A stretch of 32,000 bases of DNA from Microcystis aeruginosa NIES-843 (lineage in GTDB: Bacteria; Cyanobacteriota; Cyanobacteriia; Cyanobacteriales; Microcystaceae), in contig NC_010296.1 of the NCBI RefSeq assembly GCF_000010625.1, forward strand, positions 4,410,001-4,442,000. Direction: 5' to 3'. Positions within the stretch are counted from its first letter, which is position 1; every line of letters starts with the position of its first letter. The notes under the pieces are model-generated. The model ran no database searches and was not told where the DNA came from. It saw nothing but the letters and a program-made list of their open reading frames with translations. Positions 1 to 32,000 of the stretch are shown here, piece after piece. The position numbers and the translations under genes are program-made.

Positions 1-461
1 CCCCGGCGATCGAAGCAATTGACTTACTTTCGTGGCTACCCTTATTAGTGGAACCTTTTCGTCATCTCACCCGTGAGCGACAACAGCAGTTAATTTTAGA
101 TATAGATGGGGATATACCGGAGATTAACACCAGTCTGTGTCATATCGAGCGCATAATAGCGGAATTACTTACCAATGCTTCTAAATATACCCCAGAACGA
201 GGAATAATTAGGGTAAATGTGAGGCGTGCGGATGAGCAAATATTAATTAGTGTGAGCAATTCAGGAGTAGAAATCGCCCCAGAGGAATTATCAAGAATAT
301 TTGCCCCTTTTTATCGCATTCCTAGCCAAGATCCCTGGCGCTACAGTGGTACTGGTTTAGGTTTAGCTTTGGTCTGCAAACTGATTAAACCCCTGAATGC
401 CACCATCGATGTCACCAGTGCCAACGCTGTCACCACTTTTACCCTCACCTTGCCAATCTAG
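1..461 (+). CDS. Sensor histidine kinase, C-terminal ATP-binding (HATPase_c) portion; 5' end lies upstream of the window
   Basis: Frame 3 is open from base 3 (PAIEAIDLLSWLPLLVEPF...), so the Met at 48 is internal. N-box ELLTNASKYT, G1-like VSNSG and G2 GTGLGLAL are present. Stop at 459-461. Confidence 0.85.
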   Translation, partial: PAIEAIDLLSWLPLLVEPFRHLTRERQQQLILDIDGDIPEINTSLCHIERIIAELLTNASKYTPERGIIRVNVRRADEQILISVSNSGVEIAPEELSRIFAPFYRIPSQDPWRYSGTGLGLALVCKLIKPLNATIDVTSANAVTTFTLTLPI

Positions 462-490
462 TCGAGCAGAAAACTTTTTAGAAAAAAACC

Positions 491-519
491 TTGCAATTAT
501 TTCGAGGGCGTGCTATATT
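491..519 (+). promoter_or_regulatory. Sigma-70-type promoter candidate for tRNA-Phe
   Basis: TTGCAA (491-496), 17 nt spacer, TATATT (514-519). It sits about 20 nt upstream of the tRNA 5' end at 539. Confidence 0.5.
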
Positions 520-538
520 GAGAAAGGACAAAAAAAAC

Positions 539-611
<73 letters not shown>

Positions 612-780
612 TCGGAAAAACAATAAAATTAGCCCTGTATTTACCTCCTATTCTGCTAGGTTTTGTAAATGTAGCCCTTCTCGTCAAGATGAAGTGTAAC
701 CTAATTTGGTAAGCTGAAAGCTTTGATGTACTTAGTTTATAACCTTCTTTTTAGGTAGGAGAATTGCCAGATTCTTTCTT

Positions 781-839
781 TTGCCTGTTGCCTGTTGCCT
801 CTTGCCTTCAGTTCACTGATTACTGATGACTGATCACTG
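781..839. repeat. Two abutting heptamer arrays: (TTGCCTN)x4 then (NNNACTG)x4
   Basis: Direct reading: ttgcctg ttgcctg ttgcctc ttgcctt cag ttcactg attactg atgactg atcactg. Confidence 0.9.
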
Positions 840-879
840 AAAAGTCCCCCCAACCCGCAACTACTTTTTGATTTTTGGC

Positions 880-909
880 TTGACGTAAGCGGTCACGGAT
901 TAAGATAAT
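880..909 (+). promoter_or_regulatory. Weak promoter candidate upstream of the HEAT-repeat gene
   Basis: TTGACG (880-885), 18 nt spacer, GATAAT (904-909). The predicted start would lie only a few nt before ATG 919, giving a near-leaderless transcript. Hexamer match only. Confidence 0.3.
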
Positions 910-918
910 CTAACAAGT

Positions 919-1662
919 ATGTACGATAATGAAATCCTAGACTCTAACAACTCCTTAAATAATCCTCTCGATGGGAGCGATCCGGACCTAGCAGCGGAAA
1001 TCCCCCCCGATCCAGAGGAAATGCTCTCATTGCTTACTTCTGATCATCTGAGCGAGAGAATGATCGCGGCCCGCGCCTTTTGTGAATTGCGTGACGAAAG
1101 AGCGATCGCTCCTTTACTGGAGATGTTAAGCGATGTCTGTCCCCTAGTGCGTGTCAGTGTCGCCTACGCTTTGGGCAGAAATCCCAGTCTTAGCGCCGTG
1201 GAGCCTTTAATCGAGCTACTGGCCAGAGATTGGAATGGTTACGTCAGAAAAGGGGTAGTTTGGGCCCTAGGTAACTGTGGTGATCGCAGAGCGATCGAGC
1301 CTTTGGTTCATGCTCTCAAAACCGATATTTCGGCGGTGCGATTATGGGCTGCCAGTAGTTTGGCCCAGATTGCCAAGGTCAATTATGAAGATATCATCAC
1401 CGTCTTGCCGCCTTTAATTGAAGGATTGCGCCGAGATTTAATCGCGGCGGTGCGGAGTAATTGCGCTTGGTCGATCGGTCAATTATGCCGAGAATTGCCC
1501 TTAAATGTGATTTATGCCACGGCGATCGATGCTTTGATCGAGGCCTTGGTGGAAGATGAGGATTTAGGTGTCAAGGAAGATGCCAGGGGTGCTTTATTAA
1601 AAGTGGGCGACCCGAGAGGATTACAATTGATCGAGGAATTAGAGCTTGAAGGAATTATCTAA
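919..1662 (+). CDS. HEAT-repeat (PBS-lyase-type) protein
   Basis: 247-aa ORF with repeated units of about 31 aa: ERMIAARAFCELRDERAIAPLLEML, VRVSVAYALGRNPSLSAVEPLIELL, VRKGVVWALGNCGDRRAIEPLVHAL. Its 3' end overlaps the ubiX start. Confidence 0.85.
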   Translation: MYDNEILDSNNSLNNPLDGSDPDLAAEIPPDPEEMLSLLTSDHLSERMIAARAFCELRDERAIAPLLEMLSDVCPLVRVSVAYALGRNPSLSAVEPLIELLARDWNGYVRKGVVWALGNCGDRRAIEPLVHALKTDISAVRLWAASSLAQIAKVNYEDIITVLPPLIEGLRRDLIAAVRSNCAWSIGQLCRELPLNVIYATAIDALIEALVEDEDLGVKEDARGALLKVGDPRGLQLIEELELEGII

Positions 1663-2263
1663 ACCGCTAATTTTGGGCGTTACGGGGGCATCAGGGCTGA
1701 TTTATGCCGTCCGTACTCTCAAATATCTACTTTTAGCCGACTACACGATCGATCTAGTGGCCTCCAAATCAGCTTACACTGTCTGGCAAGCAGAAGATAA
1801 TGTGCGGATGCCTCCAGAACCAGAGCTGCAAGAACAATTTTGGCGCGGCCAATGCGGGGTGATGGAAGGGGGAAAATTACGCTGTCATCGTTGGGGTGAT
1901 GTGGGGGCAACGATCGCCAGTGGTTCCTATCGCACCCTTGGTATGGTAATTATTCCCTGTAGCATGAGTACAGTGGCCAAATTAGCGGGGGGATTAAGTT
2001 CCGATTTGCTAGAAAGGGCGGCCGATGTGCAGATTAAGGAGGGCAGAAAATTGGTTTTAGTGCCGCGAGAAACCCCCTTTAGTTTAATTCATCTGCGTAA
2101 TTTAACCACTTTAGCCGAGGCGGGCGTTAGAATCGTGCCAGCAATACCGGCATGGTATCACCATCCCCAATCGATCGAGGATTTGGTAGATTTTGTCATC
2201 GCTCGTACCCTCGATCAGTTAGATATCGATTGTGTGGCCATTAATCGCTGGCAAGGACATTAA
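1646..2263 (+). CDS. ubiX: Flavin prenyltransferase UbiX
   Basis: 205-aa ORF with LILGVTGASG, IIPCSMSTVAKLA and LVLVPRETP motifs of the UbiX/Pad1 family. The only in-frame start ahead of the conserved N-terminus is TTG 1646, which overlaps the HEAT gene by 17 nt. Confidence 0.9.
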   Translation: MKELSKPLILGVTGASGLIYAVRTLKYLLLADYTIDLVASKSAYTVWQAEDNVRMPPEPELQEQFWRGQCGVMEGGKLRCHRWGDVGATIASGSYRTLGMVIIPCSMSTVAKLAGGLSSDLLERAADVQIKEGRKLVLVPRETPFSLIHLRNLTTLAEAGVRIVPAIPAWYHHPQSIEDLVDFVIARTLDQLDIDCVAINRWQGH

Positions 2264-2301
2264 CAGTTATCAGTTATCAGTTATCAGTTATCAGTTATCA
2301 G
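2264..2301. repeat. (CAGTTAT)x5 heptamer array starting directly after the ubiX stop codon
   Basis: Direct reading. The same unit recurs at 22486-22533 and 28238-28275, and as its complement CTGATAA at 4085-4098 and 8521-8551. Confidence 0.95.
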
Positions 2302-2339
2302 ATGTAATTTATCAAATGTAAGTTATCAGATGTAAGTTT

Positions 2340-2527
2340 GGTTCTTCGTTACTTGGTATGGTTCGATCAGGGGGCAGAAATCGGCTAAATCCTTATCTGG
2401 CAAGGGACTTAATTGATTAGCTCGTTCTAGATTGAAAACAATTGGCAAAAATCGCAGCCATGTCTTTCTATATAAGGGTTTCACCCCTTATAACTCCCGT
2501 CCATTGCATAACACAAACCGAAGAACC
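2340..2527. mobile_element. 188-bp non-coding MITE-like element with 9-bp TIRs and an 8-bp target-site duplication
   Basis: TIRs are GGTTCTTCG (2340-2348) and CGAAGAACC (2519-2527). Identical direct repeats GTAAGTTT flank it at 2332-2339 and 2528-2535. Internal hairpin TATAAGGG (2471-2478) / CCCTTATA (2485-2492). No ORF. Confidence 0.7.
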
Positions 2528-2573
2528 GTAAGTTTTAAGTTAATTAGTTAGTTAGTTATCTTTATCTTTATAC

Positions 2574-2653
2574 CTGTTTACTGTTTACTGATCACTGTTT
2601 ACTGATTACTGTTTACTGATTACTGTTTACTGATCACTGTTTACTGATCACTG
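2574..2653. repeat. Alternating heptamer array (CTGTTTA / CTGATYA), about 11 units, ending 5 nt before the RBS of the 2671 gene
   Basis: Direct reading: ctgttta ctgttta ctgatca ctgttta ctgatta ctgttta ctgatta ctgttta ctgatca ctgttta ctgatca. Confidence 0.95.
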
Positions 2654-2670
2654 AATCAAGGGAGGTAAAA

Positions 2671-3285
2671 ATGGGCTGGATTATGGTCTTATTTGCGATC
2701 GCTGTAGGCGGATTACTGATCTGGCAGAATCTGGGGGCGATCACTTTGGTCTTTTTTGGCGGTATTATGACGGTAAAACTGCCCCTAGCTGTCTGGGTGT
2801 TACTTTTCACCCTGGCGGGAATTATCAGTGGTTTAACCCTGCAATTTCTCTATAGTTTTGGTCGTCCTTTGGCTGCCCCAAAAGCCTCCCCTCCTATAGC
2901 CAATAATCCTCAAGTCCCACCCCCATCTCCCCGACCTACCTATATTCAAGATCGCGCCGCGTCTCCACCGGGTAACGATTGGGAAAGAGATAGCGGTGAT
3001 GATTGGAATTTTGATGCACCCCCCGAAAAACCGACTACCATTCAGGATCGGGAAGAATTCCCGCCTAGGGTTGCTGATGGGGAAAAAGCGAATTTTGTCA
3101 AGCCTCCAGAGGACAGTTATCAAACTGGCTCAGTTTATTCCTATAGTTACCGCACGGCCAAACAGACTCGCGGGGAAAAGGCCGATCAAGTTTACGATGT
3201 CAATTATCGGATTATTACGCCCCCTGCTCAGGATGAAAACCAAGAGCGGGGGGTAAACAAAGCGGATGAAGAAGAGTGGATTTAA
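2671..3285 (+). CDS. Membrane protein with a LapA/DUF1049-like two-helix N-terminus and a Pro/Asp/Glu-rich tail
   Basis: 204-aa ORF. Strong RBS AAGGGAGG (2658-2665) lies 5 nt before the ATG. Two hydrophobic helices (VLFAIAVGGLLIW..., LPLAVWVLLFTLAGIISGL) are followed by a low-complexity tail. The family call is tentative. Confidence 0.7.
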   Translation: MGWIMVLFAIAVGGLLIWQNLGAITLVFFGGIMTVKLPLAVWVLLFTLAGIISGLTLQFLYSFGRPLAAPKASPPIANNPQVPPPSPRPTYIQDRAASPPGNDWERDSGDDWNFDAPPEKPTTIQDREEFPPRVADGEKANFVKPPEDSYQTGSVYSYSYRTAKQTRGEKADQVYDVNYRIITPPAQDENQERGVNKADEEEWI

Positions 3286-3392
3286 TTTGACAGAGTAGAG
3301 GTTTCTACCTGAATCCCTCAGAGAAGACAAACTGTTCCGGCCTTGTCTCCTGTCTTACAATGGTTAAATCTAGGTTGTGTAGATAGATCGCC

Positions 3393-3917
3393 ATGAAACA
3401 CACATTATCCGTATTAGTTGAAGATGAAGCGGGAGTCTTAACCCGTATTGCTGGATTATTCGCCCGTCGCGGCTTTAATATTGAAAGTCTGGCCGTGGGT
3501 CCTGCTGAACAGATGGGAGTTTCTCGGATTACGATGGTAGTACCAGGAGACGAGGACAGCATCGAACAGTTAACCAAACAACTTTACAAATTAATTAACG
3601 TCCTCAAGGTGCAGGATATCACCCAAACCCCTTGTGTGGAAAGGGAATTAATGCTGATTAAAGTTAATGCTACCGCCGAGCGCCGGGCCGAAGTGATCGA
3701 ATTAGCGCAGGTATTCCGGGCGCGGATTGTGGATATTTCCGAGGAAACCCTGACCATCGAAGTGGTGGGGGATCCGGGTAAAATGGTGGCGATTATGCAA
3801 ATGCTGAATAAATTTGGCGTTCGCGAGGTGGCCCGTACCGGTAAAATTGCTCTGATTCGCGAGTCGGGAGTCAATACGGAATACCTGAAAGCTTTAGAGG
3901 CTAAAATGTCAATTTAG
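3393..3917 (+). CDS. ilvN: Acetolactate synthase (AHAS) small regulatory subunit
   Basis: 174 aa. The ACT-domain N-terminus [34 protein letters not shown] is typical of IlvH/IlvN. Confidence 0.92.
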
Positions 3918-3934
3918 GGATATTGGGTATGAAT

Positions 3935-4098
3935 TGGGAATTGGGGAGATGGGGTGTTGGGGTTTTAGGGTGTTGGGGTGTTAGGGTGGTCACTGCGTGC
4001 GCGTTGCGGGGGGTGTTAGGGTGTTGGGGTTTTAGTTGAAATTCCCCACTCCCCACTTCCCCTATTGCCTATTGCCTTCAGAAGCTGATAACTGATAA
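3935..4098. repeat. Composite array: G-rich heptamers, then a C-rich block, then (TATTGCC)x2, then (CTGATAA)x2
   Basis: G-rich units (GGGTGTT / GGGGTGT / TAGGGTG) span 3935-4033, interrupted by GC-rich gtcactgcgtgcgcgttgc. The C-rich block ccccactccccacttcccc is at 4043-4063, tattgcctattgcc at 4063-4077 and ctgataactgataa at 4085-4098. The array ends 5 nt before ATG 4104. Confidence 0.9.
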
Positions 4099-4103
4099 AA
4101 ACT

Positions 4104-6356
4104 ATGTCTAAGCAGTCGCCGAAAACCCAAATTAGTCAACTTGTCACCGTTGCCGTGCAGAAATTGCAAGGAAAGGTGAATTTTCAGGCGGTAAATCTCA
4201 AAAAAGGGGCGAGAGTTCCCGAATTACGCCTTAAAAACGAGAATGGCAGCGGGGAAAGCAAATATCCCCTTATCGGCGATCGCTATTTGTTGGGTCGTAG
4301 TTCCAGTTCCTGTGATATTACTATCCGTAATACCGTGGTCAGTCAGATTCATTGTTCCCTGCAGCGTGACCCGAAAAATCCCCATAATTTCCTGCTCACA
4401 GATGAAAACTCCACCAACGGGGTTTATATGGGTAAACGTCGTCTCAAAAGCGTTTCCCTGCGTCATGGTGATACCTTTACCCTGGCCCCCCCAGACTTAG
4501 CCAATTGTGTCACCATCTCCTACTACTGTCCCCCTCCCCTGTGGGCGCGACTTTTGCGCTATGGTTTCTATGGTGCGGGGGGTATTTTCGGTTTATTAGT
4601 TTTAGCGGTTATCTGGGAAAGTCGCAAAGTTAATGTTTATCCACTCCCTTCCGGGGTGAGCGGTCCGGTGGTGGTTTACCCTAGGGATGCTCAAACTCCC
4701 CTCAATCCCATTCGACAGGAAACTCACCGAGAATTAGATAATCTGGGCGATTTTTCTCCCTATTTGCCCCAGGCGGTTGTCGCTTCCGAAGATAGTCGTT
4801 TTTACTGGCATTTTGGGGTTGATCCTTTGGGGATTGTCCGGGCAATTATGATTAATTGGCAAGGTCGGGGCATTCGTCAAGGGGCCAGCACCCTGACTCA
4901 ACAGTTAGCGCGTAGTTTATTCCCCGAAGTCGGTCGCCAAAATACTGCCGATCGCAAACTCCGGGAGGCTGTGGTCGCTTTACAATTAGAAGCGGTGTAT
5001 AGTAAGGATGAAATTCTCAAAACCTATCTCAATCGAGTTTATCTCGGTCTGGCCGGTTACGGTTTTGAAGATGCGGCCCGCTTTTATTTCGATAAATCCG
5101 CTAGAGATTTAGATATCTCCGAGGCTGCTACTCTTGTGGCCATGTTACCCGCCCCGAATTTATTTAATCCCATTCAAGATTACGACACTTCCGTACAACT
5201 ACGCAATCGTGTCATCGATCGCATGGCCCAATTAGGCATGATTTCCCCGGAAGCGGCGGCCAGCGCCCGCAGATCTCGCATTGAAATCAGTCCCCAAGCC
5301 AAAAAATCCCTATCTAGTACGATTGCACCATATTTTTATAGTTACGTTTTCGAGGAATTACAGGACCTTTTAGGGGAAGAAGTGGCTAAAGAGGGCAATT
5401 TTATCGTTGAAACCAGTTTAGACCGCCGAATGCAAGCGATCGCAGAAAAAAGCTTAAAAAATAATGTCTTAAACCAAGGCCCCCGCTATCGTTACTCCCA
5501 AGGGGCTTTAGTTACCCTAAACAGTCAAACCGGGGAAATTCTCGCTTTAGTCGGGGGAGTTGATTATCAAAAAAGCCAATTTAACCGCGCTATCCAAGCT
5601 AAACGTCAACCCGGTTCCACTTTTAAGGTATTTGCTTATGCTGCCGCCCTAGAACAGGGAATATCGCCCTATAAAACCTATACCTGCGCTGGACTCTCTT
5701 GGCAAGGACAGGCCTATTCTCCCTGTGAACGCAGTAGCGGGGCCATCAATATGTTTCAAGGTTTAGCGCAATCGGAAAATAGCGTCGCCCTTCGCATTGC
5801 TCGCGAGGCAGAATTAAGTAATGTGGTCAATGTGGCGGAACGTTTGGGGGTAAAATCACCTTTAAATGCTGTACCGGGGCTAATTTTAGGGCAAAGCGAG
5901 GTAAATGTCTTAGAAATGACCGGTGCTTATGGGGTTTTTGACCATCGTGGGCGCTGGAATCGTCCCCACGCCATTAAACGCATTCTCGACGCTTCCGACT
6001 GTGAAAATGTGGAGGATTTGAGTACCTGTCGGGTTATTTATGACTATGGCGACGATAGCGAGAGAAATAAGCAGGTAATCTCCCCTAAAACCGCCGAAAC
6101 GATGAATAGCCTATTGCGGGGGGTGATAACTAATGGTACAGGAGGCGCTGCCAGTATTGGCATGGGAGAAGCGGGTAAAACGGGAACTACGGATAATTAT
6201 GTGGATCTCTGGTTTATCGGCTATCTTCCCCGGCGCGACTGGGTGACAGGCATTTGGTTAGGTAATGATAATAATTCTCCCACTGCGGGCAGTAGTCAAC
6301 AGGCAGCCCGGTTATGGGGCGATTATCACCGTCAGTTAATCACTACACAAAACTAA
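4104..6356 (+). CDS. Class A penicillin-binding protein (transglycosylase/transpeptidase) with an N-terminal cytoplasmic FHA domain
   Basis: 750 aa. FHA signature: YLLGRSSSSCDITI...SQIHCSL...TDENSTNGVYMG...GDTFTL. TM helix GFYGAGGIFGLLVLAVIW. GT51 motifs EDSRFYWHFGVD, GASTLTQQLAR and RKLRE. Transpeptidase motifs STFK, SEN and KTGT. Confidence 0.9.
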   Translation: MSKQSPKTQISQLVTVAVQKLQGKVNFQAVNLKKGARVPELRLKNENGSGESKYPLIGDRYLLGRSSSSCDITIRNTVVSQIHCSLQRDPKNPHNFLLTDENSTNGVYMGKRRLKSVSLRHGDTFTLAPPDLANCVTISYYCPPPLWARLLRYGFYGAGGIFGLLVLAVIWESRKVNVYPLPSGVSGPVVVYPRDAQTPLNPIRQETHRELDNLGDFSPYLPQAVVASEDSRFYWHFGVDPLGIVRAIMINWQGRGIRQGASTLTQQLARSLFPEVGRQNTADRKLREAVVALQLEAVYSKDEILKTYLNRVYLGLAGYGFEDAARFYFDKSARDLDISEAATLVAMLPAPNLFNPIQDYDTSVQLRNRVIDRMAQLGMISPEAAASARRSRIEISPQAKKSLSSTIAPYFYSYVFEELQDLLGEEVAKEGNFIVETSLDRRMQAIAEKSLKNNVLNQGPRYRYSQGALVTLNSQTGEILALVGGVDYQKSQFNRAIQAKRQPGSTFKVFAYAAALEQGISPYKTYTCAGLSWQGQAYSPCERSSGAINMFQGLAQSENSVALRIAREAELSNVVNVAERLGVKSPLNAVPGLILGQSEVNVLEMTGAYGVFDHRGRWNRPHAIKRILDASDCENVEDLSTCRVIYDYGDDSERNKQVISPKTAETMNSLLRGVITNGTGGAASIGMGEAGKTGTTDNYVDLWFIGYLPRRDWVTGIWLGNDNNSPTAGSSQQAARLWGDYHRQLITTQN

Positions 6357-6566
6357 TCCCAATAGGACTAGCTACTTTTCCCGTTGCCTGTTCCAGAGTT
6401 CCCTCAAACCAGAGACTTCCTACCTCACTATTAAGATAACTGCTTTAAACTAATAAGGGTGTCTTAGCCCTAGCTAACACACCCGCAGAGATTGTTTCTG
6501 GTAGCCTGATTTTACACCAAAAATCCACAACTGCCCAACCCACCGCAGTGGATGGACAGGGATAGA

Positions 6567-7553
6567 TTAGGCAATCACCTGAATATTGCTTGCACCGAGG
6601 GTCGCTGCGCCAGAGCCACCAATGTTTGCGATTGTAACCAGACTAACACCAAGACCAGCGTCTGTGTCAAACTGTAAAACACCACCACTGTAGACAAATC
6701 TGACAGCACCACCCGCAGTTGCCCCGAATAGGCTAGGAGCCAAAGTACCACCAACGGTAGTCAGTCCACCACCGAAACCACCGTTAGAAACTACGATAGC
6801 ATCCGTATTGCCGCTAGCGATGTTAAAATCCGCGATCAAGTCACCGCCTTCGTTGGGATTGTTGTAAACAAAACGGTCATTACCATTACCACCAGTGAGG
6901 GTGTCGCTTCCTAAGCCACCGATTAGGGTATCCGCTCCCCCGATACCGGATATTATATCGTTACCATCGCCACCGATTAGGGAATCGAAACCATTACCAC
7001 CATTTAGGGTATCGTTACCATTACCACCAATTAGGGTATCGGCACCCTCGCCACCACTTAGGACATCGTTACCATCGCCACCAATTAGGGTATCGGTACT
7101 GTTACCGCCCGTTAGAGTATCGTTGAACGCACTACCTGTGATGAAATAGGAATCGGTGAGTAAGAGTGGTGCGATCGAACTTACTACTTGCGGACCCGAC
7201 GCTTTCGTGTTAACAATACCGCCGGTTAGTTGATAAGTGCCGGCAGACCCGCCTCTAACAAAGGTAAGGCTATTTGCTGGCAGGGAAAGGGTCTTAGAAA
7301 AGCCTCCACCGGCCCTGGAAAGGGTTGCGCTATCAGCAACGCCTGCGTTGGCTATTCTCCAAACTGTATCGCCGCCCGTACTTAAAAGTCCCAGGGAAGT
7401 GAGATTATCGGCGGTAAGGCCTGTTGTCGATATAGAAATGGGGACAGTAGGATGGGCGTTCAGGAAAGCGGCAACTGACGTAGTCACAGTAGGATTGAAA
7501 CTAGCACCAGTGGGACCGGGGAGGCTAGCGAATGATATGGTTACAGTGGGCAT
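6567..7553 (-). CDS. RTX-type (hemolysin-type) calcium-binding repeat protein
   Basis: 328 aa, rich in Gly/Thr/Ser/Ala. Nine consecutive nonapeptides of the GGxGxDxLx type (GGDGNDVLS GGEGADTLI GGNGNDTLN GGNGFDSLI ...). No N-terminal signal peptide, as expected for a type I secretion substrate. Confidence 0.85.
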   Translation of the reverse strand: MPTVTISFASLPGPTGASFNPTVTTSVAAFLNAHPTVPISISTTGLTADNLTSLGLLSTGGDTVWRIANAGVADSATLSRAGGGFSKTLSLPANSLTFVRGGSAGTYQLTGGIVNTKASGPQVVSSIAPLLLTDSYFITGSAFNDTLTGGNSTDTLIGGDGNDVLSGGEGADTLIGGNGNDTLNGGNGFDSLIGGDGNDIISGIGGADTLIGGLGSDTLTGGNGNDRFVYNNPNEGGDLIADFNIASGNTDAIVVSNGGFGGGLTTVGGTLAPSLFGATAGGAVRFVYSGGVLQFDTDAGLGVSLVTIANIGGSGAATLGASNIQVIA

Positions 7554-7689
7554 GATTTTTTCTTTGAATGATTTGTTTGAATTTGAAGAGTCTGATAATC
7601 TTCCTCCCGATTATTATATACCAAGAAAAAAAATGTAATCATGTTTGCGAGGCTTGTTTTCTGAATTGTTGCTAATGGTCAAGTTTTTA

Positions 7690-8223
7690 TCAATTTTGGG
7701 TTAATTTTCGGCTGGGTGTGGTATAAATCACGCCAGAAATTAAAGTTAATGTCACCGATAGCCAAAAGGCAATCTGAGAAATTAAGTTATATTCAGAAGG
7801 CAAGGGAGCAATTAAGAGAGCGATAGCGATAATTTGGCTGACTGTTTTGCTTTTTCCCCACCAATTAGCCCCTTTTATGTCGCTATTTCCCGTTAAATTC
7901 GGATTAATACGCCAACCAGCGATCGCTAATTCGCGAGCGAGAATCAAAAATACTCCCCAAGCAGCAATTAAATCCATTTCAATCAGAGCTAAGAGGGGAG
8001 CGAGAACCAGTAATTTATCGACCAAAGGATCGAGAAATTTGCCTAATTCGGTGATTTGATTCAATTTTCGCGCTAAATAACCATCGAGCCAATCGGTGCT
8101 GGCAGCAATCAGAAAGATAATTAAACTTAACCAGCGATCGATTTCTGTGCCTTGGTGCAACCAGTATAAAATTAATGGCAGTCCCAAGAGTCGCGATAGG
8201 GTAATCGAGTTGGGTAGGTTCAT
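7690..8223 (-). CDS. pgsA: CDP-diacylglycerol--glycerol-3-phosphate 3-phosphatidyltransferase
   Basis: 177 aa, polytopic. CDP-alcohol phosphotransferase motif DWLDGYLARKLNQITELGKFLDPLVDK. Confidence 0.9.
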   Translation of the reverse strand: MNLPNSITLSRLLGLPLILYWLHQGTEIDRWLSLIIFLIAASTDWLDGYLARKLNQITELGKFLDPLVDKLLVLAPLLALIEMDLIAAWGVFLILARELAIAGWRINPNLTGNSDIKGANWWGKSKTVSQIIAIALLIAPLPSEYNLISQIAFWLSVTLTLISGVIYTTPSRKLTQN

Positions 8224-8231
8224 TTTTCAGT

Positions 8232-8257
8232 GATCAGTAATCAGTAATCAGTAATCA
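8232..8257. repeat. (AGTAATC)n heptamer tract, interrupted by the element at 8258-8403 and resuming at 8404
   Basis: Direct reading: gatcagtaatcagtaatcagtaatca, then the element, then gtaatcagtaatcagtaaac. Confidence 0.9.
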
Positions 8258-8403
8258 GGCTCTCTTAGGTTTGGTGGGTAAAATGTATTCTAAGATACAT
8301 TCCTCCTAGCGAGTGAGTGGAAGGAACCACAAAGACACAGAGGACACAAAGACTGATCGATCATAATGTAAGTTAAACTTATCACACAAAGAATAAGAGA
8401 GCC
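8258..8403. mobile_element. 146-bp MITE-like insertion inside a heptamer tract
   Basis: 10-bp TIRs GGCTCTCTTA (8258-8267) and TAAGAGAGCC (8394-8403). GTAATCA flanks both sides (8251-8257, 8404-8410), but that is also the host repeat unit, so the duplication is ambiguous. No ORF. Confidence 0.55.
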
Positions 8404-8484
8404 GTAATCAGTAATCAGTAAACATTAAACAGTCAACAGTAATCAGTAAAAAGGCAGCTCCGAGCTTGTCGCTTAATACTATTC

Positions 8485-8551
8485 ACTTAAAACTTAAAAC
8501 TTAAAACTTAAAACTTAAAACTGATAACTGATAACTGATAACTGATAACTG
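8485..8551. repeat. (ACTTAAA)x5 followed by (CTGATAA)x4, abutting the desaturase stop codon
   Basis: Direct reading of 8485-8551. On the gene (minus) strand the array reads TAG-AATCAG-(TTATCAG)n. Confidence 0.95.
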
Positions 8552-8554
8552 ATT

Positions 8555-9649
8555 CTAGCTGGCTAATTTGAGATCGAAATTACTTTGTTTATTGCCTAAT
8601 TGTCTGAGCCAACGATAATTATAAGTTAAAGCACCTCGCAGGGTGGGATAAACGGCATAATTAACGCCAAATTCTTGGCAAACTTCCGCTAAGATTGGGG
8701 CAATTTGGGGGTAGTGAATATGGCAAATTTGCGGGAAAAGATGGTGAACAACTTGATAATTTAATCCCCCTAAATACCAATTTAAAAAGGCATTTTTAGG
8801 AGCAAAATCTACGGTAGTTCGCACTTGAAAGATTGCCCATTCGTCTTCGATTTGGTTAGCTGCCGAGGGTTGAATAAATTCGGCGGGTTCCAAAACGTGA
8901 GCTAACATAAATACATGACAGGCAAGCACTCCATAGGTCATAAAAGCAATGAGAAAACCGATCGCTATTTCTAGGGGACTATAACCAACTAGAAGAGGAA
9001 TGCCAATAAACCAGAAGAGATAAACAACTTTTCCGCTCAATAAAACGAATAGATCGATCGGTTTAGGATTAGGAATTTTAATCTCGCCAAAACGATGACC
9101 AAAGAGAATAGAGCGCACATCGGAGAATGACCAATAGATAGGAATTATAGCGTAGAGAATCGGGATAAATAAATGTTGATAACGATGATACCATTTATGC
9201 TCGGCATGGGGAGTCATTCGCACGATACCATCGCCGTGAATTTCCACATCGTACCCTAAAACATTGGTGTAGGTATGATGGAGATAATTATGACGAAAAC
9301 GCCAGAGATAACTGGAAGTACCGATGATATAATCGTAGCTCATGCCAAGGAGAGAATTAACCCATTTTTTACTAGAATAGCCGCCATGGTTAGCATCATG
9401 ACCAATGCTAAAACCGATTCCTGCTAATCCTCCTCCTAAAACCATGCAACCGATAATTTTCAGCCACCAGATATCCGGACCAAAAAGTACAAATAGCCAA
9501 GCGGCAATTACCCAAGTTAAAATCGTGATCGTCTTCAGGTACATGGCAAAATTATCTCTGGTGGGGATGCCGTTTTCGGTAAAATAAGCATCAACCCGTT
9601 TATTCAATTCCTTTCTAAAACCCTGATTTTCGGTAAAAGTTACTCGCAT
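8555..9649 (-). CDS. desD: Front-end acyl-lipid desaturase, delta-6 type
   Basis: 364 aa. His boxes HDANH, HNYLHH and QVVHH; the Gln in box 3 is a front-end desaturase hallmark. There is no cytochrome b5 fusion. It aligns end to end with my recollection of Synechocystis DesD (YLKT..., HNYLHHTYTN, DDEWA, NYRWL). Confidence 0.85.
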   Translation of the reverse strand: MRVTFTENQGFRKELNKRVDAYFTENGIPTRDNFAMYLKTITILTWVIAAWLFVLFGPDIWWLKIIGCMVLGGGLAGIGFSIGHDANHGGYSSKKWVNSLLGMSYDYIIGTSSYLWRFRHNYLHHTYTNVLGYDVEIHGDGIVRMTPHAEHKWYHRYQHLFIPILYAIIPIYWSFSDVRSILFGHRFGEIKIPNPKPIDLFVLLSGKVVYLFWFIGIPLLVGYSPLEIAIGFLIAFMTYGVLACHVFMLAHVLEPAEFIQPSAANQIEDEWAIFQVRTTVDFAPKNAFLNWYLGGLNYQVVHHLFPQICHIHYPQIAPILAEVCQEFGVNYAVYPTLRGALTYNYRWLRQLGNKQSNFDLKLAS

Positions 9650-9885
9650 TCCTAATTTTTGTCCTAGAAGTTGATATGACGGCTATTTGTGGCAGCTCAG
9701 AGTGAATTTATGAGTCTTGTACTGGTTTGCTAAGGCTGTCTCACTATAACTGATAGTTTCTCATCAGTCTCTCATCTATTGTCAGAGAAAGAGGTGCGCT
9801 TGGCAAGGGAATCGCTCAATTTATTTGCTACTCTTGCAGAAAATCCTCGGTTTTTACCTAATCAGATAGCAGATACCTGTAGCCG

Positions 9886-11043
9886 GTGATAGAGATGAGC
9901 ATTAGGTGCTTTTGTACTACTATTAAGACCATTGAAGGCGATCGAGTTTTCTGGTGCGAAGTGCCACAATTAAGAAAATCGATCGATGCGATCGCTGGAA
10001 GCGTGGCCGATGATGAAGCGGTGTATTTTTATCTGTGGCAATGGTTACAGAATGATCCTAATAACCAATTAGTCAAGTCCCATTGGATGGTTTTCTTACA
10101 ATATCGCTCCTGTATGGTAACTCAAAGGGTCTATAAAAATGTTGGCCATCGGATCGATGCTGATTATGAAACCCTCTTCTACTATTTGCTGAATTTGCTT
10201 GCCACGGCAATCACCAACAATCCTCGCAATTTTTACGGTAACTTTCAGGATAACAAGACCAAACCGGGATTTTTTCGCTTAATCTTAGAAAAATGGACAG
10301 ATAAAAAATTAAGAAATACTCTCTATAATTTTCTGCGAGGAGAGTATAAAACGATTGGCAGGACTAATCTCGGTATAGTCAGTCTTTTTAGTGCGAATAA
10401 AATTCAAAAAGTTTTACGAACATCGGGTATCTTTAACGAGAATCATCTGCTAATATTTAACTGTTTTCGAGAGGTTAAAAAAGCTTCTCTTAGATCATTG
10501 GATAAGTGGCAAGAGGAGGATTGGCAACAGGTAATCGATCGCCTACAGCAGTTACAACCGCAAGTTATTCTCACCGTTGAGGAAGTGCAAGCAAAACTCA
10601 ATCAAATAGGGGAGATAATGCGTAATCATATCGATCCTCCTTACTCTAAATTTGAGCCTAATAATTATGACGATAATAGCAATTACTTTTGGGAAAATAT
10701 CCCCAGCAAGAAGCCAAGTAAAGATTTACTACAACAGCAAGAAATCCAGGAAGATATTAATAAGTTATTAATCACTCTTGAGGATGAAGTTAAACAGATT
10801 GTATATTATTACTATCATCAAAAGATGACGCAAGCACAGATCGCTAATCGATTGGGAGTTCATTCATCTACTATTAGTCGAGAAATAACCCAATTATGTA
10901 AAAAAATTTATCAGCTACTCTGTGCAAGGGAAGGCAAAGATTGCCCTATTTTGTTAAATGAGATTCAATTAGAATCTCGGCAAAAACAAGAGATCGATGC
11001 TTATCTAAAATATTTTTGTCAGTCCTACTTAACTCAAATCTAA
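9886..11043 (+). CDS. Divergent sigma-70-family / HetZ-like putative transcription regulator
   Basis: 385 aa. The C-terminal region-4-type HTH is YYYYHQKMTQAQIANRLGVHSSTISREITQLCKKIYQLL. A region-2-like stretch is FFRLILEKWTDKKLRNTLYNFLR. The start may be GTG 9886 or ATG 9895. The CDS itself is solid; the function is inferred. Confidence 0.6.
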   Translation: MIEMSIRCFCTTIKTIEGDRVFWCEVPQLRKSIDAIAGSVADDEAVYFYLWQWLQNDPNNQLVKSHWMVFLQYRSCMVTQRVYKNVGHRIDADYETLFYYLLNLLATAITNNPRNFYGNFQDNKTKPGFFRLILEKWTDKKLRNTLYNFLRGEYKTIGRTNLGIVSLFSANKIQKVLRTSGIFNENHLLIFNCFREVKKASLRSLDKWQEEDWQQVIDRLQQLQPQVILTVEEVQAKLNQIGEIMRNHIDPPYSKFEPNNYDDNSNYFWENIPSKKPSKDLLQQQEIQEDINKLLITLEDEVKQIVYYYYHQKMTQAQIANRLGVHSSTISREITQLCKKIYQLLCAREGKDCPILLNEIQLESRQKQEIDAYLKYFCQSYLTQI

Positions 11044-11059
11044 TCTGTTAGGAGATACC

Positions 11060-12424
11060 ATGAAAGTCAACCTCGATATTTTGCAACAAATTAACCCGAA
11101 ATCCCTTTGGCTAACTTTTTCGGAAACAGAGATTAAACAAGCTCGATCGATTCTCGGTCAATACTCTAATCAAACCGCCAAAAATCAGGCTTTGATTAAT
11201 TACTTGGTGCAAATATGCTTAAGCAATTGGCTGAAAGATAATCTTGATTGTTCCCTTCAAATAATACCTGAAAACCATCAGTATCTTTGGGAGTTTATTA
11301 ACGGGTTTACTTGGCAGATTAAAGACAAAAAAGTTACTACTATTCCCAGTCAAGCGATTGACATTGAGGGATTGACAATAGAGCAAGAATGGGTTGATAT
11401 TCCCGATTTAGCGGCAGATTTTTATCTAGGGGTGCAGGTAGATTTAGCAGAAAAATTTCTCAATATCTGGGGTTTTATATCCAGAAAAGATGTTAAAAAT
11501 CTCGCAGAATACGATTCAATTTACCATCAATATTATTTAGATAGTGAGCAAATGATTGATGATTTAGATATTCTTTGGCAGAGTTGTTTAGAGGGAGAGA
11601 GTGAACAAGAAAAACTGGAATCTTTAGCAAATTTATCGCCAGCAACAGCAGAAAAATTAATTAAAAAGTTAGGTCAAGTTTCACCCTATTCTCCGAGATT
11701 AGATATTAGTTGTCAGCAGTGGTTAGCTTTGTTGAATGATCAGCAATGGCGAGAAAAACTTTATCAGCAGCGTCTAGAAATAATCCCCACTAAACTTAGT
11801 CAATGGTTACAGGGAATTATTACAGAGAAATGGCAGGAAATCCTCAGCACTATCGACAATTATCGTCCAATTAATCCAGGGTTTTTGTTGGCTGCTGAAA
11901 AAATCAGCAGCCGAGAATCTCCGACAGATATTCAGCGAGAAATTAGACAACTGTATGCTAGTCAAAAAGAGGTGGAATTTTCGGAACATTTAACCCCAGA
12001 GGAAGCTTTAGCAAAACTGCAACATCAAACCCAAGATGAAACTATTCGCTGGCAAGCGGCCGAATATCTCTGGAATATTGATCCTCATTATCCCAATGCT
12101 GCTATTCGTAAAATGCTCGATGTGGGTAGTCAATTAATGGGTTATAAAATCGCTTTAATGGTGGGAGTTTTATCGACCAGTGACCAGAGAATTGCTGTTT
12201 TAATTCGTGCCTATGCCATGGACAATTTTGCCAAGCTACCCCCTGGTTTATCTTTGCAAATTAGCGATGAAATAGGCCAATTAATCCCCGGTTTAGAAGC
12301 AAGAGCAAGGGAGAAACCCTTAGATAGCTATCTACAGCTTTATTTTCTAGCTGATGCCGACGATCGCTTTAATGTTAACCTAAGTTTAGGGGACAGTAGC
12401 ATTACCGAACAGTTTAGGATTTAA
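11060..12424 (+). CDS. DUF1822-like (PatU-like) protein
   Basis: 454 aa. RBS AGGAG lies upstream and the gap to the preceding gene is 16 nt. It has one HEAT-like motif (ETIRWQAAEYLWNIDPHYPNAAI). The beta-rich C-terminus (IAVLIRAYA...LPPGLSLQISDE...YLQLYFLADADDRFNVNLSLGDSSITEQFRI) matches my memory of DUF1822 proteins. No HMM was run. Confidence 0.55.
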   Translation: MKVNLDILQQINPKSLWLTFSETEIKQARSILGQYSNQTAKNQALINYLVQICLSNWLKDNLDCSLQIIPENHQYLWEFINGFTWQIKDKKVTTIPSQAIDIEGLTIEQEWVDIPDLAADFYLGVQVDLAEKFLNIWGFISRKDVKNLAEYDSIYHQYYLDSEQMIDDLDILWQSCLEGESEQEKLESLANLSPATAEKLIKKLGQVSPYSPRLDISCQQWLALLNDQQWREKLYQQRLEIIPTKLSQWLQGIITEKWQEILSTIDNYRPINPGFLLAAEKISSRESPTDIQREIRQLYASQKEVEFSEHLTPEEALAKLQHQTQDETIRWQAAEYLWNIDPHYPNAAIRKMLDVGSQLMGYKIALMVGVLSTSDQRIAVLIRAYAMDNFAKLPPGLSLQISDEIGQLIPGLEARAREKPLDSYLQLYFLADADDRFNVNLSLGDSSITEQFRI

Positions 12425-12456
12425 TAGAGATAGCAGAAAATGTCAAGGGTAGAGAC

Positions 12457-15069
12457 ATGAGCAGAGTTGTGATTCTGAAAATTGGTGATGGCAGTTTTGA
12501 GACGGGATTTTCCGTCACTCTAGAAATTCGTGACAATCATCTCTTGATAGCACCTTTTGCGGAGGGTAGATTAGTCCCTAACCTTGACATTGCTGACGCT
12601 TTGCAAAATTATCGTCGAGCTTATTATCATTGGGTAAAAAGTCAACCCAGTTTAGGAATTACCGTTCCTCATAGCATGATCACCCATGCAGCGGTAGGTG
12701 ATCCTAGAGACAACCTCAAAAAAGCCACTAAAACTTTAAAAGATAGCTTAAATGAATGGCTAAATTCCAGTTCTCTGAGTTCGATACAAAATCATATCTT
12801 GTTCCATATAGGTACTGAGTCAGAAGTAAGATTTTTTATCCAAACTACCCACTTTGATCTACAACAAATTCCCTGGGAGTCTTGGAATTTTTTACACAAA
12901 TGGTTTCCCGATGTGGAAATTGCTCTTACTATCCAGATAGATCCCCCGAGAGAACGTACTTTTACTTATCCGATTAATGTTTTAGTAATTTTGGGCAATA
13001 TTGACATCGAAAACAAGCATACTTCCCTGTGTTTATCCAGTTTGCAAACGGTACTAGGAAACCAAGATAAGGTTTCTATGCAAATATTAAGTCCTGGTTC
13101 AGACCCTCCTCTTTCAACGATAAATATTCACAATGAGTTGATCAAAAATCCATGGGATATTGTAGTTTATTTAGGTCATAGTCAAACCAGTAGTGACGGT
13201 CACGATGGAGTTTTTATCATTGATAATGATACGGCTTTATCTCCAGAACATAACTTAAGAAATTCCCTAGAAAAAGCTGTTAAAAAAGGCTTAAAACTTG
13301 TTATCTGTAATTCCTGCGATGGTTTAGGTATTGGCCGTCAGTTGGCTAATATCGGAGTACCCCATATTATTGTTATGAAAGAACCGATCGCCGTGCGGGT
13401 TGCTTTGAGATTTCTAGAAGTTTTTCTTCCCAATTTTCTTGGACATAAATCCCTACAAGAATCCTTAACAATCGCTCGACAAGACTTAAAATTACACGCA
13501 TTTGCGGTGGATGCTGCTAGTTCTTCTTTGCTGCCTCGTTTGATAGAAAATCCTGAAGAACCACCGTTAATTTTACCTTTACCCCCTGAAAATACGGAGG
13601 AAAATCACCAAAATAATCATGAGCAAAGTTGGCCTTTACGTCTATCTAGTCGCTGGAAACAAGCTCTGTTATTTATTTTAAGTCTTCTGGTAACTTTATC
13701 AATTTTATATTGGGGAGGAGTATTTTCCGATGATGCTAGTAAATACCCAGAAATTAGCTTAGGTGAAGAAATATTATTAAAGACAAACCGACAAGATAAC
13801 ATTATTGAACGGGGAAGACAAGCTTTTAAAAACAAAGAATATAAACAAGCAATTCAGCTTTTTAAAAAATCCCTCGATCGCTTGCCCAATAATCCAGAGA
13901 TTCGCATCTATTATAATAACGCTCGTGCGGCCTATCAAGACAGAAATCCCTTAAAAATTGCCACCAGTGTTCCGCTTGGTAATAATCCAGAAACTGCTCA
14001 GGAAATTTTACGAGGTATTGCTTTATTCCAAGAGGAGTTAAACGATGAACAGGCCAAAAACCCCGATTTTCACTTTCTACAGGTAGTGGTCGCTAATGAT
14101 AATAATAGCCCCGTAGATGCCAAAGATCGAGCCGAAAAATTTGTTAAAGATCCGTCAATCTTAGCAGTGGTTGGTCATAATGCTTCTGCTGCTAGTGAAG
14201 CGGCCAAAGATATCTATGTACAAGGGAAAATTGTTGCCCTATCTCCCACCAGCTTTTCCCCGAAAATCTCCGGTAATGGCTATGTGTATAAGATGGTTCC
14301 CGATCTGGAAACTTTTGCCACAACCTTAAGTGAATACATCCGCAAACAAACTGACAAGCTAATTATCCAAAACCCCACTAATTTAATTTGTTACGATAAT
14401 CGCTCTGGGGATAATTATAACTTCGCTCAAAAATATAGAAACATTCTTCTCGGTCAGCAGTTTCAAAAAGTCATTAAAGATGCAGATTTTGACTGCAATA
14501 TCGAACCAAAAAATAATTTAGATCAAGAGAAAATTTATCAAAAAATCGCTCAATACCAAGTAAATATTCTCATGATTGCTCCCTATATTAACGATCTGAA
14601 AAGAGCCGTCAGTATCTTTAAGCAACGTCCCGCACAACAGTTAAACTTAGTGATTTTAGGTTCCCCCACCTTTCAAAGTTATCTCACCCTTGCAGAAGGT
14701 AAACAAGGAGTAGAAAATTTAGTTATCACCGTGCCTTGGTATGATCTCAAACAAGATAATTATATCCACAGTTTTTGGCAAAATAAGATCAATGTTTGGC
14801 GCACTCCCATGGCCTACGATGCGACCAAAGTTATCCTCACCGCTTTGCGACAGTTATACCAACAAGGACAAAAATTCGATCGAGAATTATTAAATCAAGT
14901 TTTAAGAAACGATTTTTCTATCGAAGGAATGACTGGCACTGTTAGATTCGATGAGAATGGTGTCCGCAACATGAACAATAATCCTGATGATCGCCGCTAC
15001 TTGATTCTACAGGTCAAAAAGGGTCAATTTGTCCCCCTCGCTCCCATTAAATCTGCCGGTCCAGTCTAA
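12457..15069 (+). CDS. Transmembrane receptor: cytoplasmic CHAT (caspase-like) protease domain, one TM helix, periplasmic TPR-like motif and type I (LivK/ANF-receptor-type) solute-binding domain
   Basis: 870 aa. CHAT features: IPWESW, His241 in VVYLGHS (nt 13177-13179), Cys287 in LVICNSCDG (nt 13315-13317). TM helix ALLFILSLLVTLSILYWGGVF (aa 402-423) has RLSSRWKQ before it and SDDAS after it. TPR-like segment RGRQAFKNKEYKQAIQLFKKSLDRLPNNPEIRIYYNNA. Binding-protein motifs AQEILRGIALFQEE, VVGHNASAASEAA and LSPTSFS. Confidence 0.75.
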   Translation: MSRVVILKIGDGSFETGFSVTLEIRDNHLLIAPFAEGRLVPNLDIADALQNYRRAYYHWVKSQPSLGITVPHSMITHAAVGDPRDNLKKATKTLKDSLNEWLNSSSLSSIQNHILFHIGTESEVRFFIQTTHFDLQQIPWESWNFLHKWFPDVEIALTIQIDPPRERTFTYPINVLVILGNIDIENKHTSLCLSSLQTVLGNQDKVSMQILSPGSDPPLSTINIHNELIKNPWDIVVYLGHSQTSSDGHDGVFIIDNDTALSPEHNLRNSLEKAVKKGLKLVICNSCDGLGIGRQLANIGVPHIIVMKEPIAVRVALRFLEVFLPNFLGHKSLQESLTIARQDLKLHAFAVDAASSSLLPRLIENPEEPPLILPLPPENTEENHQNNHEQSWPLRLSSRWKQALLFILSLLVTLSILYWGGVFSDDASKYPEISLGEEILLKTNRQDNIIERGRQAFKNKEYKQAIQLFKKSLDRLPNNPEIRIYYNNARAAYQDRNPLKIATSVPLGNNPETAQEILRGIALFQEELNDEQAKNPDFHFLQVVVANDNNSPVDAKDRAEKFVKDPSILAVVGHNASAASEAAKDIYVQGKIVALSPTSFSPKISGNGYVYKMVPDLETFATTLSEYIRKQTDKLIIQNPTNLICYDNRSGDNYNFAQKYRNILLGQQFQKVIKDADFDCNIEPKNNLDQEKIYQKIAQYQVNILMIAPYINDLKRAVSIFKQRPAQQLNLVILGSPTFQSYLTLAEGKQGVENLVITVPWYDLKQDNYIHSFWQNKINVWRTPMAYDATKVILTALRQLYQQGQKFDRELLNQVLRNDFSIEGMTGTVRFDENGVRNMNNNPDDRRYLILQVKKGQFVPLAPIKSAGPV

Positions 15070-15176
15070 ACCTTCCTATCCTTGTCAAGACTTTTTACAA
15101 AACTTAACCTTACCCACTGCATCAAAGTTAGCCATCACTCCTAATTAACAGGTAACACCTCTAGGAGACAAACGGC

Positions 15177-15896
15177 ATGAAATTGTTAAAAAAATTAACC
15201 CCAAAGGCCTTGATTTTTTGGCTGATCGGTGATAAGGCAGGAAATTCTCTCGTTGCGATCTGGAATTGGTTGTGGGGTATTCCCATCGAATCCGGCGGAA
15301 AAATTGCCGTAGAATCGGCCAAAGAATCCCTAGAATTGATGCAAAAATCCCTAGCGGAATTGACAGAATCGGTGGCGAAAGTAGTAGCGGCCCAGCAATC
15401 GGCTCAAGCACAATACGAGGCAAAAAAACAGGAACACACAAACTACTTGCAGCAGGCTGTCACCGCTCAAAAAAAAGGTCTTCAAGAAGCGGCAAGACTT
15501 GCTATGGTTAAGGTTATCTCCCTAGAAAAAATTCTACCCGCCATGAAAGATCGGGTTGATAATGCCGAAAAAGTGGTCATTGCTGCTAAGGAAAAACTTC
15601 GTAAAGAGCAGGAAAAAATCGAGCATTATAAGTTAGAAATGAGCAACTTAAAAGCGATTAGTTCCATGAATGAGGCTTTAGGTAAAATAAACGAATTTGA
15701 TAGTAGTCTCAACCTCAATACCTCCCGCGATCGCTTTGAGGATGCCAATGAAGCGATTAACGACCGTTATCGAAAAGAAAACGCCTATAGTGAATTAAGC
15801 GAGAACTATAGCGAGAAATTAGCTCAAGAAATCGATTTCTTAAGCCTTGATGACGAAATTAACCGCCGTTTAGCCGAATTCAATCAGCAAAGTTAA
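15177..15896 (+). CDS. PspA/IM30-family (ESCRT-III-like) coiled-coil protein with an unusually hydrophobic N-terminus
   Basis: 239 aa with RBS AGGAGA. The long heptad coiled coil follows the PspA layout: QQAVTAQKKGLQEAARLAMVK, EKIEHYKLEMSNLKA, SRDRFEDANEAINDRYRKENAYSELSE, and a C-terminal LSLDDEINRRLAEF. Confidence 0.6.
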   Translation: MKLLKKLTPKALIFWLIGDKAGNSLVAIWNWLWGIPIESGGKIAVESAKESLELMQKSLAELTESVAKVVAAQQSAQAQYEAKKQEHTNYLQQAVTAQKKGLQEAARLAMVKVISLEKILPAMKDRVDNAEKVVIAAKEKLRKEQEKIEHYKLEMSNLKAISSMNEALGKINEFDSSLNLNTSRDRFEDANEAINDRYRKENAYSELSENYSEKLAQEIDFLSLDDEINRRLAEFNQQS

Positions 15897-15907
15897 GGAG
15901 TAAAGCA

Positions 15908-17257
15908 ATGACAAAGACTGGCAAAAAAGCGGGTTTACCGCCAATTTCCTATGTTTTACTGGGGTTGATCGGTTGGTTTCTTTTTCCCCAAATCTCGGCA
16001 ATATTTGCCCCAAAAGCCGATAATAATCCCCGCATCAGTTACGGCAATCATCTCCTGATCAAAACTAATTCTAACACCACCAAAGAATCAGCGATCGCTG
16101 CCATTGCTCAAGGTGATCACCAAGAAGCAGAGCAACTCCTGCAAAAATCCCTCGCTCAACGTCCCAACGATCCCGAAAGCGTAATTTATCTCAGCAACCT
16201 GCAAACTGGCTCAAATCCCTTTAAAATCGCCGTTGTTGTGCCAGCAACAACTAATCCCAACGTCGCTCAGGAAATATTGCGAGGAGTCGCCAGCGCACAA
16301 ACCCAGATCAATCAACAGGGAGGGATCAACGGCAGAAAACTGATGGTTATCGTGGTTAATGACGATAATCAGCCGCAGATATCGAAAGAGGTAGCTGGTG
16401 AATTAGTCAAAAATCCTGATATTATCGCTGTTATCGGTCATAATGCCTCCGATGCCAGTTTAGCCGCCGCTCCCATCTACGAAAAAGGCGGTTTGGTGAT
16501 GATTTCTCCCACCTCCCTGGCTAATAATCTCTCCGGTGCGGGAAATTATATCTTTCGTCTCGTGGCTTCTAACGGCAAAATTACGGAAACCTTAGCAAAT
16601 TACATAGTAAATACTGCTAAAGTCCAGAAAATTGCTTTTTGCTACGATTCTCAAGCTCCTGATAATATTTCCTTTAAAGATGAGTTGATGGCTAATGTGG
16701 CGAAAAAAGGCGGTCAAATTGTGCCGATAGTCTGTGATCTGAGTGTCCCCAATTTTAAGGCCGATCAAGCTCTTAATCAGGCGATTTCTGGGGGTGCTAA
16801 CGGTCTATTTGTCGTCGCTCATGTTGATCGTCTCGATCCCGTTTTTGAGGTTATTCGCTCCAATCGTCAGCGTTTGCCTCTGTTTAGTAGTCCCACCCTC
16901 TACAATATTCGCACCCTCGAAGATGGCGGCAAAAACGCCCAAGGTTTAACCCTTGCCGCACCCTGGCACCCCTCGGTTAACCAGACTTTTGCCAATCTTA
17001 TGCAGGAACAGTGGCGCGGTCCAGTTAGTTGGCGCACAGCCACCAGTTTTGACGCTACACGGGTGATTATTGCCGGTTTAAGGGAAAATACCCATCGTCA
17101 AGGCCTACAATCCCTGCTGCGCTCTGGCAATTTTCATCAAACAGGGGCCACCGGAAAAATTAGCTTTGATCCCAATACTGGCGATCGCATTGGTCAGCCG
17201 GTGTTAATTCAAGTGCGATCGACTCCCTCCGGTGAGCAGTTTGTCCCTTTGCCTTGA
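15908..17257 (+). CDS. Membrane-anchored TPR plus type I solute-binding protein, paralogous to the C-terminal half of the 12457 gene
   Basis: 449 aa with RBS AAGGAG, 11 nt after the PspA-like gene. N-terminal anchor KKAGLPPISYVLLGLIGWFLFPQISAIF. TPR-like HQEAEQLLQKSLAQRPNDPESVIYLSN. Motifs FKIAVVVPATTNPNVAQEILRGVASAQ, IAVIGHNASDASLAAAPIY and MISPTSLA are collinear with aa 430-870 of the CHAT receptor. Confidence 0.8.
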   Translation: MTKTGKKAGLPPISYVLLGLIGWFLFPQISAIFAPKADNNPRISYGNHLLIKTNSNTTKESAIAAIAQGDHQEAEQLLQKSLAQRPNDPESVIYLSNLQTGSNPFKIAVVVPATTNPNVAQEILRGVASAQTQINQQGGINGRKLMVIVVNDDNQPQISKEVAGELVKNPDIIAVIGHNASDASLAAAPIYEKGGLVMISPTSLANNLSGAGNYIFRLVASNGKITETLANYIVNTAKVQKIAFCYDSQAPDNISFKDELMANVAKKGGQIVPIVCDLSVPNFKADQALNQAISGGANGLFVVAHVDRLDPVFEVIRSNRQRLPLFSSPTLYNIRTLEDGGKNAQGLTLAAPWHPSVNQTFANLMQEQWRGPVSWRTATSFDATRVIIAGLRENTHRQGLQSLLRSGNFHQTGATGKISFDPNTGDRIGQPVLIQVRSTPSGEQFVPLP

Positions 17258-17409
17258 AAAGTCCCCAGTCCACAAAAGTCGGGAGAGCTGCCAACTCTCC
17301 CCCCAAAAAATCTCAAAAATTACAATTATTTCAATGTTCAACCCTGAGCAAGAAATGAATGGCTAATATGTTAAAATATGCCTAGATATTTGTAAACTTT
17401 TTCCTTTGT

Positions 17410-18120
17410 ATGGATATCGTTATTATCGAAGATGAAATTGAAATCGCCCATTTGATTCAGCAAACTTTAGAGCGGGAGTCCTTTACTTGTCATCTGGCTT
17501 ATAATGGTAGGGTAGGACTAGAACTATTTTATCAAAAGCAACCAGAATTAGTGATTTTAGATTTAATGTTACCCGAATTAGACGGACTGGAATTGTGTGC
17601 TAGAATTCGCCAAAAACCCGGGACAAAAGACCCCTATATCTTAATGTTAACCGCTAGGGGAGAAGAAATCGATCGCATTATCGGTCTATCTACGGGAGCC
17701 GACGATTATATGGTCAAACCCTTTAGTCCCCGGGAATTAACCGCTCGCGTAAGGGCATTATTAAGACGTAGTTTAAGACACGATAGTCAACCCCAGCAAC
17801 TCCATCGCAGCCGTCATTTTCTGATCGACTTAGATCAACATTCTGCTCTTCGTAAATTGGAGGGAATGCCGGAGGAAACCCTCGATTTAACCACCTTAGA
17901 ATTTAATTTATTAGCTACCTTTGTCAGTTATCCCAATCGCGTCTGGAGTCGCACCCAATTAATCGATAATCTCTGGGGAAATGATTTTTTTGGCGATGAA
18001 AGGGTAGTAGATACCCATATCCGACGCTTACGCAAAAAAGTAGAACCCGATCCTGCTAATCCGATCTTTATCAAAACTGTAGTCGGTGTCGGTTATAAAT
18101 TTGAGGATGACATTATTTAG
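17410..18120 (+). CDS. OmpR-family response regulator (receiver plus winged helix)
   Basis: 236 aa. Receiver motifs IVIIEDE, LVILDLMLPELDG and YMVKPF. C-terminal winged helix LTTLEFNLLATF...IRRLRKKVE...TVVGVGYKF. The stop TAG (18118-18120) lies inside a MITE terminal repeat. No kinase gene is adjacent. Confidence 0.9.
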   Translation: MDIVIIEDEIEIAHLIQQTLERESFTCHLAYNGRVGLELFYQKQPELVILDLMLPELDGLELCARIRQKPGTKDPYILMLTARGEEIDRIIGLSTGADDYMVKPFSPRELTARVRALLRRSLRHDSQPQQLHRSRHFLIDLDQHSALRKLEGMPEETLDLTTLEFNLLATFVSYPNRVWSRTQLIDNLWGNDFFGDERVVDTHIRRLRKKVEPDPANPIFIKTVVGVGYKFEDDII

Positions 18121-18272
18121 GGTCTGCTGAAAAAGTTTGTTGGTGGGGTTAGTAGTCAGGAGTCGGGAGTCAGTATTCAGGAGGCAGTATTCAGGAGATC
18201 AGTAGCTGGTTATAATTAAATTAAAAATAGATTTTAGGTTCGATCCCCCCTTAGTCCTAGGGTGAATTCATA

Positions 18273-18300
18273 GTAGGGTTGATTCATGAATCAACCCTAC
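18273..18300. repeat. Perfect 28-bp palindrome
   Basis: GTAGGGTTGATTCATGAATCAACCCTAC is its own reverse complement. It sits between two copies of CCCTTAGTCCT (18248-18258 and 18300-18310). Confidence 0.9.
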
Positions 18301-18379
18301 CCTTAGTCCTCCCTTGATAAGGGTGGTGTCTGATAATTTTTAATGCCTACCTACTTAGGAGATGGCTTTTATTTATTCT

Positions 18380-18434
18380 CCCCCCACACCCCACACCCCA
18401 CACCCCACACCCCACACCCCACACCCCAACCCCA
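18380..18434. repeat. (CACCCCA)x7 heptamer array
   Basis: Direct reading. It is the complement of the GGGGTGT arrays found at 3935, 20808, 22537 and 31093. Confidence 0.95.
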
Positions 18435-18496
18435 ATAAAAAATTCTCCCTAAAGGCATTTAAGCAGTCTTTAACCCTTATGTGCTACAATTTTTGA

Positions 18497-20476
<1,980 letters not shown>

Positions 20477-20554
20477 ACAGTAACTTGAGGCTGTGTTAGT
20501 CTAGGCTAATACAGCCCCCGATAAAATCCCCAAATCCAGTTACTAATCGGAGGG

Positions 20555-20773
20555 TTAGGGATTCAAGGAAACTGGGGTGCATTCCACGACTTCATCGAAA
20601 AAATCAGCCGGCAGCGGTGGATTATCGGGGTCTTCTAGGGCGTTTTTGGCAATTTCCGCCTCGCTCATCCCTTTAACTTTCTTCCAGTCTGTTTTGCCTT
20701 TCAACTTCGCCCACTGTTCGCGGGTGACTCTGGTAATATGTTCTTCGTTCACGGTTGTTAGCCCTCCTAGCAC
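20555..20773 (-). CDS. BrnA-like (DUF4415-type) antitoxin fragment, 5' end abutting a MITE
   Basis: 72 codons. KGKTDWKKVKGMSEAEIAKNALEDPDNPPLP resembles the N-terminal half of BrnA antitoxins, and no ribbon-helix-helix tail follows. The frame stays open up to the MITE edge, and the listed start is GTG 20773-20771. Confidence 0.5.
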   Translation of the reverse strand: MLGGLTTVNEEHITRVTREQWAKLKGKTDWKKVKGMSEAEIAKNALEDPDNPPLPADFFDEVVECTPVSLNP

Positions 20774-20775
20774 TA

Positions 20776-20996
20776 ATTAGGGTCTGCTGAAAAAGTTTTT
20801 CCTAGGGGCAGGGTGTAGGGTGTGGGGTGTGGGGTGTGGGGTTTTACCCATTTTCATCGGGTAAATTACCTAATTTTCAGGGAAAAAGTCCAGGGATTTT
20901 CCCCCCGACCACTCCCATATCTGGTACTTTTTGATTGACAAAAAGTCTAAAAGTCTTACCCAACAAGGTTTTTAGATTTATTCAGCTAACCCTAAT
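20776..20996. mobile_element. 221-bp MITE (ATTAGGGT family) flanked by a TA duplication
   Basis: TIRs ATTAGGGTCTGCTGAA (20776-20791) and TTCAGCTAACCCTAAT (20981-20996). TA is present at 20774-20775 and 20997-20998. The interior has a GGGTGTG heptamer run and hairpin CTTTTTG-ATTGA-CAAAAAG. It is collinear with the copy at 31081-31252. Confidence 0.8.
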
Positions 20997-21221
20997 TATT
21001 CGACGAACCGAGCCACGCCATGTATAAACCACCACCAAAACGATATTATCGATTGTACCCACTAGAATCACTCGAATTTCGCCGTAATTCTGACGGTTAT
21101 CCACGCGCTCGATTATCGGCCCGCTAAAAATCGCTTCCAGGTCGGCGAAATCTATGCCGTGTTTTTCTATATTGGCCTGACGCTTATTTTCATCCCACTC
21201 GAAAAGTTGCGGGGTCGTCAT
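20982..21221 (-). CDS. brnT: BrnT-family (DUF497) toxin, C-terminus replaced by MITE sequence
   Basis: 79 aa. FEWDENKRQANIEKHGIDFADLEAIF is the typical BrnT N-terminus. The last three codons (RVS) and the TGA stop are encoded by the MITE right TIR. Confidence 0.75.
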   Translation of the reverse strand: MTTPQLFEWDENKRQANIEKHGIDFADLEAIFSGPIIERVDNRQNYGEIRVILVGTIDNIVLVVVYTWRGSVRRIIRVS

Positions 21222-21251
21222 TATCGATAGTCGATCGCCTATAATCCGATT

Positions 21252-22466
21252 TTAAACTAACTTTTTGACAGCTGCTACTAACTGCTCGATTTCTGAGGGC
21301 AAAGTGAAATAATGAACACAGGCACGCACGCAGAGGGGGTCGAGGAGAGTTCGCAGTAAAAACCCTTGTTTTTCTAGCTGTTGCACTAAATTTTGTGGGG
21401 TGATGGCCGAGTCAATTTGAAAGGAAACTAAACCAGATTCCGGTGGAGAATTTTTTAAACATTTCACCCCCTTAATCGTCTTTAATTCTTCCCAGAGATA
21501 AGCCGCTAATTGACAAATCTTTTCGTATCTTTGTCCCCCATCACCCCAGGCGTTATGTACCGCAATAGTTGCCCTTAAACCCTCAAATTGGGGATAGGCA
21601 GAAGTGGCCACTTCAAAGCGTCTGGCATCCGGTTTCCAACCGATAGGCTGTCCTCGGTTATCTGTTTCAATGCCGCGCCAACCGATAAAAGTGGGCTGCA
21701 AACTAGGGAAAATTTCGGGACGAATATACAATCCTCCCACACCAGCCGGTCCACACCACCATTTATGACCCGTAAAAGCATAACAATCGGCGGCAGTAGC
21801 GCTTAAATCCAAGGGCAAACAACCCACGGATTGGGCAGCATCCACCACCACTAAAACGGGTTTTTCGGTGACAGAATTATCATGACAAAGTTGTGAGATT
21901 TCCTTGAGGGGTAAAACCTGTCCGGTATTCCACAAAACGTGACTAACCACCAAAACCCTAGTTTTTGGACGTAGATGAGCGGAAATGACTTCTATCGGGT
22001 TGCCACCGTTTAAAGTTTCCCGAATAGGACAAGTGGAGATTTCCAGATGATAACGACGGGCAATTTCTTGAACCGTGGCGATAATTCCGGGGTGTTCACA
22101 ATCGGTTAGTAAAATATGTTCCCCCGCTTGCCAATCAACTCCCCAGAGGGCGATATTACAGCCTACAGTGACATCCTCGGTGATAGAGAGGGTGCTGGGG
22201 CTAATTCCCAACTCCTGAGCCATTTCTTGCCTGAGAAGTTCCGTTTTTCCGGTAATCCAATCGTTTACCCGTCCTGAAAAAGGCCCCTTTTGTTGGAGAA
22301 AATTATGGGCATCGATAATCGCCTCTAATCCCGCCTTGGGCAAGGTTCCCTGACCACCGAAATTAAAGTAAACTTTATTGCTAAGTCCCCGAAATTCCTG
22401 TCTTTGTTCGGCTAAATCCGGTTTACTAACGGCGTAATCGAGGCTATTTTCGTCTAAATTCTGCAT
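21252..22466 (-). CDS. Class V PLP-dependent aminotransferase / cysteine-desulfurase-like enzyme
   Basis: 404 aa. PLP-lysine motif FTGHKWWCGPAGVGGLYIR. The length and layout fit the fold-type I class V family. The specific substrate is not assignable from sequence. Confidence 0.8.
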   Translation of the reverse strand: MQNLDENSLDYAVSKPDLAEQRQEFRGLSNKVYFNFGGQGTLPKAGLEAIIDAHNFLQQKGPFSGRVNDWITGKTELLRQEMAQELGISPSTLSITEDVTVGCNIALWGVDWQAGEHILLTDCEHPGIIATVQEIARRYHLEISTCPIRETLNGGNPIEVISAHLRPKTRVLVVSHVLWNTGQVLPLKEISQLCHDNSVTEKPVLVVVDAAQSVGCLPLDLSATAADCYAFTGHKWWCGPAGVGGLYIRPEIFPSLQPTFIGWRGIETDNRGQPIGWKPDARRFEVATSAYPQFEGLRATIAVHNAWGDGGQRYEKICQLAAYLWEELKTIKGVKCLKNSPPESGLVSFQIDSAITPQNLVQQLEKQGFLLRTLLDPLCVRACVHYFTLPSEIEQLVAAVKKLV

Positions 22467-22485
22467 AAGCGAGGAGATGGGGGGT

Positions 22486-22630
22486 CAGTTATCAGTTATC
22501 AGTTATCAGTTATCAGTTATCAGTTATCAGTTAGAAGGTGTTGGGGTTGAGGGTTTTAGGGTTTTAGTTGAATTCCCCATTTCCCCACTTCCCCACTTCC
22601 CCACTTCCTGACGACCGACGACCGACGGCT
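22486..22630. repeat. Composite array: (CAGTTAT)x6.7, then G-rich heptamers, then (CCCCACTT)x3-4, then (GACGACC)x2-3
   Basis: CAGTTAT units span 22486-22533, the G-rich block 22537-22575, ccccatttccccacttccccacttccccactt 22575-22608, and gacgaccgacgaccgacgg 22609-22628. Confidence 0.95.
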
Positions 22631-22776
22631 GAATTCTATCGACGGATTAAGTCGCAATTGTCACAATAGTATTAGAGTAGAGGAAACATACTTGGGAATG
22701 TTTTCTTTTTTTAAGTTTATTATTTTTTACTTTACTTCACTGGTCCAGGAAAGCTTAACTTTTCTCCTTGTATAGA

Positions 22777-24210
22777 ATGCTACTGACCGATGATCTACTT
22801 CTAGACTACCAACGTTGTCAACGCCGTGCATTTTTAAATCTCTACGGCAATAGCCAAGAAAAAGACCCTGAGCGAGATTTTTTGCTTAAATTGCGCCAAG
22901 AGAGTCAAAGTCACGTTAAAAAAGTCCTGCAAGACTCCTATCCCGATTATTGTTCCCTGACTACCCCCAGCACTGATATTTTGGCCGCCGCTAGGGAAAC
23001 GGAAGCTTTGATGGGTCGGGGGGTATCCTGTATTTATCACGGAGTCCTTTTACAATCTGGCTATCCCGTCTCTTTAACCGGTTCCCCGCATTTATTAATT
23101 AAACAGGCAGGAGAGTCGAAATTTGGCGATTGGGTTTATTATCCCCTCAATATTCAACTCGGTCGCCGTCCTAAGCCTGAATATAAAATGCTGGCTACTT
23201 TTTACGCCTATTTATTGGCCAGTATGCAGGGAGTTTTTCCAGGTTACGCGGAAATTGTCCTACGTCGTCATAATCGCTATCGGGTGGAATTGAATCTCTG
23301 GTTAACTAAACTAGAGGAAATAATCAAAAAGTTCGGCGCAATGGTGATTAATCGCCAAGAACCAGAAGTTTTTATCTCGCGTCAGCGTTGCAGTTTATGT
23401 CATTGGTACAGTCACTGTTATGGTATTGCTCAAGCGAGTCAACATCTTTCTTTAGTCCCGGGGGTGACTCCTAGTCGTTACCAATTTTTACAGTCTTTGG
23501 GGGTTTCCACCATGGAATCCCTGGCGCTTACCTGTCCTACCCGTATGGGGGAGGGGATGGGGGTAGAGGTGGCTAATCAGTTACAGTTACAGGCCCAAGC
23601 AATTATTGAAAATCGGGCCTTTCGCAAAAGCAATGGGAAAACTGCTTATTTGTCCCCCCTACCGAAGGCCGAGATTGAATTTTATTTTGACATCGAAGCG
23701 GAACCAGAACAGAATTTAGATTATCTTTTGGGGATTTTACGGGTTGATTATCGAGTTAATACCCAGCAGTTTTATCCCTTTTTGGCAGAAAAGCCGGAAG
23801 ATGAAGGCAGGATTTGGCAGGAATTTTTAACCTTAGTCATGCAGGATTATCAAGCACCAATTTTTCACTTTTCTGAGTACGAAGTGGAAACAATTAAGCG
23901 ATTGGGTTATCTTTATAAAACTCCTTCTTCTTTGATTAATCAGTTAGTTTCTCGCTGTTTTGATCTGCACTATCATGTAGTTAATTCGGTAACTTTTCCC
24001 GTGGAAAGTTATTCTTTAAAATCCCTCGCTAACTGGATTGGCTTTCAATGGCGCGATCGAGGAGTAAGCGGGGATCAATGCGTTTGGTGGTATGACCAGT
24101 GGTTAAAAACAGGAGATCGGACTTTATTGGCGGCTATTTTGCGTTACAATGAGGATGATTGTCGCGCCACCTTTATACTAAAAGATTGGCTTGTAAACTT
24201 TTTAATTTGA
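22777..24210 (+). CDS. TM0106-type RecB/Cas4-like nuclease with a helix-hairpin-helix segment and a C-terminal DEDD/RNase-H-like domain
   Basis: The Cys pattern C(x n)CxxCx5C (QRCQRR ... QRCSLCHWYSHC) resembles Cas4/AddB Fe-S nucleases. The C-terminal part has FYFDIEAEPE, HFSEYE and YNEDDCRAT. I prefer ATG 22777 (MLLTDDLLLDYQRC) over the track start TTG 22768. Confidence 0.75.
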   Translation: MLLTDDLLLDYQRCQRRAFLNLYGNSQEKDPERDFLLKLRQESQSHVKKVLQDSYPDYCSLTTPSTDILAAARETEALMGRGVSCIYHGVLLQSGYPVSLTGSPHLLIKQAGESKFGDWVYYPLNIQLGRRPKPEYKMLATFYAYLLASMQGVFPGYAEIVLRRHNRYRVELNLWLTKLEEIIKKFGAMVINRQEPEVFISRQRCSLCHWYSHCYGIAQASQHLSLVPGVTPSRYQFLQSLGVSTMESLALTCPTRMGEGMGVEVANQLQLQAQAIIENRAFRKSNGKTAYLSPLPKAEIEFYFDIEAEPEQNLDYLLGILRVDYRVNTQQFYPFLAEKPEDEGRIWQEFLTLVMQDYQAPIFHFSEYEVETIKRLGYLYKTPSSLINQLVSRCFDLHYHVVNSVTFPVESYSLKSLANWIGFQWRDRGVSGDQCVWWYDQWLKTGDRTLLAAILRYNEDDCRATFILKDWLVNFLI

Positions 24211-24312
24211 TTCTAAAGATTTATGACAAATAGGGGGGAATGTAACATCTGCTACCCGTAGCCGTAAAGGGCAAATGATAGGCTATGGATGTGAAGACAG
24301 TCCCCTCACCCA

Positions 24313-24555
24313 ATGGTGATCCCCATGTTCTCCCCACTTTTTCCGCTTCTACTCCTACTGCTTTCCTTCCTTAGTCTTCTCTGGTATCAAAAGACCGATA
24401 ATGATATTTTTAAAGCTCTTGCCGTTAGTAGTTTAATTTTTGCAATTATTTGGGGCTTAATTCTCGTTCATTGGTCAATTCACCTGTTGGGACTGCTGTT
24501 ATTGTTAAAATTCAGATCCCCCGCTTTCAGTTGCGTGCGCGTGCCTAGATGGTAA
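24313..24555 (+). CDS. Possible small membrane protein (hypothetical)
   Basis: 80 codons with two strongly hydrophobic Leu-rich segments. No recognisable RBS or family, so it may be spurious. Confidence 0.3.
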   Translation: MVIPMFSPLFPLLLLLLSFLSLLWYQKTDNDIFKALAVSSLIFAIIWGLILVHWSIHLLGLLLLLKFRSPAFSCVRVPRW

Positions 24556-24565
24556 TGGTTTGACC

Positions 24566-24946
24566 CTAATCTTCCAACTGTCTGGTAGGTACTTCGATCG
24601 CTTGTACATCGATCGTACCGGGAGGGGTGAGAATAATAAACTTACCCCCTGCCACTTTTAACGGTTCACCACAGTTAGGACATTGGCATTCTGTGCGATT
24701 AAAACCCGTAAATTCGTAGCTACAGACGGGACAGCTATCTTCAACTAAATTGCGTCGCAACCACCAGCGAAAAATCCCCCAAGCAATGACAGGGGAAAAT
24801 ATCAGGAATGCCACGAGAATTAAAAAACTATTGACTAACCAACCCAGTCCGATCGAGCCTAACAACAATCCGACTAAAATCAAAGATAAGAAACAACCCA
24901 AACCAGAATCATTGACAGAATAGCTGCGGAAAAAGTTGTTATTCAC
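24566..24946 (-). CDS. Membrane protein with a C-terminal zinc-ribbon (hypothetical)
   Basis: 126 aa. Two TM helices are followed by CPVC...(x13)...CQCPNC, a four-Cys zinc-ribbon pattern. Confidence 0.65.
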   Translation of the reverse strand: MNNNFFRSYSVNDSGLGCFLSLILVGLLLGSIGLGWLVNSFLILVAFLIFSPVIAWGIFRWWLRRNLVEDSCPVCSYEFTGFNRTECQCPNCGEPLKVAGGKFIILTPPGTIDVQAIEVPTRQLED

Positions 24947-25184
24947 GGCTCAACCCTCGATTCATCAAAGCTGCAATTATCTTTAACCTAACACATTCCC
25001 AACACATTGCCACGGTTAAATCTTCTTTTTGACTCACTGGTTCCTCGCTCTATTCTATCTTGGGTTTAGTTTTGATCGAGATTATCCGGACTGACATCCT
25101 CACCAAATCTGCTGGGGAGTGGATCCTCCGATCGCTTCAACTTGTTATAATAGTCAGTCCCTATCCACCATATCTCTAAAAACC

Positions 25185-25802
25185 ATGAGCGATCCTCGTC
25201 TATCTCTAGTGGCAGCTGCCCGAAAATTTTATCAACTGGGTTGGATGCTTGGCACGGCGGGTAATTTATCCGCTAAAGTTGATGATCATAGTTTTTGGAT
25301 TACTGCCAGTGGCAAAAGTAAAGGTAAACTCACAGAACAGGATTTTGTGCGCGTGGAGCTGACGGGAAAAGTCAGAGAATTAGCTCATCGAGATAATCGT
25401 CCTTCGGCCGAAACTAGCATTCATCAGGTGATTTATTGTCTCTTTCCCCAAGCGCAAGCTTGTTATCATGTCCACTCAGTGGAAGCGAATTTAGTTTCCC
25501 GTTTTGCTCGCGGGGACAAGTTATCGTTACCTCCCTTAGAAATGTTGAAAGGTTTAGGTATTTGGGTAGAAAATCCTCAAGTATTTATGCCGGTTTTTGC
25601 TAACTATCTCGATGTGCCGAAAATTGCCGCAGAAATAGAAAGTAGATTCTCAACTTTCCCCCCGGAAATTCCCGCTTTACTGATTTCTTACCATGGTGTG
25701 ACGGTGTGGGGTGAGTCTCTAGAAACTACCGAGAATTATTTAGAGATAGTTGAGTATATTTTTCGCTATTTAGTGGCAGCCTATCAGGTAAAACCTTGTT
25801 AA
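25185..25802 (+). CDS. mtnB: Methylthioribulose-1-phosphate dehydratase (class II aldolase/adducin fold)
   Basis: GWMLGTAGNLSAK, FWITASGKSKGKLTEQDFVRV and HSVE motifs. ATG 25185 (MSDPRLS...) fits the family N-terminus better than the track start GTG 25119. Confidence 0.85.
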   Translation: MSDPRLSLVAAARKFYQLGWMLGTAGNLSAKVDDHSFWITASGKSKGKLTEQDFVRVELTGKVRELAHRDNRPSAETSIHQVIYCLFPQAQACYHVHSVEANLVSRFARGDKLSLPPLEMLKGLGIWVENPQVFMPVFANYLDVPKIAAEIESRFSTFPPEIPALLISYHGVTVWGESLETTENYLEIVEYIFRYLVAAYQVKPC

Positions 25803-25850
25803 ATTTTCATTTAGACAAGGTAATAAAAGAAAGACTGCCGACATTTACCA

Positions 25851-25921
<71 letters not shown>

Positions 25922-25936
25922 GATCAGGCAGTATTT

Positions 25937-25966
25937 ATCTTAGCATAACAGATGACAGTTTGCCAA
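25937..25966 (-). promoter_or_regulatory. Promoter candidate for tRNA-Cys
   Basis: On the minus strand: TTGGCA (25966-25961), 18 nt spacer, TAAGAT (25942-25937), about 15 nt upstream of the tRNA 5' end. Hexamer match only. Confidence 0.35.
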
Positions 25967-26055
25967 GAGTGGAACCCAAGAGTTGAGCGATCGATCTATA
26001 ATTTATGCAGCAGTTCTCTAATATAGTGGGGGATTTCAGGCTTAAAAAAGCTATT

Positions 26056-26391
26056 ATGATGAGAAATCAAAGATATTTACTAACTTTTATCGGTTTATTG
26101 GCTTTATCCTTGCCAGTACAGGCTAATAATGCCGTTTACCTTAGCCAAAGTTCTAATCCTGCCACGACTTTTGACAGTTATCGTCAAGAATGTTTACAAA
26201 GAGCGCGCGCAGAGGGATTAGCTGCTGATGTGGCCAAAGACCTATGCGACTGCACGATTAAAAAATTCCAAGCTCGTTACAATCTACAGCAATTCCGCAC
26301 CCTCGTGCAAAAGTCGAAAACCGATCAAGCTGCCGCTAGGACTTTAGCGAGTGTGGGAGAAGCTTGTTTTGATGAGATTTTCTATGAATAG
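26056..26391 (+). CDS. Small secreted Cys-containing protein (hypothetical)
   Basis: Signal peptide MMRNQRYLLTFIGLLALSLPVQA-NNA counted from ATG 26056. The mature part has 4 Cys. No family recognised. Confidence 0.6.
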   Translation: MMRNQRYLLTFIGLLALSLPVQANNAVYLSQSSNPATTFDSYRQECLQRARAEGLAADVAKDLCDCTIKKFQARYNLQQFRTLVQKSKTDQAAARTLASVGEACFDEIFYE

Positions 26392-26653
26392 CAGGGATGG
26401 GGTTTTTTTAGCTATCACCAAAAAAGCTCTCCCTGCTCCGCAGCTCTGGCGCTCATAGACAGTCTTAACAAGTAATTTAGATAGTCAACAGCTTATTTTG
26501 GAGTATCAAGACGATTATCAATGGCGATAATTTCTCTCTCAAATTCTTTAGGAATGCCTCTCGATTATTCATAATTTTATGTGTATTATTATCTATCTAA
26601 ATTCTTGGAGCTTGTTGCTGTATAATCGGAATGACTGACCCCGCTTTTGAACT

Positions 26654-27577
26654 ATGCCTATTCCAGATTTTCAATCGATTATGTTGCCGCTATTAAAAAT
26701 ACTTGCAGATGGCAAAGTTTATAAATATCGAGAAATTTTTGAAGCCTTGGTCAGAGAGTTTCAAGTCACGGAAGCGGAAAGAAAAGAAATGCTTCCCAGT
26801 GGACAACAAGAAATTTTTGCTAATCGAGTCGGTTGGGCAAAAACCTATTTAAAGAAAGCGGGATTAATTGACTCACCCCAAAGGGCAACTTTTGTAATTT
26901 CTGAGAAAGGAAAAGAAATCTTATCTCAAAATCTAGACCATATCGATACAAAATTTCTCAGGCAATTTCCTGAGTTTCAAGAATTTACTAGAGTCAATAA
27001 GCAAAATGAAACTATTACTCTTGAAAGCAATTTATTAGCTTCTGATCAAGAACAAAACCCAGAGGAATTACTAGAAAACTCCTATCAAGAAATTCGTCAA
27101 GCATTAGCGACAGACTTACTTTCTATTCTGCGAAAATTATCCCCAGATGCTTTTGAAAAATTAGTAGTAGAATTACTGGTAAAAATGGGTTATGGTGGCT
27201 CGATTAGAGATGCAGGTAAAGCAGTGGGTAAGAGCGGTGATCAAGGGATTGATGGAATAATAAAAGAAGATAGACTCGGTTTAGATATAATCTATATTCA
27301 AGCCAAAAGATGGGCTGATAATAATGCCGTTGGTCGTCCAGAAATCCAGAAATTTGTCGGGGCATTAGCGGGACAAGGAGCCAAAAAAGGTATTTTTATC
27401 ACTACTTCCTATTTTACCCAAGAGGCTTTAGAATATGCCCCCAGAAATGAGATAAAAATAGTGCTGATTGATGGGGAAGAATTAGGTCAATTGATGATCG
27501 ATTATAACTTAGGTGTATCGACCAAAGAAATCTATGAAATCAAGAGAATCGATCATGATTATTTTGGGGATGAATGA
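26654..27577 (+). CDS. mrr: Mrr-family type IV restriction endonuclease
   Basis: 307 aa. N-terminal Mrr_N winged helix (IPDFQSIMLPLLKILADGK...). C-terminal catalytic core FEKLVVELLVKMGYG...GDQGIDGII...IIYIQAKRW, the PD-(D/E)xK pattern of Mrr_cat. Confidence 0.88.
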   Translation: MPIPDFQSIMLPLLKILADGKVYKYREIFEALVREFQVTEAERKEMLPSGQQEIFANRVGWAKTYLKKAGLIDSPQRATFVISEKGKEILSQNLDHIDTKFLRQFPEFQEFTRVNKQNETITLESNLLASDQEQNPEELLENSYQEIRQALATDLLSILRKLSPDAFEKLVVELLVKMGYGGSIRDAGKAVGKSGDQGIDGIIKEDRLGLDIIYIQAKRWADNNAVGRPEIQKFVGALAGQGAKKGIFITTSYFTQEALEYAPRNEIKIVLIDGEELGQLMIDYNLGVSTKEIYEIKRIDHDYFGDE

Positions 27578-27652
27578 GAGAGAGGGGGGGACAAGGGTTA
27601 CAGAAAACGACGATGGCGTTAAAATAGATGGAAAAAATAGAGGATAAAAACT

Positions 27653-28234
27653 ATGGACGGGATGACCTTTTTTCAGAAAAGTGCGGGACAGTGGAAATCT
27701 CAGCGCACCACCCATCATTTACCCTTTCGACGAGCAGAAACTGGCGATTCCGAGATTTATGTGGAAGCTTTAAGCGCCGATAACCCGAAAATTATCGCTA
27801 TCTGTGAAATGCACGAAGTCGATCCCGCTAAGACTGTGGGGGGTGCCTTTGTCAGTTGGGATGGTTCAATGCAGTGGGACAAAGAAAACGAAAATCATCA
27901 AGGAACCACCGTTTTTGCGCTAATTCCCGATGAAGATAATCCCCAAGCTGGTGTTCTCCTGCGGGAGCGAGGTTATGCGGAAATCATTCCCGTGGCGGGC
28001 CGTTATCACATTGATGAACAGGAAGGTTTAGTCTTAATTACAGAATACGAAACTATGACCTCGATCGAGCGTTTTTGGTTTGCCGATACCGATTTACGTC
28101 TCCGCACTAGCACAGTTCAACGTTTTGGCGGTTTTAATACGGCCACTTTTTGTGCTGAATCCCGCAATCAGTCATCGGAGTCAGTCTCTAGTGATTCCCC
28201 CGAACCATCATCCTATTCGATTAGTGGCTGGTAA
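27653..28234 (+). CDS. cpcS: Phycobiliprotein chromophore lyase, CpcS/CpeS family
   Basis: 193 aa. The N-terminus FFQKSAGQWKSQRTTHHL is the family signature, followed by a lipocalin-like length. Subtype (S versus U) is not resolved. Confidence 0.8.
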   Translation: MDGMTFFQKSAGQWKSQRTTHHLPFRRAETGDSEIYVEALSADNPKIIAICEMHEVDPAKTVGGAFVSWDGSMQWDKENENHQGTTVFALIPDEDNPQAGVLLRERGYAEIIPVAGRYHIDEQEGLVLITEYETMTSIERFWFADTDLRLRTSTVQRFGGFNTATFCAESRNQSSESVSSDSPEPSSYSISGW

Positions 28235-28237
28235 ATT

Positions 28238-28275
28238 CAGTTATCAGTTATCAGTTATCAGTTATCAGTCATCAG
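28238..28275. repeat. (CAGTTAT)x4 plus a CAGTCAT variant, 3 nt after the cpcS stop
   Basis: Direct reading. Confidence 0.95.
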
Positions 28276-28443
28276 CTTTTTTCTCCCCTCTCCCTGCTCC
28301 GGCGCTCCGCAACACCCTGGATGGTAAGCAAGTTTTCTTAACAATTGTAAGAATTTTTAATATTTCTTTTCTAGTTGGCACTTACTCCCTTATCATTAGG
28401 AGGAAAGTTTTTTAAGCATTTCTAAGGATACGGAGGTTTACCC

Positions 28444-29196
28444 TTGGCCATTCCTCTTTTAAATTACGCCCCCAAGTCCCAAAACGTGCGGGTAGCTGGT
28501 TATGATGTCGGTGGAGACGAAAAACCGAAAGTTTACACGACGGAAAATGTCCTCTCCCCTACCGACCTGGACGATTTAATCGAAGCCGCTTACCGTCAGA
28601 TTTTCTTCCATGCCTTCAAATGGGATCGGGAACCCTTCCTCGAATCCCAATTACGCAATGGACAATTATCGGTGCGGGATTTCATTCGTGGTTTGCTGTT
28701 ATCGAAAACCTTCTATAACAGCTTCTACGAGAAAAACAGCAACTATCGCTTTGTCGAACAGGTAGTACAAAGAGTCCTCGGTCGCGATGTCTATAGCGAA
28801 AGAGAAAAAATTGCTTGGTCGATTGTCGTTGCCACCAAAGGCATTCAAGGTTTTGTTGATCAACTTCTCAACAGTGACGAGTATCTGCAAAGCTTTGGTT
28901 ATGATACCGTTCCCTACCAACGTCGTCGCACCCTGGCCAGCCGCGAAATCGGTGAACGTCCATTCAACATCACCTCGCCTCGCTACGATGGCTACTATCG
29001 CGGTATTTTGGGCTTCCCCCAAATCGTTTGGCAGAATGCTGTCCGTCGCTATGTTCCCCAAGAGCAAAAACCCAAAGCCGGCGATCCTTCCAGCTTCTTG
29101 GCTATGGCCCGGGGTCTCGGTAGCGCCAAAGGCAATCCTGTACCAAGAGTCTCCGCTATGAATATTAACATCGAGGCTTCTGTACCCCGTCGTTAA
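28444..29196 (+). CDS. cpcG: Phycobilisome rod-core linker polypeptide CpcG
   Basis: 250 aa. (M)[19 protein letters not shown]... and the PBS-linker domain [11 protein letters not shown]...[15 protein letters not shown]...[20 protein letters not shown]. The start is TTG 28444, with GGAGG (28433-28437) 6 nt upstream. Confidence 0.92.
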
Positions 29197-29285
29197 TTTT
29201 TAGCTAAACCTGCCGGGGAGAGTCCCTAATTGGCAGAATGACCCCCGAACCATAATCAGGTTATTCTGTGAATTGGTGGCTCTCC

Positions 29286-30356
29286 CTATGGGGTGGCTCC
29301 TGAAATAATCCCCCCACCGAGGACAATCTCCCCTTCATAAATCACGGCTGCTTGGCCCGGGGTGATGCTAAATTGTGGTTGATCAAAAACCAGCTTCACT
29401 TGATTATTTTCTAGGGGGATAACATTGACGGGAACGGCCGGAGAACGATAACGTACCTGTACTTGCGCGCGGATAGGGGTGGTGGGTTCGGCAATAGAAA
29501 CCCAGTTCATCCGTCCGACAAGACAAGCGGCACTAACGGCACTTTCGCGATTACCGACGATAACCCGATTCATGACGGGATCCAGTTTTACCACATACAG
29601 GGGTTCGGCGGCGGCGATGCCGATGCCTTTGCGTTGTCCGATCGTATAATGATGGATACCGCTATGTTTACCCAAAACTTTGCCATCAAGATCGACGATA
29701 TCGCCCTCACTAACGGCGATATACTTATCCAAGAACGATCGCATAGTTCCGTGAGCTTCAATCAAGCATAAATCCTGACTATCGGGTTTATCTGCTGTTT
29801 TTAAGCCGAATTCCTGGGCAATCCTGCGGGTTTCTGCCTTGGTTTGTTCGCCCAAGGGAAATAAAGTCCCACGCAGTACATCTTGAGTTAGATCATAGAG
29901 AAAATAGGATTGATCTTTATTTTGATCGACGGCGCGCAGCAGTTGATAACGGTTATTTTCAGGAGAAAAACGAATTCTAGCGTAGTGACCGGTGGCAATA
30001 GTATCCGTTTGCAAGGTTTCCCTAGCATAATGCAGCATCGGGCTAAATTTTACCGCTTTATTGCACTGAGAACAGGGCAGCGGTGTGATTCCCGCTTCGT
30101 AACCGGAAACTAGATAATCAATAATTTCTTTTTGGAAAAGCTCGCGACTATCGACGATATGATGGGGAACCCCCAACTGCTCACAAATAAAGGCCGCATC
30201 TACCATCCCCTCGGAGCAGCATTGACCTTTACCCTTCATTAACCACAGGGTCAAGCCAATAACATCATAACCTTGAGCGTGTAAGGCGGCAGCGGCAACA
30301 GAGCTATCTACTCCCCCCGATAGACCGACAACAACTTTTCCCATAAACCTTGTCAT
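29286..30356 (-). CDS. mnmA: tRNA 2-thiouridine(34) synthase MnmA
   Basis: 356 aa. PP-loop [10 protein letters not shown], a catalytic Cys region and the MnmA C-terminal barrel. The start may be ATG 30356 or the Met four codons downstream. Confidence 0.93.
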
Positions 30357-30449
30357 GATTTTTAACCAATATACTTTCTAGACTAGCATCTCCTCCTTTA
30401 AAATTTGGACATGGTGTACCCAAATTTCGTGTGAGGACAAACCAGCACA

Positions 30450-31085
30450 ATGAGAACAAACCTACTGTTTTTCTCGGCTTTATTTTGGTTAAAAGTCGGG
30501 ATAATCGCTCAAGGAACGCTACTGCTAAAAGCAAACTTATCTTTTGCCCAGAATCTTTATCCCGGTCGTCGTTTGCCCCCACCGCCGGCGGTGAGACAAC
30601 CAACTAAACGTTCAGACAGTCCCAGTGCTGTTAATTGTTCCCAATGTTCACCCTTAAATTTACCCCCAGTTAATTCTCCATCAGTTCGCCCCCCGGTGGC
30701 TGCCCCAGTTTCTGGTAATCAACCCCTGAGAGAATACGTTTTTCAAGCTCCCGCTACCGTGCGTCCCGCCGATGCTACGGTGATTAATAATCATCCTCGT
30801 CCGACTGTCAATCCACCAGCACCCAGACCTCAAAATCGCGCCAATAAACCCCCCGCACCACAGCAGCGGGTTATTGCCGCTAATCAACTCTTTCGCGTGG
30901 AAGTTAGTAGTAATAGTGCGGAAGCGTTGGCAAAAATTCAAGAAATTGAACCCCTCGCATTTATCCGCGCGGGAGAAAATGTGATTCAAGCGGGGTTATT
31001 TCAGCAACAATACCAAGCTAAACAACGGGTACAAGAGTTAACTAAACAGGGTTTTAGCGCCCAGATTATTACCCTCAATAATTAG
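30450..31085 (+). CDS. Secreted Pro-rich protein with a C-terminal SPOR-like domain
   Basis: 211 aa. It has a signal peptide and a Pro-rich linker. The C-terminal 70 aa (FRVEVSSNSAEALAKIQEIEPLAFIRAGENVIQAGLFQQQYQAKQRVQELTKQGFSAQII) fit the SPOR pattern. The stop TAG (31083-31085) lies inside a MITE TIR. Confidence 0.6.
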   Translation: MRTNLLFFSALFWLKVGIIAQGTLLLKANLSFAQNLYPGRRLPPPPAVRQPTKRSDSPSAVNCSQCSPLNLPPVNSPSVRPPVAAPVSGNQPLREYVFQAPATVRPADATVINNHPRPTVNPPAPRPQNRANKPPAPQQRVIAANQLFRVEVSSNSAEALAKIQEIEPLAFIRAGENVIQAGLFQQQYQAKQRVQELTKQGFSAQIITLNN

Positions 31086-31252
31086 GGTATGCTGAAACAG
31101 TCTGTTGGTGGGGTGTAGGGTGTGGGGTGTAGGGTGTGGGGTGTAGGGTTTTATTCCCCCCCGTTCACTCCAATGGCTGACACTTTTTGATATCAAAAAA
31201 GTCTAAAATTTTTATCCAACAAGGTTTTTAGATTTATTCAGCAAACCCTAAT
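31081..31252. mobile_element. 172-bp MITE (ATTAGGGT family) flanked by a TA duplication
   Basis: TIRs ATTAGGGTATGCTGAA (31081-31096) and TTCAGCAAACCCTAAT (31237-31252). TA is present at 31079-31080 and 31253-31254. The interior has a GGGGTGT/AGGGTGT array and hairpin CTTTTTGAT-ATCAAAAAAG. Confidence 0.8.
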
Positions 31253-31401
31253 TATGCAATAATTCTCTAGAATTTCAGCTAATCTCGATCGAATCTCTTG
31301 CCTCTTGCCTATCCTAACCAAAAAGTTAATTTTACCCTATTAAGTAGTCGGACATAAATTCTGTTGTCTATCTTAAGAAATGTAAATTGCCGCAATTCTT
31401 A

Positions 31402-31437
31402 CTGACGACCGGCTCCTGACGACCGGCTACTGACTCC
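31402..31437. repeat. 14-nt (2 x 7) tandem repeat CTGACGACCGGCTN x2.5
   Basis: Direct reading: ctgacgaccggctc ctgacgaccggcta ctgactcc. Confidence 0.9.
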
Positions 31438-31476
31438 TTACCCCAGAGTTAACTTTACTTTTGTCCAACTACTTAC

Positions 31477-32000
31477 CTAGCACATAGAGTTAATTTTGTC
31501 AAGCAAAATTCTGACCGCATCGATGATCACATCTGGTTGATCCATCCAGACAAAATGACTACTTTTATCCGCTTGTATTTCCCTAAAATCTCTGGATAAC
31601 TTGCCTAATTCTAGGTGCATCTCCTCCCGGAGTCGGTTGGCACTTTTGAGGGGAATAAAGCGAGTCCAAAGGGAAGGTTTAAAAAAAGAATTAGCTTTAA
31701 TACTAACTATCGGTAAATTACCGAAATTGTTAGCCTCACTCACCTGACGAGCGCTTTGGTCGAGATTAAACATTTCTCTACTCATCGTCATCCAGTGTTT
31801 AGCGCGACAGAAAGAACGCTTAACTCGATGACAAGAATCTGGGGAAAAGCGACGTAATTCTGGTTTTAATAATTCAAAAACTCCCAGAACTCTCAAAACT
31901 CGGATAATGCCTAAAATTGAGCCAATAATCGACATCCAAAATCCGGAGATGAAAAATAATTTTAATGCCTTTAATGCTGGCGACATTTTCAGCATTCCTT
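31477..32000 (-). CDS. Alpha/beta-hydrolase-fold protein, C-terminal part; the gene probably starts beyond the window
   Basis: The C-terminal EIQADKSSHFVWMDQPDVIIDAVRILL fits the catalytic-His region of alpha/beta hydrolases. The frame is still open at base 32000 and no nucleophile-elbow motif is visible, so the listed Met at 31995 is probably internal. Confidence 0.55.
   Translation of the reverse strand, partial: GMLKMSPALKALKLFFISGFWMSIIGSILGIIRVLRVLGVFELLKPELRRFSPDSCHRVKRSFCRAKHWMTMSREMFNLDQSARQVSEANNFGNLPIVSIKANSFFKPSLWTRFIPLKSANRLREEMHLELGKLSRDFREIQADKSSHFVWMDQPDVIIDAVRILLDKINSMC

Follow-up and report, generated by a model that had tools for sequence, protein, structure and literature searches.

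The closest described relatives of the locus analysed here are the EACC2-caspase systems, which were defined computationally and contain its core trio of genes (Kaur et al. 2021, PMC8195603). In these systems a caspase found in ECF-sigma/DUF1822 neighbourhoods is proposed to trigger sigma-dependent transcription on stimulus, and autoproteolysis of the caspase protein is favoured over cleavage of DUF1822 (PMC8195603). A second point of comparison is HetF, a CHAT-TM-periplasmic TPR protein with catalytic Cys295 that cuts PatU3 after Arg117 (PMC9457339, PMC8406250) and shows no cleavage of HetR or PatA (PMC9457339). HetZ was shown in 2026 to be an ECF-type sigma factor, and PatU3, the product of the adjacent gene, is a probable anti-sigma (PMC13342950). 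Switches of this type have been predicted by computation, with experimental tests confined to heterocyst development.

The locus lies in a 32,000-nucleotide stretch of the Microcystis aeruginosa NIES-843 chromosome, referred to below as the window. Its five genes are judged slightly better than an even bet to form a one-pass receptor-caspase signalling system controlling a dedicated sigma factor, that is, a protease-gated transcription switch. What is new here is a conserved promoter-like dyad, TGCAnnnn-N-CCYAAT, about 32 nt 5' of both the sigma and the PspA genes.

Organization of the Locus

The cluster consists of the following features, in window coordinates:

9886-11043, + strand: g1 open reading frame, opening with GTG at 9886; translation more probably starts at ATG 9895
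9895..11043, + strand: g1 from ATG, long sigma-70/ECF-type sigma factor, 382 aa
11060..12424, + strand: g2, DUF1822 protein, 454 aa
12457..15069, + strand: g3, receptor-protease, 870 aa
15177..15896, + strand: g4, PspA/IM30 (ESCRT-III-like) protein, 239 aa
15908..17257, + strand: g5, membrane-anchored periplasmic TPR and binding-protein paralogue of the g3 ectodomain
17281..17301, + strand: inverted repeat with a 9-bp stem, starting 24 nt past the g5 stop codon

A sequence-only reading had described five same-strand genes with an empty opposite strand, and the ORF listing agrees exactly: g1-g5 are co-oriented with intergenic gaps of 16, 32, 107 and 11 nt, and the minus strand across the cluster holds only ORFs of 60-98 aa. 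The AGGAG-type ribosome-binding sites that it reported are present before g2 (ttAGGAGatacc-ATG), g4 (ctAGGAGacaaacggc-ATG) and g5 (ttAAGGAGtaaagca-ATG), and g3 has only a weak one. The transcription unit may end at the inverted repeat, which lacks a T-run on the + strand and is therefore not a canonical intrinsic terminator. The GC content of the cluster is 0.36-0.40, compared with 0.43-0.50 in its flanks. No integrase or transposase was found near the cluster, and neither the ORFs nor the domain search revealed permease or ATPase genes inside or adjoining it.

The Receptor-Protease

The third gene encodes a cytoplasmic N-terminal constant domain and a CHAT domain, one TM helix, and a periplasmic TPR and Venus-flytrap domain:

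12457..13572, + strand: constant module, aa 1-372, an N-terminal beta/alpha domain and a caspase-like alpha/beta domain in the predicted fold
13177-13179, + strand: codon of catalytic His241, invariant in alignments
13315-13317, + strand: codon of catalytic Cys287, invariant in alignments
13654..13728, + strand: TM helix, aa 400-424, hydropathy 2.18 (helix 399-419 in the predicted structure)
13798..15036, + strand: periplasmic region, with TPR hairpins at aa 448-494 and a binding-protein fold at aa ~499-860

The domain search matched CHAT above its cut-off (E 1.6e-6) and Peripla_BP_6 (E 1.2e-15), together with TPR and ANF_receptor. His241 and Cys287, the dyad placed at these positions from the outset, are invariant across sets of 11 and 15 diverse sequences with identity down to 27-38%. 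The constant module matched 2064 cluster representatives, nearly always from aa 1 to ~370, and in other proteins the regions joined to it are of the kinase, NACHT, STAND-WD40, NB-ARC, pentapeptide or PBP type; g3 thus belongs to a family that combines a constant module with a variable sensor. A poorly conserved linker (aa 379-445), predicted to be disordered, joins the caspase domain to the TM helix. TM hydropathy and the predicted structure bear out the proposed topology of CHAT inside and binding-protein domain outside, with an inside N-terminus, RLSSRWKQ on the cytoplasmic side of the helix and SDDAS on the outer side. The binding-protein fold is of the Leu/Ile/Val type. Foldseek aligns it with Leu/Ile/Val, GABA and aromatic-acid binding proteins at TM 0.78-0.85, and also with the ectodomains of class C GPCRs (GABA-B, mGluR) and the ANP receptor.

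The Neighbouring Proteins

The remaining domain assignments (Sigma70_r4, DUF1822, PspA_IM30 and a second Peripla_BP_6) hold as well. The g1 product matches Sigma70_r4 with 28.9 bits, its region 4 HTH (~aa 290-340) being preceded by a long, non-canonical N-terminal sequence of ~290 aa in which region 2 was not detected by sequence. TIGR02937 (sigma70-ECF) is matched by all 15 of 15 g1 orthologues (best 2.6e-17), and a family profile compared with known structures matches SigF and FliA at 5e-8. Foldseek returns almost exclusively sigma factors as top matches, although these are weak (best E 5e-3, from a model with pLDDT 65), and NCBIfam and PDB searches give generic sigma-70/ECF matches only. 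DUF1822 (PF08852) covers the full length of g2 (E 1.5e-65). Hydropathy shows no hydrophobic segment and hence no TM in g2; searches found neither a relative of solved structure nor a match to known anti-sigma domains. By its position, g2 is a candidate for both anti-sigma factor and protease substrate.

PspA_IM30 is matched by g4 at E 7.8e-12 (45.7 bits against a cut-off of 33.9), and aa 50-228 align with Vipp1/PspA structures at E 1e-4. Its N-terminus carries a family-specific tryptophan-rich motif, ALIFWLIGDKAGNSLVAIWNWLWGIPIESGGK, conserved in 16 loci. The g5 product contains TPR and Peripla_BP_6 (E 6.8e-33) and a TM helix at aa 13-35 with the N-terminus inside. The view of g5 as a second sensor without an effector proved correct: it has no cytoplasmic effector, and it is a full-length paralogue of the g3 ectodomain (32% identity, E 8e-62), the similarity covering the whole ectodomain with its TPR and its juxtamembrane P-x-IS-x-G motif.

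Conservation Across Genomes

In eight Microcystis species the cluster occupies one syntenic chromosomal site, in the order pgsA-desaturase-cluster-response regulator-gyrB. Within the genus, g1 and the g3 protease module show 89-91% identity compared with 96-99.7% for flanking genes, indicating faster evolution. Conservation of the neighbourhood, a prediction of the sequence-only reading, extends to filamentous cyanobacteria, where the five genes are found together at only 37% identity (locus L001); in L005 and L006 they co-occur at 54-65%. The genes run in the order sigma, DUF1822, CHAT-PBP: by strict criteria, at least 55 of 70 loci have DUF1822 immediately 5' of CHAT-PBP, and in 48 of 51 the gene immediately 5' of DUF1822 encodes a sigma factor. 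Where the upstream ORF is short, it encodes a divergent ECF sigma factor, and 6 of 11 such ORFs match TIGR02937. PspA is present in 9 of 13 long-sigma loci, whereas PspA and PBP are absent from 36 of 39 short-sigma loci and are thus not obligatory for the switch. Recurrence in dozens of genomes indicates that the arrangement reflects more than chance.

Promoter-Like Dyads

Two related elements precede g1 and g4:

9835..9862, + strand: P1 promoter-like dyad, TGCAGAAA-N14-CCTAAT, ending 32 nt before the g1 ATG
15118..15145, + strand: P2 promoter-like dyad, TGCATCAA-N14-CCTAAT, ending 31 nt before the g4 ATG

The dyad pattern, refined after the Microcystis sites had been seen, matches the window at exactly 2 places, where 0.04 would be expected. 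When 64,000 window positions are scored with a PWM built solely from non-Microcystis loci and sites, P1 ranks 1st and P2 4th; their scores do not exceed the maxima of Markov-random sequence, so that only rank and position are striking. The same dyad occurs 5' of sigma genes in L015, L020, L021, L022, L054 and the Microcystis loci, 5' of PspA genes in L001, L005, L006, L015-L018, L021 and L023, and, in L003, 5' of a Band_7 gene that replaces PspA. Across 84 loci it was found 30 times, always on the strand of the system (30/30) and in long-sigma loci in 29 of the 30 cases. The short-sigma clade has a common motif of its own, AAGTTTTGTAAAG, located 5' of the sigma gene in loci from Calothrix and Rivularia; L051, L060 and L066 have the order PspA-PBP-sigma-DUF1822-CHAT/PBP, and there the motif precedes the PspA gene.

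A dyad common to sigma and PspA genes points to an autoregulated sigma factor with a local regulon that includes PspA and a decoy-like binding protein. P1 is proposed to be the autoregulated promoter of the sigma operon and P2 a sigma-dependent promoter of the g4-g5 unit, and g1 would be the factor that recognises the TGCA...CCYAAT dyad.

Proposed Mechanism and Alternatives

The ligand-gated proteolytic switch suggested from the sequence remains the best explanation, strengthened by the motif before the sigma and PspA genes; the mechanism itself is what we infer. In the most likely sequence of events, ligand binding would activate the protease, which would cut a DUF1822 inhibitor and so release the sigma factor. 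The g3 protein would reside in the cytoplasmic membrane, with its binding-protein domain and TPR in the periplasm and its CHAT protease in the cytoplasm, and at rest soluble g2 would keep g1 inactive. Binding of a small amino-acid-like or organic-acid-like ligand to the ectodomain would switch on the CHAT protease, probably via altered dimerisation, and cleavage of g2 would free g1. Together with RNA polymerase, g1 would then transcribe from TGCAnnnn-N(13-15)-CCYAAT promoters, its targets being its own operon, as positive feedback, and the g4-g5 unit. The putative output is membrane-directed, through g4 as a PspA/IM30-type scaffold with a Trp-rich N-terminus, and g5 would provide feedback by modulating the receptor, most plausibly as an induced decoy or a heterodimer partner.

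The same components could be wired differently: CHAT may cut itself, the sigma factor or the PspA-like protein, with DUF1822 as a TPR-like adaptor or scaffold. This arrangement, which we consider unlikely, agrees with the autopeptidase activation put forward for EACC2/EACC1 systems (PMC8195603), and the disordered linker of g3 offers a cuttable segment, just as the long N-terminal sequence of g1 could serve as a pro-region. However, in the sole tested member-like system a CHAT protease cuts PatU3 in trans and not HetR or PatA, and DUF1822 is the most constant neighbour of sigma and caspase, as expected of a linking partner. Somewhat less probable still is a conflict module for anti-phage defence or programmed cell death, in which an invader-derived or damage signal would unleash a toxic caspase-like effector and PspA would buffer or execute membrane damage. 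The constant module is joined elsewhere to NACHT, nSTAND-WD40 and NB-ARC regions, which characterise proteins of immunity and apoptosis; this fits the idea, as do the placement of the family with apoptosis and immunity systems by Kaur et al. (PMC8195603), the faster evolution of g1 and the protease module, and the low GC of the cluster. Nevertheless, PADLOC gives no meaningful match to any of the five proteins, the cluster keeps one chromosomal position across the eight Microcystis species and has no neighbouring integrase or transposase, and the abortive-infection alternative raised earlier is accordingly unsupported. Moreover, the sensor is a periplasm-facing small-molecule fold rather than an intracellular invader sensor, and possession of its own sigma factor, under an autoregulation-type promoter, implies that the system has a transcriptional rather than a killing output.

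Database names suggest yet another reading, in which g3 and g5 are branched-chain amino-acid ABC binding proteins, or g3 an adenylate cyclase, with unrelated neighbours. Orthologues of g3 are named "ABC transporter substrate-binding protein" or "adenylate cyclase", and its ectodomain fold does resemble LivJ/LivK. The architecture effectively refutes this annotation and makes it highly improbable: transporter partner genes are missing from the cluster and its borders, an N-in TM helix tethers g3 and g5 alike to the membrane, 400 aa of g3 form a cytoplasmic protease module, the domain search found no cyclase domain, NCBIfam scores of 27.8 and 83.6 fall far under the LivJ cut-off of 477, and linkage to DUF1822 and sigma is kept in dozens of genomes. 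For the protease-gated switch, by contrast, the HMM assignments, the co-occurrence of the genes in other genomes and the conserved dyad, on which the sequence-only reading had depended, were all found.

Comparison With Known Systems

That reading knew of no system of this composition, a claim overtaken by the 2021 description of a core of ECF sigma, DUF1822 and constant-domain caspase (PMC8195603). As verified here, g1-g3 have the EACC2-caspase make-up of a constant N-terminal domain plus caspase with ECF-type sigma and DUF1822 neighbours, and, as in g3, the variable remainder of the caspase protein may lie outside the cell and include TM helices and domains that bind small molecules. The text describing EACC2 (PMC8195603) does not include a type I binding-protein sensor, a PspA/IM30 partner, an anchored sensor paralogue, a long (380-540 aa) sigma subclass or a promoter motif.

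By architecture and gene order, g1, g2 and g3 appear to parallel sigma-HetZ, PatU3 and HetF. HetF of Anabaena sp. PCC 7120 likewise has a cytoplasmic N-terminal catalytic domain, one TM and a periplasmic TPR (Cys295 compared with Cys287), and its substrate PatU3 is encoded beside a sigma factor of the ECF type that is exceptionally long and contains insertions, in the order sigma, then inhibitor, as for g1 and the candidate inhibitor g2. However, Anabaena hetF is unlinked to hetZ-patU, whereas here all three genes share one putative operon, and HetF lacks the binding-protein domain of g3. The promoters also differ (TCCGGA-N16/17-TGnA for sigma-HetZ, TGCA...CCYAAT here), and the Anabaena pathway is bound to HetR, heterocysts and cell division, whereas Microcystis has no heterocysts.

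Proteolysis of an anti-sigma factor in response to an extracytoplasmic signal frees an autoregulated sigma factor in several bacterial systems, namely RseA with DegS and RseP, RsiW, and RsiV. The proposed switch has the same logic of signal, inhibitor proteolysis and sigma release, with an envelope-protective regulon as output. In the classical cases the anti-sigma itself spans the membrane, whereas the candidate inhibitor here, DUF1822, is soluble; similarly, serine and metallo site-1/site-2 proteases give way here to a membrane-spanning sensor that is itself a caspase-like cysteine protease.

The g4 protein shares the PspA_IM30 coiled-coil core of PspA/IM30/Vipp1, and one relative of the cluster, with a Band_7 protein and an AAA ATPase in place of PspA, echoes the PspA/Band-7/AAA+ associations reported in the PSP survey (PMC11237479). 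Word searches of the survey's main text gave no link of PspA to a caspase, DUF1822 and sigma module and to an anchored binding protein (PMC11237479). Unlike in known PSP contexts, the partners PspF, PspB/C, Lia and Toastrack are absent around g4, and the amphipathic helix usual at the N-terminus of PspA proteins is replaced by the Trp-rich ALIFWLIGDKAGNSLVAIWNWLWGIPIESGGK.

Venus-flytrap receptors include class C GPCRs, natriuretic peptide receptors and bacterial PBP-fused sensor kinases. Like g3, they link a type I binding-protein ectodomain across the membrane with an effector in the cytoplasm, and the presence of g5, a paralogous ectodomain with no effector, is reminiscent of obligate heterodimers such as GABA-B1/B2. 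Their effector is a G-protein coupler, a cyclase or a kinase, whereas that of g3 is a caspase-like protease.

Organization of the Locus

The cluster consists of five genes on one strand, which encode a sigma factor (g1), a DUF1822 protein (g2), a receptor-protease that joins a CHAT domain to a transmembrane (TM) segment, TPR hairpins and a periplasmic-binding-protein (PBP) fold (g3), a PspA-like protein (g4), and an anchored paralogue of the receptor ectodomain (g5). An ORF listing reproduced the arrangement proposed from the sequence alone, with intergenic gaps of 16, 32, 107, and 11 nt. AGGAG-type ribosome-binding sites are seen before genes 2, 4, and 5, and the opposite strand of the cluster holds nothing beyond ORFs of 60-98 aa.

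Features of the cluster and structured RNAs in the window
539-611, + strand: tRNA-Phe (GAA)
9835-9862, + strand: promoter-like dyad before g1
9886-11043, + strand: g1 ORF, sigma factor; opens with GTG, an ATG three codons on (9895) being the likelier start
11060-12424, + strand: g2 ORF, DUF1822 protein
12457-15069, + strand: g3 ORF, receptor-protease
15118-15145, + strand: promoter-like dyad before g4
15177-15896, + strand: g4 ORF, PspA-like protein
15908-17257, + strand: g5 ORF, anchored receptor-ectodomain paralogue
25851-25921, - strand: tRNA-Cys (GCA)

The two tRNAs are the only Rfam/ARAGORN matches in the window, and the Rfam scan detected neither a riboswitch nor a leader within the cluster. 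A generic sigma-70 promoter and terminator scan returned many AT-rich consensus matches within genes and had no discriminating power. GC content is 0.36-0.40 at window positions 8000-15000 versus 0.43-0.50 on either side; the dip spans the desaturase gene and g1-g3 and fades over g4 and g5.

Two neighboring genes deserve mention in their own right. An OmpR/PhoB-type response regulator (17410-18120, +) lies directly 3' of g5, with no adjacent histidine kinase in the window. It is kept after g5 in Microcystis and in a 65%-identity relative (L005, 7009-7719) and is missing from this place in the metagenomic locus L001. An RTX calcium-binding repeat protein (6567-7553, -; HemolysinCabind, E 1.3e-21) is 42-68% identical among Microcystis species versus 94-98% for its neighbors pgsA and the desaturase, making it a hypervariable secreted protein within an otherwise conserved stretch.

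The Sigma Factor and the DUF1822 Protein

The sequence-only reading had recognized a sigma-like HTH, a DUF1822 protein, a membrane-spanning CHAT protease with a His/Cys dyad, a PspA-like protein, and an effector-less copy of the sensor, and each assignment is borne out. In g1, Sigma70_r4 scores 28.9 bits and places region 4 at aa 290-340. The sigma70-ECF superfamily model (TIGR02937) is matched by 15 of 15 g1 orthologues from other genomes (best 2.6e-17), and a g1 family profile matches regions 3-4 in structures of SigF and FliA (5e-8). Foldseek matches to the g1 AlphaFold model, itself of low confidence (pLDDT 65), are nearly all sigma factors and are weak (best E 5e-3). Region 4 of an ordinary ECF sigma factor begins near aa 130. 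Given these matches and a region 4 that begins near aa 290, g1 is an unusually long sigma-70-family protein; its longer orthologues carry their extension at the C terminus. PDB searches by sequence and by fold returned generic sigma factors, with no HetZ entry among the matches. A search of a 5.8-billion-protein collection, with g1 and with a 15-sequence family alignment as queries, yielded no relatives beyond Microcystis and a few of Calothrix type, and none of them bore the name HetZ; a Microcystis aeruginosa protein among them is 100% identical to g1. One g1 orthologue matches the TcaR model somewhere along the protein.

The g2 protein matches DUF1822 over its full length (E 1.5e-65). No hydrophobic segment was found in it, nor any solved structural relative. 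We take PatU to be a member of DUF1822; a full-text literature search for DUF1822 found no paper tying the two together.

The Receptor-Protease

The 870-aa g3 protein exceeds the Pfam cut-off for CHAT, and its catalytic dyad, His241/Cys287, shows no substitution among 11 full-length and 15 N-terminal sequences with identities as low as 27-38%. CHAT (aa 1 to ~370) lies inside; next, at aa 400-424, comes one TM segment whose N-terminal side is positively charged, and the TPR hairpins (aa 448-494, periplasmic side) and the binding-protein fold lie outside. In the structural model (pLDDT 76) a beta/alpha domain forms the N terminus, and an alpha/beta caspase-like domain comes next. The ectodomain model resembles Leu/Ile/Val, GABA, and aromatic-acid binding proteins with TM scores of 0.78-0.85 and also matches the ectodomains of class C GPCRs and natriuretic-peptide receptors. 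The fold indicates an amino-acid or organic-acid-sized ligand.

The protease half is a constant module with varying partners. With aa 1-400 as query, 2064 representatives of 50%-identity clusters were matched, 1732 of them at E<=1e-10, and the match is nearly always aa 1 to ~370 as a single unit in proteins of 373-1763 aa. Ten sampled relatives join the module to a Ser/Thr kinase, pentapeptide repeats, NACHT, nSTAND1 with WD40, NB-ARC, two PBP domains, or nothing. Searching the PDB with a profile of the CHAT module gave spurious ribosomal-protein matches only.

Public databases name g3 orthologues 'branched-chain amino acid ABC transporter substrate-binding protein' or 'adenylate cyclase', and a few 'CHAT domain protein'. 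The first name is refuted for g3 and g5 by their TM anchors, the fusion of g3 to a protease, the lack of adjacent transporter genes, and NCBIfam scores far below cut-off; the second is refuted by the architecture. This misannotation is systematic and is corrected by the present work.

The PspA-Like Protein and the Anchored Paralogue

The g4 protein scores 45.7 bits against PspA_IM30 (cut-off 33.9), and its aa 50-228 align with Vipp1/PspA structures. Since it reaches only 24.3 against the equivalog cut-off of 243 for PspA proper, it is a member of the PspA/IM30 family and not a PspA orthologue. The canonical N-terminal amphipathic helix is absent from g4, and in its place stands a distinct Trp-rich segment, FIYWLIGExAGRxLVxIWNWLWGIPVESGGK, conserved in 16 of 16 orthologues examined. 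No Psp partners (PspF, PspB/C) were found within the window. The g5 protein is TM-anchored with its N terminus inside, and its whole ectodomain shares 32% identity with the g3 one (E 8e-62), across the juxtamembrane motif, the TPR, and the binding-protein fold. We best read g4 as a membrane-directed output and g5, a sensor copy that lacks an effector and would be induced, as a feedback element, either decoy or heterodimer partner.

Conservation and Distribution

Eight Microcystis species carry the cluster at the same site, in the order pgsA, desaturase, g1-g5, response regulator, gyrB. The shared site and conserved flanks mark it as a core chromosomal locus and not a mobile island. Identities are 96-99.7% for the flanks and 97-98% for g4 and g5, with 91% for g1 and 89% for the g3 protease module, the two fastest-evolving parts; g3 orthologues as a whole are 85-96% identical within the genus. 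In Microcystis sp. LSC13-02 (L012, 10001-12379) the g3 ORF is cut to 792 aa, g4 and g5 were not detected downstream, and the cluster may be disrupted.

Outside Microcystis, well over 70 genomes of cyanobacteria, most of them filamentous, hold full-length CHAT-TM-PBP relatives, with at least 579 confirmed stretches. Among the matches listed, filamentous hosts include Microseira, Phormidium, Anabaena, Nostoc, Fischerella, Scytonema, Calothrix, Rivularia, and Pseudanabaena, and unicellular or colonial hosts include Hydrococcus and Cyanosarcina. A neighborhood check found the five genes together in the same order in the metagenomic locus L001 (g3 37% identical) and in contigs with g3 at 65% and 54%. 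When 84 fetched loci were scanned with profiles made from the window proteins, DUF1822 lay directly upstream of the CHAT-PBP gene in 55 of the 70 with enough sequence (at least 62 if split ORFs or slightly longer gaps are allowed), and the sigma gene lay directly upstream of DUF1822 in 48 of 51.

The sigma genes of these loci fall into two classes. The long class, which includes g1, encodes proteins of 380-540 aa (13 loci); the short class encodes proteins of ~215 aa (35 loci) that lack a Pfam match, with 6 of 11 matching sigma70-ECF (TIGR02937). PspA is present at 9 of 13 long-sigma loci and at only 3 of the 39 with a short sigma gene, and the five-gene form is thus an elaboration of one clade. 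The PspA-PBP pair lies downstream of the core in Microcystis/Microseira-type loci and upstream in three others (L051, L060, L066). That the pair is merely adjacent was considered and rejected, because it accompanies the core on either side and shares the promoter motif of the sigma gene.

Some filamentous genomes carry the receptor gene in tandem, with two to four copies behind a single sigma-DUF1822 pair, which suggests several sensors feeding one switch. Receptors of ~1240 aa with two tandem PBP domains after the TM segment were also seen, as in the protein P0240, where Peripla_BP_6 matches in two stretches. Full systems occur on contigs binned as 'Actinomycetota bacterium' (L068) and 'Candidatus Sericytochromatia' (L062). 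Misbinning probably explains the first label; if the second is genuine, the system would also extend to non-photosynthetic relatives of cyanobacteria.

Variant loci among relatives
Tandem receptor genes, four copies: Microseira wollei NIES-4236 (L017, 7446-17656)
Tandem receptor genes, further loci: L018, L020, L023, L035, L054, L076
Two-PBP receptors, Nostocales and Stigonematales: L028, L029, L033, L034, L036, L040, L041, L044, L046, L047, L070
Inserts between receptor genes and PspA in filamentous relatives (Ser/Thr kinase, some with DUF4359 before; subtilase; pentapeptide-repeat; several with the dyad upstream): L015 12561-14063, L021 12669-14144, L018 16145-18015
Inserts as above, further loci: L023 13558-15500, L017 17721-19922, L018 12776-14809
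Band_7/SPFH and AAA ATPase in place of PspA and anchored PBP: metagenomic L003, 4599-6983

Promoter-Like Elements

Alignment of the regions upstream of the sigma and PspA genes of long-sigma loci revealed the same dyad before both, typically cTGCATAtTTTTctcactc-aTCCCAATCcTAAA. A degenerate form, TGCAKMWW-N13-15-CCYAAT, which was tuned after the Microcystis sites had been seen, matches the window exactly twice, both times on the + strand; the expected count is 0.04, and none of 100 shuffles held two matches. The two dyads end 32 nt before the g1 start (9835-9862) and 31 nt before the g4 start (15118-15145). The 84 loci together hold 30 matches to the pattern, every one on the system's strand and 29 in long-sigma loci. 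A PWM trained without the Microcystis sites ranks the g1 site 1 and the g4 site 4 among 64,000 window positions. Because the top absolute PWM scores in Markov-random sequence are at least as high as those of the window sites, the case rests on rank, position, strand bias, and recurrence across genomes.

In filamentous relatives, further copies of the dyad stand before genes located between the receptor genes and PspA: a DUF4359 gene paired with a Ser/Thr-kinase gene, genes for unknown proteins of ~515-521 aa, and a subtilase gene. A variant, TGCATATT...GCAATA, precedes the Band_7 gene of L003, and that PspA gives way there to Band_7 plus AAA behind a promoter of this type speaks for a membrane scaffold as the part that the system needs. 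The short-sigma clade shares a different element, AAGTTTTGTAAAG. Calothrix and Rivularia loci have it before the sigma gene; L051, L060, and L066, whose genes run PspA-PBP-sigma-DUF1822-CHAT/PBP, have it before the PspA gene. Autoregulation is usual for ECF sigma factors, and the dyad may be read as the mark of an autoregulated alternative sigma factor with a local regulon that includes g4-g5.

A Proposed Protease-Gated Sigma Switch

The best-supported model, which we consider moderately probable, is a protease-gated sigma switch. A periplasmic ligand would bind the Venus-flytrap domain of g3 and thereby switch on its cytoplasmic CHAT protease. The protease would then cut the soluble DUF1822 protein g2, which is proposed to keep g1 inactive, and the freed g1 would transcribe its own operon and g4-g5. 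Beneath this model lie the protein identities, the topology, the conserved catalytic dyad, the conserved linkage, and the common promoter element; its remaining steps would follow by analogy from one tested precedent, HetF-PatU3 of Anabaena. Our confidence that sigma factor, DUF1822 protein, and receptor-protease form one signaling unit is much higher than for the full mechanism.

The same parts may act in another way, by autoproteolysis (Kaur et al. 2021) or by processing of g1 or g4, a reading we hold to be unlikely. Still less probable is a conflict or abortive-infection module. The STAND NTPase fusions in the protease family, the more rapid divergence of g1 and of the protease module of g3, and the low GC of the cluster would all suit such a role, but the locus holds a core syntenic position, its sensor is periplasmic and for small molecules, and its predicted output is transcriptional. 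PADLOC-DB 2.0 likewise gave no significant match: g2, g3, and g5 had none, g1 had weak HTH-level matches only (E of at least 4.7e-4), and g4 had a single marginal one.

A broader and more tentative proposal can also be made. The cluster could be a compact, self-sufficient archetype of a widespread signaling principle, in which a Venus-flytrap receptor-caspase binds a small molecule from outside the cell and cleaves a soluble DUF1822 anti-sigma factor so that an autoregulated sigma factor induces an ESCRT-III-type protein and a decoy co-receptor. HetF/PatU3/HetZ might then be a dispersed, specialized offshoot of the ancestral module, and in Microcystis an external metabolite might act through the module to steer a membrane or cell-fate response.

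Cyanobacteria are rich in caspase-like CHAT proteases. To our knowledge, almost none of them has a known substrate or trigger, and cleavage of PatU3 by HetF is the single tested case, so far read as a heterocyst and cell-division speciality. In the present cluster a single operon-like unit of a unicellular bloom-former of ecological importance unites the sensor and protease with a candidate substrate, the sigma factor, and candidate output genes. The cluster has predicted promoters usable as a read-out and is well suited to testing a general mechanism. It makes testable what activates a bacterial CHAT protease, whether DUF1822 is a new class of anti-sigma factor, and whether the HetZ/PatU/HetF circuit derives from a general signaling module.

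Comparison with Known Systems

The sequence-only reading knew of no characterized system of this composition, a claim that has to be withdrawn for the core, which had already been described computationally as a class of EACC2-caspases with ECF sigma and DUF1822 neighbors (Kaur et al. 2021, PMC8195603). All three defining features of that class are found here. The g3 protein has the constant N-terminal alpha+beta domain, probably EACC2 judging from the published description, and directly after it a caspase-like domain bearing the His/Cys dyad. The ten sampled relatives display the highly variable remainder (extracellular sensor with TM, kinase, STAND NTPase, repeats), and neighboring sigma and DUF1822 genes are present in the window and across loci. 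Because the constant module, caspase domain, and variable C terminus match, the cluster core is a member of this class, which is known from computation only.

The nearest experimental comparison is the heterocyst pathway. Anabaena HetF consists of CHAT, TM, and periplasmic TPR parts, has the catalytic Cys295, and cuts PatU3 after Arg117 (PMC9457339; PMC8406250). The g3 protein has the same layout of cytoplasmic CHAT, one TM segment, and periplasmic TPR, with the binding-protein domain as an addition. In sigma-HetZ, an ECF core with the insertions i1, i2, and i3, R291-Q298 contact the -35 element, and a resemblance to TcaR has been reported (PMC13342950); region 4 thus lies near aa 290 in both g1 and HetZ, a compatible layout when compared by description. 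Sigma-HetZ promoters carry TCCGGA at -35 and TGnA at -10 (PMC13342950), whereas the conserved dyad of the cluster, TGCAnnnn-N13-15-CCYAAT, points to a different specificity. By analogy the cluster would work like the HetZ/PatU3/HetF pathway and is at best a paralogous set; membership is not claimed, kinship being compared here by layout and promoter specificity being different.

For the output unit, word searches of the main text of a survey of PSP systems met no caspase, DUF1822, or sigma context (PMC11237479). Relative to these known systems, novelty lies in the binding-protein variant of the sensor and in the output unit of PspA and anchored paralogue (or Band_7 and AAA) that is consistent among long-sigma loci. 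The split of the sigma genes into two subclasses is also new, as are the conserved promoter elements linking the components and the finding that a unicellular bloom-former holds the whole set in a single operon-like unit.

Follow-up and report, generated by a model that had tools for sequence, protein, structure and literature searches.

The gene at positions 12457–15069 (plus strand) of the window, the whole stretch of 32,000 nucleotides that was analyzed, is an intact open reading frame with an ATG start, encoding a protein of 870 aa, in which a CHAT protease, a single transmembrane (TM) helix, a TPR-like cap and a type I periplasmic binding-protein domain (PBP) follow one another from the N- to the C-terminus. 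By its sequence, the protein belongs to the cyanobacterial EACC2-caspase family described computationally in 2021, the match being judged by module layout, tails and neighboring genes. With a probability of about 0.55, slightly better than even, the protein would be a single-pass membrane receptor-protease: the PBP would gate the protease, the protease would free a sigma-like factor, and the latter would induce its own operon and that of a PspA-like protein. This reading is built on the architecture of the protein, the conservation of its dyad, its family, a conserved gene neighborhood and co-varying motifs, as well as on a predicted fold; from these we infer the topology, ligand gating, the role of the DUF1822 protein as substrate or anti-sigma factor, and the direction of regulation. 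Little is understood of how cells of Microcystis, which forms toxic blooms, perceive their environment and their neighbors; the locus would offer a compact testable pathway in which an outer sensor and an inner protease are joined to a dedicated sigma factor and an operon for membrane protection, with promoter motifs as a direct read-out.

The following parts of the protein were distinguished:

12457–13560, plus strand: cytoplasmic constant module (aa 1–368), predicted EACC2-type alpha+beta domain, then CHAT/separase-type caspase-fold protease
13561–13659, plus strand: juxtamembrane linker (aa 369–401), poorly conserved in the alignment
13660–13725, plus strand: single TM helix (aa 402–423), the sole hydropathy peak above 1.6
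13807–13938, plus strand: TPR-like hairpin capping the PBP (aa 451–494), with sub-threshold TPR matches
14074–15018, plus strand: type I binding-protein domain, probably periplasmic (aa 540–854), Peripla_BP_6/ANF_receptor

The sequence-only reading had claimed the order of CHAT, one TM helix, a TPR-like motif and a LivK/ANF-type binding domain, which is borne out by Pfam and hydropathy. Since more than 100 protein clusters of Microcystis keep the CHAT–TM–PBP fusion, which also occurs in 78 loci spanning many cyanobacterial genera, a frameshift or a false fusion of two genes is ruled out. Full-length homologs across Microcystis are 84–96% identical to the 870-aa protein.

The CHAT hallmarks noticed earlier in the N-terminal part were located as IPWESW (aa 138–143), GHS with His241 (nt 13177–13179) and NSCDG with Cys287 (nt 13315–13317), and CHAT PF12770 was found at aa 215–344 (28.2 bits, cut-off 24, Pfam); a profile of the N-terminal module also matches the SAVED-CHAT chain 8tl0 at E 0.0019. 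For aa 1–400, AlphaFold2 gives a model (pLDDT 85.9, pTM 0.88) that Foldseek, among PDB structures, matches best to Csx29 (8eey, 3e-10), separases (4e-10 to 5e-7), SAVED-CHAT (8tl0, 7e-8) and DdvA (8rot, 3e-6), so that the caspase/hemoglobinase fold expected of the N-terminal half was obtained in the prediction. In the model, an alpha+beta N-terminal part precedes the caspase core, and His241 follows the beta-strand 235–239 and Cys287 the beta-strand 281–284, as in caspase-fold enzymes. Residues His241, Cys287, G240, N285, S286, D288 and G289 are invariant both in 11 full-length homologs (38–89% identity) and in 52 homologs of the N-terminal module (25–40% identity), which answers the question of whether the His/Cys pair is conserved. 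The module is most likely a separase/Csx29-type Cys protease with the predicted catalytic dyad His241 and Cys287. That CHAT is instead a catalytically dead scaffold, signaling by protein–protein contacts only, was suggested for DdvA, whose periplasmic TPR-CHAT domain has an incomplete active site; for the protein studied here it is highly improbable, as the dyad with its flanking G-H-S and N-S-C-D-G is unchanged over the 52 diverse homologs. DdvA–DdvS of Myxococcus xanthus (PDB 8rot) is similar in that a CHAT fold and the control of an ECF sigma factor meet in one single-pass membrane protein, but its topology is opposite, with an anti-sigma domain inside and TPR-CHAT in the periplasm, whereas the protein here is predicted to have CHAT inside, an intact dyad and no fused anti-sigma domain.

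The membrane part agrees with the earlier description of one helix with a basic N-flank and an acidic C-flank: hydropathy gives a Kyte–Doolittle value of 2.18 for aa 402–423, preceded by RLSSRWKQ (+3) and followed by acidic residues. The N-in topology, with the PBP outside, is probable in view of the positive-inside rule, the N-terminal signal anchor that precedes the same TPR-PBP in the paralog at 15908–17257, and the occurrence of CHASE2, a known extracytoplasmic domain, at the same position in relatives. Residues 382–400 of the linker are predicted to be disordered (pLDDT <50), and the linker may be considered a candidate region of autocleavage.

The PBP is represented by Peripla_BP_6 at aa 540–854 (58.5 bits, cut-off 31.7) and ANF_receptor (39.3 bits, cut-off 25.4) in Pfam, and its matches among PDB sequences are 4mlc, 3td9 and LivJ 1z15. 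The TPR models at aa 451–494 are all below threshold (TPR_19 21.3 vs. 25), and this segment, judged from its sequence, is one TPR-like hairpin rather than a TPR domain; the residues of the hairpin motif are invariant among homologs, and the paralog 15908–17257 has this element as well. LivJ-like loops G-H-x-x-S and S-P-T-S are found in the PBP, with an alignment to solved PBPs that covers too little to indicate a ligand; 'amino-acid-binding' is a family label only, from which no ligand can be derived. The domain could also serve localization or protein contacts instead of small-molecule sensing. Source databases list such proteins as the substrate-binding protein of a branched-chain amino acid ABC transporter, in keeping with a low score for the LivJ-type NCBIfam model NF011933 (27.8 bits, cut-off 477), or as adenylate cyclase; these names, carried over from the PBP domain alone, deserve almost no credence, because a 400-aa protease module and a TM helix precede the PBP in the same chain, a cyclase domain is absent (Pfam), and genes of an ABC permease or ATPase are absent from the 32-kb window. 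A role in ABC transport is thereby rejected, and a widespread misannotation is corrected.

Genes flanking the receptor gene on the same strand are as follows:

9886–11043, plus strand: sigma-like protein, 385 aa from GTG 9886, with Sigma70_r4; the alignment suggests ATG 9895 as the true start
11060–12424, plus strand: DUF1822 protein, 454 aa (Pfam DUF1822, 222 bits)
15177–15896, plus strand: PspA/IM30-family protein, 239 aa (Pfam PspA_IM30, 45.7 bits, cut-off 33.9)
15908–17257, plus strand: free membrane-anchored TPR-PBP paralog, 449 aa (Pfam Peripla_BP_6, 115 bits)

The sigma-like protein contains Sigma70_r4 at aa 296–341 (28.9 bits, cut-off 24.1, Pfam), while TIGR02937 (sigma70-ECF) reaches 40.1 bits, which is slightly under its cut-off of 42.9, and covers the C-terminal part only. 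No sigma-2 region was detected with Pfam, NCBIfam or PDB sequences, a point against the receptor-protease reading, and the matches to PDB sequences are at the level of the HTH only. The 385-aa type occurs in Microcystis and Oscillatoriales, the Oscillatoriales orthologs having the same position and 24–30% identity; a type of about 215 aa is present in 45 further loci, one copy of which matches TIGR02937 at E 6.6e-4. A comparison of the two types by BLAST gave no match, and in hhalign the alignment was confined to the C-terminal HTH, with a probability of 6.5%, which also counts against that reading.

In nearly all of the 78 loci holding upstream DNA, the gene directly upstream of the receptor gene, in the same orientation, encodes a DUF1822 protein, and the earlier view of the products of the two upstream genes as likely partners agrees with these neighborhood data. 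In the AlphaFold2 model of the DUF1822 protein (pLDDT 82.9), an N-terminal alpha/beta domain is followed by a helical region, a disordered linker (aa 254–285), HEAT-like helices and finally a beta-sandwich at the C-terminus. The matches from Foldseek were weak and confined to beta-sandwiches (best 7.7e-4), PDB sequences searched with a profile yielded nothing, and no anti-sigma family was matched by Pfam, NCBIfam, PDB sequence or fold; the lack of a recognizable anti-sigma domain or a convincing structural relative in these searches (Pfam, NCBIfam, PDB, Foldseek) speaks against the receptor-protease mechanism. Some DUF1822 proteins are labeled TRADD-N+TPR by Kaur et al. (eLife 2021;10:e70394); the Pfam model TRADD_N has no match to the protein encoded at 11060–12424. 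The basic-residue motif F-R-x-x-x-V-R-G in the disordered DUF1822 linker of Oscillatoriales and Nostocales homologs was considered as a possible Arg-specific cleavage site and retained as no more than an idea, because the motif is not conserved in Microcystis.

The paralog encoded at 15908–17257 has an N-terminal hydrophobic anchor (aa 16–34) and is paralogous to the C-terminal half of the receptor: aa 412–861 of the latter align with it at 32% identity (E 3e-60). It is the probable periplasmic partner of the receptor PBP. In Microcystis, and also at several loci of Oscillatoriales and Pseudanabaena, the PspA-like gene forms a pair with a TM-TPR-PBP gene; this operon is linked to the receptor gene in some clades only, another point against the receptor-protease reading. 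The wider context consists of conserved housekeeping genes (gyrB, ilvH-type, mnmA-type), and no CRISPR genes were found near the locus.

Two-part promoter-like motifs precede both operons:

9835–9862, plus strand: TGCAGA-N16-CCTAAT before the sigma-like gene, 33 nt ahead of ATG 9895
15118–15145, plus strand: TGCATC-N16-CCTAAT before the PspA-like gene, 32 nt ahead of ATG 15177

The pattern TGCA-N18-CCTAAT has exactly two matches in the 32-kb window, in front of the sigma-like and the PspA-like gene, against 0.05 expected. The site at 9835–9862, first found by a scan with the Oscillatoriales consensus TGCATA-N15/16-CCCAAT, is conserved, at the corresponding position, in 7 of 8 Microcystis loci. 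The site at 15118–15145 is conserved in Microcystis loci and absent from one of them (L006), which itself lacks the PspA-like/PBP operon; a relative with 65% identity (L080) has TGCATA-N16-CCTAAT at the same place as this site. Matches to TGCATA-N15-CCCAAT numbered 31 against 6.2 in shuffles, about 25 of them in Oscillatoriales, where all are on the plus strand; the Oscillatoriales sites precede genes of sigma-like, PspA-like, kinase and subtilase proteins, and further sites were also found. A relative with 54% identity (L079) has exactly two copies of CCGCGTRR-N14-CCCGAAT, one before the sigma-like and one before the PspA-like gene. The chance estimates for the Microcystis and L079 motifs are optimistic, since the patterns were refined after the sites had been seen. 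The variant of the motif differs across three lineages, and within each lineage both sites share one variant. Such paired co-varying motifs point to a sigma-like factor that is autoregulated and also controls the PspA-like/TM-TPR-PBP operon. A scan for generic sigma-70 promoters and terminators was uninformative.

The receptor-protease pathway may be pictured as follows. The receptor gene would be the third of an operon (sigma-like, DUF1822, CHAT-PBP) read from its own TGCA-N18-CCTAAT motif, and the second copy of the motif would drive the next operon, comprising the PspA-like gene and the free TM-TPR-PBP gene. A periplasmic cue, perhaps a small molecule or peptide, would alter the state of the PBP, probably as a pair with the free PBP paralog, and the cytoplasmic protease would be activated. 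The protease would then cut an inhibitor of the sigma-like factor, for which DUF1822 is the best candidate, or alternatively its own juxtamembrane linker; the freed factor would amplify its own operon and induce the PspA-like membrane-protection protein together with more PBP. A more specific form, 'receptor caspase' transmembrane signaling, in which an extracytoplasmic Venus-flytrap pair (the receptor PBP with the free or fused second PBP) directly gates the protease and a single cut in DUF1822 frees a non-canonical sigma factor with a PspA-type regulon for envelope protection, is proposed tentatively, the odds being somewhat against it. If true, it would parallel the eukaryotic wiring of death receptors to caspases and would explain a family of more than 2000 clusters with interchangeable sensor heads in cyanobacteria.

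The size of this family, more than 2000 cyanobacterial protein clusters at 50% identity, is given by 2064 cluster representatives that match aa 1–~370 end to end (E<=1e-3). Among the 149 top representatives analyzed, with lengths of 160–1763 aa, the module is N-terminal in 132, a TM segment follows it in 98 and a PBP-like tail is present in 23. The tails seen include CHASE2, type I PBP, type II PBP, PBP_like_2, COP23 with trypsin, and ricin lectin, as well as kinase, NACHT, TIR, STAND, GTPase, WD40 and TPR. Two PBPs fused behind one CHAT-TM in a single open reading frame were found in 14 loci, nearly all of Nostocales. Tandem arrays with up to four CHAT-PBP paralogs are present at one Microseira locus (L011). 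One protease module thus carries dozens of sensor heads across cyanobacteria, and therefore working out one member would explain a large uncharacterized signaling family.

The claim of the sequence-only reading that a receptor-caspase architecture had not been seen before does not hold, as the EACC2 and caspase module was described by Kaur et al. (2021, PMC8195603) and HetF has been studied experimentally. In section 9 of the former paper (Kaur, Iyer, Burroughs, Aravind, eLife 2021;10:e70394, PMC8195603), a novel alpha+beta domain, EACC2, is followed by a caspase domain and by hypervariable C-terminal tails, some of them extracellular behind TM helices, with adjoining genes of ECF sigma and DUF1822 proteins; stimulus-induced activation of the caspase with a sigma output is proposed there. 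The systems are alike in the constant alpha+beta and caspase/CHAT module, the variable tail, the ECF-like sigma and DUF1822 neighbors and the mainly cyanobacterial distribution; the module, hypervariable tails and the neighbors at 9886–11043 (sigma-like) and 11060–12424 (DUF1822) were all found here. They differ in that the section is purely computational, gives CHASE2 as its extracellular example and speaks of 'several small-molecule-binding domains', among which type I PBP is not named. An EACC2+caspase+PBP architecture was not found in the supplementary tables, nor do the main-text passages on EACC2, DUF1822 and sigma contain a PspA-like/TM-TPR-PBP operon, a motif or PBP-PBP fusions. The co-varying pairs of promoter-like motifs, the PspA-like/PBP operon as a putative target and the PBP-PBP fusions appear to be new here. 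Literature on DUF1822 and on CHAT with PBP, CHASE2 or Microcystis yielded no experimental study of a CHAT-TM-PBP type of protein.

The placement of EACC2-caspase among counter-invader and apoptosis-like systems by Kaur et al. (eLife e70394) would favor a conflict or programmed-cell-death system, in which a molecule derived from an invader or from damage leads to broad proteolysis and to death or dormancy, with sigma as an accessory. Family tails such as TIR, NACHT, STAND and trypsin are typical of immunity proteins, and the up to four tandem paralogs of Microseira suggest diversifying sensors. Such a role is nevertheless unlikely for this locus, as PADLOC models gave only marginal, non-credible matches for its five proteins, the context is a conserved housekeeping one with 84–96% identity across Microcystis, and the operon predicted to be the output carries a gene for a protective PspA-like protein and none for a toxin.

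HetF of Anabaena sp. PCC 7120 (Alr3546), a membrane protease that cuts PatU3 after Arg117 (PMC8406250, PMC9457339), is, in the literature searched, the sole CHAT protease with a membrane anchor to have been studied, and the present family supplies a wider context for it. It is likened to the protein here by architecture, having an N-terminal cytoplasmic CHAT with Cys295 (vs. Cys287 here), one TM helix and a periplasmic TPR; it differs in lacking a PBP, in not being reported beside sigma and DUF1822 genes, and in acting in cell division and heterocyst development, whereas Microcystis makes no heterocysts. No relative retrieved in the cluster look-ups carries the name HetF. A HetF-like housekeeping protease would be constitutively active and membrane-tethered, with the periplasmic domain serving for positioning only (e.g., at the septum or at cell-wall peptides). 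HetF itself sits at the divisome and degrades one cytoplasmic regulator, and its soluble CHAT fragment alone is enough for a hetF deletion mutant to divide and to differentiate heterocysts again; yet the family-wide linkage to sigma-like and DUF1822 genes and the tails with CHASE2, two PBP classes or lectin fit a signal input better, which makes this alternative quite improbable.

The receptor-protease reading has parallels in other signal-activated CHAT systems. The type III-E CHAT protease Csx29 cuts Csx30, freeing a sigma factor. A CHAT/caspase proteolytic cascade tied to a sigma factor is also reported for type III-B CRISPR in a preprint (bioRxiv 10.1101/2023.06.23.546230). Craspase (Csx29 TPR-CHAT) and SAVED-CHAT, the best structural matches of the module, share the coupling of a signal-activated CHAT to sigma, but are soluble and triggered by target RNA or cyclic oligoadenylate, whereas the input here would be periplasmic and act across the membrane. 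Venus-flytrap type I PBP sensors, usually dimers, are represented by ANF receptors, class C GPCRs and bacterial kinases and cyclases. These receptors likewise have an extracytoplasmic type I PBP joined via one TM segment to an intracellular enzyme, and their usual dimer mode agrees with both the free paralog and the fused PBP pairs; the output differs, being here a predicted caspase-fold protease instead of a cyclase, kinase or G-protein coupler.

The open reading frame at 12457-15069 (+ strand, 870 aa), for which the sequence-only reading gave the same coordinates and length, encodes a member of the EACC2-caspase/sigma/DUF1822 family with a type I periplasmic binding domain (PBP) as its tail; this family has so far been described only computationally. 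Its nearest proteins, with 84-96% identity, come from many Microcystis genomes. The following domains were identified in the protein:

aa 215-344, CHAT domain (Pfam, 28.2 bits, cut-off 24)
aa 451-494, TPR matches (Pfam, sub-threshold)
aa 540-854, type I periplasmic binding domain (Peripla_BP_6, 58.5 bits; ANF_receptor, 39.3 bits; both above cut-off)

The single outstanding hydrophobic segment is aa 402-423 (Kyte-Doolittle 2.18), with three basic residues on its N-terminal side and an acidic stretch on its C-terminal side. Pfam, hydropathy and the predicted fold are all in agreement with the earlier division into a protease module, a transmembrane (TM) segment and a binding domain. The database names for this protein, ABC transporter substrate-binding protein and adenylate cyclase, are contradicted by its architecture, and no transporter genes were found in the window; a function according to either name is highly improbable.

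The AlphaFold2 model of aa 1-400, built from an alignment of 52 homologs of the N-terminal module, has a pLDDT of 85.9 and a pTM of 0.88, and its sole disordered stretch, aa 382-400, lies immediately on the N-terminal side of the membrane helix. Foldseek comparison of this model with the PDB gave matches to Csx29 of the type III-E Craspase (3e-10); to human, yeast and worm separases (4e-10 to 5e-7); to the SAVED-CHAT filament (7e-8); and to the anti-sigma factor DdvA (3e-6). In the model, a beta-strand precedes each of His241 and Cys287, as in caspase-fold enzymes, and the caspase fold proposed from sequence is thus borne out by prediction. Both residues of the dyad, with their contexts G-H-S and N-S-C-D-G, are invariant in the alignment with 10 full-length homologs (38-89% identity) and in the 52 homologs of the module (25-40% identity), as had been expected of a conserved His/Cys pair. 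Because the dyad is invariant, a scaffold role of the CHAT module as a dead enzyme is unlikely. The objections foreseen earlier, namely a different fold, an unconserved dyad or a frameshift, are therefore not borne out; misreading of two genes as one was rejected for this protein. The protein is a conserved, probably active protease of the separase type, predicted to lie on the cytoplasmic face of a single membrane helix, with the PBP probably across the membrane from it.

The region 13060-13125 of the window (aa ~203-223) varies in length among Microcystis homologs. One homolog, P0092, contains an additional near-duplicate of ~17 aa (ILSPGLK..LSPKNI) within the protease module, flanked by two predicted strands.

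The N-terminal module is the one that Kaur, Iyer, Burroughs and Aravind (eLife 2021, PMC8195603) described as a constant 'EACC2 + caspase' unit. When 1.84 billion cluster representatives were searched with aa 1-400, 2064 proteins were found to match this module over its whole length of ~370 aa, 468 of them below 1e-30. Among the best 149 of the 2064, with lengths of 160-1763 aa, the module is N-terminal in 132 and followed by at least one TM segment in 98; a PBP-like tail is present in 23. Further tails are represented by CHASE2, phosphate-type PBP_like_2, COP23 and trypsin, ricin lectin, Ser/Thr kinase, NACHT, TIR, GTPase, WD40 and TPR. Kaur et al. noted that TM helices may place the C-terminus outside the cell, for example in the case of CHASE2, and proposed that a stimulus turns on the peptidase, with a sigma output (PMC8195603). 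They also reported that the tails are hypervariable and that genes for an ECF sigma factor and DUF1822 lie nearby. An EACC2+caspase+PBP entry was not found in their supplementary tables, and their text names no type I PBP tail. The suggestion that such an architecture had not been seen before was thus overstated: the family had been set out computationally by these authors, and among studied proteins HetF, with its CHAT-TM-periplasmic TPR layout, comes closest in architecture. The extent of the TM-plus-sensor layout within the family is added here.

PBP-PBP fusions are likewise an addition of the present analysis. A single open reading frame of ~1230 aa, CHAT-TM-PBP-TPR-PBP with one TM segment, was found in 14 loci, nearly all from Nostocales, which suggests that two PBP domains cooperate on the periplasmic side. 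The free paralog at 15908-17257 would be the second of these in Microcystis. The genes around the receptor gene are as follows:

9886-11043, same strand as the receptor gene, sigma-like gene (Sigma70_r4 above cut-off, TIGR02937 just below)
11060-12424, DUF1822 gene between the sigma-like and receptor genes (222 bits)
15177-15896, PspA/IM30-family gene downstream of the receptor gene
15908-17257, membrane-anchored TPR-PBP paralog downstream of the receptor gene (32% identity to aa 412-861, E 3e-60)

The sigma-like, DUF1822 and receptor genes lie on one strand with short gaps. No sigma-2 region was detected in the sigma-like protein, and alignment of sigma-like proteins suggested ATG 9895 as the true start of its gene. 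A locus scan with one genome per species revealed at least 579 relatives, and 78 loci were kept, including those of Microcystis, Microseira, Phormidium, Anabaena, Nostoc, Fischerella, Scytonema, Calothrix, Rivularia, Pseudanabaena and others. DUF1822 is directly upstream in nearly every locus of the 78 that contains upstream DNA. The 385-aa sigma-like type is present in Microcystis and one Oscillatoriales clade, while in 45 further loci a protein of ~215 aa precedes DUF1822, one copy of which matches the sigma70-ECF model (E 6.6e-4); homology between the two types was not demonstrable by sequence comparison. About a dozen further loci share with Microcystis the PspA-like/TM-TPR-PBP pair beside the receptor.

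Behind the cluster, all Microcystis loci and the related locus L080 carry an orphan OmpR-type response regulator gene (17410-18120 in the window); in the window, no histidine kinase gene adjoins it. In L006 (Microcystis sp. LSC13-02, 10541-10790), the PspA-like/TM-TPR-PBP operon is absent and the response regulator gene directly follows the CHAT-PBP gene. In Calothrix parasitica (L069:10805-13000), the downstream partners are different: a FIST-domain gene and a histidine kinase gene immediately after the CHAT-PBP gene. One sigma-like/DUF1822 pair is followed by 2-4 CHAT-TM-PBP paralogs in tandem in Microseira wollei NIES-4236 (L011:5491-15650) and in L010, L012, L014, L017, L048 and L070.

Cross-genus comparison of the upstream regions of the genes for the sigma-like and PspA-like proteins revealed a two-part motif. 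Its form in the Oscillatoriales clade, TGCATA-N15-CCCAAT, was found 31 times (at most one mismatch) in the window and the 78 loci together, versus 6.2 in shuffles; ~25 of the 31 sites belong to this clade, all on the + strand. The identified clade sites precede genes of sigma-like and PspA-like proteins, a Ser/Thr kinase, an S8 subtilase, a DUF4359-kinase pair and an unknown 515-aa protein; the last four indicate a larger local regulon in Oscillatoriales relatives than in Microcystis. The sites of these four, whose genes lie downstream of the CHAT-PBP gene, are L009:10528; L012:10701/14108/16205/17996; L010:6949/8743; and L017:13484/15873.

Scanning the window with the Oscillatoriales consensus (at most two mismatches, spacer 15-16) gave seven matches on both strands, two of which, 9835-9862 and 15118-15145, occupy the short intergenic stretches that precede the sigma-like gene and the PspA-like gene. 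Both have the form TGCA-N18-CCTAAT, with no other occurrence in 32 kb (expected 0.05), although such single-locus statistics are optimistic because lineage-specific patterns were defined after the sites had been seen. Both sites are retained in Microcystis loci; L006, having no PspA operon, also has no second site. L080 (65% identity) contains TGCATA-N16-CCTAAT before the PspA-like gene, and L079 (54% identity) contains exactly two occurrences of the variant CCGCGTRR-N14-CCCGAAT, 33 nt before the sigma-like gene and 31 nt before the PspA-like gene. The main argument is that the motif at the same pair of positions varies jointly in three lineages, the pattern expected if an alternative sigma factor regulates both its own gene and the PspA-like operon. 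This co-varying promoter motif, new here, predicts the output of the pathway through the link that it makes between the sigma-like gene and the PspA-like/PBP operon.

In the proposed mechanism, the PBP, probably paired with a second PBP, would sense a periplasmic cue and turn on the protease, which would cleave DUF1822 or cut itself in the disordered juxtamembrane linker, and the sigma-like factor would be released. This scheme has precedents. Csx29, the type III-E CHAT protease, cleaves Csx30 and thereby releases a sigma factor. HetF cleaves one regulator after Arg117 (PMC8406250, PMC9457339), and a preprint reports a CHAT/caspase cascade of type III-B CRISPR that is connected to a sigma factor (bioRxiv 10.1101/2023.06.23.546230). 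A HetF-like constitutive protease, whose periplasmic part merely localises it, is a doubtful alternative to this sensing receptor. A programmed-death or defence role, with TIR, NACHT and STAND tails in the family and paralog arrays in its favour, is slightly less doubtful, though still unlikely given the conserved housekeeping context of the gene, the lack of a credible PADLOC match and a predicted output that is protective.

A weak point of the proposed release of the sigma-like factor is DUF1822, in which no anti-sigma domain was found. Its model consists of an alpha/beta domain, helices, a disordered linker (aa 254-285), HEAT-like helices and a beta-sandwich, and revealed no informative structural relative. 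The predicted linker (window 11819-11914) contains in Oscillatoriales and Nostocales homologs (alignment A6) the conserved F-R-x-x-x-V-R-G-[FI]-E-L-[DE]-T, which is not conserved in Microcystis; by analogy with HetF, which cuts after Arg, it is a possible cut site for an Arg-specific CHAT protease.

Elsewhere in the window, genes were found for a class A penicillin-binding protein (transglycosylase and transpeptidase) with an N-terminal FHA domain (4104-6356); a protein of 328 aa that contains RTX calcium-binding nonapeptide repeats (6567-7553, - strand); and an Mrr-type restriction endonuclease (Mrr_N and Mrr_cat; 26654-27577) among phycobilisome-related genes, including:

27653-28234, CpeS-like gene
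28444-29196, linker polypeptide gene
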